Shown: positions 1-5,486 of the stretch, piece by piece
How the letters are laid out: each line of letters starts with the position of its first letter
How positions within the stretch are numbered: the first letter of the stretch is position 1
Sequence record: NC_007817.1
From: Escherichia phage ID2 Moscow/ID/2001
Length of the DNA stretch: 5,486 nucleotides
Reading direction: 5' to 3' (one strand)
Made by a program: the position numbers and the translations under genes
Notes under the pieces: generated by a model
Databases searched by the model: none
The model's input: only the letters and a program-made list of their open reading frames with translations
What the model was told of the DNA's origin: nothing

Positions 1-3
1 ACC

Positions 4-33
4 TTGACATAACCATAACTACATATCTATCAT
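4..33 (+). promoter_or_regulatory. Candidate sigma70 promoter P_A for gene A
   Basis: Perfect -35 TTGACA at 4-9, 18-nt spacer, -10-like TATCAT at 28-33. Predicted TSS near 40, upstream of the GGAGG SD (48-52) and ATG 62. Confidence 0.35.
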
Positions 34-61
34 GCCTCCAAATCATCGGAGGCTTTCTTAC

Positions 62-1723
62 ATGCAACAAGCTAGTGACTTCTACAACAAACCACATATC
101 GACGCTATCAAACCACTCGTTGAAACCGCTGGTATGTCTGTGCTTTCTCAATCTCCAAACCTCCGTATCTGGAAACAGGTAAATTCCCGTATCAAACTAT
201 TGGAAGAAATCCTTGCTCATTACACCAATGGCATCCGCCGTGATGACAACGGCGACTTCTGGATGAATCCCAATTCTCAACTCGCAACCACAATTGCCTA
301 TCGTGCCCATCAAAAAGGACACAACCCAAAACTCATTCAATACCCTGATACATTCACTCTGGATGACATCATCCGTAAAAAGCCATTACCACAAAACGCT
401 CCTGACGAATTAAAACTCTCCGATGAAATCGGGGAAGACTATCGCCTTACAATCATCTCTCTAATCGAAGAAATGCAAGAAATCTACGACGTGCTCGGAC
501 AACTTGATATTAATAACACTATAGACCACAAACCTATCGGTAACGCCCACTGGAATCTACTCTATGAAAAACCTGTATATAAACACTGGTATGAACTGGT
601 ATCAAAACGACCCCTTAAATCAATCAGAGACGACTACAACTATGCAAAGGCTAAGGGTATTAAGGATGAATGCTCGAAAATCCTTGAGGAATCCACCATG
701 AAATCACGTAGAGGCTTTACCGTACAAAGACTAATGAATGCTATGCGCACTGCCCACACTGAGGGCTGGTACGTTGTATTCGATACTCTTACTCTCGCCG
801 ATGACCGCCTTAAGGATTTCTATGATAATCCCAATGCTCTCCGTGACTATTTCCGTGATATTGGTCGTATGGTTCTCACTGCCGAGGGTCGTTCTGTCCA
901 TGATTCATCTTCGGACTGCTATCAGTATTTTTGTGTGCCTGAGTATGGCACCCAGCACGGCCGTTTACATTTTCACGCAGTGCACCTTATGCGCACACTT
1001 CCTCTGGGTTCTATCGACCCTAACTTTGGCAAGCTGGTGCGTACTAATCGGCAAATAAATAGCTTGCAAAATACATGGCCCTATGGTTACTCTATGCCCA
1101 TCGCGGTCCGGTACTCCCAAGACGCATTTTCGCGCGCTGGCTGGCTCTGGCCCGTTGATACAAAGGGCGAACCTCTTAAAGCTACCTCGTATATGGCTGT
1201 CGGCTTCTACGTCGCTAAATACGTTAACAAAAAATCAGATATTGACATGGCCTCTAAAGGTCTAGGGAATAAAGAATGGAACAATTCACTCAAAACCAAA
1301 ATCAACCTGCTGCCCAAGAAAATTTTTCGCATCAGGATGTCTCGCAACTTCGGAATGAAGCTGCACACAATGAGTCACCTCTCAGCGGAAACTCTAATCC
1401 AACTGACCCAAGTGGGCTACGACGTGACCCCGTTCAACAACATCTTGAAGCAGAACGCCAAGAAAGAGCTACGATTGAGGCTGGCAAAGAAATCTGTCGC
1501 CGACGTTTTGGAGGCGCAACCTGTGACGACCAATCTGCTAAAATTCATGCGCAATTTGACCCGTCAAATCGGAGTGTCCAACCTGCAGAGTTTTATCGCT
1601 TCAATGACAACGAAATTAACAAGTATGGATATTTCTGATGAAACCAAAAACTACGTTGATACTGCAGGAATTACTGCTACTCACTTACGAATTAAATCGA
1701 AGTGGACTGCTGGTGGAAAATGA
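62..1723 (+). CDS. A: Replication initiation protein A (HUH rolling-circle endonuclease). Start at ATG 62 preferred; the longest ORF begins at ATG 32.
   Basis: ORF 32..1723 (563 aa). It carries the HUH motif HFHAV (H at 968-970 and 974-976) and the catalytic tyrosine pair in YVAKYVNK (Y codons 1208-1210 and 1220-1222), both as in phiX174 gpA from memory. The C-terminal ~340 aa align closely with phiX174 A. ATG 62 has a GGAGG Shine-Dalgarno at 48-52 with 9-nt spacing; ATG 32 has no recognisable SD. Confidence 0.85.
500..529 (+). other. Viral (+) strand origin of rolling-circle replication, conserved 30-nt gpA recognition/nick site
   Basis: CAACTTGATATTAATAACACTATAGACCAC at 500-529 is, from memory, identical to the phiX174 30-nt origin. 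The expected gpA nick is between G506 and A507. It lies inside gene A, as in phiX174. Confidence 0.85.
698..1723 (+). CDS. A*: A* protein, in-frame internal initiation within gene A
   Basis: In-frame ATG at 698 begins MKSRRGF, the same residues that begin phiX174 A* as I recall it. GAGGA SD at 686-690 with 7-nt spacing. Product 341 aa, sharing the A stop. Confidence 0.6.
1276..1638 (+). CDS. B: Internal scaffolding protein B, overprinted inside gene A in another frame
   Basis: 120-aa ORF, the same length as phiX174 B. Shares the conserved C-terminal block [10 protein letters not shown]...QPAEFYRF...GYF with phiX174 B from memory. AGGGA SD at 1264-1268, 7 nt upstream of the ATG. Confidence 0.9.
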
Positions 1724-1808
1724 AGAAATTCAATCTGAACTTAAAAAATTCGAGAAGCTCTTACTTCGCCACCTTTCGCCATCACCTGAACGTACTGGCA
1801 AAGACTGA
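1638..1808 (+). CDS. K: Protein K, small ORF spanning the A/C junction in the third frame
   Basis: Not in the ORF track (56 aa). ATG 1638 overlaps the B stop as TGATG. Hand translation: [56 protein letters not shown], stop TGA 1806-1808. Same length and similar sequence to phiX174 K as I recall it (..[25 protein letters not shown]..). Confidence 0.7.
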
Positions 1809-1974
1809 CGCTCTCGACGAGGAAAAATACCTAAATATGCTAGGTGCTCTCCTCAAGGACTGGTTCCGTTACGAAGAACATTTCGTACATGGTAAACAAT
1901 CAATGCTTGACTTATTAAATGAACGTGGACTATTATCCACATCAACAACCAACCCAAAAGGAAATACAAAATGA
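1720..1974 (+). CDS. C: Protein C (switch from dsDNA replication to ssDNA synthesis and packaging)
   Basis: ATG 1720 overlaps the A stop as ATGA. 84 aa beginning [21 protein letters not shown], close to phiX174 C ([21 protein letters not shown]) from memory. The track ORF 1702..1974 starts at an upstream GTG; the ATG at 1720 is the homologous start. Confidence 0.85.
1907..1936 (+). promoter_or_regulatory. Candidate sigma70 promoter P_D, inside gene C upstream of D
   Basis: -35 TTGACT at 1907-1912, 18-nt spacer, -10 TATTAT at 1931-1936. Predicted TSS near 1943, about 28 nt before the D ATG, similar to the leader length I recall for phiX174 P_D. Confidence 0.4.
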
Positions 1975-2426
1975 ACTCTAACGAATCTGCTGTTGCCTTC
2001 GCTACTGCTCTCGCATCTATCAAGCTCATTCAGGCTTCATCTGTGCTGGACCTGACCGAAGACGACTTCGATTTCTTAACCCGTGACCGTGTATGGATTG
2101 CCACTGACCGCTCCCGTGCTCGCCGCGCTATTGAGGCCTGCGTATATGGTACATTGGACTTTGTCGGATACCCTCGCTTTCCTGCTCCTGTTGAGTTTAT
2201 TGCTGCCGTCATTGCTTATTATGTTCATCCCGTTAACATCCAGACAGCATGTCTTATTATGGAAGGCGCCGAGTTCACCGAAAATATTATCAATGGTATT
2301 GACCAGCCAGTTAAGGCCGCTGAACTATTCGCTTTTACCCTGCGTGTACGCGCCGGAAACACTGACCATGTTACACATGCAGAAACTAACGTACGTGAAC
2401 AATTACGTGCTCAAGGAGTAATGTAA
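1971..2426 (+). CDS. D: External scaffolding protein D
   Basis: 151-aa ORF (phiX174 D is about 152 aa). ATG overlaps the C stop as ATGA at 1971-1974. AAGGA SD at 1958-1962 with 8-nt spacing. Position and size fit the canonical gene order. Confidence 0.92.
   Translation: MNSNESAVAFATALASIKLIQASSVLDLTEDDFDFLTRDRVWIATDRSRARRAIEACVYGTLDFVGYPRFPAPVEFIAAVIAYYVHPVNIQTACLIMEGAEFTENIINGIDQPVKAAELFAFTLRVRAGNTDHVTHAETNVREQLRAQGVM
2146..2421 (+). CDS. E: Lysis protein E (MraY inhibitor), overprinted in the +1 frame of D
   Basis: Internal ATG 2146 of track ORF 2083..2421 gives 91 aa: MVHWTLSDTLAFLLLLSLLLPSLLIMFIP... The N-terminal transmembrane segment is nearly identical to phiX174 E (MVRWTLWDTLAFLLLLSLLLPSLLIMFIP) from memory, including Pro21. 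GAGG SD at 2133-2136 with 9-nt spacing. Confidence 0.85.
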   Translation: MVHWTLSDTLAFLLLLSLLLPSLLIMFIPLTSRQHVLLWKAPSSPKILSMVLTSQLRPLNYSLLPCVYAPETLTMLHMQKLTYVNNYVLKE

Positions 2427-2506
2427 TGGCTAAAGGCTCTCGTCGGCGTTCGCCGTCCCGCTCTAAAGGTGCTCGCCTCTGGTATGTTGGCGGCACACAA
2501 TTCTAA
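2426..2506 (+). CDS. J: Small basic DNA-binding/packaging protein J
   Basis: Not in the ORF track (26 aa). ATG 2426 overlaps the D stop as TAATG. Hand translation: MAKGSRRRSPSRSKGARLWYVGGTQF, stop TAA 2504-2506. Strong AAGGAG SD at 2413-2418 with 7-nt spacing. Highly basic, with the ARLWYVGGTQF C-terminus I recall from G4-type J. Confidence 0.85.
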   Translation: MAKGSRRRSPSRSKGARLWYVGGTQF

Positions 2507-2512
2507 TCTTCT

Positions 2513-2528
2513 AGGGGCTTCGGCCCCT
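2513..2528 (+). terminator. GC-rich hairpin with UUCG tetraloop in the J-F spacer; candidate partial terminator T_J or mRNA stabiliser
   Basis: AGGGGC-TTCG-GCCCCT: 6-bp GC stem with a TTCG loop, 7 nt after the J stop. Followed by CTATTT, which is only weakly U-rich. phiX174 has a leaky terminator at this position. Confidence 0.45.
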
Positions 2529-2545
2529 CTATTTAAGGATATAAA

Positions 2546-3829
2546 ATGTCTAACGTTCAAACTTCCGCTGACCGCATTCCTAACGACCTTTCTCACCTCG
2601 TCTTCGAGGCTGGTAAAATCGGCCGTTTAAAAACTATCTCCTGGACTCCAGTTGTCGCTGGCGACTCATTTGAAACTGAGATGGTAGGCGCTATTCGCCT
2701 TTCTCCACTCCGTCGCGGCCTTGCCGTCGACTCTCGCGTGGATATCTTCTCTTTCTATATTCCGCATCGTCATATCTATGGTCAAGAATTCATTGAATTC
2801 ATGAAAGCTGGCGTTAATGCCACTCCTCTCGCACCTGTTACTACTGCCTCTGGCTGGGATGCTTCTGCCTATCTTGGCACTATTCCATCCTCAAACCTCA
2901 AGGTTCCTAAATTCTTACATCAAGGATACCTTAATATTTACAACAACTACTTTAAGCCACCGTGGGATGCTGACCTTACATACGCTAACCCATCTAACAT
3001 GCCTGAACAGGATTATAAATGGGGCGTTCGTGTCGCTAACTTAAAATCTATCTGGACCGCCCCCTTACCTCCTAACTCTAAAACATCAGAGACTATGACC
3101 ACTGGCGCTACGTCTATTGATATTATGGGCCTGCAAGCTGCTTATGCTAAATTGCACACCCAACAAGAACGTGACTACTTCATGACTCGCTATCGCGATA
3201 TTATGAAAGACTTCGGAGGTCACACCTCCTATGACGGTGATAACCGTCCTCTGCTGCTTATGCGCTCTGAATTTTGGGCCTCTGGCTATGACGTCGACGG
3301 TACTGACCAATCCTCTTTAGGTCAGTTCTCCGGTCGCGTCCAACAAACATTCAATCACAAAGTACCTCGCTTCTATGTACCTGAACACGGCGTCATTATG
3401 ACTCTCGCCGTTACTCGCTTCCCTCCTACTCATGAAATGGAGATGCACTATCTTGTCGGTAAAGAATCTTTAACCTATACCGACCTCGCCTGCGACCCTG
3501 CTCTTATGGCTAACCTGCCTCCGCGCGAAGTATCCCTTAAGGAATTCTTCCACTCCTCGCCGGACTCCGCTAAGTTCAAAATTGCCGAGGGCCAATGGTA
3601 TCGCACGCAGCCTGACCGCGTCGCATTCCCTTATAACGCACTTGACGGCTTTCCTTTCTACTCTGCTCTGCCGTCTACTGACTTAAAACAACGTGTCCTA
3701 GTTAACACTGATAACTACGACGAAATCTTTCAGTCTATGCAACTCGCACACTGGAATATGCAAACTAAATTTAATACTACCGTCTATAGACATATGCCTA
3801 CGACTCGTGATTCAATCATGACGTCATAA
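2546..3829 (+). CDS. F: Major capsid protein F
   Basis: 427-aa ORF, the same length as phiX174 F. The N-terminus MSNVQTSADRIPNDLSHLVFEAGKIGRLKTISWTPVVAGDSFE matches G4/phiX F from memory. AAGGA SD at 2535-2539 with 6-nt spacing. Confidence 0.95.
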   Translation: MSNVQTSADRIPNDLSHLVFEAGKIGRLKTISWTPVVAGDSFETEMVGAIRLSPLRRGLAVDSRVDIFSFYIPHRHIYGQEFIEFMKAGVNATPLAPVTTASGWDASAYLGTIPSSNLKVPKFLHQGYLNIYNNYFKPPWDADLTYANPSNMPEQDYKWGVRVANLKSIWTAPLPPNSKTSETMTTGATSIDIMGLQAAYAKLHTQQERDYFMTRYRDIMKDFGGHTSYDGDNRPLLLMRSEFWASGYDVDGTDQSSLGQFSGRVQQTFNHKVPRFYVPEHGVIMTLAVTRFPPTHEMEMHYLVGKESLTYTDLACDPALMANLPPREVSLKEFFHSSPDSAKFKIAEGQWYRTQPDRVAFPYNALDGFPFYSALPSTDLKQRVLVNTDNYDEIFQSMQLAHWNMQTKFNTTVYRHMPTTRDSIMTS

Positions 3830-3840
3830 AGCCTATAACG

Positions 3841-3878
3841 TGACAGGGGGAAAAATTTTAATTTTTCGCCCCCTGTCA
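3841..3878 (+). repeat. Extended inverted repeat/hairpin in the F-G intergenic spacer; candidate complementary-strand origin and/or T_F terminator
   Basis: TGACAGGGGG (3841-3850) is the perfect reverse complement of CCCCCTGTCA (3869-3878). The 18-nt AT-rich interior (AAAAATTTTAATTTTTCG) can itself pair AAAAATT with AATTTTT. It is the only long perfect stem in the window and sits in the 99-nt F-G spacer. Confidence 0.6.
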
Positions 3879-3928
3879 GGTTGAACAAGCGCAAGCGCGT
3901 TAGCTGCCTAACTTAAAAGGAAATTCAA

Positions 3929-4468
3929 ATGTTTCAGAAATTCATCAAAAAACATAACGCTCCGTTAACTTCTCAGCCCGCTATCTCTAAGGCTGTTACT
4001 CCATCTATGACCGCCGCCCCTCTTGTCACTACACCTCTCGGCGTGTCTTCTACTCAATTATTCTTGGAACTTACAACCACTGCCGCCGCTGGCGGCTTCG
4101 CTTACGCTATCCGCGTAGACAATTCTAACCCTACTGATAATCAGGTCTTCTCCGTCTGTGCTCACATCACATCTGACGTGGACCCTAAATATATTGCGTG
4201 CCTCGTTCGCTTTGAGGTCACTGCTGGTACCACTCCTACCGCTATGCCTCCTGTCTATGATGCTTACCCTATCGCTGGTTACTATGACGCTGGCTCTTAT
4301 ACTGTTGAAGACTGCGCTACTATTCCTACTCACGCTGTCTCTTCTGGCAACGATGTATATGTCGGCCTTATGCTTTTCTCTCGCATGTGGCCCGTTGCAA
4401 AACTATCCGGTATCGCTTCCCTTAATCAGGTAAACAAGGAAGTAACCGTTCTCCAACCTCTTAAATAA
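3929..4468 (+). CDS. G: Major spike protein G
   Basis: 179-aa ORF in the canonical position after F (phiX174 G is about 175 aa). AAGGA SD at 3917-3921 with 7-nt spacing. Ser/Thr/Ala-rich composition typical of the beta-barrel spike protein. Confidence 0.9.
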
Positions 4469-4478
4469 GGTATTCTCT

Positions 4479-5486
4479 ATGTTTGGTGCAATCGCTGGCG
4501 GTATCGCCTCATCTCTTGCTGGCGGACTCATCAACAAAGCCTTTGGGGGCGGTCAATCCGCCTCCTCTACTGGCGTTCAAGGTGATGTCCTCGCTTCTGA
4601 CAATAACGTAATCGGTGCTAATGATGCTGGTATCAAATCCGCTATTCAAGGCTCTAATCCACCCAATGGCCAACAAGCTGCTCCCAATGCTATTTCGGGC
4701 GTTCTCGCTGACACTGGCAAAGACGCCCTATCTTCAATCACTGGCGCTGGCGTTAATAAACTTATGGAAAAAATCGGACTATCTAAAACTGCTGCTGATA
4801 AAGGCAAGGACACAAAGGATTATCTTGCTTCTGCATTCCCCGACCTCAACCCGTGGGAACGTGCTGGCGCTGGTGCTTCGTCTGCTGGCATGGTTGACGC
4901 TGGCTTCCAAAACCAAAAAGAATTAACCCGCATGCAGCTTGACAATCAAAAAGAAATCGCTAAGATGCAAAACGACACACAAAAGGATATCGCTGGTATC
5001 CAATCTGTCACATCCCGGCAAAATACTAAGGATGCTGTCTATGCTCAAAACGAGATGCTCGAATATAACCAAAAAGAATCTATGTCACGCGTTGGCTCTA
5101 TTCTCGAAAACACAAGCCTCACCAAACAACAACAAACTTCTGAAATTATGCGGCAGATGCTTACTCAAGCTCAAACCGCAGGTCAACATTTTACAAATGA
5201 CCAAATCAAAGAACTTACACGAAAAGTTGGTGCTGATATTGATTCTGTCCGCGCTAACACTGACCGTACACATGTAGAAACTCAACGCTCAAAACAGGAA
5301 GTTCAAAACTCTCGTTATGCTTCCTCACAAGTCGGTAAAACCGCTAAGGATGTCTCTAATGCAGTTACTGATACAGCTAGTTCTATTGTTGATTATTTTC
5401 GTGGTATTGATAACAAAGTGGCAGACGCTTATAACAACTATTTCAAAGATGGTAAATCCGACGGAATCGGGTCGAACATCAAATAA
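4479..5486 (+). CDS. H: Minor spike / DNA pilot protein H
   Basis: 335-aa ORF (phiX174 H is about 328 aa). Gly-rich hydrophobic N-terminus [25 protein letters not shown] followed by a long Gln/Lys-rich, coiled-coil-like region. TAAGG SD at 4466-4470 overlaps the G stop. The ORF stops on the last base of the window. Confidence 0.9.

Follow-up and report, generated by a model that had tools for sequence, protein, structure and literature searches.

The genome of Escherichia phage ID2 Moscow/ID/2001: a G4-like layout with a predicted phiX174-type complementary-strand origin

The stretch of DNA analyzed here (the window) is 5,486 nt long and carries eleven genes (A, A*, B, K, C, D, E, J, F, G, and H), which are co-oriented on the + strand in the canonical order. 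This arrangement was claimed in the original prediction, made from the sequence alone, and the gene coordinates match those of annotated relatives. All features described below likewise lie on the + strand. Gene A (62-1723; 553 aa; Pfam PF05840, E = 9e-59) encodes the rolling-circle replication initiator. Its reading frame is open from an ATG at position 32, and the start annotated in phages FL76 and ID204 is the ATG at 62, with GGAGG located 9 nt upstream. The A protein is 100% identical to that of FL76 and 89% identical to that of G4, and it carries an HUH motif (HFHAVH, encoded at 968-985) and a two-tyrosine motif (YVAKYVNK, 1208-1231). Gene A* (698-1723) starts in frame inside A at an ATG at 698 that follows GAGG, and the same coordinates are annotated in FL76, ID204, and G4. 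Overprinted in A is gene B for the internal scaffolding protein (1276-1638; 120 aa; PF02304, E = 4e-47). Gene K (1638-1808; 56 aa; PF12283, E = 7e-18) comes next, and the start of the DNA maturation gene C (1720-1974; 84 aa; PF12025, E = 6e-37) overlaps the A stop codon in the sequence ATGA.

The external scaffolding protein is encoded by gene D (1971-2426; 151 aa; PF02925, E = 2e-84), in which the lysis gene E (2146-2421; 91 aa; PF04517, E = 2e-13) is overprinted. The E protein retains the transmembrane segment with Pro21 and is 100% identical to FL76 E. Next are gene J for the DNA-binding packaging protein (2426-2506; 26 aa; PF04726, E = 4e-14), gene F for the major capsid protein (2546-3829; 427 aa; PF02305, E = 3e-162), gene G for the major spike protein (3929-4468; 179 aa; PF02306, E = 5e-48), which forms a divergent cassette, and gene H for the DNA pilot or minor spike protein (4479-5486; 335 aa; PF04687, E = 2e-137). 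Ten products match their own Pfam families above the curated cut-offs, with E-values from 2e-13 to 3e-162, which chance would not produce. The gene junctions show the canonical ATGA, TGATG, and TAATG overlaps, and only 209 nt (3.8%) are noncoding, consistent with the tight packing that had been described. The purely mechanical ORF list also contains minus-strand and alternative-frame ORFs of 90-112 aa, which overlap the known genes.

The viral (+) strand origin, a 30-nt sequence recognized and nicked by the A protein, resides at 500-529 as an exact match to CAACTTGATATTAATAACACTATAGACCAC, for which zero matches are expected by chance. The nick would fall between G506 and A507. This 30-mer is identical in nine of nine genomes compared and starts at 4299 in phiX174 (NC_001422), where rep_origin is annotated at 4306. 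The H-A spacer (1-61) includes a promoter-like site found by a promoter scan (TTGACA at 4-9, an 18-nt spacer, and TATCAT at 28-33; 11 of 12 matches), a hairpin (34-53) followed by TTTCTT, and GGAGG (48-52), which reads as the ribosome-binding site of A. The hairpin is at the position of the phiX174 terminator TH and gave a terminator-like match in a terminator scan; in phiX174, a terminator is present in this spacer (bioRxiv 10.1101/2020.03.05.979765). The positions of these elements suggest regulatory functions. A second promoter-like site (1907-1936; TTGACT, an 18-nt spacer, and TATTAT; 10 of 12 matches) is located ~35 nt upstream of D and is, by its position, a candidate for promoter PD. 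In the J-F spacer, a hairpin read directly from the sequence (2513-2534; AGGGGC-TTCG-GCCCCT, then CTATTT) is at the position of terminator TJ and may represent it, and phiX174 has an intrinsic terminator in its J-F spacer (bioRxiv 10.1101/2020.03.05.979765). The simple terminator scan of the window returned an uninformative 2 sites vs 4.7 expected, and spacer hairpins were taken from direct reading. When the entire window was compared with Rfam at E <= 1, only two chance snoRNA-like matches appeared, far below gathering scores.

IMG/VR UViG 638275835 has exactly the sequence of the window, which shows no difference from Escherichia phage ID2 Moscow/ID/2001, of which proteins YP_512376, YP_512377, and YP_512378 are exact matches of the F, G, and H products. 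The first in-frame ATG is preceded by 31 nt of the window and the annotated start of A by 61 nt, in keeping with a predicted distance of 30-60 nt, and the window ends on the H stop codon as predicted, with TAA occupying the last three bases. The proposal that such ends reflect a linearized circular genome is borne out by an independent assembly in which the 5486-to-1 junction is internal to a circle. Specifically, the ends of Logan contig SRR11772951_842 (5,516 nt) overlap by 30 nt, which yields a 5,486-nt circle with 98.6% identity to the window. Three genomes linearized at other points likewise have a contiguous junction, and the closest records are circular 5,486-nt genomes with the same cut point as the window. 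The window is almost certainly the complete, circularly closed 5,486-nt ssDNA genome of ID2, and no observation speaks against this identification. Its orientation is that of the packaged (+) strand, cut directly after the H stop codon.

The features that define the phage family are all present. The size of 5,486 nt falls within the range of circular genomes of ~5.4-6.1 kb, a comparison in which the strandedness of virion DNA is not readable from sequence. The gene set occupies one strand in canonical order with B, K, and E overprinted, D and G, which are absent from gokushoviruses, are recognized at E = 2e-84 (PF02925) and E = 5e-48 (PF02306), and the A-protein origin 30-mer lies within a gene A that encodes the HUH and two-tyrosine motifs. 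In total, 374 Bullavirinae records align to 80% or more of the window. Its best BLAST matches are all Bullavirinae of the genus Gequatrovirus, as expected from the assignment to G4-like Bullavirinae. ID2 is classified in the species Gequatrovirus talmos together with FL76, FL68, and ID204; the higher ranks are the subfamily Bullavirinae in older taxonomy and the family Eubullaviridae in the 2026 NCBI taxonomy. Membership in talmos is judged by nucleotide identity above the species level (~95%) to accepted members and by grouping with Gequatrovirus in core-protein trees. Along its entire length, the window is 97.7% identical to FL76 and FL68, which share its size and gene coordinates, and a tree of A, D, F, and H places it as the sister of G4 and ID52. 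It differs from FL76 at 130 positions, mostly inside gene F. The placement is thereby refined to the species talmos, not G4 itself. The view that this is a well-characterized family and no novel system also stands, in that the window is an already sequenced phage, present from the mid-2000s onward in GenBank/RefSeq and IMG/VR. ID2 was reportedly first described by Rokyta et al. in 2006. The phage has also served in experimental evolution, for example in gene F swaps between ID2 and ID12 (cited in PMC4627924).

The genome had also been judged nearer to G4 than to phiX174, and this holds at the nucleotide level (79.5% identity to G4 vs 63.9% to phiX174), for eight of the ten proteins compared, and for the three traits that had been singled out: J has 26 aa (25 in G4, 38 in phiX174), A has 553 aa (554 in G4, 513 in phiX174), and the F N terminus is almost the same as in G4. 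G4 (NC_001420) matches the window in its eleven genes and their order and has an identical (+) origin 30-mer, and its A, B, C, D, F, and H proteins are 82-91% identical to those of the window. However, its G and E proteins are only 44% and 55% identical, it has a 42-nt D-J spacer that the window lacks, and its F-G spacer is 136 nt long with a primase-only origin, whereas that of the window is 99 nt long with a phiX174-type hairpin. The more distant phiX174 (Sinsheimervirus) shares the gene set, gene order, and (+) origin 30-mer, and its E protein (66% identical, with P21 kept) is closer to that of the window than is G4 E.

The F-G spacer (3830-3928) carries a long hairpin (3837-3882) that folds as DNA with -16.6 kcal/mol (z = -5.65) and is homologous to the complementary (-) strand origin of phiX174. 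Specifically, window positions 3834-3903 align by BLAST with phiX174 positions 2305-2371 at 77-79% identity, and in MN385565.1 phiX174 positions 2308-2351 carry the annotation "Complementary (-) Strand Origin of Replication." The loop has an invariant core, AAATTTTAATTT, which is identical in phiX174, and the 3′ flank of the hairpin (3883-3903; GAACAAGCGCAAGCGCGTTAG) is common to phiX174 and nearly invariant across seven genomes. Conservation with phiX174 is confined to the loop core, the stem base, and this flank, whereas the remaining stem sequence differs through compensatory changes. Base pairing is maintained in 98.5% of cases over 19 pairs, with compensatory changes in 9 of the 19, compared with 37-61% for slid controls. 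In phiX174, the pas forms a fork-like hairpin before gene G at which PriA, PriB, PriC, and DnaT load DnaB (PMC5778457; PMC9865509), and the mark of this type, a homologous hairpin of ~44 nt before gene G on the viral strand, is present in the window.

The G4 origin, G4oric, is defined by three stem-loops in the F-G spacer with a CTG (the DnaG primer start) after stem-loop I, and it requires primase and SSB only. The RNA primer of G4 is annotated at 3970-3997 of NC_001420, within the 136-nt spacer, and no counterpart of this region was found in the spacer alignment or anywhere in the window by blastn-short and motif search. Searches of the entire window for homologues of G4oric and of the alpha3 spacer returned only 8-15-nt chance matches. 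A CTG at 3905-3907, after a small GCGC hairpin, was considered as a G4-like primase start and rejected, as ID204 and ID18 have CTA there. On sequence grounds, the F-G spacer origin of ID2 thus appears to belong to the phiX174 type and not to that of G4. Because its second-strand site is homologous to the phiX174 primosome-assembly hairpin, we infer that the complementary strand of ID2 starts, as in phiX174, through a PriA-PriB-DnaT-DnaB/DnaC-DnaG primosome. The divergent stem sequence and the location of the hairpin where terminator TF is expected weigh against this reading.

Alternatively, the hairpin at 3837-3882 could be solely the intrinsic terminator TF, with the (-) origin of ID2 located elsewhere or of another kind. 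An intrinsic terminator has been described in the F-G spacer of phiX174 (bioRxiv 10.1101/2020.03.05.979765), and the hairpin is the sole strong structure in the spacer where TF is expected. The covariation fits an RNA hairpin equally well and cannot separate a DNA from an RNA role, because the packaged strand is of the same sense as the mRNA. However, no T-run follows the hairpin, the terminator scan did not call it, and the invariant A/T-rich loop core and 21-nt 3′ flank, maintained across ~64%-identical genomes, exceed what a terminator needs. The homologous phiX174 segment is, moreover, annotated as the (-) origin and described as a primosome recognition hairpin (PMC5778457; PMC9865509), and no G4oric-like or other candidate was found elsewhere in the window. 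An exclusive terminator is therefore improbable, and the hairpin likely has a dual role as origin and terminator.

Gene G, which borders this spacer, departs from the G4-like pattern. Its product is 98% identical to G of FL76 and FL68 but only 41-48% identical to the ID204, G4, ID18, and phiX174 proteins, and it is about equally far from G4 (44%) and phiX174 (47.5%). The nearest relative outside talmos is G of Salmonella phage PJNS002 (57.5% by tblastn; 61% as alignment-column identity). Even ID204, although of the same species, has a G protein only 41-44% identical to that of ID2. One explanation is recombination, in which the F-G spacer and gene G entered a G4-like backbone jointly from a phiX174-like donor. 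This would account for a spacer that aligns with phiX174 and not with G4, for a G tree that groups ID2 and FL76 with PJNS002 (61%) and phiX174 (52%) while ID204 G (44%) groups instead with ID18 and G4, and for a drop in nucleotide identity to ID204 from ~100% to ~45% exactly over gene G. However, identity to ID204 is still 98-100% across the hairpin and is lost only near position 3915, which indicates that the exchanged block is G alone. The pas-type spacer also occurs in ID204, ID18, IMG/VR L013, SECphi17/Lilledu, and PJNS002, and the lillemer spacer matches too, such that this type is found in every gequatrovirus lineage compared except G4/ID52. No known donor is closer than 61%. Joint import is quite improbable.

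In the unclassified Bullavirinae SECphi17/Lille, the pas-type spacer is 97-98% identical to that of the window over 92 nt, and PJNS002 also has a pas-type F-G spacer, whereas these genomes are only 73-75% identical to the window overall and 55-67% identical in the flanking F gene. Since the pas type is present in all gequatrovirus lineages compared but G4/ID52, it looks ancestral and G4oric derived. Among the genomes compared, G4oric is confined to the G4/ID52 subclade and alpha3, whose G-H spacer holds a near-copy of it. G4oric was found in 365 phage records, with none of the talmos or ID18 type among the matches listed. We tentatively raise the possibility that G4-like phages are dimorphic in second-strand start, with the primase-only G4oric in G4 and ID52 and a PriA primosome site in ID2/talmos, ID18/WA14, SECphi17/Lille, PJNS002, and an IMG/VR relative. 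If so, G4oric would be a derived replacement, probably acquired horizontally, and ID2 would be a natural near-isogenic partner of G4 for comparing the two priming routes. No statement of such a dimorphism was found in the literature searched (Rokyta et al. 2006, which may already contain one, was outside that search), and a search of the literature on ID204, FL76, Talmos, ID18, and gequatrovirus origins yielded nothing on (-) origin type. The literature searched likewise contained no experiments on PriA-dependent priming in ID2.

The mechanism envisaged for ID2 is the established life cycle of phiX174 and G4, the sequence elements of which were checked in the window. H would pilot the ssDNA into E. 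coli, where host enzymes would make the complementary strand from the structured F-G spacer site. This is the step expected to be unlike that of G4, with second-strand synthesis starting via the homologue of the phiX174 primosome-assembly hairpin rather than a primase-only origin. Rightward transcription of every gene by host RNA polymerase would then start at promoters preceding A, B, and D, and the four spacers would hold leaky hairpin terminators. A, an HUH two-tyrosine nuclease, would nick the (+) origin at 500-529 and launch rolling-circle replication. B and D would scaffold F and G pentamers into procapsids, C would shift replication to packaging, and J would condense the DNA, after which E would block MraY and cause cell lysis.

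A G4-like character by protein similarity thus does not imply the hallmark primase-only origin of G4. Where talmos, ID18, or SECphi17-type phages serve as "G4" models for replication, host factors, or defense systems, a phiX174-like dependence on the PriA primosome is to be expected if the homology is read correctly. The chance that the window belongs to a larger replicon (either a prophage or an integrated element) or is phiX174 sequencing-control contamination, for which no support was found, is practically nil, as both readings are refuted by an identity to phiX174 of only 63.9% and by independent circular closure at exactly 5,486 nt, and the deposited records of relatives are circular and come from lytic phages in culture. 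The analysis settles the identity, completeness, and circularity of the window, which carry little weight as a finding for a textbook phage family. Separately, phiX174 control DNA does occur in public records, for example as matches in Mycolicibacterium phage J1 and Protaetiibacter phage SSC1.

The original prediction that the genome of phage ID2 stands nearer to G4 than to phiX174 holds overall (79.5% versus 63.9% whole-genome nucleotide identity) but fails for two features, the second-strand origin and the spike gene G. By the same measure, identity to the window is 97.6% for FL76, 91.5% for ID204, 81.8% for ID18, 74.7% for PJNS002 and 73.5% for Lilledu. Protein comparisons show the same preference for G4 over phiX174 in A (89% versus 63%), B (82% versus 57%), C (90% versus 65%), F (91% versus 65%) and H (85% versus 67%), and a neighbor-joining tree of A, D, F and H places ID2, FL76 and ID204 as sister to G4 and ID52. 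The cues on which the prediction drew are also borne out, in that J has 26 amino acids (25 in G4, 38 in phiX174), A has 553 (554 in G4, 513 in phiX174) and the F N-terminus is G4-like. Other departures are also present. The window E protein (2146–2421) is closer to that of phiX174 (66%) than to that of G4 (55%), whose reference E gene (2154–2444) encodes a different and longer C-terminus, and the 42-nt D-J spacer of G4 is absent from the window.

The difference in second-strand origin lies in the F-G spacer. In G4, this spacer is 136 nt long, and an RNA primer (3970–3997) and origin are annotated there in the reference record. The corresponding spacer of the window (3830–3928) is 99 nt long and does not align with that of G4, and no sequence resembling G4oric, the primase-only complementary-strand origin of G4, was found anywhere in the window. 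Instead, nucleotides 3834 to 3903 match the F-G spacer of phiX174 (2305–2371) at 77 to 79% identity in about 95 phiX174 records, and one curated phiX174 record labels nucleotides 2308 to 2351 as “Complementary (-) Strand Origin of Replication”. The spacer element is a long hairpin (3837–3882) with a predicted stability of -16.6 kcal/mol when folded as DNA (z = -5.65). Its core, AAATTTTAATTT, is invariant, the AAC/GTT base of the stem is conserved, and so is the 3′ flank, GAACAAGCG(C)AAGCGCGTTAG. Across seven genomes, 98.5% of the alignment cells are paired, with compensatory changes in 9 of 19 base pairs, whereas control pairings made with slid partners gave only 37 to 61%.

The primosome assembly site (pas) of phiX174 is a fork-like hairpin located 5′ of gene G, where PriA, PriB, PriC and DnaT load DnaB (PMC5778457; PMC9865509). 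From the sequence features of the spacer, we infer that ID2 probably primes its second strand as phiX174 does rather than as G4 does. In vitro, SSB, DnaG and Pol III holoenzyme suffice for SS-to-RF conversion with G4 but not with phiX174. The spacer hairpin probably also serves as TF, the terminator expected at this position. Since the mRNA is of the same sense as the packaged DNA, covariation does not distinguish an origin role from a terminator role.

G4oric is present in 365 phage records, which are without exception of the G4/ID11/WA5/NC19/NC6 type and match at 90% identity or more, and ID52 also carries it. Among the genomes compared, it was found only in G4/ID52 and in alpha3, where it resides in the G-H spacer. 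Within this alpha3 spacer (4960–5094), stem-loop I of G4 is closely reproduced together with the CTG start (GGAAGGCGTTAGCCGCCTTCCCTCCTGC versus GGACGGCGAAAGCCGCCGTCCCTACTGC), and thus the same origin module occupies a different spacer in each clade. The pas type occurs in phiX174, PJNS002, SECphi17/Lille, ID18/WA14, all talmos genomes and an IMG/VR genome (IMGVR_UViG_3300045988_000056; 5,580 nt), which is uncultured, ID18-like and about 82% identical to the window. Placed on the core-protein tree, this distribution suggests that pas is the ancestral state and that G4oric replaced it within a single subclade. No mention of this split was found in the searchable literature, which does not cover Rokyta et al. 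2006, and we do not claim novelty. That a “G4-like” phage can have neither the G4-type second-strand origin nor the G4-type spike gene is the one point worth passing on.

Nucleotides 3830 to 3921 of the spacer are 97 to 98% identical to those of SECphi17 and the Danish “Lille” phages (3755–3845 and 3497–3587 in the genomes designated L010 and L011), whose flanking F genes are only 55 to 67% identical to that of the window. Such conservation beside a divergent F points to either very strong constraint or horizontal spread.

The second departure, gene G, is apparent even within the species. In a sliding comparison with ID204, identity of about 100% gives way to about 45% exactly across G and recovers in H. 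The G protein of ID2 is 98% identical to those of FL76 and FL68, after which tblastn returns PJNS002 (57.5%) and then the phiX174 group (about 48%). Pairwise global alignment gives 41% for ID204, 44% for G4 and 47.5% for both ID18 and phiX174, and a column-identity matrix gives 61% for PJNS002, 52% for phiX174, 50% for ID18 and 44 to 46% for ID204 and G4. Across these measures, ID204, a member of the same species, has a G only 41 to 44% identical to that of ID2. Outside the species, Salmonella phage PJNS002 comes closest (57.5–61%), followed by phiX174 (48–52%). The G tree likewise groups ID2/FL76 with PJNS002 and phiX174, and ID204 with ID18/G4. These identities and groupings indicate that two G cassettes circulate in one species, which fits the remark by Olsen et al. 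that gpG similarity among gequatroviruses is almost nil (PMC7552041). The break in identity falls 3′ of the hairpin, near 3915, which suggests that the spike gene was exchanged alone, with putative breakpoints near 3915 and 4470.

The genome is already known and ordinary, and the original observation and interpretation stand. A six-frame ORF list, read together with how the nearest records are annotated, gives eleven genes, all on the + strand: A (62–1723), A* (698–1723, from an in-frame start internal to A), B (1276–1638), K (1638–1808), C (1720–1974), D (1971–2426), E (2146–2421), J (2426–2506), F (2546–3829), G (3929–4468) and H (4479–5486), whose TAA stop is the final triplet. All 10 distinct products match their own Pfam families above curated cut-offs (E-values from 2e-13 for Microvir_lysis to 3e-162 for Phage_F), start and stop codons and ribosome-binding sites are present, genes overlap at ATGA, TGATG and TAATG junctions, and only 209 nt (3.8%) is noncoding. 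The predicted gene set, order, tight packing and terminal H stop are therefore confirmed in every detail. In ID204, gene K (1638–1790) is truncated to 50 amino acids, compared with 56 in the window and other relatives.

Megablast of the window against 50,697 phage records matched 569 Bullavirinae records, led by FL76 and FL68 (97.7% over 100%, with length and coordinates equal to those of the window), followed by ID204 (96.2% over 91%) and, at about 85% over 87–91%, by WA14/ID18 and the G4 group. An IMG/VR pattern scan returned an identical 5,486-nt genome (UViG 638275835), exact look-up identified F, G and H as gpF (YP_512376), gpG (YP_512377) and gpH (YP_512378) of Escherichia phage ID2 Moscow/ID/2001, and the NCBI taxonomy lists ID2 under Gequatrovirus talmos. 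The window is thus the genome of a cultured phage that has long been known, and gene-F swaps between ID2 and ID12 have been made experimentally (PMC4627924).

The genome is whole, with no missing part and no host flank, and it is a linearized circle as proposed. All Rokyta-style records of relatives share its start and end points, the final base belonging to the H stop, and the window has no terminal repeat. The most direct evidence is an independently assembled Logan contig (SRR11772951_842; 5,516 nt) with a 30-nt terminal direct repeat. Its 5,486-nt unit, 98.58% identical to the window, represents an uncultured ID2 relative assembled as a circle, and the 5486-to-1 junction lies about 2 kb inside the contig. 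In addition, a 500-nt probe spanning this junction aligns unbroken (72–73%) within lillemer, PJNS002 and SECphi17, three genomes linearized elsewhere.

Other elements were assigned putative functions by position. A strong promoter-like site (4–33), matching at 11 of 12 positions, and a hairpin with a T-run (34–53) precede A, another promoter-like site (1907–1936) precedes D, and a GC hairpin capped by a TTCG loop (2513–2528) follows J. The (+) origin 30-mer (500–529) has zero mismatches, with a predicted nick at G506/A507 by analogy with phiX174 annotation. The A frame extends ten codons 5′ of the annotated start (62), to an ATG at 32; this extension (32–61) overlaps both the 34–53 hairpin and the -10 element of the first promoter-like site, lacks a ribosome-binding site, and is probably not used.

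About 90 of the 130 differences between FL76 and the window fall within gene F (in the stretch 2601–3800), most densely at 2700 to 2900, where ID204 also differs from the window by 11 to 17%. On these comparisons, F diverges faster than any other core gene within G. talmos. Finally, the phiX174 F-G spacer also occurs in records of Mycolicibacterium phage J1 (MZ417522.1, 924–990; 24,953 nt) and Protaetiibacter phage SSC1 (MT947439.1, 4769–4835; 5,386 nt), which look like phiX174 sequencing-control contamination or mislabeled phiX174.

Follow-up and report, generated by a model that had tools for sequence, protein, structure and literature searches.

The first lines of this sequence raise the question of which of two in-frame ATG codons, at position 32 or at position 62, starts gene A, and of what the bases around them do. 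The window, i.e., the whole stretch of DNA analysed here, is the 5,486-base genome of Escherichia phage ID2 Moscow/ID/2001 (NC_007817.1), a complete circular microvirus whose genes run in the order A, A*, B, K, C, D, E, J, F, G, H. The circle is linearised directly behind the gene H stop codon (TAA, 5484–5486), so that positions 1–61 constitute the H–A intergenic region. The DNA is 97.7% identical to that of the Enterobacteria phages FL76 and FL68, the best match in the phage collection, and 96.2% identical to that of ID204 across the aligned 91% of the genome; by its sequence, ID2 is placed among the G4-like microviruses (Bullavirinae, Gequatrovirus talmos). All features described below lie on the + strand.

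The start codon of gene A

The longest open reading frame runs from ATG 32 to position 1723 and encodes 563 aa, with no stop codon between ATG 32 and ATG 62, while the shorter form (62–1723) encodes 553 aa plus the stop codon. The codon at 62–64 is preceded by GGAGG at 48–52 and nine intervening bases (53–61), an arrangement on which the first-pass annotation had in part based its choice of ATG 62. The motif GGAGG occurs three times on the + strand of the genome, and the computed pairing of the region ahead of ATG 62 with the 16S rRNA 3′ end (anti-Shine–Dalgarno) amounts to −9.5 kcal/mol, and no other of the 11 gene starts pairs as strongly. At the upstream ATG (32–34), the corresponding value is +1.9 kcal/mol, and the 21 nt examined in front of it contain no G, bearing out the earlier statement that this codon lacks a Shine–Dalgarno (SD) sequence.

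The protein data point the same way. The 553-aa product, the form that had been predicted from ATG 62, has the same sequence as the gpA deposited for ID2 Moscow/ID/2001 itself (YP_512368.1, AAZ48948.1), for FL76 (AGS81874.1) and for FL68, and 553-aa members are also encoded on two independently assembled Logan contigs, whereas the 563-aa product of 32–1720 is absent from a collection of ~15 billion proteins. Gene A is annotated at 62–1723 in FL76 and ID204. More widely, gene A is annotated as starting at the ATG behind the hairpin described below in WA14, G4, ID12, ID8, ID52, FL76 and ID204, and likewise in Lilledu, lillemer, PJNS002, phiX174 and alpha3; G4 is the phage with which the first-pass annotation had proposed to compare the N-terminus. 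Judged by the annotation of relatives and by protein identity, gpA, the replication initiator of 553 aa, begins at ATG 62, a conserved start that the public annotation also uses. This start is already on public record and the module in front of it has already been described in phiX174; the deposited gene A annotations are correct, and the current understanding is unchanged. Choosing the longest ORF, on the other hand, would make gene A 10 codons too long in ID2, and 9 or 10 codons too long in phiX174, G4 and WA14-type phages.

Promoter pA and the T_H-type hairpin

A sigma-70 promoter, pA, was read from the sequence and recovered by a consensus scan, with a −35 element TTGACA at 4–9 and a −10 element TATCAT at 28–33, separated by an 18-nt spacer; both hexamers lie where the first-pass annotation had placed them. 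Its 11/12 match is the best in the ID2 genome and the sole site at that level on either strand. In 1000 dinucleotide-preserving shuffles, the + strand held on average 0.045 sites of 11/12 per genome, or ~5e-4 for one given 61-nt stretch. The pentamer TTGAC is present in all aligned G4-like and phiX174-like relatives as well as in alpha3, with none found in the distant L010, and the −10 pattern TAnnAT is kept in the relatives. In phiX174, a saturation mutagenesis study found the −35 element at 3927–3932 and the −10 element TTTCAT at 3950–3955 to be mutation-sensitive (10.64898/2026.07.25.740675). The phiX174 record J02482 (Sanger) puts the transcription start at 3962, on the A that opens the loop and 7 nt past the −10 element. 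This start maps to A40 of ID2, again the first loop base and 7 nt past the −10 element, and pA of ID2 is thus predicted by homology to start at position 40, in line with the earlier estimate of a start near 40. A literature search with the phiX174 start sequence (AAATCTTGG/AAAUCUUGG) gave 360 matches, the best 10 of which were unrelated, and one for G4 promoters and terminators gave nothing specific.

Between the promoter and ATG 62 lies a hairpin that had gone unnoticed in the first-pass annotation. Its 5′ arm GCCTCC (34–39), recovered by the consensus scan, by folding and by RNAalifold, pairs with the 3′ arm GGAGGC (48–53) across an 8-nt loop (AAATCATC, 40–47); the hairpin is followed by the T-rich tract TTTCTT (54–59), which is at once the terminator tail and part of the spacer from the SD to ATG 62. 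The −10 element ends at 33 and the stem begins at 34, so the two abut directly. The stem has 6 bp, five of which are GC pairs, was scored as terminator-like by the consensus scan, and folds with an energy of −12.1 kcal/mol (z = −3.07 vs. shuffles). ID2 therefore carries both hallmarks of an intrinsic terminator, i.e., a GC-rich hairpin and a U-rich tract. No match to Rfam 15 at the gathering score was obtained anywhere in the ID2 genome.

In the alpha3 clade, the arms read GCCCTC and GAGGGC, which means that two of the six pairs are changed on both sides (UA to CG and CG to UA), and the locus L113 holds a U–G intermediate between this stem and the GCCTCC/GGAGGC stem. RNAalifold independently predicts the identical six pairs. 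Among the relatives, the loops range from 6 to 13 nt and are free to vary in sequence, with the arms fixed. The compensatory arm changes and the variable loops indicate that the hairpin itself is under selection and that the SD is not the sole target. Since GGAGG at 48–52 is the gene A SD and at the same time part of the 3′ arm, the hairpin explains the SD as well as the spurious ATG 32, which is composed of the final two bases of the −10 element (AT) and the G with which the stem opens.

The same order of a −10 element, a 6-bp stem, a T-rich tail and an ATG was found in ID2-like phages, in WA14/ID18, in G4/ID12/ID8/ID52, in the Lilledu type (Lilledu, lillemer, SECphi17, PJNS002 and L048), and in phiX174, the alpha3-like phages and L010 (from IMG/VR, 52% identity). 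A close known counterpart is the pA–T_H element of phiX174 (nt 3927–3983), whose intergenic region reads TTGACA, 17 nt, TTTCAT, GCCTCC AAATCTT GGAGGC TTTTTT ATG. ID2 shares with it a −35 element near the H stop codon, 17–18 nt to the −10 element, the abutment of promoter and stem, an RBS in the 3′ stem, and a T tract followed by the ATG. The order of the elements is the same, both arms are identical, the loop starts with AAATC in both phages, and an in-frame upstream ATG is formed at the −10/stem junction in both. They differ in that the ID2 −10 element TATCAT is nearer to consensus than TTTCAT, the spacer has 18 nt in ID2 against 17 nt in phiX174 and lacks a TATG extension in ID2, the loop has 8 nt against 7 nt, TTTCTTAC takes the place of the TTTTTT tail, and SD and ATG lie 9 nt apart against 7 nt. 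The functional measurements come from phiX174. The pA–T_H–RBS module is common to all three Bullavirinae genera, with compensatory stem changes, and this shared module makes the phiX174 results transferable to the G4-like phages used in experimental evolution.

In phiX174, the terminator stem begins immediately at the end of the promoter (Logel and Jaschke, 10.1101/2020.03.05.979765). RNA-seq in the same study gave a 0.29-fold net transcriptional current across pA–T_H, i.e., read-through of T_H occurs. In the saturation mutagenesis study, the gene A RBS (GGAGG, 3969–3973) in the 3′ stem of T_H was mutation-sensitive, and most single substitutions in the 5′ stem were tolerated (10.64898/2026.07.25.740675); the tolerant 5′ stem suggests that the hairpin contributes only modestly to fitness under laboratory conditions. 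Outside the phages, the promoter-coupled intrinsic terminators of bacterial chromosomes are described as similar: where two transcription units adjoin, the signals that start one and end the other share or lie within a few bases (Fletcher et al., 10.64898/2026.08.19.745784). A point of difference is that, in ID2, the 3′ arm of the terminator also provides the SD for the gene that follows.

These features suggest a mechanism. By homology with phiX174, pA would fire at A40, inside the hairpin loop, and yield a 22-nt leader. Transcripts starting at A40 would contain neither ATG 32 nor the 5′ arm, so that the terminator could not form on them, and the pairing of the SD would be far weaker than within the hairpin. 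Folding of the transcript from position 40 left a weak alternative structure, with a whole-transcript MFE of −5.7 kcal/mol and a mean unpaired probability of 0.16 for the SD, which pairs weakly with downstream bases. As the SD is still mostly paired on the predicted pA transcript, its unmasking would be relative rather than absolute. Late transcripts coming from gene H, by the same homology, would carry the entire hairpin and mostly terminate at the T tract, and on the rare read-through RNA the SD would be locked in the −12 kcal/mol stem (computed unpaired probability 0.0), leaving gene A poorly translated. The first-pass annotation had argued that promoter, SD and start codon agree with one another only for ATG 62. 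The layout on which this argument was built holds, but the promoter alone does not exclude ATG 32, because upstream read-through transcripts that carry ATG 32 must exist; it is the comparative data and the missing SD that exclude it. Taken as a whole, the explanation in which positions 1–64 form an H–A control module (promoter, hairpin, SD and ATG 62) that is homologous to the phiX174 pA–T_H element and drives the replication gene A, with ATG 32 as an incidental codon where the −10 box meets the stem, is given a probability of about 0.88. The presence and layout of the module are taken from sequence and comparison, and the firing of pA and the termination from homology.

The in-frame upstream ATG

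One feature of the junction codon calls for separate consideration. Wherever the junction holds an ATG (phiX174, G4, ID2/WA14 and L048), this ATG is in frame with gene A, although the lengths of loop and tail differ: 7 + 6 in phiX174, 8 + 5 in G4, 8 + 8 in ID2/WA14 and 9 + 6 in L048, where the ATG lies one base further 5′. The resulting distances from the upstream ATG to the A start are 27 nt (phiX174), 27 nt (G4), 30 nt (ID2/WA14) and 30 nt (L048). The Lilledu-type phages without a junction ATG have tails of 6 or 7 nt and do not preserve the phase. The comparison covered positions 32–64 of ID2 and their counterparts in L011, L012, L003, L048, L016 and L118–L120, and the pattern comes from about four partly dependent lineages, too few independent ones to judge it. 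It may be due to chance; it could also mean that an upstream ORF in another frame is avoided, or that ATG 32 is used on rare occasions on read-through RNA.

It is conceivable, if unlikely, that selection keeps the junction ATG in frame, either for a minor 563-aa gpA or against a harmful out-of-frame ORF, and more broadly that the GGAGGC arm has a dual role. If this were true, late transcripts would carry GGAGGC as a terminator arm that also masks the SD, pA transcripts would carry it as a free SD, and the synthesis of gpA would be limited to pA mRNA. A more specific and decidedly improbable proposal is that both starts are used, ATG 62 on pA transcripts and ATG 32 at a low level on upstream read-through RNA, which would give a minor gpA with 10 additional residues. 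The incomplete termination at T_H of phiX174, where the 0.29-fold net current is not zero (10.1101/2020.03.05.979765), speaks for it; the upstream ATG is in frame in 4/4 lineages that have one, with loop and tail lengths compensating for each other, and the lineages lacking it do not hold the distance to a multiple of three. But ATG 32 has no SD and adjoins a stable hairpin, the N-terminal extension is not conserved as a peptide, several lineages lack the upstream ATG, and chance or the avoidance of an out-of-frame upstream ORF would fit about four partly dependent lineages as well.

Similar evidence bears on the longest-ORF reading, in which gene A begins at ATG 32 and gpA is a 563-aa protein beginning MPPNHRRLSY. 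This reading draws on the frame, unbroken up to ATG 62, and on the equivalent in-frame ATG in phiX174, G4, WA14/ID18 and L048, and is nonetheless very improbable. Besides the unfavourable anti-SD pairing of ATG 32 and the deposition of gpA in the 553-aa form only, the G of this codon opens a −12 kcal/mol stem, and the codon lies upstream of the pA start predicted by homology. The Lilledu-type phages, the alpha3-like phages and L010 retain the downstream ATG, but at the junction they carry ATA (Lilledu type), ATT (alpha3) and ATC (L010) in place of an ATG; L010 has a TGA just ahead of this codon, and lillemer and SECphi17 have an in-frame TAA inside the loop. Moreover, phiX174 and G4 do not read the bases between the two ATG codons in the same phase. 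GGAGGC falls as GGA GGC in one of phiX174 (7-nt loop) and the G4-like phages (8-nt loop) and as CGG AGG in the other, which argues that the nucleotides, and not a peptide, are conserved. ATG 32 is accordingly judged to be an in-frame upstream ATG but not a start.

Finally, the idea that TTGACA/TATCAT is a non-working promoter and that gpA is made only from late-transcript read-through is barely credible, since, although the net transcriptional current drops over phiX174 pA–T_H (10.1101/2020.03.05.979765) and the spacer is just 15 nt in WA14/ID18, the genome holds no second match at the level of pA, a level far beyond chance, both hexamers are conserved across genera, mutations in the phiX174 −35 and −10 elements are detrimental (10.64898/2026.07.25.740675) and a start is annotated at 3962, and the SD is fully paired on the read-through RNA.

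Relatives and further observations

The set of relatives was assembled from several sources. A protein-based search of IMG/VR yielded 6 relatives, and a pattern search of the same collection returned mostly unrelated terminators on large contigs. A metagenome scan found 70 loci, nearly all of which are copies of the phiX174 spike-in, with new diversity coming from L048, L100 and L113–L115 only. Vibrio phage PG19 was left out of the comparison because its layout upstream of gene A differs. Among the matches, contig FUFK010037421.1 (L049–L117; 327,964 bp) consists of ~60 tandem phiX174 genomes with a period of 5386 bp and arose as an artefact when the sequencing spike-in was assembled. Positions 3162–4667 of MZ417522.1 (Mycolicibacterium phage J1, 24,953 bp) hold a phiX174-type gene A whose identity to the query is the same as that of phiX174 itself, and the deposited assembly is likely contaminated by spike-in DNA. 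A further match was to a Protaetiibacter phage record.

Two further strong promoter-like sites were noted in the ID2 genome. TTGACT-18-TATTAT (1907–1936) lies 35 nt upstream of gene D, at the position that pD occupies, within gene C, in phiX174, and TTGACA-16-TAAGAT (4939–4966) lies within gene H and has no known counterpart. In WA14 (L003) and ID18 (L007), only 15 nt separate TTGACT from TAACAT, compared with 18 nt in their close relatives L100 and L031, and this 3-nt deletion probably weakens pA in the two phages.

A 70-codon open frame spans the H/A junction in ID2 and FL76 (5457–5486 plus 1–179, + strand, third frame); as it is closed in G4 and WA14, it is probably not a gene. A conserved ORF across this junction was also considered as the cause of the multiples-of-three pattern and was rejected on the same ground.

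In alpha3 (L013, X60322), the module of promoter, hairpin, T tract and ATG is present twice, at 1–68 and at 697–761. The copy behind the H stop codon has TTGACA at 4–9, a hairpin GACTC..GAGTC with GGAG in its 3′ arm, a T6 tract and an ATG at 66, and it precedes an unannotated small ORF, while the second copy precedes gene A at 759. This arrangement suggests that the 758-nt insert between genes H and A of alpha3 arose together with a duplication of the module.

Follow-up and report, generated by a model that had tools for sequence, protein, structure and literature searches.

The 30 nucleotides at positions 500 to 529 of the window, by which we mean the whole 5486-nt stretch of DNA analysed here, are almost certainly the viral (+) strand origin of a G4-like Bullavirinae phage, judging from sequence comparison. 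They match the 30-mer CAACTTGATATTAATAACACTATAGACCAC on the + strand with 0 mismatches, and the identical 30-mer lies at 4299-4328 of phiX174 (NC_001422), whose record places its rep_origin feature (“origin of viral strand synthesis”) at 4306. In phiX174-like phages this is the well-established place where rolling-circle copying begins and ends. A preliminary description of this DNA had proposed that the 30-nt origin is conserved base for base with phiX174, and all 30 of the 30 positions agree. The properties that characterize a phiX174-type origin occur here together: the consensus itself, a location within gene A on the + strand, a single copy, and gpA motifs encoded in cis, along with a DNA constraint that overrides codon degeneracy, an AT-rich centre, and no need of a hairpin. 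We found no evidence contradicting this reading. An origin of this type is already known and is ordinary for the virus group, and no new biology is implied by it.

The window holds one complete genome of the circular type, that of a G4-like microvirus (Bullavirinae, Gequatrovirus). In megablast searches the Enterobacteria phages FL76 and FL68 (Gequatrovirus talmos) were 97.7% identical over 100% of the window, ID204 was 96.2% identical over 91% of it, and ID18/WA14 and the G4-group phages matched it at about 85%. The gene order A/A*/B/K/C/D/E/J/F/G/H is that of FL76, coordinate for coordinate. The GenBank records of FL76, ID204, ID18, and G4 contain no viral-strand origin feature, the only rep_origin in the G4 record being that of the complementary strand.

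Gene A and the predicted origin

Gene A extends from 62 to 1723 on the + strand, following the FL76 coordinates, and encodes gpA, the HUH replication-initiation endonuclease (Pfam PF05840, Phage_GPA, E = 9e-59). The longest gene A open reading frame starts at ATG 32 (563 amino acids); ATG 62 is the likelier start in view of how FL76 is annotated and of the GGAGG found at 48-52. In G4 and ID18 gene A starts at 59, with different N-termini. The HUH metal-binding motif H303-F304-H305 (968-976, + strand) is equivalent to His263/His265 of phiX174, and the catalytic tyrosine pair Y383-V-A-K-Y387 (1208-1222, + strand) is equivalent to its Tyr343/Tyr347, residues that are essential in phiX174 (bioRxiv 10.64898/2026.07.25.740675). 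Conservation of both motifs is complete across the alignment: HFH (amino acids 303-305) is kept in all aligned gpA proteins, including those of phiX174, G4, and alpha3, and the tyrosine motif is kept as Y-V-[AT]-K-Y in every one. Numbering of the window gpA equals that of phiX174 plus 40 (Q107 becomes Q147, H263/H265 become H303/H305, and Y343/Y347 become Y383/Y387) because of an insertion upstream of the origin. At approximately 270-400 of the window (gpA residues ~70-115), G4-like gpA carries about 40 extra residues that are lacking in phiX174 and alpha3. The N-terminal third is the least conserved part of gpA. By sequence, no relative of gpA with a solved structure was found in the PDB.

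In the gene A frame the 30-mer reads CAA CTT GAT ATT AAT AAC ACT ATA GAC CAC and encodes gpA residues 147-156, numbered from ATG 62; the peptide takes the form QLD(I/N)(N/S)NTIDH. The preliminary description had stated that the origin codes for A residues, and both the frame and the peptide context are as it gave them. A location of the origin inside gene A, and a gpA that acts in cis, have been described before (PMC3606162, 2013 PLoS One). The site is upstream of the start of A* (698-1723, + strand), an internal in-frame start beginning MKSRRGF for which the records of FL76, G4, and ID204 give identical coordinates, and so the A* mRNA and protein lack the origin codons.

The 30-mer is present in a single copy. 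It is the sole match to CAACTTGATATTAATAACACTATAGACCAC in the window when up to 3 mismatches are allowed, and none of 200 shuffled sequences gave any match at that threshold. The nick-proximal decamer occurs exactly once in the window, and the 4 matches found to it at 2 mismatches compare with 5.4 expected; secondary recognition sites for gpA or A* elsewhere in the window were not found beyond chance. In composition, 500-529 is 70% A+T, and the AT-rich core of the origin at 507-522 (+ strand), which is 87.5% A+T, holds the only naturally variable positions, 510 (T/A) and 513 (A/G). No hairpin is predicted at 470-560, where the DNA minimum free energy is −2.5 kcal/mol (z = +0.93), a value equalled or bettered by 168 of 200 shuffles. 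Scanning 400-650 gave no sigma-70-like or terminator-like site, and no Rfam family matched at the origin region. An AT-rich core that comes without hairpin, promoter, terminator, or Rfam match fits an origin of the phiX type, in which the duplex is melted, and not one of the stem-loop kind.

The predicted site of nicking and religation by gpA is 506-507 on the + strand, between G506 and A507, mapped from G4305/A4306 of phiX174; the alignment is exact, so that the 506/507 coordinates proposed earlier stand as the mapping of phiX174 4305/4306. Cleavage and religation at G4305/A4306 occur within the 30-nt ori+ of phiX174, and an AlphaFold 3 model, offered as a hypothesis, has gpA unwinding the AT-rich part of the duplex origin (bioRxiv 10.64898/2026.07.25.740675). 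By homology with phiX174 we infer binding, melting, the nick position (G7/A8 of the 30-mer), a covalent 5'-phosphotyrosyl intermediate, and termination in the phage studied here. In such a scheme gpA, encoded by the gene that contains the site (62-1723), would bind the supercoiled replicative form at the 30-bp origin and melt its AT-rich centre, after which Y383 or Y387, with Mg2+ bound by the HUH residues H303/H305, would cut the + strand between G506 and A507 and leave gpA joined covalently to the 5' phosphate of A507. The 3'-OH of G506 would then prime host Pol III while the Rep helicase unwinds the duplex. After one round the second tyrosine would cut the regenerated origin and the displaced strand would be ligated into a circle, so that the same site would start and end each round. 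A full-text literature search returned no paper that prints the 30-mer or its first 12 bases. Classical work by Baas, Jansz, and Fluit is said to have split the origin into recognition, spacer, and key or binding parts.

Constraint on the origin DNA

Identity was computed on a protein-guided codon alignment of gene A, with flanks of 20 codons per side, and the origin appears in it as an island. Against phiX174 the origin is identical at 30/30 positions, the flanks at 46.5%, and the whole of gene A at 70.3%; against alpha3 the values are 28/30, 36.4%, and 55.5%. A third comparison was with IMGVR_UViG_3300005306_000004 (L016/L027), a 5241-nt metagenomic Bullavirinae-like genome whose gpA is 52% identical to that of the window, and here the origin is again identical at 30/30, with flanks at 48.4% and the whole gene at 57.9%. 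The preliminary description had the surrounding A coding sequence diverged, which is true against phiX174, alpha3, and L016 (flanks 36-48%) and not against G4, where the flanks are 85% identical; the contrast between island and flanks is visible only in between-genus comparisons. L016 carries the exact 30-mer plus one preceding base, and may stand for a lineage that belongs to none of the three classical genera.

The edges of the island are sharp at 500 and 529, and the divergent flanks begin at the very next base. When positions 380-650 of the window were searched by sensitive blastn, only 462-529 could be aligned with phiX174-group records, the alignment ending at the 3' edge of the origin, and exactly 500-529 could be aligned with alpha3-group records. 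When every 30-nt stretch of gene A was ranked, the origin came out on top in the comparison with alpha3; in that with L016 one shifted stretch (499-528) had the same top score, and in that with phiX174 one further block (914-948) was equally perfect. In the genomes as a whole, only two exact runs shared with phiX174 are longer than the one at the origin, and none shared with L016 is.

Codon usage within the island indicates which molecule is under constraint. We considered alignment columns with a conserved, degenerate amino acid in the window, phiX174, alpha3, and L016. The codon is identical in all four lineages in 8 of 8 such columns of the origin, compared with 22 of 124 (17.7%) elsewhere in gene A; the naive P for 8/8 is ~1e-6, a value that gives scale only since it ignores shared ancestry and codon adjacency. 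With the window, phiX174, and L016 only, 10 of 10 codons are identical (naive P 5e-6, which likewise ignores shared ancestry and codon adjacency). The sole natural substitutions, those of the alpha3 type, are both non-synonymous, ATT to AAT (I to N) and AAT to AGT (N to S). In phiX174, a saturation-mutagenesis preprint reports detrimental synonymous mutations at nine of ten homologous A-protein codons (Q107-D115), colocalised with ori+ (bioRxiv 10.64898/2026.07.25.740675). The DNA is the constrained object, because synonymous sites are frozen, the natural changes are non-synonymous, and no other ORF of at least 30 amino acids overlaps the site. Constraint on the DNA clearly dominates, and constraint on the peptide has little evidence since both natural changes alter the protein. 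A dual constraint, on the encoded residues and on the cis site, had been proposed for this stretch; the term can stand, with its DNA half, upheld by the 8 frozen codons, outweighing the peptide half.

Two other ways of accounting for the frozen sequence deserve comment. In one, selection acts at the protein level only, on an essential gpA peptide, and the identity of the DNA is a by-product. The peptide is indeed kept in gpA of the phiX174, G4, and L016 types, and its position within an otherwise poorly conserved N-terminal third calls for some local constraint, but such selection would leave synonymous sites free, contrary to the codon counts above, and the alpha3-type changes from I to N and from N to S are the reverse of what it predicts. 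Synonymous mutations in these very codons are also detrimental in phiX174 (bioRxiv 10.64898/2026.07.25.740675). With synonymous sites frozen and every natural variant non-synonymous, selection on the peptide only is already largely refuted and extremely unlikely. In the other, a different signal overlaps the site, whether promoter, terminator, structured RNA, or an ORF in another frame. The A+T content of the 30-mer and above all of 507-522 is promoter-like, yet the scan of 400-650 for promoter and terminator sites and the Rfam search were negative, folding was no better than in shuffles, and the annotated transcription starts of phiX174 lie at 3962 and 4899, away from 4299-4328. The gene A ORF is the only one of at least 30 amino acids that covers 500-529, and the other frames across the origin carry stops (TGA at 505-507 and TAA at 511-513). 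We regard the chance that an overlapping signal explains the island as close to nil.

Long-term selection on the origin DNA also agrees with the alleles found in nature. The 30-mer is carried over at least 80% of its length by 573 phage records. Alpha3, St-1, phiK, WA13, and ID32 carry CAACTTGATAATAGTAACACTATAGACCAC, with 2 differences at the equivalents of window positions 510 (T to A) and 513 (A to G). A pattern with the 7 central bases left free matched 19 IMG/VR contigs, and when these were pooled with other fetched loci, 34 occurrences fell into two alleles only (the phiX/G4 type 16 times, the alpha3 type 18 times). Leaving the 10 central bases free gave 68 metagenome stretches with 82 occurrences and the same two alleles only (78 and 4, respectively), 74 of the 82 having phiX174’s own flanks and thus being spike-in DNA. 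One metagenome contig, FUFK010037421.1 (327,964 nt; loci L037-L103), has dozens of origin matches at an exact spacing of 5386 nt, with phiX174 flanks; it is a concatemer-like assembly of the phiX174 sequencing spike-in and no natural element. The pattern scans demanded exact outer arms, and arm variants would escape them. A locus search based on gpA, which is free of this arm bias, gave 5 loci in which the site is present, and the 30-mer is exact in each of them; a sixth locus was cut upstream of the site. In the phage records, IMG/VR, and the metagenomes scanned, there are two origin alleles only.

Recombination and mosaic ancestry

Rather than long-term purifying selection, the shared 30-mer could in principle reflect a short patch passed on recently, by horizontal transfer or by gene conversion, at a hotspot of recombination, the origin serving mainly as a junction at which co-infecting genomes are joined. 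Several observations lean this way. In the triplet of window, G4, and ID18, affinity flips at the origin, with 52 G4-like to 12 ID18-like sites over 101-500 and 8 to 27 over 501-700, and the best single breakpoint in gene A for the same triplet brackets 478-535. A scan of 13 G4-like genomes for discontinuities between left and right distance matrices peaks locally at 510, and in geminiviruses the virion-strand origin is known as a hotspot of recombination (PMC3174254). The peak at 510, however, is only the 8th strongest of about 10, with 8-10% of genome positions scoring as high; 15 alpha3-like genomes, taken as an independent set, give no enrichment at the origin, its score being reached by 17% of positions; and there are many other switch points in the genome. 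Transfer also fails to explain why the same 30-mer, set between divergent flanks, is common to all lineages even where gpA identity falls to 52%, and any clustering of breakpoints would follow from the origin function and would not compete with it as an explanation. Taken jointly, patch transfer and a primary role as junction are very unlikely explanations of the island. A recombination hotspot at the origin is unsupported, the peak at 510 being weak and unreplicated in the alpha3-like genomes. That the invariant 30-mer is, in addition to its role as origin, a preferred junction for recombination between lineages also seems unlikely; such a junction might arise through strand joining by gpA or through replication restart at the nick during co-infection, and has a known counterpart in the virion-strand origin of geminiviruses.

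Ancestry of the window with respect to the G4 and ID18 clades is mosaic, both within 60-1729 and genome-wide. G4-like stretches include sites 101-500 and 1100-1400, ID18-like stretches include 501-700 and 900-1100, and 4600-5000 is strongly ID18-like. Overall, the window, G4, and ID18 clades are approximately equidistant (536/406/411 informative sites).

Other parts of the genome show features of their own. The longest exact run genome-wide, exceeding that of the origin, lies in the overlap of genes D and E, in the E transmembrane segment, where 68 nt at 2166-2233 are identical to phiX174 588-655 and 62 nt at 2172-2233 are common to the window, alpha3, and St-1; only 15 nt of it are left in the divergent contig L016. 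This run probably results from the constraint of coding in two frames. In the J-F spacer, a GGGGC-TTCG-GCCCC hairpin followed by a T-rich tract can be read directly from the sequence at 2514-2534, and resembles the terminator of transcription called T_J in phiX-like phages.

The complementary-strand origin of G4 (G4 3884-4019, with its primer at 3970-3997) left no trace anywhere in the window. The F-G spacer of the window (3830-3928) cannot be aligned to it and is homologous to the phiX174 F-G spacer: both spacers keep the loop AAAAATTTTAATTTTT and, downstream, GGTTGA.CAAGCG.AAGCGCG.TAG, with changes on both sides of the stem. The hairpin of this spacer at 3837-3882 is strong (−20.7 kcal/mol, z = −4.4), and the homologous phiX174 hairpin is described as the T_F terminator, which overlaps ori(-) and a PriA site (bioRxiv 10.64898/2026.07.25.740675). 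With a phiX174-like F-G spacer present and the G4 origin absent, this G4-like phage may have a phiX174-type, primosome-dependent complementary-strand origin.

Comparison with other origins

Alignment with the reference origins, which the preliminary description had put forward as a check, gave identity with phiX174 and G4 and 28/30 with alpha3, where the nick-proximal decamer is intact. The ori(+) of phiX174 shares all 30 bases, the strand, and the gene A reading frame with the site in the window, and it is placed alike relative to the catalytic motifs; the enzyme motifs of gpA are themselves alike, their numbering offset by exactly +40. The two phages differ in the flanking gene A sequence, which is approximately 46% identical, in the ~40 extra N-terminal residues that the window gpA has upstream of the origin, and in the residue that follows the origin, K in the window phage and R in phiX174.

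G4 (NC_001420) has the identical 30-mer at identical genome coordinates, 500-529, inside a 47-nt exact run common with the window (488-534). The organisation of the two genomes is the same at genus level and gene A is 87% identical, with no difference in the origin, whereas the region of the complementary-strand origin in the F-G spacer is not common to both. The ori(+) of the alpha3/St-1/phiK type (Alphatrevirus), which begins CAACTTGATAATAGTAAC, shares 28 of 30 bases with the window: the nick-proximal decamer CAACTTGATA and the 3' 16-mer TAACACTATAGACCAC are identical, and both substitutions (T510A and A513G) fall in the AT-rich centre, giving the peptide QLDNSNTIDH.

In the stem-loop origins of other HUH-Rep systems, namely the nonanucleotide of geminiviruses and circoviruses and the origins of RCR plasmids, the nick site lies in the loop of a conserved hairpin. 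The site in the window has no predicted hairpin, and so its predicted nick is not placed in a hairpin loop as in the nonanucleotide-type class; unlike those origins, it sits inside the coding sequence of its own initiator. What the two kinds of origin would share is the chemistry, the site-specific cutting of one strand by an HUH/Tyr nickase at a point that serves for initiation and for termination.

The feature at 500-529 and the predicted nick at 506/507 can be added by homology to the nearest GenBank records. The origin of this phage is a clean textbook case of a cis-acting DNA signal inside the coding sequence of the enzyme that acts on that signal, with synonymous sites frozen across lineages whose gpA has diverged to about 50% identity.

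Follow-up and report, generated by a model that had tools for sequence, protein, structure and literature searches.

The 533-nt region at 1276-1808 of the ID2 genome lies in the canonical A/A*/B/K/C block of overlapping genes, here in a G4-like member of the Bullavirinae, a reading to which we give a probability of about 95%. The four proteins A, B, K and C are members of the families whose names they carry, and purifying selection at the protein level acts on all four frames. The window, that is, the whole stretch of 5486 nt that was analysed, is the complete genome of a G4-like microvirus of the Gequatrovirus talmos group. Its nearest relatives are FL76, with 97.7% identity genome-wide, and FL68, with 99.4% identity over positions 1200-1900; no record in the searched collection is identical to the ID2 genome. 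The A/B/K/C overlap is not new: that these four genes share sequence has been on record from the late 1970s onwards, phiX174 and G4 being the founding textbook case of overlapping genes (Barrell 1976; Sanger 1977). As a discovery the region therefore matters little, since its nearest relatives are already annotated with exactly the same coordinates. Its interest lies in a quantitative split of constraint, in which the N-terminal half of K outweighs the A tail and C outweighs the C-terminal half of K, and in a small lead on the origin of K, namely that a C-like gene holds the K frame and start site in deeper relatives.

The features of the region and its surroundings are collected in Table 1. 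By position modulo 3 the frames are 2 for A, 1 for B, 0 for K and 1 for C; relative to A, B and C lie in the A+2 frame and K in the A+1 frame. The preliminary description had placed the end of A at 1723, B at 1276-1638, K at 1638-1808 and the start of C at 1720, with TGATG shared by the B stop and the K start and ATGA by the A stop and the start of C, and with K running over the last part of A (1638-1723) and the first part of C (1720-1808). All of these positions proved exact. The genes are named, overlap and join at their stops and starts exactly as GenBank has them in FL76 and FL68, and they agree with the Pfam families. The description had also held that all three forward frames are coding across 1276-1808. 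All three are indeed used within the region, although nearly every single nucleotide serves just two of them: 528 nt are read by two genes and five (1638 and 1720-1723) by three, so that the companion statement, that every nucleotide is read in at least two frames, holds. K was likewise correctly said to be missing from the open reading frame track on account of its length, its 56 residues falling under the 60-aa cutoff. Because its overlaps with the adjacent genes exceed 80 nt, automated gene callers seldom report K. On this arrangement a single DNA strand would be transcribed, with translation beginning separately at each of four starts that occupy three frames.

Table 1. Genes, junctions and putative signals in and around the overlap region of the ID2 genome (window positions).
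Feature	Position	Strand	Start, stop and frame	Basis
Gene A, replication initiator (HUH-type Rep)	62..1723	+	likely start ATG 62; TGA 1721-1723	Pfam Phage_GPA (PF05840), 199 bits, E 9.5e-59
A*, 341 aa	698..1723	+	in-frame internal start within A	same coordinates annotated in FL76, FL68 and G4
Gene B, internal scaffolding protein, 120 aa	1276..1638	+	ATG 1276; TGA 1636-1638; A+2	Pfam Phage_B (PF02304), 160 bits, E 4e-47
TGATG, B stop and K start sharing nucleotide 1638	1636..1640	+	B stop 1636-1638; K start 1638-1640	sequence
Gene K, 56 aa	1638..1808	+	ATG 1638; TGA 1806-1808; A+1	bridges the A end and the C beginning
GGTGGA, putative Shine-Dalgarno-like element of C	1712..1717	+		anti-SD duplex -4.9 kcal/mol; inferred
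ATGA, C start over A/A* stop	1720..1723	+	C start 1720-1722; A/A* stop 1721-1723	sequence; read by A, K and C
Gene C, DNA maturation/packaging switch protein, 84 aa	1720..1974	+	ATG 1720; TGA 1972-1974; A+2	Pfam Phage_C (PF12025), 125.7 bits, E 6.3e-37; phrog_1465
Sigma-70-like match inside C (TTGACT, 18-nt spacer, TATTAT), candidate pD	1907..1936	+		consensus scan, 10/12 matches
ATGA, D start over C stop	1971..1974	+		sequence; FL76 has C 1720-1974 and D 1971-2426

The longest A open reading frame begins at ATG 32, which has no Shine-Dalgarno sequence (+1.9 kcal/mol), and ATG 62 is preceded by GGAGG (-9.5 kcal/mol). Relatives are annotated from 59 or 62, and FL76 with 62-1723. Since such a sequence precedes ATG 62 but not ATG 32, and FL76 carries the same coordinates, ATG 62 is the likely start of A. 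The A translation contains LHFHAVH, the HUH motif, together with the catalytic tyrosine-pair motif, and these columns are invariant across six genomes. A* is 81-93% identical to the A* proteins of phiX174 and G4. Gene B lies wholly inside A, an arrangement that persists in relatives with no more than 28-31% identity in A. When A was re-coded by keeping the protein and resampling its codons, the B frame was open in 0 of 20000 trials. B would initiate from its own start site inside A.

Gene C lies between A/K and D at the coordinates annotated in FL76. Its putative Shine-Dalgarno-like element is embedded in the coding sequence of A and K, with nucleotides 1718-1719 separating it from ATG 1720, and ribosomes terminating on A/A* may assist C translation. 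The ATGA junction of A and C is also found in G4, ID18 and phiX174; alpha3-like phages lack it, a gap of 26 nt separating their A stop from their C start. Overlapping stop/start junctions occur three times, as TGATG at 1636-1640 and as ATGA at 1720-1723 and 1971-1974. The sigma-70-like match inside C is a candidate D promoter (pD) by position only, because its match count does not exceed the shuffled expectation; pD has been placed inside C in the phiX174 literature.

All four Pfam matches lie well clear of their family cut-offs. The K protein scores 65.1 bits against Pfam Protein_K (PF12283; cut-off 25, E 6.6e-18) over residues 1-51 and matches phrog_1713 over its full length (1.8e-31), and it is predicted to form a two-helix hairpin (helices 3-22 and 29-46, pLDDT 82). 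K extends 85 nt beyond the A stop and takes in the first 89 nt of C, a layout that is the same in the annotated genomes of FL76, G4, ID18 and phiX174. The start context T(G/A)ATG is kept in 35 of 35 genomes of the three established genera. The K Shine-Dalgarno sequence is the weakest among all gene starts, at -3.1 kcal/mol as against -4.0 to -9.5. Given this very weak signal and the conserved UGAUG, in which the K AUG shares a base with the B UGA, K is probably translated mainly by termination-reinitiation coupled to B. Gene K was discovered through genome comparison (Tessman 1980), and an effect of phiX174 K on burst size has been reported (Gillam 1985); phiX174 annotations put the drop at 3- to 6-fold. 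A lack of evidence for K translation had been named in advance as an argument against the gene; in phiX174 all 11 proteins, K included, have been quantified by mass spectrometry (PMC8125068).

The open frame itself says little about whether K is a gene. In the same re-coding simulation, now with synonymous codons resampled in both A and C, the K frame stayed open by chance in 4.1-4.8% of trials in the ID2 genome, in 5% in phiX174 and in 36% in St-1. Additionally, stop codons are generally scarce in the +1 frame of the ID2 genome, where open runs in H reach 116 codons. With chance openness at 4-36%, we rejected an open K frame as stand-alone evidence. A K open reading frame in a single genome is thus marginal evidence, and the reality of K rests on comparison and on published experiments.

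The comparison is decisive. Substitution rates between the ID2 genome and G4, estimated by the Nei-Gojobori method, give a dS of 0.49 and a dN of 0.022 for the A-only segment of A; for A under K, dS is about 0 and dN is 0.105. The N-terminal half of K has a dS of 0.29 and a dN of 0.018, a dN/dS of about 0.06. Variation was also counted as parsimony changes per site in 20 G4/phiX-like genomes and 13 distinct alpha3-like sequences. In the first set, changes at A third positions fall from 1.20 where A is read alone to 0.97 under B (P=0.009) and to 0.50 under K (P=2e-4), and in the second from 0.62 to 0.11 under K, so that third-position variation in A is reduced 2.4- to 6-fold under K across the two sets. 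The preliminary description had anticipated reduced synonymous variation in A beneath both B and K, and for A this is what we find; C was not clearly suppressed under K (1.26 vs 1.66 per site, P=0.06). Furthermore, positions that are first in A codons and third in K codons rise from 0.32 in the A-only segment to 0.69 under K in the G4/phiX-like genomes (P=0.002), and the most variable codon position under the K overlap becomes the K third. In the alpha3-like genomes a 26-nt stretch is read by K alone, and changes there stand at 8:3:1 for K codon positions 3:1:2.

K is intact in 19 of the 20 G4/phiX-like genomes, the exception being the G4-like natural isolate WA2, in which it is truncated to 50 aa, and in every one of the 15 alpha3-like genomes, in one of which K runs on past a lost stop codon; loss of the K stop codon is recorded in two alpha3-like genomes, L024 and L106. 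Interruption of the frame in close relatives, which had been put forward as a reason to doubt K, was thus not found within the three established genera. The alignment of K over these genera retains TLLxQELxLL...LLRxLS. The C-terminal half of K is under little constraint and has no clear selection signature of its own. Based on these results, we conclude that in the A/K overlap the N-terminal half of K is the better conserved and the A tail absorbs changes, and that in the K/C overlap C dominates and the C-terminal half of K is nearly free to vary.

Low synonymous variation in A at 1638-1723 could also be due mainly to elements at the nucleic-acid level rather than to K coding, the candidates being the C ribosome-binding site, Rho-dependent termination close to where B ends, and folding of the mRNA or ssDNA. 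In its favour, the Shine-Dalgarno-like GGTGGA of C falls in the segment, Logel & Jaschke report for phiX174 a Rho-dependent terminator, T_C, that acts at the B 3' end and reduces the amount of K transcript, and a phiX174 mutagenesis study found synonymous changes to be harmful at promoters that lie within A and C (bioRxiv 10.64898/2026.07.25.740675). However, a sequence or structure element should depress all three codon positions, and variation at the A1/K3 positions is instead doubled. The K frame has a normal, low dN/dS, and alpha3-like phages display the same pattern although their C start is 26 nt further away. We consider this explanation improbable.

It is less probable still, to the point of being very hard to sustain, that K is a non-functional frame held open incidentally by the amino-acid needs of A and C, any translation of it being noise: the chance openness given above, the tolerance of K nonsense variants in the complete-mutagenesis screen of phiX174, where K is dispensable (bioRxiv 10.64898/2026.07.25.740675), the truncation in WA2 and the lack of an intact K in a divergent contig and in deeper relatives all favour it, but it leaves unexplained the low dN/dS of the N-terminal half beside an A tail with raised dN and almost no dS, the shift of the most variable codon position to the K third, the coding pattern in the alpha3-like K-only stretch, the invariant start context in 35 genomes, and the K protein detected and the burst-size effect reported in phiX174. 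K as a functional and probably translated gene is the reading that we retain.

Beyond the three genera, non-crown Bullavirinae-like lineages (L026, L027/L028 and L109) are without K. These lineages have a C-like gene that starts 0-9 nt from the B stop in the A+1 frame and overlaps the A tail by 70-83 nt. In the crown group, comprising the phiX-, G4- and alpha3-like phages, the C body is read in the A+2 frame from about 31-49 nt (3n+1) farther along, and the C start, which would be a new one, coincides with the A stop or follows it.

The third-frame open reading frames of L026, L027 and L028 had no K or C family match in Pfam and PHROGs; hhalign gave weak colinear matches to C (E 0.012 to 0.001), and L109 gave a sub-threshold Phage_C match (E 0.11). 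K might be what is left of the 5' end of a longer C gene in an ancestor rather than a gene overprinted purely de novo, a proposal that we regard as tentative and on balance unlikely. Under it, the old C start site and the conserved N-terminal half would have persisted as K, and if true this would explain why the first half of K is constrained and the second is not. A duplication that separated C from the A tail was also considered and found no support, as no meaningful direct repeat turned up in a search of 1560-1900 and the K profile matched the C profile only at E 0.25. Further scans of viral_contigs for relatives of L026 and L027 returned the same contigs only. Matches in the metagenome scan were mostly phiX174 copies, probably sequencing-control contamination, and also included L044, L106, L109, L113 and L118-L120. 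The divergent contig without an intact K, L012, has an apparent A/B frameshift and an N at about 2065; we treat the frameshift as an assembly problem, and the missing K of L012 is therefore only weak evidence.

The arrangement in ID2 can be placed among known systems at increasing closeness. As in ID2, K of the Alphatrevirus phages alpha3, St-1 and WA13 starts at the B stop with T(G/A)ATG, is read in the A+1 frame and crosses the A stop into C, and it shares a conserved N-terminal motif with ID2 K. It differs in being 53 aa long and in belonging to a separate family, phrog_8511, and alpha3-type K had no match to Pfam Protein_K at E <= 1. Additionally, the Alphatrevirus A stop is separate from the start of C, which leaves 26 nt coded by K alone, and the St-1 annotation places the K start upstream, at 2142, inside B.

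phiX174 (NC_001422) resembles ID2 in having B inside A, the TGATG and ATGA junctions, a K of 56 aa and a B of 120 aa, and no gap interrupts the alignment of the two genomes between the first codon of A* and the stop codon of K. Identity to ID2 is 61% for K, 57% for B, 72% for C and 78% for the A C-terminus, and phiX174 C has 86 aa as compared with 84 in ID2. In G4 the B, K and C coordinates are identical to those of ID2 and the junctions are the same; G4 differs in its genome of 5577 nt and in a D gene that starts at 1976, in contrast to the ATGA overlap at 1971 in ID2. The K proteins of G4-like coliphages (ID11, NC13, ID8, ID18 and others) are 73-84% identical to ID2 K. Closest of all are FL76 (KF044310) and FL68 (KF044309), which share the 5486-nt length and gene order of ID2 and have identical annotated coordinates for A*, B, K, C, D, E, J, F, G and H. 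Their K proteins differ from ID2 K by one or two residues, residue 38 being F in ID2 and L in FL76 and FL68, and the two genomes otherwise differ from ID2 by a few point differences only.

In the A/B/K/C region of the window (1276-1808), three frames are occupied by four ORFs, and each of these belongs to a known family and carries a selection signature. The A, B, K and C proteins match Phage_GPA (9.5e-59), Phage_B (4e-47), Protein_K (6.6e-18) and Phage_C (6.3e-37) in Pfam, respectively. Reading of the sequence together with the ORF listing reproduced every coordinate of the preliminary description exactly, including the junctions at which the B stop overlaps the K start and the A stop overlaps the C start. 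Its claim that each nucleotide is read in at least two frames was also borne out, with 528 of 533 nt covered by two genes and the remaining five (1638 and 1720-1723) by three. The accompanying statement that all three forward frames are coding is correct for the region overall, but not per nucleotide, as nearly all sites use two frames. The longest A ORF opens at ATG 32, without a Shine-Dalgarno sequence (+1.9 kcal/mol), while ATG 62 is preceded by GGAGG (-9.5 kcal/mol). The A start is annotated at 59 or 62 in relatives, and at ATG 62 in phages FL76 and FL68. A is thus probably 553 aa rather than 563 aa in length.

Coordinates of genes, junctions and related ORFs (window positions unless a relative is named)
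Feature	Position	Length	Frame (position mod 3)	Remark
A	stop TGA 1721-1723		2	sequence and ORF listing
B	ATG 1276 to TGA 1636-1638	120 aa	1	sequence and ORF listing
K	ATG 1638 to TGA 1806-1808	56 aa	0	sequence and ORF listing
C	ATG 1720 to TGA 1972-1974	84 aa	1	sequence and ORF listing
TGATG, B stop/K start	1636-1640
ATGA, C start/A stop	1720-1723
ATGA, C/D overlap	1971-1974
E	2146-2421			nested in D, +1 frame
TAATG, D stop/J start	2424-2428
K of WA2 (L035, DQ079896)	1638-1790	50 aa		premature stop
K of St-1 (L005)	2142-2318			start annotated inside B
K of WA13 (L006)	2158-2319			start annotated at B stop
ORF of L026	720-983			A* identity 49%; begins at B stop
ORF of L027	1269-1451			A* identity 37-38% (with L028); begins at B stop or 3 nt past
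ORF of L028	1706-1885			as L027
ORF of L109	2459-2728			A* identity 45%; begins 9 nt past B stop, own AAGAGG

When synonymous codons were resampled with the A and C proteins held fixed, none of 20000 trials left the B frame (120 codons) open. The K frame (56 codons) was open by chance in 4.1-4.8% of trials for the window, 5% for phiX174 and 36% for St-1. These values reflect the position of K relative to A: the +1 frame has few stop codons genome-wide, with open runs of up to 116 codons (in H). A K-sized ORF in a single genome is therefore marginal evidence only, and the case for K must come from comparison and experiment. According to later papers that cite the early work, K was discovered through genome comparison (Tessman 1980) and has an effect on burst size (Gillam 1985). 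Mass spectrometry of phiX174 quantified 11 proteins, K among them (PMC8125068), and a complete-mutagenesis screen found that nonsense variants of K are tolerated (bioRxiv 10.64898/2026.07.25.740675).

Two gap-free alignments were compared: 20 G4-like and phiX-like genomes, aligned between the start of A* and the end of K, and 15 alpha3-like genomes, comprising GenBank St-1 and WA13 plus genomes from an A*-based scan blind to K. The K ATG is present at the B stop in 35 of 35 genomes. In close relatives the K frame is intact apart from one shortened copy: 19 genomes of the first set have a K of 56 aa, the exception being WA2, where a stop codon reduces it to 50 aa. Among the alpha3-like genomes, 14 have a K of 53 aa; the remaining one, L024, lost its stop codon and reads 62 aa. 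In Nei-Gojobori comparisons of the window with G4, dS in A fell from 0.49 in the A-only segment (dN 0.022) to 0.28 under B (dN 0.067) and about 0 under K (dN 0.105), and the N-terminal half of K gave a dS of 0.29 and a dN of 0.018. The predicted reduction of synonymous variation in A was likewise seen in parsimony counts on a neighbour-joining tree, where changes per A third position dropped from a baseline of 1.20 to 0.97 under B (P=0.009) and 0.50 under K (P=2e-4). The same fall was found independently in the alpha3-like clade (0.62 to 0.11).

A nucleotide-level element, such as a ribosome binding site, terminator or RNA fold, could also remove variation from A. Such an element is the less good explanation, since it would lower all positions and not move variation to the wobble position of K. 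Under K, the A first positions that are K third positions rose from a baseline of 0.32 to 0.69 changes per site (P=0.002), and this shift makes K coding the better explanation. The alpha3-like phages provide a natural control: in contrast to the ATGA overlap of the window, their A stop and C start lie 26 nt apart. This stretch is covered by K alone and shows 8, 3 and 1 changes at K codon positions 3, 1 and 2.

Constraint is divided unevenly within K. The N-terminal half (residues about 2-27) is constrained and the cost is borne by the A tail, while the C-terminal half largely follows C. C under K (1720-1808) evolves nearly like C-only sequence (dS 0.87 vs 0.52), with 1.26 vs 1.66 changes per third position (P=0.06), and K itself has a dN of 0.2 and a dS of 0.02 there. 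Consistent with weak C-terminal constraint are the truncation in WA2 and two stop-loss variants (L024 and L106) that extend K by 7-9 residues. WA2 is a natural G4-like isolate annotated with the shorter K; its stop leaves C unchanged and fits a G1788T-type change, silent in C. The motif LLRxLS in the C-terminal part shows some conservation across genera. Single-sequence AlphaFold predicts a two-helix hairpin for K (helices 3-22 and 29-46, mean pLDDT 82). The alignment of SECphi17 (LT960607) to K is limited to residues 1-49.

Among all gene starts in the genome, that of K pairs most weakly with the anti-Shine-Dalgarno sequence (-3.1 kcal/mol vs -4.0 to -9.5; genome median -1.7), and its AUG overlaps the B UGA in every genome examined, from which we infer that ribosomes finishing B probably reinitiate at K. 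For C, GGTGGA at 1712-1717 and an AUG overlapping the A/A* stop would let ribosomes initiate on C directly as well as through coupling to A/A*. A promoter-like consensus match at 1907-1936, inside C, lies at the place expected for the D promoter.

Deeper-branching, Bullavirinae-like relatives were recovered by A*-based scans. In L026, L027, L028 and L109 a single ORF in the A+1 frame overlaps the 3' end of A by 70-83 nt and extends as far as the D start, and a separate K is absent from these lineages. The ORFs are weakly and colinearly C-like (hhalign E 0.012, 0.0026 and 0.001; Pfam Phage_C E 0.11 for L109), and the single-coded part in L027/L028 shows 6, 3 and 12 changes at codon positions 1, 2 and 3. 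Thus the frame and start site of crown-group K are used elsewhere by a C-like gene. That K is what is left of the 5' part of an ancestral, longer C is a hypothesis of low probability; no sequence homology between K and the C-like N-termini of deeper relatives could be demonstrated, and no trace of a duplication was found. Codon usage analysis by Pavesi assigned a de novo origin to E and K, and likewise to the A C-terminus as an overlapping extension (PMC8227390). In L012 (A* 66%; 2040-2290) the B stop reads TCTGAAG rather than TCTGATG, without an ATG, and the K frame closes at 2282-2284 after about 30 codons, allowing at most 23-24 aa; this contig counts for little because it contains an N and an apparent A/B frameshift near 2065, and its quality is doubtful. 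The JYMV01 contigs L118-L120, very distant relatives (A 28-31% identical), carry a Phage_B-like gene inside A, ending ...YEK(Y/F)GY(F/L). L119 and L120 have no third-frame gene, and the gene that follows A begins at its stop or slightly ahead of it; L118 ends within A, leaving the A end unreadable. Together these contigs indicate that the A/B overlap is old, much older than K, which is limited to the phiX/G4/alpha3 crown group.

The window is a complete G4-like genome of the Bullavirinae, 5486 nt long. Over the whole genome it matches best to Enterobacteria phage FL76 (Gequatrovirus talmos), which has the same length and is 97.7% identical across 100% of it; FL68 is 99.4% identical over 1200-1900. 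Matches to 1200-1900 were also returned by MZ417522.1 (Mycolicibacterium phage J1, 24,953 nt; 2988-3680, minus strand, 77% identical) and a Protaetiibacter phage record, both likely phiX-type contamination or chimeras. The metagenome 'contig' FUFK010037421.1 (L045-L121; 327,964 nt) is built from dozens of phiX174 genomes arranged in tandem at intervals of about 5386 nt, and almost certainly reflects contamination by a sequencing control or an artefact of assembly.

Identity to the window is about 84-91% for G4/ID11-type phages and about 77% for the alignable parts of phiX174. The D gene of G4 starts 2 nt past the C stop, unlike the overlapping C and D of the window. The feature is already annotated in the closest relatives with identical coordinates: GenBank lists B 1276-1638, K 1638-1808 and C 1720-1974 for FL76 and FL68, and the G4 coordinates are the same numbers. 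The A/B/K/C block is therefore not novel, but the textbook case of overlapping genes known from phiX174-type phages.

Follow-up and report, generated by a model that had tools for sequence, protein, structure and literature searches.

The open reading frame at positions 2146 to 2421 of the genome of Escherichia phage ID2 Moscow/ID/2001 is almost certainly the lysis gene E of Gequatrovirus talmos, which would be translated from the mRNA of gene D and whose product would join an MraY-inhibiting helix core to a tail that drifts with D. Our comparison supports the view that selection on E visibly constrains the DNA only in the stretch encoding this core, residues 8 to 29 of the protein, and that the needs of D decide elsewhere. 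The gene itself is already known, being deposited and annotated as E, the lysis gene of a coliphage of the phiX174/G4 type. Textbooks have covered gene E, its overlap with D and its essential transmembrane domain ever since phiX174 was sequenced. The identity of the ID2 gene, its frame, its pattern of conservation and the rates of the different site classes are established here.

Gene E and its surroundings in the ID2 genome

The window analysed (5486 nt, the whole of record NC_007817.1) is a complete genome of the Bullavirinae (phiX174/G4-type). Its end-to-end identity is 97.7% to FL76 and FL68 and 96.2% to ID204, and these three phages and ID2 are the four members of the species Gequatrovirus talmos. 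Gene E (2146..2421, plus strand) was translated from the sequence as 91 codons followed by TAA; it starts 175 nt past the start of D, that is, in the +1 frame of that gene. The initial annotation had placed a lysis gene E embedded in D at these positions, which is confirmed here. Our translation is identical to the 91 amino acids noted there and matches exactly gpE of Escherichia phage ID2 Moscow/ID/2001 (YP_512374.1 / AAZ48953.1). The records of the sister genomes FL76, ID204 and FL68 also annotate ‘E, cell lysis protein’ at 2146..2421. The same 91-aa protein is found in FL68 and FL76 (AGS81869.1, AGS81880.1), and that of ID204 differs from it by two residues. Residues 35–74 match the Pfam family PF04517 (Microvir_lysis) with 50.4 bits, for a cut-off of 25. 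A phmmer search of the PDB retrieved the E protein of phiX174 in the MraY–E–SlyD complex (8g02_B, E = 6e-28, residues 2–91) and that of ID21 (8g01_B, E = 3e-21, residues 1–77).

[quoted passage not shown] The protein encoded by D is identical to ID2 gpD (YP_512373.1), and among the cluster members listed no other phage carries that sequence. The gpD cluster at 90% identity also holds ‘proteins’ of 281–946 aa from assemblies of Glomeromycota fungi, Penicillium and a tapeworm, mostly on contigs of about 5.4 kb. The most likely source of these fungal and tapeworm members is contamination by the phiX174 sequencing control, with gene models that were fused.

The 3′ end of the overlap is densely packed. 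The E stop codon TAA (2419..2421, plus strand) lies inside the Val–Met codons of D, and E ends 5 nt ahead of the D stop. The last two codons of E, Lys90–Glu91, are formed by AAGGAG (2413..2418, plus strand), which from its sequence is the putative ribosome site of gene J. The stop of D and the start of J share the pentanucleotide TAATG (2424..2428, plus strand), as read from the sequence, and J is annotated at 2426–2506 in FL76 and FL68. Just 3′ of the J stop at 2506, the spacer between J and F contains a hairpin (2513–2528, AGGGGC-TTCG-GCCCCT) with a perfect GC-rich stem of 6 bp and a TTCG loop, followed by CTATTT; a simple terminator scan did not call it, the T run being short. Elsewhere in the genome, the frame of gene A is open from an ATG at 32 (32–1723, 563 aa), and FL76 and ID204 annotate A from 62. 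On the minus strand, open reading frames cross the D/E region at 2030–2212, 2076–2228 and 2225–2362, none of which is annotated in any relative. The minus strand is taken as untranscribed in such phages.

Upstream of the E start codon, a putative ribosome-binding site, GAGG (2133..2136, plus strand), whose role we infer from the sequence, is located 9 nt 5′ of the ATG at 2146. Both GAGG and ATG are unchanged in all 24 aligned genomes (see below), even at the third base of D codon Glu55, which is a silent site. The E frame could also be read from a GTG at 2083 as an ORF of 112 aa. This longer version was excluded, and the start placed at 2146, since in-frame stops separate the GTG from the ATG in NC1 and WA11; moreover, every annotated relative begins E at the ATG. 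Predicted mRNA folding at the E start gave −14 to −20 kcal/mol for ID2, five relatives and phiX174 (wild type vs. R3H), with no consistent pattern. Upstream of D, a consensus scan found a promoter-like pattern, TTGACT-18-TATTAT (1907..1936, plus strand), with 10 of 12 matches. This pattern match is a candidate D promoter, which would supply the E mRNA as well.

The E frame and its relatives

We compared the D/E region of ID2 with that of 23 other Bullavirinae, giving a set of 24 genomes from three genera. The same arrangement, with E wholly or mostly inside D in the +1 frame, is present in 23/23 of the compared genomes, and the E frame is open in all 24, with products of 75–105 aa. The initial annotation had proposed that premature stops in the E frame of close relatives would speak against the gene, and the 24 genomes contain none. 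Moreover, at least 80% of ID2 E was recovered by tblastn as a single piece in 532 of the 535 matching phage records.

The E protein of phiX174 (Sinsheimervirus; PDB 8G02 chain B) resembles that of ID2 in its length of 91 aa, its position in the +1 frame of D, its GAGG–ATG start context and its residues 8–29. It differs in having Arg3 and Trp7 where ID2 E has His3 and Ser7, in residues 30–35 (LTSRQH in ID2), in its tail, which is 57% identical, and in its larger number of Lys and Arg residues. The E proteins of the G4 group belong to the same genus and frame as ID2 E; most of them have His3 and Ser7, and their core is identical except for Phe19 in G4. Those of G4, ID11, ID12, ID8 and ID52 read past the end of D into J and reach 96–105 aa, unlike ID2 E, which stops inside D. 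In contrast, the E proteins of ID18 and WA14, which are closer to ID2, have 91 aa. Tail identity between ID2 E and the G4-group proteins is only 46–66%. In the alpha3 group (alpha3, St-1, WA13, ID32 and NC29, 75–76 aa; also ID21 E, PDB 8G01), the core and Pro21 are as in ID2, but the C-terminus is 15–16 residues shorter and tail identity falls to 34–36%. Lysis assays with plasmid-encoded E have been published for ID52, G4 and alpha3 (PMC11126076).

The transmembrane core is identical to that of phiX174 E

Residues 8–29 of E (DTLAFLLLLSLLLPSLLIMFIP; 2167..2232, plus strand) form the transmembrane core according to hydropathy. The Kyte–Doolittle maximum over 19 residues is 2.79, at residues 10–28, and all windows starting past residue 15 are at or below 1.6. 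E is thus predicted to have a single, N-terminal transmembrane helix spanning approximately residues 10–28.

Taking J02482 as the phiX174 reference, 60 of the 91 residues are identical (66%; 65.9% by tblastn), and the differences are very unevenly spread. The initial annotation had described the N-terminal transmembrane segment with Pro21 as almost unchanged and the C-terminal half as substantially different. The former statement is exact for the core, where 22/22 residues are identical, Pro21 included, but not for what flanks it: the periplasmic N-terminus (residues 1–7) retains 5/7 residues, with the changes R3H and W7S from phiX174 to ID2, and the juxtamembrane residues 30–35 retain 1/6 (LTSRQH in ID2, STFKRP in phiX174). 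The latter statement is borne out by residues 36–91, of which 32/56 (57%) are identical, yet this half of the protein is still recognisably homologous, as the PF04517 match falls within it almost entirely (35–74).

Among the parts of E, the transmembrane region has been called the essential one (PMC4825663), and mutations in this core segment of phiX174 E were reported to abolish or alter lysis (PMC11126076, PMC4825663). In particular, the substitution P21A leaves both phiX174 E and ID52 E unable to lyse cells (PMC11126076). The codon for Pro21 in ID2, read from the sequence, is CCG (2206..2208, plus strand), and the residue is kept in 23 of the 24 compared genomes, the exception being SECphi17.

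SECphi17 belongs to a clade of coliphages, together with Lilleput, Lilleto, Lilleen, lillemer, Lilledu and MG1, in which the E-frame ORF is present with no E annotation over it; most members of this SECphi17/Lilleput-type clade are recorded as isolated on E. coli K-12 MG1655. In the five genomes that we read, namely SECphi17 (LT960607; ORF at L010:576–863) and Lilleput, lillemer, Lilledu and Lilleen (ORFs at L024–L027:251–535), the ORF has 95–97 aa and the usual GAGG–ATG start. Its helix reads LAFLLLL(S/N)LFLLLSLTTFIRS in all five, with Leu21 for Pro21, Arg29 for Pro29, and Phe19. Seven records match this ORF at 94–100% identity. From these sequences, it would appear either that Pro21 is not universally required or that the E proteins of this Leu21 clade work differently.

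Selection on E is visible only in the core

The third positions of D codons are the second positions of E codons, so that a change that is silent in D nearly always alters E. For the D third positions, we therefore determined the number of changes per site by parsimony, using a neighbour-joining tree of the 24 D genes; the tree was built from the same D alignment, and the figures are parsimony counts rather than the output of a formal overlapping-gene codon model. In the part of D that precedes E (1974–2144), there were 3.30 changes per D third position. The value was 2.29 over E residues 1–7, dropped to 0.64 over residues 8–29, about 5-fold below the D-only part, rose to 3.50 over residues 30–35 and was 2.86 over residues 36–91 (2.45, 2.39 and 3.74 for residues 36–55, 56–73 and 74–91). 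The core differs strongly from both the D-only part (Mann–Whitney p = 7e-9) and the tail (p = 1.5e-7), whereas the third-position rates of the tail and of the D-only part are not significantly different (p = 0.06). The pattern persists when SECphi17 is left out (3.00 D-only, 0.36 core, 2.47 tail). It supports the suggestion of the initial annotation that the D frame dominates outside the transmembrane part (0.64 in the core vs. 2.86 in the tail and 3.30 in D alone). It also narrows the protected segment to residues 8–29 rather than the whole N-terminal third of the protein, the flanking residues 1–7 (2.3) and 30–35 (3.5) changing at an approximately neutral rate.

The D protein is itself conserved over the core stretch, with 35/35 residues identical to phiX174 D, and since D is nearly invariant there, both frames are constrained in this part of the overlap. 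The situation is different in the tail (2251..2418), where D is 83% identical to phiX174 D and E only 57% identical to phiX174 E. This segment has 35 base differences from phiX174, of which 20 leave the D protein unaltered but recode E, 8 affect both proteins, 5 affect D only and 2 neither.

Two explanations that would deprive the E frame of its role in this pattern can be weighed against these data. According to the first, the E frame would be open by chance, or E would be a degenerate gene without expression in ID2. An open +1 frame in one genome is indeed weak evidence alone: in recodings of D with synonymous codons, sampled according to the codon usage of F, G and H, all 91 E codons stayed open in 11.6% of cases. 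This explanation is however hardly compatible with a frame that is open in 24/24 genomes of three genera and in 532 further records, with the invariance of its GAGG and start codon, with selection on its helix core, and with a genome of 11 genes that has no other annotated lysis gene. We give it practically no credit, and the comparative data rule out a chance or dead ORF. According to the other explanation, the stretch 2167–2232 would be frozen by selection on codon choice in D, or by an RNA or DNA element, and the E helix would be conserved as a side effect. The invariance of D over this stretch (35/35 with phiX174) does account for part of the nucleotide conservation. Nevertheless, invariant D codons situated outside the stretch vary freely at their third base. 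At degenerate codons whose D amino acid never varies, we counted 3.0 changes in the D-only part and 2.5 in the tail, vs. 0.7 in the core; in this subset, the core differs from each flank (p = 4e-6 and 3.5e-5), with no significant difference between the tail and the D-only part (p = 0.13). In addition, the frozen third bases have a marked composition, as 68% of D third bases are T across E residues 8–29; the rest of D has 35% and genes F, G and H have 39%. Such an excess is what a helix of Leu, Ile and Phe residues read in the E frame calls for. Moreover, the frozen block begins at E residue 8 and ends at E residue 29, limits that match no feature of D, and, as mentioned above, mutations of this segment in phiX174 E were reported to abolish or alter lysis. 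We thus regard a cause of the freeze other than E as very improbable.

The cytoplasmic tail probably drifts with D

The remainder of the protein, predicted to be cytoplasmic, is divergent in residues 36–91 (2251..2418, plus strand). Our observations support the idea that this tail is carried along by silent substitutions of D and drifts even in length. Its charge also varies. After the helix, the E proteins of the talmos clade (ID2, FL68, FL76 and ID204) have 6 Lys/Arg, the fewest basic residues of all 24, and their net charge there is +4. The other 20 proteins have 8–13 Lys/Arg and net charges of +6 to +11, and the phiX174 tail has 13 Lys/Arg.

Instead of being a passive by-product of D, residues 36–91 could be under a loose selection at the level of composition, in which case the talmos tail would be a functionally tuned variant. 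Such selection would act on the net positive charge (inside-positive topology), on a Pro/Ser-rich docking region for SlyD and on keeping the frame open to about residue 75. Several observations fit this possibility: the tail scores 50 bits against the Pfam model of the E C-terminus, it is net positive (+4 to +11) in 24/24 proteins, the shortest E has 75 aa, and C61S and F66C in the tail of ID52 E were reported to abolish lysis (PMC11126076). The rate at D third positions is also slightly lower than in the D-only part (2.86 vs. 3.30, or 2.5 vs. 3.0 at D-invariant codons), but this deficit is not significant in either comparison (p = 0.06 and 0.13). Furthermore, length ranges from 75 to 105 aa, tail identity drops to 34–57% between genera, and several of the conserved tail residues are forced by D, such as Trp39, which lies inside Met97–Glu98 of D. 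Loose selection on the tail is thus possible but, in our opinion, rather unlikely, and we favour drift imposed by D.

Near the N-terminus of ID2 E, codon 3 is CAT (2152–2154), and His3 is the residue created by the Epos mutation R3H of phiX174; it is common in the G4 group. In phiX174, this mutation (G575A, silent in D) accelerates the synthesis of E and lets the phage plate on slyD hosts (PMC4825663). G4 and SECphi17 also have Phe19, the residue to which the second Epos mutation, L19F, leads. ID2 E has Ser7 where phiX174 E has Trp7, and S7W in ID52 E was reported to abolish lysis (PMC11126076). ID52 E was also reported to lyse without SlyD (PMC11126076). A need for SlyD, which is characteristic of phiX174 E, may therefore not be shared by all E proteins. 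With 6 Lys/Arg in the ID2 tail vs. 13 in that of phiX174, chaperone dependence or lysis timing could differ between the two. Because of His3, the Epos state, and of the least basic tail among the 24 proteins, one may wonder whether nature has tuned E in the talmos clade, changing its need for the chaperone or the timing of lysis; we consider this doubtful.

A probable mode of action and its implications

The pattern described above fits a simple scheme for the synthesis and action of ID2 E, in which we infer expression, MraY inhibition and interaction with SlyD. E would have no promoter of its own and would be translated, at the conserved GAGG-N9-ATG, from an mRNA that also encodes D. Residues 8 to about 29 would form one Leu-rich transmembrane helix, with Pro21 inside, inserted in the inner membrane. 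By homology with the E proteins of phiX174 and ID21, this helix would bind MraY and halt the synthesis of lipid I, so that growing cells lyse. [quoted passage not shown] Because the core of ID2 E is identical to that of phiX174 E at 22 of 22 positions, MraY is very likely its target too, and it is likely that ID2 E causes lysis via MraY inhibition. The basic, Pro/Ser-rich cytoplasmic tail would correspond to the region through which phiX174 E interacts with the chaperone SlyD. Silent changes in D would be blocked by selection on E only in the helix core, leaving the tail free to drift.

The value of ID2 E as a discovery is small, since RefSeq already contains this very protein, sister genomes have the gene annotated at the same coordinates, and textbooks describe both how E acts and how it overlaps D. 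If the talmos-clade protein were indeed a tuned variant, it would be a natural MraY inhibitor that is SlyD-independent or faster acting. In any case, natural E proteins tolerate large changes of their tail in sequence, charge and length, which bears on the engineering of E for producing bacterial ghosts and on the design of MraY inhibitors. The D/E region of ID2 also illustrates how two overlapping frames share the same DNA: E freezes the silent sites of D over 22 codons, and the silent drift of D rewrites the other 69 codons of E.

Follow-up and report, generated by a model that had tools for sequence, protein, structure and literature searches.

Background

Protein J takes the place of the internal scaffolding protein B during genome packaging. 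A domain model divides the protein into basic N-terminal domains 0 and I, which tether the DNA, and a hydrophobic domain II, which binds the capsid (bioRxiv 10.1101/2025.09.12.675911). In the cryo-EM structure of the Salmonella phage PJNS002, residues Lys3, Arg7, Arg17 and Tyr20 of the 26-amino-acid J contact the single-stranded DNA, and J is hydrogen-bonded to two subunits of the coat protein F (PMC12328618). The difference in length between the J proteins of G4 (25 amino acids) and phiX174 (38 amino acids) has already been published, as have its effects on capsid binding and on the viability of J swaps (bioRxiv 10.1101/2025.09.12.675911). T_J is the canonical partial terminator of phiX174; its measured efficiency is approximately 40-60%, and its strength is near zero in one model fitted to RNA-seq.

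The closest described J genes are those of the phages FL76, FL68 and ID204 (AGS81881.1, AGC34606.1). FL76 and ID204 belong to Gequatrovirus talmos, and both records annotate J as 'DNA packaging protein' at exactly 2426-2506. The window analysed here, meaning the whole stretch of 5486 nt from Escherichia phage ID2 Moscow/ID/2001 (NC_007817.1), is a complete circular microvirus genome of the genus Gequatrovirus, and whole-genome nucleotide similarity places it there. Identity is 97.7% over 100% of the sequence to FL76/FL68, 96% to ID204, 84-85% to ID18, WA14, ID12 and G4, and falls to 60-80% with phiX174-like and alpha3-like records.

The J of ID2 is identical to that of FL76, FL68 and ID204 in protein, in coordinates and in the gene itself (81/81 nt). 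The TAATG junction, the AAGGAG sequence and the downstream hairpin are also the same, although the genomes differ from ID2 by about 2-4% outside J. A tblastn search with the 26-amino-acid J found 12 records in the phage collection, a small yield owing to the very short query, and the identical peptide was present only in FL68, FL76 and ID204.

Identification of gene J

The list of open reading frames and its translation give MAKGSRRRSPSRSKGARLWYVGGTQF as the 26-amino-acid product of a frame that starts with ATG (Table 1). A preliminary description made from the sequence had given J as 26 amino acids with seven Arg/Lys and the ending ARLWYVGGTQF, and this was confirmed by translation and by counting residues. 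The basic residues are K3, R6, R7, R8, R12, K14 and R17, and there is no Asp or Glu. The N-terminal part is thus highly basic and free of acidic residues, with all Lys and Arg confined to residues 3-17. At the other end, KGARLWYVGGTQF is followed directly by the stop codon, in agreement with the Bullavirinae motif KG-[AS]-RLWYVGG-x-Q-[FY] at the extreme C-terminus.

The genes D (1971-2426), J and F (2546-3829) follow each other on one strand, which is the position of J in Bullavirinae, and the same order is found in FL76, ID204, phiX174, G4, alpha3, ID12, ID8 and WA14. The peptide matches the Pfam family PF04726 (Microvir_J) with 53.5 bits (E 3.6e-14), residues 1-26 covering profile positions 1-29 of 29, and so passes the curated gathering threshold of 30 bits for the whole-protein score. 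Homologous J chains are present in the PDB for alpha3 (1m06_J), G4 (1gff_3), PJNS002 (9k3n_J) and phiX174 (2bpa/1rb8).

Table 1. Features in and around gene J of ID2 (positions in the window).
Feature	Position	Strand	Description and basis
TGA, closest upstream stop in the J frame	2396..2398	+	true bound on N-terminal extension; J-frame translation
Shine-Dalgarno sequence AAGGAG of gene J	2413..2418	+	within the 3'-terminal codons of D (and of E); 7-nt spacer; duplex with the 16S 3' end -8.0 kcal/mol
TAATG overlap of genes D and J	2424..2428	+	TAA at 2424-2426 ends gene D, ATG at 2426-2428 begins gene J; direct sequence reading
Gene J coding sequence	2426..2506	+	small basic DNA-binding / DNA-packaging protein; 26 codons plus TAA; Pfam PF04726, identity to FL76/ID204, PDB homologs
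Codons 1-17, variable basic half MAKGSRRRSPSRSKGAR	2426..2476	+	all 7 Lys/Arg; putative ssDNA-contacting part
Codons 18-26, conserved hydrophobic C-terminus LWYVGGTQF	2477..2503	+	putative anchor to coat protein F (inner surface)
J-F hairpin AGGGGC-UUCG-GCCCCU	2513..2528	+	folds as RNA at -13 kcal/mol, z -1.73; delimits the J expression unit on its 3' side

The length of the frame alone is not above chance because 23 open reading frames of at least 20 amino acids overlap the 1.2 kb around J. Frames of this size commonly arise by chance, which is the one point in favour of regarding the frame as accidentally open and the region as a plain spacer between D and F. The chance of this is vanishingly small, given the Pfam E-value, the homologous chains in virion structures and a motif that is invariant across genera, with codon changes in the C-terminal part that are mostly synonymous. 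Compared with G4, the last 14 codons of ID2 J have five synonymous differences and one non-synonymous; compared with phiX174, the last 13 codons have seven synonymous differences and one non-synonymous codon. The frame is therefore a real gene, judging by the Pfam score, the PDB homologs, the position between D and F and the mostly synonymous C-terminal changes. Positions 2426-2506 are virtually certain to be the J gene of a G4-like phage (genus Gequatrovirus, Bullavirinae), with a basic product that accompanies the single-stranded DNA genome into the procapsid. The reading frame, its family membership, its conservation, its Shine-Dalgarno sequence and the D-J junction are direct observations.

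Comparison with J in related phages

The J proteins of G4 (25 amino acids; PDB 1GFF chain 3) and of ID18/WA14 (26 amino acids) belong to the same genus and share with ID2 the seven basic residues and a C-terminal half of the form SKGARLWYVGGTQ[FY]. They differ in the N-terminal half, which has KKSIRRSGGK where ID2 has AKGSRRRSPSR, and the J of G4 ends with Y and is one residue shorter.

The alpha3-like J (Alphatrevirus, 24 amino acids; PDB 1M06 chain J) is short like that of ID2 and has RRSPSR-KGARLWYVGG in common with it; alpha3 J in 1M06 is the best PDB sequence match to ID2 J (E 8.5e-9). It differs in having eight basic residues, the ending SQF, genomes of 6.04-6.26 kb and a weak or different Shine-Dalgarno sequence (GTGGAG or ATGGAC).

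The J of phiX174 (Sinsheimervirus; PDB 2BPA/1RB8) has the KGARLWYVGG-QF anchor, and the TAATG junction, the AAGGAG sequence and the GGGGCTTCGGCCCC hairpin are as in ID2. As the preliminary description held, it is 38 amino acids long (NC_001422, 848-964) with 12 basic residues, and its 12 extra residues align to the basic N-terminal part, where they form a proline-rich linker and a second basic cluster.

PJNS002 (26 amino acids; PDB 9K3N) and the Escherichia phage Lilleen (28 amino acids) have, like ID2, a short J with seven basic residues and a MAK start, but the C-terminus is GSRLWYVGGSQF. PJNS002 matches ID2 both in J length and in genome length (5486 nt), the latter by coincidence; DNA identity to ID2 reaches only 71-78% in the three D-J-F segments compared. 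The taxonomy lines of both phages lack a genus, Lilleen being filed under Bullavirinae and PJNS002 only under Microviridae. Gene J is present at 2350-2436 in Lilleen (MK629526) and at 3443-3523 in PJNS002 (PQ479935) but is annotated in neither record, although the J of PJNS002 is modelled in PDB 9K3N. These recent GenBank records lack J because genes for 24-28 amino acids fall below the usual limits of gene callers.

The D-J junction and the start of J

The stop codon of D and the start codon of J have one base in common, and the same TAATG junction is annotated in FL76, ID204 and phiX174 (D 390-848, J 848-964). In G4 proper (NC_001420), a 42-nt spacer (2435-2476) separates D and J instead. 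In that genome AAGGAGTTATGTAATG is retained directly before J in non-coding DNA, the true end of D being AAGGTGTCATGTAA, and this retained sequence resembles a duplicate of the D-end/J-start junction of ID12. The genome lengths of ID12, ID8 and G4 differ in part through the D-J spacer region.

It had been proposed that no longer J is possible because the D stop lies immediately upstream. The conclusion stands but the reason does not, since the TAA at 2424-2426 is in the frame of D, another reading frame, and cannot bar an upstream start of J. What limits the N-terminus is the TGA in the J frame, together with the lack of a canonical upstream start. The J-frame translation of 2366-2509 reads ...RT*TITCSRSNVMAKGS..., and the nine codons between this TGA and the ATG (ACA ATT ACG TGC TCA AGG AGT AAT GTA, translated as TITCSRSNV) contain no ATG, GTG or TTG.

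These nine open codons leave some room for a longer J begun at a non-canonical codon such as the ATT at 2402-2404, but such a start is highly improbable. Besides the lack of ATG, GTG and TTG, the AAGGAG sequence is located 3' of that ATT and has the right spacing for the ATG at 2426. Every relative begins at the homologous Met right before the basic run, TITCSRSNV was not found joined to any J examined, and the solved J chains of short-J phages consist of 24-26 amino acids. Translation from the ATG at 2426 is consequently retained as the start of J.

The Shine-Dalgarno site

The AAGGAG sequence before J is the sole copy on either strand of the 5486-nt genome. The hexamer is not enriched, with one occurrence observed against 2.85 +/- 1.67 expected from shuffled sequences. 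It is found at an equal distance before J in phiX174, G4, ID12, ID18, WA14 and PJNS002, and weaker versions are found in the alpha3-like phages, ID8 and Lilleen. The site is probably functional, to judge from this conservation and from its retention in non-coding DNA in G4, and J would be translated from this AAGGAG, 7 nt upstream of its start. The TAATG overlap points to a possible coupling to the translation of gene D.

The site was previously regarded as the strongest in the genome, which is correct only with respect to the length of the contiguous match. Of the eleven genes, J pairs with the anti-Shine-Dalgarno sequence over the longest uninterrupted run at its start (6 nt), but gene A, with GGAGG at 48-52, has the more stable computed duplex (-9.9 versus -8.0 kcal/mol for J). 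Nor does the strength of the site follow from a need for 60 copies of J per virion, as had been suggested, because the sites of D, F and G are weaker (-5.6 to -5.9 kcal/mol) at equal or higher copy number. A note in the FL76 record gives 240 copies of D per procapsid and 60 each of F and G.

The start of gene A itself can be read in two ways (positions 32-64). The long open reading frame starts at ATG 32, which has no Shine-Dalgarno-like sequence (-0.6 kcal/mol), and in relatives the annotated start is ATG 62, which is preceded by the GGAGG at 48-52.

Length of J across lineages

The comparison covered J sequences taken from 34 genomes and contigs, plus the annotation of a further three (Table 2). 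A short J predominates, in five of six lineage groups, and the long J is peculiar to the phiX174 group.

Table 2. Length of J, number of Lys and Arg in J, and genome length by lineage.
Lineage	J (aa)	K+R	Genome (nt)
alpha3-like (Alphatrevirus)	24	8	6039-6259
G4, NC13, ID12, ID8	25	7	5529-5577
ID18/WA14 group	26	7	5486-5580
ID2 / FL76 / ID204	26	7	5475-5486
PJNS002 (no genus assigned)	26	7	5486
Lilleen (no genus assigned)	28	7	5342
phiX174, NC5, WA4	38	12	5386

The short J of ID2 had been taken as a quick marker of the G4-like lineage. All Gequatrovirus genomes examined do have a J of 25-26 amino acids with seven basic residues, and the charge carried per virion is 420 compared with 720 in phiX174, which would fit a J that is diagnostic of the lineage and reflects a tuning of charge neutralisation to its genome. 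Nevertheless, this interpretation is unlikely, and for length alone it is refuted. A short J is also present in Alphatrevirus, in PJNS002, whose genome is even of the same length, and in Lilleen, none of which is G4-like, and 26 amino acids cannot be the G4-like length when G4 itself has 25. In addition, J length is inverse to genome length, and the number of basic residues at clade level is uncorrelated with it.

Within this sample, the genera can be told apart by the last three residues of J and not by its length. The ending is TQF or TQY in Gequatrovirus, where alone it occurs and where it lends the marker idea some support; Sinsheimervirus has QQF, and SQF is common to Alphatrevirus, Lilleen and PJNS002.

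Length is also easily misjudged when open reading frames are called mechanically, as 37-amino-acid frames in two alpha3-like genomes illustrate. In these IMG/VR genomes (L015, 3134-3247; L016, 2942-3055), an in-frame ATG farther upstream, within gene D, opens a 37-amino-acid frame (MLVRN...CNMKKARRSPSR...), and the conserved J starts at an internal MKK. Automatic calling could here give a false 'long J'.

Scans of IMG/VR with the D protein and with back-translated ARLWYVGG gave only 12 and 19 loci, and no new length classes of J were found among them. One match, ASLWYVGG at 520-542 of IMGVR_UViG_3300032046_001411 (L024, 5642 nt), was rejected as J; its frame has neither an ATG nor a basic context and the match is probably due to chance.

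Charge of J and length of the genome

Each copy of J carries seven positive charges in ID2 and 12 in phiX174. With 60 copies per virion, a value taken from the literature, this corresponds to about 420 and 720 charges, and J would nominally neutralise approximately 7.7% of the 5486 phosphates in ID2 compared with 13.4% in phiX174. The suggestion that a short J means a different charge neutralisation therefore holds for phiX174 versus all other lineages, but not as a property specific to G4-like phages.

The comparison of basic-residue count with genome length, which had been put forward as a check, was carried out and shows no simple scaling (clade-level rho 0.05), the pattern being dominated by phiX174. 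The Spearman correlation between J length and genome length is -0.90, among lineages that are not independent.

Expressed as 60 x (K+R) per nucleotide, the charge ratio is 0.075-0.079 in all lineages but phiX174 (0.134), with seven Lys/Arg in genomes of 5.3-5.6 kb and eight in genomes of 6.0-6.3 kb. It is conceivable, though rather doubtful, that Bullavirinae outside the phiX174 group hold the charge of J at a set-point of about 7.5-7.9% of the genome phosphates; phiX174, at 13.4%, would then be an outlier with a derived excess of charge. Essentially one independent transition from seven to eight underlies the near-constant ratio, which may be a coincidence.

Two halves of J

Nine distinct J sequences are invariant at K3, R7, K14, G15, R17, L18, W19, Y20, V21, G22, G23 and Q25. 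The J of PJNS002 aligns with that of ID2 from 1-26 to 1-26 without gaps, and all four residues that contact the DNA in PJNS002 (K3, R7, R17 and Y20) are invariant in the alignment and present in ID2. On the basis of the domain model, the PJNS002 structure and these invariant residues, residues 1-17 can be assigned to DNA binding and residues 18-26 to anchoring in the capsid.

By homology, the Arg/Lys-rich residues 1-17 would bind the DNA and partly neutralise its phosphates. The invariant hydrophobic LWYVGG-Q-F would dock into coat protein F on its inner face and so tether the genome to the capsid. The location of J in the virion, at 60 copies on the inner surface of F and on the single-stranded DNA, is likewise carried over from homologs (PDB chains; cryo-EM of PJNS002, phiX174 and Evo-phi36). 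For ID2 we infer DNA binding, capsid docking and the 60-copy stoichiometry from such comparisons, and translational coupling from the overlap of D and J.

Origin of the N-terminal half

The N-terminal half of J differs from that of the closest Gequatrovirus relatives outside the FL76 group, and it might have been assembled by recombination, with an alpha3-like RRSPSR core and a start MAKG like that of PJNS002 and Lilleen joined to a C-terminal half of the ID18 type. RRSPSR is indeed common to ID2 and the alpha3-like J, ATG GCT AAA GGC is common to ID2 and Lilleen, and the final 45 nt (14 codons plus the stop) are 45/45 identical to ID18/WA14. However, RRSPSR is encoded by CGG CGT TCG CCG TCC CGC in ID2 and by CGT CGT TCC CCT TCT CGT in the alpha3-like genomes read. 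No recent transfer of this core is visible because the codons differ from those of every alpha3-like genome read, and a recent alpha3-like origin was rejected for lack of support.

The 3' end of J was also considered as a recombination patch, as its 45 identical nucleotides are flanked by regions of about 82% identity to ID18/WA14. It was rejected since the whole-genome alignment has longer identical runs elsewhere; runs of 50-72 nt identical between ID2 and ID18 occur at many other places, and the 45-nt run is no outlier. Moreover, the region is short, of low complexity and constrained to be basic, so that convergence is easy. A mosaic origin of J is accordingly improbable.

When ID2 is compared with ID18 and ID12 in 100-nt bins, the 5' half of J and the D-J junction fall into some of the most divergent ones (0.41-0.45 identity). 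Across the genome, the parts most divergent from these two phages are 2384-2441 (the D-J junction and the 5' half of J) and 3833-4470 (the F-G intergenic region and gene G). Identity per 100 nt is 0.2-0.65 in these parts and 0.85-0.97 in most of A/B/K/C and in parts of H.

The hairpin between J and F

A hairpin follows the J stop codon in every Bullavirinae lineage read, with stems that differ in sequence. The core (GGGGC-UUCG-GCCCC) is identical in ID2 and phiX174. The stems are GGGGC/GCCCC in ID2 and phiX174, GGGGGC/GCCCCC in ID12, GTGGGACC/GGTCCCAC in G4, ID8 and Lilleen, GGCCC/GGGCC in alpha3 and GAGCCC/GGGCTC in St-1. As far as pairing can be read from these stems, their differences across lineages would amount to compensatory change; the MAFFT/RNAalifold analysis captured only one covarying pair, owing to register problems.

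The J-F hairpin is probably the positional equivalent of T_J in phiX174 and may be the counterpart of this partial terminator. It was not flagged in a scan with a strict terminator consensus, and scans of the 5486-nt genome for Rfam families (at the gathering threshold) and tRNA found nothing.

In the phiX174 isolate CGGlo (AF299303, 5339 nt), a 27-nt deletion (958-970, compared with 962-991 in the genome L002) takes out the whole J-F hairpin. At least one phiX174 isolate can therefore do without the hairpin. The J of CGGlo also has the substitution F38L at the C-terminal residue.

Conclusions

Gene J of ID2 is an ordinary gene that is already known and annotated, and there is nothing new in its presence. 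J is a textbook part of phiX174-type virions, and the analysis has little import beyond correct annotation. The useful corrections are that J is normally short, with phiX174 as the exception, and that in the phages sampled the C-terminal tripeptide separates the genera. If the charge set-point were true, the charge of J per nucleotide would be a selected packaging parameter and not a by-product of ancestry.

Follow-up and report, generated by a model that had tools for sequence, protein, structure and literature searches.

A perfect tandem repeat of six nucleotides in the short stretch between two phage genes raises the question whether the repeat as such has a function, whether it is part of a larger structure, or whether it has arisen by chance. 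The case discussed here concerns a complete microvirus genome of 5486 nt with a G4-like backbone (hereafter "the window", i.e., the whole stretch of DNA that was analysed), in which the hexamer AAGCGC is found twice in direct succession and without mismatch (AAGCGCAAGCGC, positions 3887–3898). The repeat is found exactly where a preliminary description of this DNA had placed it, and begins 5 nt past a large hairpin in the same spacer; that description had considered a small secondary stem formed by the self-complementary GCGC, a protein recognition element, and coincidence in a short GC-rich spacer. In our reading, to which we assign a probability of about 0.75, the repeat is a small conserved stem-loop which, together with the large hairpin, forms a complementary-strand origin of the phiX174 type (n'-pas) on the viral + strand.

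The F-G spacer and its conserved 3' block

All genes of the window are encoded on the + strand, and in the Microviridae the viral strand is the coding-sense strand. At the genome level, the closest relatives are FL68 and FL76 (97.7% identity) and ID204 (96%) of the species Gequatrovirus talmos, followed by ID18/WA14 and the G4 clade (both ~85%), Lilledu (~75%), and phiX174 (68%). The element lies on the + strand of the non-coding spacer between genes F and G, which comprises 99 nt, with the F stop codon at 3827–3829 and gene G starting at 3929. The features referred to in the following are:

3837–3882, + strand: large hairpin (folding energy as DNA –20.6 kcal/mol, z = –6.35)
3878–3903, + strand: conserved 3' block AGGTTGAACAAGCGCAAGCGCGTTAG, containing the reported repeat (22 of 26 columns invariant)
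3884–3901, + strand: small stem-loop with an outer helix (3884–3886/3899–3901), an internal loop and an inner hairpin
3887–3898, + strand: perfect tandem AAGCGC, two units
3889–3896, + strand: inner hairpin GCGCAAGC, a mini-hairpin motif of the GCGNNAGC class, matching a published variant in sequence
3897–3904, + strand: second mini-hairpin motif GCGTTAGC, directly abutting the first and matching a published variant in sequence
3899–3912, + strand: 5-bp stem GTTAG/CTAAC as an alternative fold, a prediction confined to the window and the Lille group
3917–3921, + strand: Shine-Dalgarno-like AAGGA, downstream of the element
3929–3931, + strand: ATG of gene G, downstream of the element

BLAST matches of the window to the G4/ID11 clade end with gene F (position ~3832); the spacers of G4 and ID11 are unrelated in sequence to that of the window, in which the three stem-loops of the G4 origin (oric) are absent. 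The window spacer is homologous to the F-G spacer of phiX174, with 77–79% identity to phiX174 positions 2305–2371 over ~67–70 nt (E ~1e-5 to 6e-4). Stem-loops two and three of the origin of G4, which had been proposed as landmarks for placing the repeat, are therefore inapplicable here.

The phiX174 site occupies the same position as the window element, i.e., the F-G spacer of the viral strand, and the two are identical in the base of the large hairpin (ATAACG...GGTTGA), in its apex AAATTTTAATTT, and in the 3' block CAAGCG(C)AAGCGCG. The middle of the large stem, in contrast, is wholly different but compensated (TGACAGGGGG/CCCCCTGTCA against CC-GAA-GCGG/CCGC-TGAG-GG, window and phiX174 in that order), and the window spacer is, with its 99 nt, 11 nt shorter than that of phiX174 (110 nt).

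This pattern extends to the other phages with this spacer type. Across 11 phage spacers, 98% of the cells in the 19 pairs of the large hairpin are paired, versus 31–52% with slid partners, and 9 of the 19 pairs show changes on both sides; the base AAC(G)...(G)GTT and the apex (3853–3864) are invariant, while the mid-stem is variable but compensated. The apex is unchanged in all five phage lineages mentioned below, with AAATTTTT(T) in the plasmid copies, and holds a 2 × 6 tandem of its own (AATTTT twice, at 3854). When viral and metagenome contigs were searched for the pattern AAATTTTAATTT-N(8–22)-GGTTGA, AAGCG followed, among the matches listed, only in known microviruses, the remaining matches listed being AT-rich and due to chance.

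For the analysis of conservation, whole genomes of the five lineages with this spacer type (the window, Lilledu, ID18, PJNS002, and phiX174) were aligned, with pairwise identities to the window of 68–82% and 49% of the columns invariant overall; as IMG/VR is poor in Bullavirinae, diversity was drawn from phage and plasmid collections. Although non-coding, the block 3878–3903 ranks among the top 4% of all 26-column windows of this alignment. The longest invariant run is found elsewhere, namely the 30-nt CAACTTGATATTAATAACACTATAGACCAC at 500–529, which we take, judging by the phiX174 origin sequence, to be the viral-strand origin acted upon by gpA.

From a tandem hexamer to a small stem-loop

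Viewed purely as a repeat, the hexamer is not beyond chance. Perfect 2 × 6 tandems occur at six separate loci of the window (8, 784, 3854, 3886/7, 4741, and 4907), against a mean of 1.8 registers in dinucleotide shuffles, and the repeat at hand reaches one base further in the 5' direction, where it may equally be written as CAAGCG twice (3886–3897). What stands out above chance in AAGCGCAAGCGC is its conservation and its structural context.

The preliminary description had recommended following the repeat through related genomes, and it is indeed conserved there, albeit not as a hexamer throughout. The perfect hexamer repeat is confined to the talmos and Lille groups (FL68, FL76, ID204, MG1, Lilledu, Lilleto, and SECphi17), where it is invariant, while ID18, PJNS002, phiX174, and GR8 carry the one base shorter AAGCG-AAGCG-CG (AAGCGAAGCGC). 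In the plasmid homologues described below, it degenerates to AAGCCGCAGGCGC with units of unequal composition (AAGCCGC/AGGCGC). A repeat that is lost or variable beside a conserved hairpin, which had been named as the outcome that would speak against the repeat, is thus not what these genomes hold; yet the repeat unit itself varies in length. Neither a conserved unit nor a conserved period, as would be looked for in an iteron-like array, is found, the period being 6 in the window and 5 in phiX174, ID18, and PJNS002. The conserved entity is the small stem-loop and not the repeat unit.

This small stem-loop is composed of the short outer helix, an internal loop in which AA (3887–3888) is opposite GC (3897–3898), and the inner hairpin. 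Among nine distinct sequences, 96% of the cells are paired, versus 21–37% with slid partners. The pair 3884/3901 is A-T in five sequences and G-C in four (A-T in the phages, G-C in the ColE1-type plasmid copies), and the pair 3885/3900 is A-T in six, C-G in one, G-T in one, and mismatched in one; of the phages, the window, ID18, and the Lille group have the latter pair as A-T, phiX174 and PJNS002 as C-G. This sample is small and phylogenetically non-independent; the covariation amounts to roughly two or three independent events. The outer helix is also predicted independently by thermodynamic folding of the phiX174 and ColE1-type copies. Hence, the suggestion that the self-complementarity of GCGC might give a small stem was essentially right in that a small secondary structure is located 3' of the big hairpin.

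The inner hairpin belongs to a class of unusually stable DNA structures. According to a 2026 review on mini-hairpin DNA, GCGNAGC and GCGNNAGC fold into extraordinarily stable hairpins of two G-C pairs and a sheared G·A pair; the measured Tm is 76.5 °C in the case of GCGAAGC, 72.0 °C in that of GCGCAAGC, and 69.5 °C in that of GCGTTAGC. SSB binds poorly to such motifs, which G4 (GCGAAAGC) and St-1/alpha3 (GCGTTAGC) carry at their complementary-strand origins (PMC13037366, Tm values from Table 1). The two motifs of the window are the very sequences measured in the work on d(GCGAAGC)/d(GCGNNAGC) by Hirao and co-workers; in the window, the motif forms part of a longer helix interrupted by an internal loop. 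Modelled on this class, GCGCAAGC would form the pairs G3889-C3896 and C3890-G3895 and the sheared pair G3891·A3894, leaving C3892 and A3893 in the loop. ViennaRNA, whose parameters make no provision for mini-hairpins with a sheared G·A pair, for this reason places the inner hairpin in a different register, in which a GCG/CGC stem encloses a CAAG loop. For d(GAACAAGCGCAAGCGCGTTAG), the mini-hairpin, the GCG/CGC stem with its CAAG loop, and two tandem mini-hairpins may all be regarded as candidate registers.

At the homologous place, phiX174, ID18, and PJNS002 have GCGAAGC and a Xenorhabdus copy has GCGTAGC, while plasmids have GCC-GCA-GGC (Erwiniaceae, ColE1-type) or GCCC-GTCA-GGGC (pMB1 type), and two plasmid variants possess the non-GNA loops ATCG and TACC. 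In comparison with phiX174, ID18, and PJNS002, one extra C (position 3892) would convert the GAA triloop of GCGAAGC into the GCAA tetraloop of GCGCAAGC; this extra base keeps the hairpin and happens to give two copies of AAGCGC in succession, the hexamer periodicity being a by-product. The change from a GNA to a GNNA loop by a one-base indel within a covarying surrounding helix speaks for selection acting on the small hairpin itself.

Apart from GCGCAAGC and GCGTTAGC, the + strand of the window has no mini-hairpin motif, and two such motifs within 10 nt were obtained in 8 of 1000 shuffles. The second motif and the outer helix exclude one another, and the motif is not kept in phiX174 or PJNS002, which makes it an alternative fold of uncertain relevance. 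The stem GTTAG/CTAAC, in turn, is not predicted in ID18, PJNS002, or phiX174.

Related sequences beside plasmid origins

With a 70-nt query (3837–3906), the large hairpin together with the block was retrieved from four Erwiniaceae plasmids (pEPIR37, pET46, pERA54, and a Winslowiella toletana plasmid) at 77–80% identity. These copies are located in the parA-repE intergenic region and are directly followed by the consensus DnaA box TTATCCACA (one of them at 2501–2600). The site is the ori2-like origin of mini-F-type RepE replicons, at which, judged by its sequence, the hairpin plus block would be a candidate primosome assembly site. The ori2 region of the F plasmid itself lacks the conserved block; upstream of repE (~8100–8200), it contains GGGCGAAGCCC just upstream of two DnaA boxes, with the mini-hairpin motif GCGAAGC inside a larger inverted repeat.

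The block alone (GGTTGGACAAGCCGCAGGCGCGTCAG) is present in ~940 small mobilizable ColE1-type plasmids, and a variant of the pMB1/pBR322 type is found in 944 further plasmid records. In the three ColE1-type copies examined (one at 2355–2500), the block follows a long hairpin with the base ATAACG...GGTT and lies ~70 nt 5' of, and on the same strand as, GTATACTGGCTTA, which we take to be the oriT nick region on the basis of the ColE1/pBR322 bom sequence. The hairpin base of the ColE1-type copies, ATAACGCCG...GGGGTTG, corresponds nearly letter for letter to GTTATAACGCCGAAGCGG...GGGGTTGACC of phiX174. The same three copies are situated on the leading-strand template, ~290 nt downstream of an ori inferred from RNAI; for this purpose, ori was assumed to lie ~555 nt beyond the point where RNAII starts, in accordance with the ColE1 literature. 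At that position, the single-strand initiation signal ssiB has been described in ColE1-type plasmids (PMC3167613). From position and strand rather than from a published coordinate, we infer that the ColE1-type copy is ssiB and, from position likewise, that the copies of Erwiniaceae and ColE1-type plasmids correspond to the published ssiB or to the PAS of mini-F.

Compared with the phiX174-type signals known from plasmids—ssiA/ssiB of ColE1/pBR322 and the PAS near ori2 of mini-F—the window has the same arrangement, in which GGTTG-RMC-AA-(small GC hairpin)-GC-GKY-AG comes after a long hairpin, on a strand that likewise is exposed in replication or transfer. The plasmid copies differ in the inner hairpin, which is GCC-GCA-GGC or GCCC-GTCA-GGGC instead of GC-GCAA-GC, and contain no tandem repeat. 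What all these contexts have in common is DNA that turns single-stranded in replication or transfer; a shared transcriptional context does not exist, the ColE1-type copies, for example, lying antisense to the mob genes.

The scan of genome contigs for the block returned mostly chance matches in GC-rich genomes and matches to phiX174 spike-in contigs, for which reason only Enterobacterales matches with an upstream hairpin were kept. Contigs of ~5.4–5.5 kb in bacterial assemblies (e.g., Clostridium sp. N3C and Pseudorhodoferax sp.; 22 loci) are identical to phiX174 in the matched region, and PLSDB "plasmids" of 5386 nt from Vibrio, Cellulomonas, and Edwardsiella match phiX174 likewise; these are almost certainly sequencing spike-in contamination.

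A putative primosome assembly site, rival readings and a possible origin exchange

The best-supported explanation of the element is that 3837–3903 constitutes a putative PriA-type primosome assembly site, with the repeat as the sequence of its second, small hairpin. This reading builds on the homology to the phiX174 spacer, the conservation, the covariation of both helices, the mini-hairpin match, and the homologues beside plasmid origins, all of which are observed. The element lies in a non-coding spacer on the + strand, is homologous to the phiX174 site, and has a stable, evolutionarily kept hairpin; no other candidate origin was found in the window, a G4-type origin and further mini-hairpin motifs on the + strand both being absent.

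The primosome of phiX174 starts the complementary strand at a hairpin region which it recognises upstream of gene G (PMC9865509), and position 2305 is reported to be part of the site to which the primosome binds (PMC3606162). In the description of the pas, PriA binds to a fork-like hairpin (PMC5778457), after which PriB, DnaT, DnaB/DnaC, and primase follow (PMC5778457; PMC8246471). By homology, this phage and its close relatives would be PriA-dependent as well. In such a scheme, the incoming single-stranded genome would be coated by SSB, while the large hairpin (3837–3882) and the very stable small hairpin (3884–3901, core GCGCAAGC) would remain folded and largely SSB-free; PriA would recognise the structured site, PriB and DnaT would join, DnaC would load DnaB, DnaG would prime, and Pol III would finally turn the single-stranded DNA into the replicative form. 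By analogy with the cited literature on mini-hairpins, SSB exclusion may be the specific contribution of the small hairpin, which could serve as an SSB-free site or as a recognition surface.

The n' fragment of phiX174 presumably is 55 nt long and spans the large hairpin, with its end possibly immediately ahead of the AAGCG block; the small stem-loop may, thus, lie outside the minimal in vitro site. AAGCGG, considered as a possible n'-site consensus, is not used as evidence, a full-text literature search having yielded unrelated papers only. With regard to the hairpin itself, the laboratory-evolved phiX174 isolate EF380018 reads AACGTCGAAGCGG at position ~2312, where the wild type has AACGCCGAAGCGG, and this change falls in the lower stem of the origin hairpin. 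A recurrent T2305G within the primosome binding site of phiX174 has been reported during adaptation to Salmonella (PMC3606162).

Among the alternatives, a role at the RNA level has the most to be said for it, even if we consider it rather unlikely. In an F-G read-through transcript, the block would then form a hairpin with a GNRA tetraloop, r(GCGCAAGC), in the 5' untranslated region of gene G, and would owe its conservation to the stability or processing of the mRNA or to the translation of G. As is known for phiX174, the spacer is transcribed within late mRNAs. The block is located ~30 nt upstream of the Shine-Dalgarno sequence of G, and helices that covary in DNA would pair in RNA, too. Moreover, r(GCGCAAGC) is well known as a hairpin with a GCAA tetraloop (PMC13037366). 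However, the RNA form of such hairpins is far less stable, with a Tm of 39 °C for r(GCGAAAGC) versus 76.5 °C for the DNA (PMC13037366), and the motif recurs on the same strand in unrelated transcriptional contexts, i.e., upstream of DnaA boxes at RepE ori2-like origins and antisense to mob in ColE1-type plasmids. Furthermore, neither a terminator-like signal (GC stem plus T-run) nor a sigma-70 promoter (–35/–10, 16–18 nt spacing) is found in 3700–4050, and the element matches no Rfam family. Very unlikely, in our estimate, is a primase-only origin of the G4/alpha3 type, at which DnaG would recognise the mini-hairpins on SSB-coated DNA and prime nearby without PriA, despite the G4-like genome backbone, the identity of GCGTTAGC (3897–3904) with the octamer of the St-1/alpha3 origin, and a CTG trinucleotide next to it (3904–3906). 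The spacer is not similar to that of G4/ID11 and has no set of three stem-loops but is homologous to the spacer of phiX174, a phage that depends on the full primosome, and neither the octamer nor CTG is conserved (CTA in Lilledu, GCGGTAGG in phiX174 and PJNS002).

The two remaining readings concern the repeat itself. An iteron-like direct repeat, bound in its two units by a dimeric protein or by one making repeated contacts, would fit a perfect 2 × 6 tandem that is invariant in seven sequenced relatives; it is highly improbable on account of the shift in unit length from 6 to 5 and the degeneration to unequal units in plasmids, so that the protein recognition element envisaged in the preliminary description is not upheld. 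Moreover, the variable positions covary as base pairs and not in parallel between the units, and 2 × 6 tandems are common in this genome. That last point is at the same time the strength of the chance explanation, according to which the repeat came about by coincidence in a short spacer containing GC and is itself without function: perfect hexamer tandems exist at five other places in the genome, where chance would give in the order of one to two. The chance explanation is nevertheless scarcely credible, given the 22 invariant columns of 26 across lineages that are 68–82% identical to the window, the covariation, and the recurrence of the block in nearly 2000 plasmid records.

As a primosome assembly site, the element is best read as one of a known kind and as largely ordinary, pas signals being known from phiX174 and very similar sequences from beside plasmid origins; the literature search retrieved no description of a phiX174-type pas with a mini-hairpin in this group of phages with a G4-like backbone. 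For the repeat, this means little importance, as it is a by-product of a hairpin in a known origin type. The recurrence beside plasmid origins, in contrast, provides a concrete signature of sequence and structure for finding PriA-type single-strand initiation signals. As a tentative proposal, the large hairpin and the covarying stem-loop, GGTTG-RMC-AA-[GC-rich GNA/GNNA mini-hairpin]-GC-GKY-AG, could represent one homologous, recognisable PAS family, to which phiX174-like and some G4-like microviruses, ColE1/pMB1-type plasmids (at the ssiB position), and RepE ori2-like replicons may belong. To our knowledge, PAS elements are usually said to share structure but no consensus. If such a family existed, it would contradict that view, and the mini-hairpin would be a module specific for PriA/PriB recognition or SSB exclusion.

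The complementary-strand origin of G4 (G4/ID11) occupies the same spacer and strand and serves the same task, carries the mini-hairpin GCGAAAGC in its stem-loop I, and comprises three GC-rich stem-loops in ~136 nt without sequence similarity to the window spacer. The two types would also differ in their host requirement, G4 using primase alone and the window presumably the full primosome. The type of origin does not track the genus: Gequatrovirus talmos and ID18/WA14 have the phiX174 type, while G4, ID11, and ID8 have the G4 origin with three stem-loops. With Gequatrovirus members possessing a phiX174-type origin, dependence on the PriA primosome or on primase alone cannot be read from the genus.

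The Lille-group phages (MG1, Lilledu, SECphi17, and others) have spacers that are 94–95% identical to that of the window (3826–3932), while the F and G genes on either side share only ~77% identity with those of the window. ID18, despite its closer genome (82%), has a spacer with only 78% identity and a different stem. That the spacer is nearer to the Lille group than to this closer relative suggests an exchange of the origin module by recombination, and the complementary-strand origin, accordingly, behaves as an exchangeable module. Close by, the similarity of ID204 (genome of 5475 nt) to the window falls sharply just before G, the match ending at 3916, and ID204 has a different Shine-Dalgarno region and a different 5' end of G; the break at 3916 suggests a recombinant G gene.

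Follow-up and report, generated by a model that had tools for sequence, protein, structure and literature searches.

Microviruses are a textbook case of overprinting, and any long open reading frame (ORF) in a second frame of their genes therefore raises the question of a hidden gene. The genes E and K are leucine-rich +1 products of genes with T-rich third codon positions that became real membrane proteins, so composition on its own cannot exclude a function. The lysis gene E resembles the second-frame ORFs of phage ID2 treated here in several respects: it lies in the +1 frame of its host gene, and its leucine-rich, hydrophobic product stems from the T-rich third positions of that gene. It is annotated with 91 aa, a size similar to that of the 112-codon ORF altH2 within gene H. 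B and K are, like altH2, nested ORFs, and the constraint exerted by B is confined to its C-terminal half. However, both start at conserved ATG codons, unlike the ID2 candidates at the start codons first assigned to them. A further element embedded in a coding region is the viral-strand origin ori(+) in gene A, where nucleotide conservation is short, sharp and independent of the frame.

Experimental results on this class of ORFs are available for phiX174. Simultaneous disruption of 71 of 82 conserved cryptic ORFs left the phage viable, and the multiply disrupted phage had a fitness defect that originated in H expression and that a single synonymous change could suppress; by mass spectrometry, the sole peptide from a cryptic ORF was the 23-aa ORF75 (Jaschke et al. 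2019, PNAS; PMC6883844). Synonymous recoding of H fragments of phiX174, carried out one by one, was about neutral (PMC7881332). The ID2 candidates belong to the same class, namely alternative-frame ORFs that are conserved among Bullavirinae and have no product or function, and a 203-codon +1 ORF in phiX174 H is the positional homologue of altH1 and part of altH2. However, the cryptic ORFs found to be dispensable by synthesis and proteomics are those of phiX174, whereas the ID2 ORFs lie in a G4-like genome.

The window analysed in our study is the complete, circular genome of ID2 (5486 nt), a G4-like microvirus (Bullavirinae, Gequatrovirus). It shares 97.7% identity with FL76 and FL68 across the full length and 96% with ID204, except for one segment without an alignment at that threshold. 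Gene coordinates were obtained by transferring the FL76 annotation onto the ID2 genome and are listed together with the ORFs under study in Table 1. For the G protein, the identity to gpG of phage ID2 is 100%. Within the G4-like group the G gene behaves as a swapped cassette: FL76 and FL68 alone are close (98%), and all other G genes show at most 61% amino-acid identity to ID2 G.

Table 1. Genes, second-frame ORFs and the synonymously constrained core of the ID2 genome.
Feature	Coordinates	Strand	Remarks
A	62-1723		FL76 transfer; host gene of altA
A*	starts 698		FL76 transfer
B	1276-1638		FL76 transfer; +2 frame of A
K	1638-1808		FL76 transfer; +1 frame of A/C
C	1720-1974		FL76 transfer
D	1971-2426		FL76 transfer
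E	2146-2421		FL76 transfer; +1 frame of D
J	2426-2506		FL76 transfer
F	2546-3829		FL76 transfer
G, major spike protein	3929-4468	+	FL76 transfer; Pfam Phage_G, E = 5e-48
H, DNA pilot / minor spike protein	4479-5486	+	FL76 transfer; Pfam Microvir_H, E = 1.5e-137
altA	738..1058	+	ATG, 106 aa, +1 frame of A; judged non-functional
altG	4158..4433	+	GTG, 91 aa, +1 frame of G; judged non-functional
altH1	4615..4926	+	GTG, 103 aa, +1 frame of H; judged non-functional
altH2	4939..5277	+	TTG, 112 aa, +1 frame of H; not conserved as defined
altH2 sub-ORF from internal ATG	5041..5277	+	78 codons; some chance of translation
Antisense ORF opposite G	4058..4333	-	91 codons; internal control for chance ORFs
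Synonymous-constraint core in H	~5079-5170 (~90 nt)		O/E 0.12-0.18; overlaps altH2

The four ORFs reported by the sequence-only reading of this genome, altG, altH1, altH2 and altA, were confirmed with their coordinates and start codons by the ORF listing, and altH1 and altH2 proved to be one frame that is split by a single TAA at 4924. Their products had been described as rich in leucine, in good agreement with our counts for altG (31 of 91 residues), altH1 (28 of 103) and altH2 (24 of 112). Pfam and PHROG searches with all alternative products gave nothing above noise. Convincing SD sequences had been found to be lacking, and for the start codons then assigned this holds true: the duplex energies are -3.7 kcal/mol for altG, +0.5 for altH1, +0.2 for the TTG of altH2 and -0.9 for altA, compared with -4.0 to -9.5 kcal/mol at 10 of the 11 known gene starts and -3.1 at K. 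It does not hold for the ATG at 5041 inside altH2, which had been overlooked. This codon is preceded, 8 nt upstream, by TAAGGA at 5027-5032 (-5.8 kcal/mol), a value that lies among the top 9% of all start codons and is comparable to those of D, E (-5.6), F and G.

The composition of the host genes offers a simple explanation for the length of these frames. The middle base of a +1 codon is the third base of the host codon, so that a stop in this frame (TAA, TAG or TGA) requires a host codon of the type N-T-A or N-T-G followed by a purine. The host genes favour codons ending in T or C, and H is in addition poor in amino acids whose codons have T as the second base. With few potential +1 stop sites, it is normal for about 100 codons to pass without a stop, and the alternative products are rich in Leu, Ile, Phe and Ser because the T-rich third base of the host becomes the second base of the alternative codon. 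The genome had been called T-rich, which is only approximately correct (A 27.5, T 26.7, C 26.7, G 19.1%); it is better described as poor in G. The assumed codon bias does exist in the form of T/C-rich third positions, with a share of T+C between 0.66 and 0.78. Gene H contains 15 N-T-(A/G) codons among 335, nine of them ATG, and three +1 stops, and the mean spacing of these stops, 112 codons, equals the observed ORF length. For G, 15 of 179 codons are of this type and five +1 stops are present.

The lengths were compared with those in shuffled host genes, using for each gene 2000 codon permutations and 2000 shuffles of synonymous codons with the protein kept fixed and scoring the longest ORF per alternative frame. 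No excess of ORF length over the shuffled genes was found for altG, the altH frames or altA (P = 0.06-0.50). In detail, P values for permutation and synonymous shuffle were 0.06 and 0.16 for altG (91 aa), 0.39 and 0.50 for the longest +1 ORF of H (112 aa), and 0.06 and 0.07 for altA (106 aa). The same null identified the positive controls, B in A with P <= 0.001 and E in D with P <= 0.002, values that set both genes apart from the candidates. The antisense frame of G, with P = 0.15-0.40 for its longest ORF, is likewise in the range of the shuffles, and its 91-codon ORF shows that such sizes come about by chance.

For the analysis of conservation, H and G genes were collected from 20 annotated Bullavirinae genomes, from IMG/VR and metagenome contigs, and from Logan, ENA and NCBI contigs. 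The latter were located via protein searches and gave useful extra lineages. A metagenome scan for H genes returned mostly copies of the phiX174 spike-in. Openness of a frame was scored against a neutral redraw, in which, for each relative, the codons that differ from ID2 were redrawn from the codon usage of the gene itself. The real overlapping genes clearly exceed this expectation, with E open in 12 of 12 relatives (2.4 expected) and B in 12 of 12 (3.4 expected). Negative controls behaved differently: the two longest +1 stretches of F were open in one relative each (2.1 and 3.8 expected, n=11), and the stretch 5278-5484 of H in one (7.1 expected, n=12).

An interruption of the candidate frames by stop codons in close relatives had been anticipated, and for altG and altA this was indeed observed. 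Stops interrupt altG in 17 of 21 non-identical G genes. The nearest of these (58-61%) carry two to five +1 stops within altG and have GCG at the position of the start codon, which is GCG, CAG, CCG or CTG in most G genes. Identity in the alternative frame (0.22-0.40) is below that in the host frame, and the redraw predicted 0.4 open frames where none was observed. A reduced synonymous rate of the host gene, named beforehand as a mark of a genuine second gene, is likewise missing over altG, where an O/E of 1.36 indicates no constraint. For altA, the frame is open in one relative and broken in the other 11 of 12 (2.2 expected). Both ORFs fail every feature of E/K/B-type genes tested here, namely a length and a conservation above expectation, a suppressed synonymous rate of the host gene, and a start codon that is conserved and preceded by an RBS.

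The anticipated interruption did not occur in the H frames, which are open in G4-like genomes. Their openness there approximates the prediction of the neutral redraw, save for altH1, the one candidate that is nominally above it. The frames are open in the relatives because the H protein sequence and the codon preferences were inherited, and not because of selection on the frame. However, of 28 possible synonymous changes in 4615-5277 that would create a stop, none was seen in G4-like genomes, compared with about 17-24% in controls, and this result counts against an explanation of the H frames as by-products. In alpha3-like phages, H carries 9-10 +1 stops.

In 18 of 19 G4/lillemer-like relatives altH1 is open, compared with 9.8 expected, and as these relatives share ancestry, the joint probability of this observation lies between about 0.006 and 0.35. 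The frame is broken by two to three stops in alpha3-like phages and fused into the 203-codon ORF in phiX174-like phages. Its start shifts among lineages (GTG 4615, TTG 4612, ATG 4624, GTG 4621 and TTG 4483). The host synonymous rate, for which a reduction had been proposed here as well, has a mean O/E of 1.15, and no window of 20-25 codons falls below 0.85. Apart from its openness among related lineages, altH1 therefore fails the tested features of E, K and B.

In nine relatives, namely the lillemer-like lineages and the contig UViG_3300045988, the part of altH2 that follows the TTG start is cut by +1 stops, which lie at 4957, 5008 or 5020. In other groups stops occur at 5149/5191 (alpha3-like phages) and at 5215/5245 (phiX174-like phages). 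As a whole, altH2 is open in 10 of 19 relatives (9.8 expected), and its stop-to-stop stretch in 11 of 12 (8.5 expected). A reduction of the host synonymous rate over altH2 was found only in part: the mean O/E is 0.61, and the decrease is restricted to a core of about 90 nt, outside of which it is absent. Of the features of E, K and B, altH2 shows just a local trough of the synonymous rate, the cause of which is ambiguous, and this trough is its only E-like signal.

Taken together, the +1 ORFs in G, H and A are very probably non-functional by-products of the codon composition of their host genes; the base composition, the shuffle nulls and the patterns of conservation and synonymous rate are what we observed, and we infer that the ORFs are not translated. 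The preference expressed in the sequence-only reading for a compositional artefact over an overprinted gene is supported by the tests of length, openness and synonymous rate. With B, E and K as internal positive controls, the analysis shows that the composition of the host genes G, H and A by itself gives rise to ORFs of this size (90-112 codons), a result which guards against over-annotation, and the combination of codon-shuffle nulls, the neutral-redraw openness test and the synonymous-rate scan provides a recipe that can be reused. More interesting than the ORFs is the core of extreme synonymous conservation in H of G4-like phages.

The scan by which this core was located takes, for each codon column, the synonymous difference between pairs of sequences and relates it to the value expected for that amino acid in that pair, as derived from non-overlapped regions, in windows of 20-25 codons. 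It misses none of the known embedded elements of the genome. The 30-nt ori(+), present as an exact match at 500-529, lies in a trough at 452-571 (O/E 0.40). O/E is 0.34-0.48 at the B start together with its upstream region, 0.16-0.25 over the C-terminal half of B, and 0.03-0.11 where K overlaps. E depresses the synonymous rate of D exactly at its start and transmembrane segment (O/E 0.40 at 2151-2225), whereas altG, altH1 and altA cause no such depression. No scan window in F and G is below 0.65.

With a depth equal to that of the B and K overlaps, the core accounts for the whole signal of altH2. Column permutation gave P = 0.0004 for its longest run of codons free of synonymous variation, and the synonymous difference is 0.04-0.24 compared with 0.11-0.61 in the flanking segments. 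In all G4/lillemer pairs compared except one, the core lies below its flanks. Alpha3-like phages show no such reduction, and in comparisons of G4-like phages with phiX174 it is weak. To our knowledge, no known G4 element maps to this core, and a literature search for such an element, or for a promoter, within H found none.

Most likely, the frozen core reflects a constraint on the nucleic acid or a recombinational sweep in the G4/lillemer lineage, and a second protein is the less likely cause. We regard it as rather probable that the core is due either to a cis-acting element or to a past recombinational sweep or gene conversion, independent of any ORF. The sharp edges of the constraint ignore the ends of the ORFs, and lineages with +1 stops or loss of the SD still retain most of the core. 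In being short, sharp and frame-independent, the core is comparable to ori(+); however, the two share no sequence similarity at <= 3 mismatches, and the core is restricted to the G4/lillemer lineage. Possible candidates for a cis-acting element are a single-stranded C/A-rich tract bound by a protein or by ribosomes, or else an antisense transcript, whose promoter and 5′ portion would lie here. Very little G occurs in the tract (…ATTCTCGAAAACACAAGCCTCACCAAACAACAACAAACTTCTGAAATTATGCGGCAGATGCTTACTCAA…), which is predicted to be unpaired on the plus strand. A promoter-like site on the minus strand (TTGAGC-18-CATAAT, 5174-5145) adjoins the core, and low-level antisense transcription has been described in G, H and A of phiX174 (bioRxiv 10.1101/2020.03.05.979765). 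On the other side, the -35 element of this site varies among the relatives. Upstream of the core, a promoter-like site is present also on the plus strand (TTGACA-16-TAAGAT, 4939-4966, 10/12 match), and neither of the two sites is evidence of function.

A structured RNA or ssDNA element at the core was rejected. Folding against shuffles yielded z values of +0.26 for plus-strand RNA, -0.52 for minus-strand RNA and -1.05 for ssDNA, none of them significant, and at E <= 1 Rfam gave no match to the core. An antisense RNA of 75 nt, considered as a candidate, also folded no better than shuffles (z -0.48). Across the whole genome, Rfam returned merely two sub-threshold snoRNA matches, which we consider as noise. 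Neither a complementary partner nor a repeat of the core was found within the genome, and there was no match to E. coli. These results speak against a structured or pairing element. An ORF on the minus strand (5085..5285) was also rejected as the cause of the constraint; it lacks an ATG start and is interrupted at 5178 in both ID18 and lillemer.

With regard to a sweep or gene conversion, two haplotypes of the core are common to otherwise divergent backgrounds, which demonstrates sequence exchange. Together with the cassette-like swap of the G gene in the G4-like group, this shows that recombination is active and makes a sweep or gene conversion a live alternative to functional constraint. However, no comparable trough is present in the non-overlapped genes F and G, so that sweeps are not common here.

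A second protein would offer a different explanation of the core. According to this reading, the segment from ATG 5041 to 5277 would be a young, lineage-specific, overprinted twelfth gene of the G4/lillemer-like phages with an RBS of its own and a predicted product of 78 residues. Translation of the late mRNA that carries H would yield a basic, leucine-rich protein, and the nucleotides 5079-5170 would be frozen by purifying selection on some 30 residues in the centre of this protein. If true, such a gene would explain why the freezing of this part of H is limited to one lineage. In agreement with it, the core lies downstream of ATG 5041 and its good SD, AAGGA and the ATG are kept in all relatives but UViG_3300045988, where the SD is lost by a change of AAG to AAA, and the depth of the trough is that of B and K, with a partial coverage of the ORF as in E and B. 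Furthermore, the trough is absent in alpha3-like phages, in which the frame contains the stops mentioned above. The frame ATG5041-5274 is open in 18 of 19 relatives; yet, with 16.7 expected, this is what chance predicts. ERZ27284553 has two independent +1 stops within the core, at 5119 and 5149, and ERR3179686 shows a change of P to L and another of L to P in the alternative frame of the core. The first ~13 and the last ~35 alternative codons vary freely while H is nearly invariant.

In the alternative frame, those core variants that recur in several lineages correspond to K<->R and N->S, which is in favour of a second protein. A stratified BLOSUM test, which asks whether the observed host-synonymous changes are conservative in that frame, gave z = 3.5 for 5041-5277. 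However, the same test yielded 2.5 for the negative control A 62-697 and no more than 1.6-2.0 for B, K and E, which are real genes; since the negative control also scores, we consider the test as poorly calibrated and rejected it as decisive. A zinc-finger-like pattern of cysteines in the altH2 product was discarded too: all four Cys codons are forced by Met codons of the host gene and the pattern is therefore no evidence. Considering in addition that the product matches no Pfam or PHROG family and that the annotation of phiX174 was shown to be complete by synthesis (PMC6883844), we judge a twelfth gene to be improbable.

Finally, we hold it for highly improbable that the +1 frames of H are translated at low level as unselected proto-genes, a raw material for overprinting with no current function, since they show no synonymous constraint and mass spectrometry in phiX174 reported no cryptic-ORF peptide beyond ORF75, even though the frames are long, open in G4-like and phiX174-like phages and located on abundant late mRNA, the ORF75 peptide of phiX174 was detected in a cell-free system, and the ATG codons at 4621/4624 show moderate SD-like pairing (-4.9 and -5.3).

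Synonymous sites are almost invariant in a sharp-edged block at 5079-5170 of gene H (4479-5486), which encodes the DNA pilot protein. In this frozen core, the synonymous-rate scan gave an observed/expected ratio (O/E) of 0.12-0.18, a trough equal in depth to those at the B and K overlaps. The tract is G-poor and without structure, and the frozen core is limited to G4-like and lillemer-like phages. Two weaker troughs (O/E about 0.5-0.7) were detected in the 3′ part of H, at 5214-5260 and 5334-5450. The latter may be related to the gene A promoter region, and around 5244-5300 synonymous diversity is low in alpha3-like phages too, as judged from three sequences only. The scan itself is validated by the known viral-strand origin inside gene A, which matches a trough at 452-571.

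Real nested genes constrain their hosts only partially, as seen in the D/E and A/B overlaps. E constrains D just at the E start and the N-terminal transmembrane segment (2121-2225), and B constrains A in the C-terminal half of B only (1397-1638); along the remaining parts of both nested ORFs the host synonymous rate is not lowered. The mechanical ORFs of two genes begin upstream of the annotated starts: for E at GTG 2083 (annotated ATG 2146) and for A at ATG 32 (annotated start 62).

In the A* part of gene A (737-1306), synonymous diversity is low all along (O/E about 0.35-0.8), with very little variation at the amino-acid level. Yet the second-frame ORF altA (738-1058), which lies under this stretch, is interrupted in 11 of 12 relatives. 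Possible causes of the low diversity are a younger common ancestor, the sequence that precedes B or some other constraint.

Two promoter-like sites were found within H. The plus-strand site is unchanged across G4-like genomes and not present in phiX174. Its -35 hexamer supplies the TTG 'start codon' of altH2, the second-frame ORF (4939-5277) that overlaps the frozen core, and the site lies about 75 nt upstream of a Shine-Dalgarno-like TAAGGA with an internal ATG (5027-5043). The minus-strand site is directed antisense into the frozen core. For phiX174, low-level antisense transcription in G/H/A was reported (bioRxiv 10.1101/2020.03.05.979765). A search for significant structure in the candidate 75-nt antisense RNA from the minus-strand site found none. 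The usual Lys codon in H is AAA (19 versus 6 AAG), against which Lys-Asp dipeptides are encoded AAG-GAT at 4812, 4980, 5028 and 5347. This spelling creates four Shine-Dalgarno-like AAGGA motifs, two of them followed by an out-of-frame ATG (5041, 5359).

Sequence elements located in the window
Element	Position	Strand	Remarks
Viral-strand origin, phiX174-type	500-529		30 nt, exact copy CAACTTGATATTAATAACACTATAGACCAC; inside gene A
Inverted repeat	3837-3882		19 nt, 84% complementary, 8-nt loop; F-G spacer, directly after F stop
Sigma-70-like site TTGACA-16-TAAGAT	4939-4966	+	10/12 match; top scorer in G-H region
Promoter-like site TTGAGC-18-CATAAT	5174-5145	-	inside H

The major spike gene G (3929-4468), a swapped cassette, shares 98-100% identity with G of FL76, FL68 and ID2, and the next closest G genes, from PJNS002 and metagenomic contigs, are 58-61% identical. 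Compared with ID204, G shows only 39-41% amino-acid identity, whereas the rest of the genome is about 96% identical (H 98%). This discrepancy points to an exchange of the host-recognition module by recombination. The F-G spacer is shorter in the window than in G4 proper (99 nt versus about 136 nt), and its inverted repeat is probably a terminator or complementary-strand-origin hairpin.
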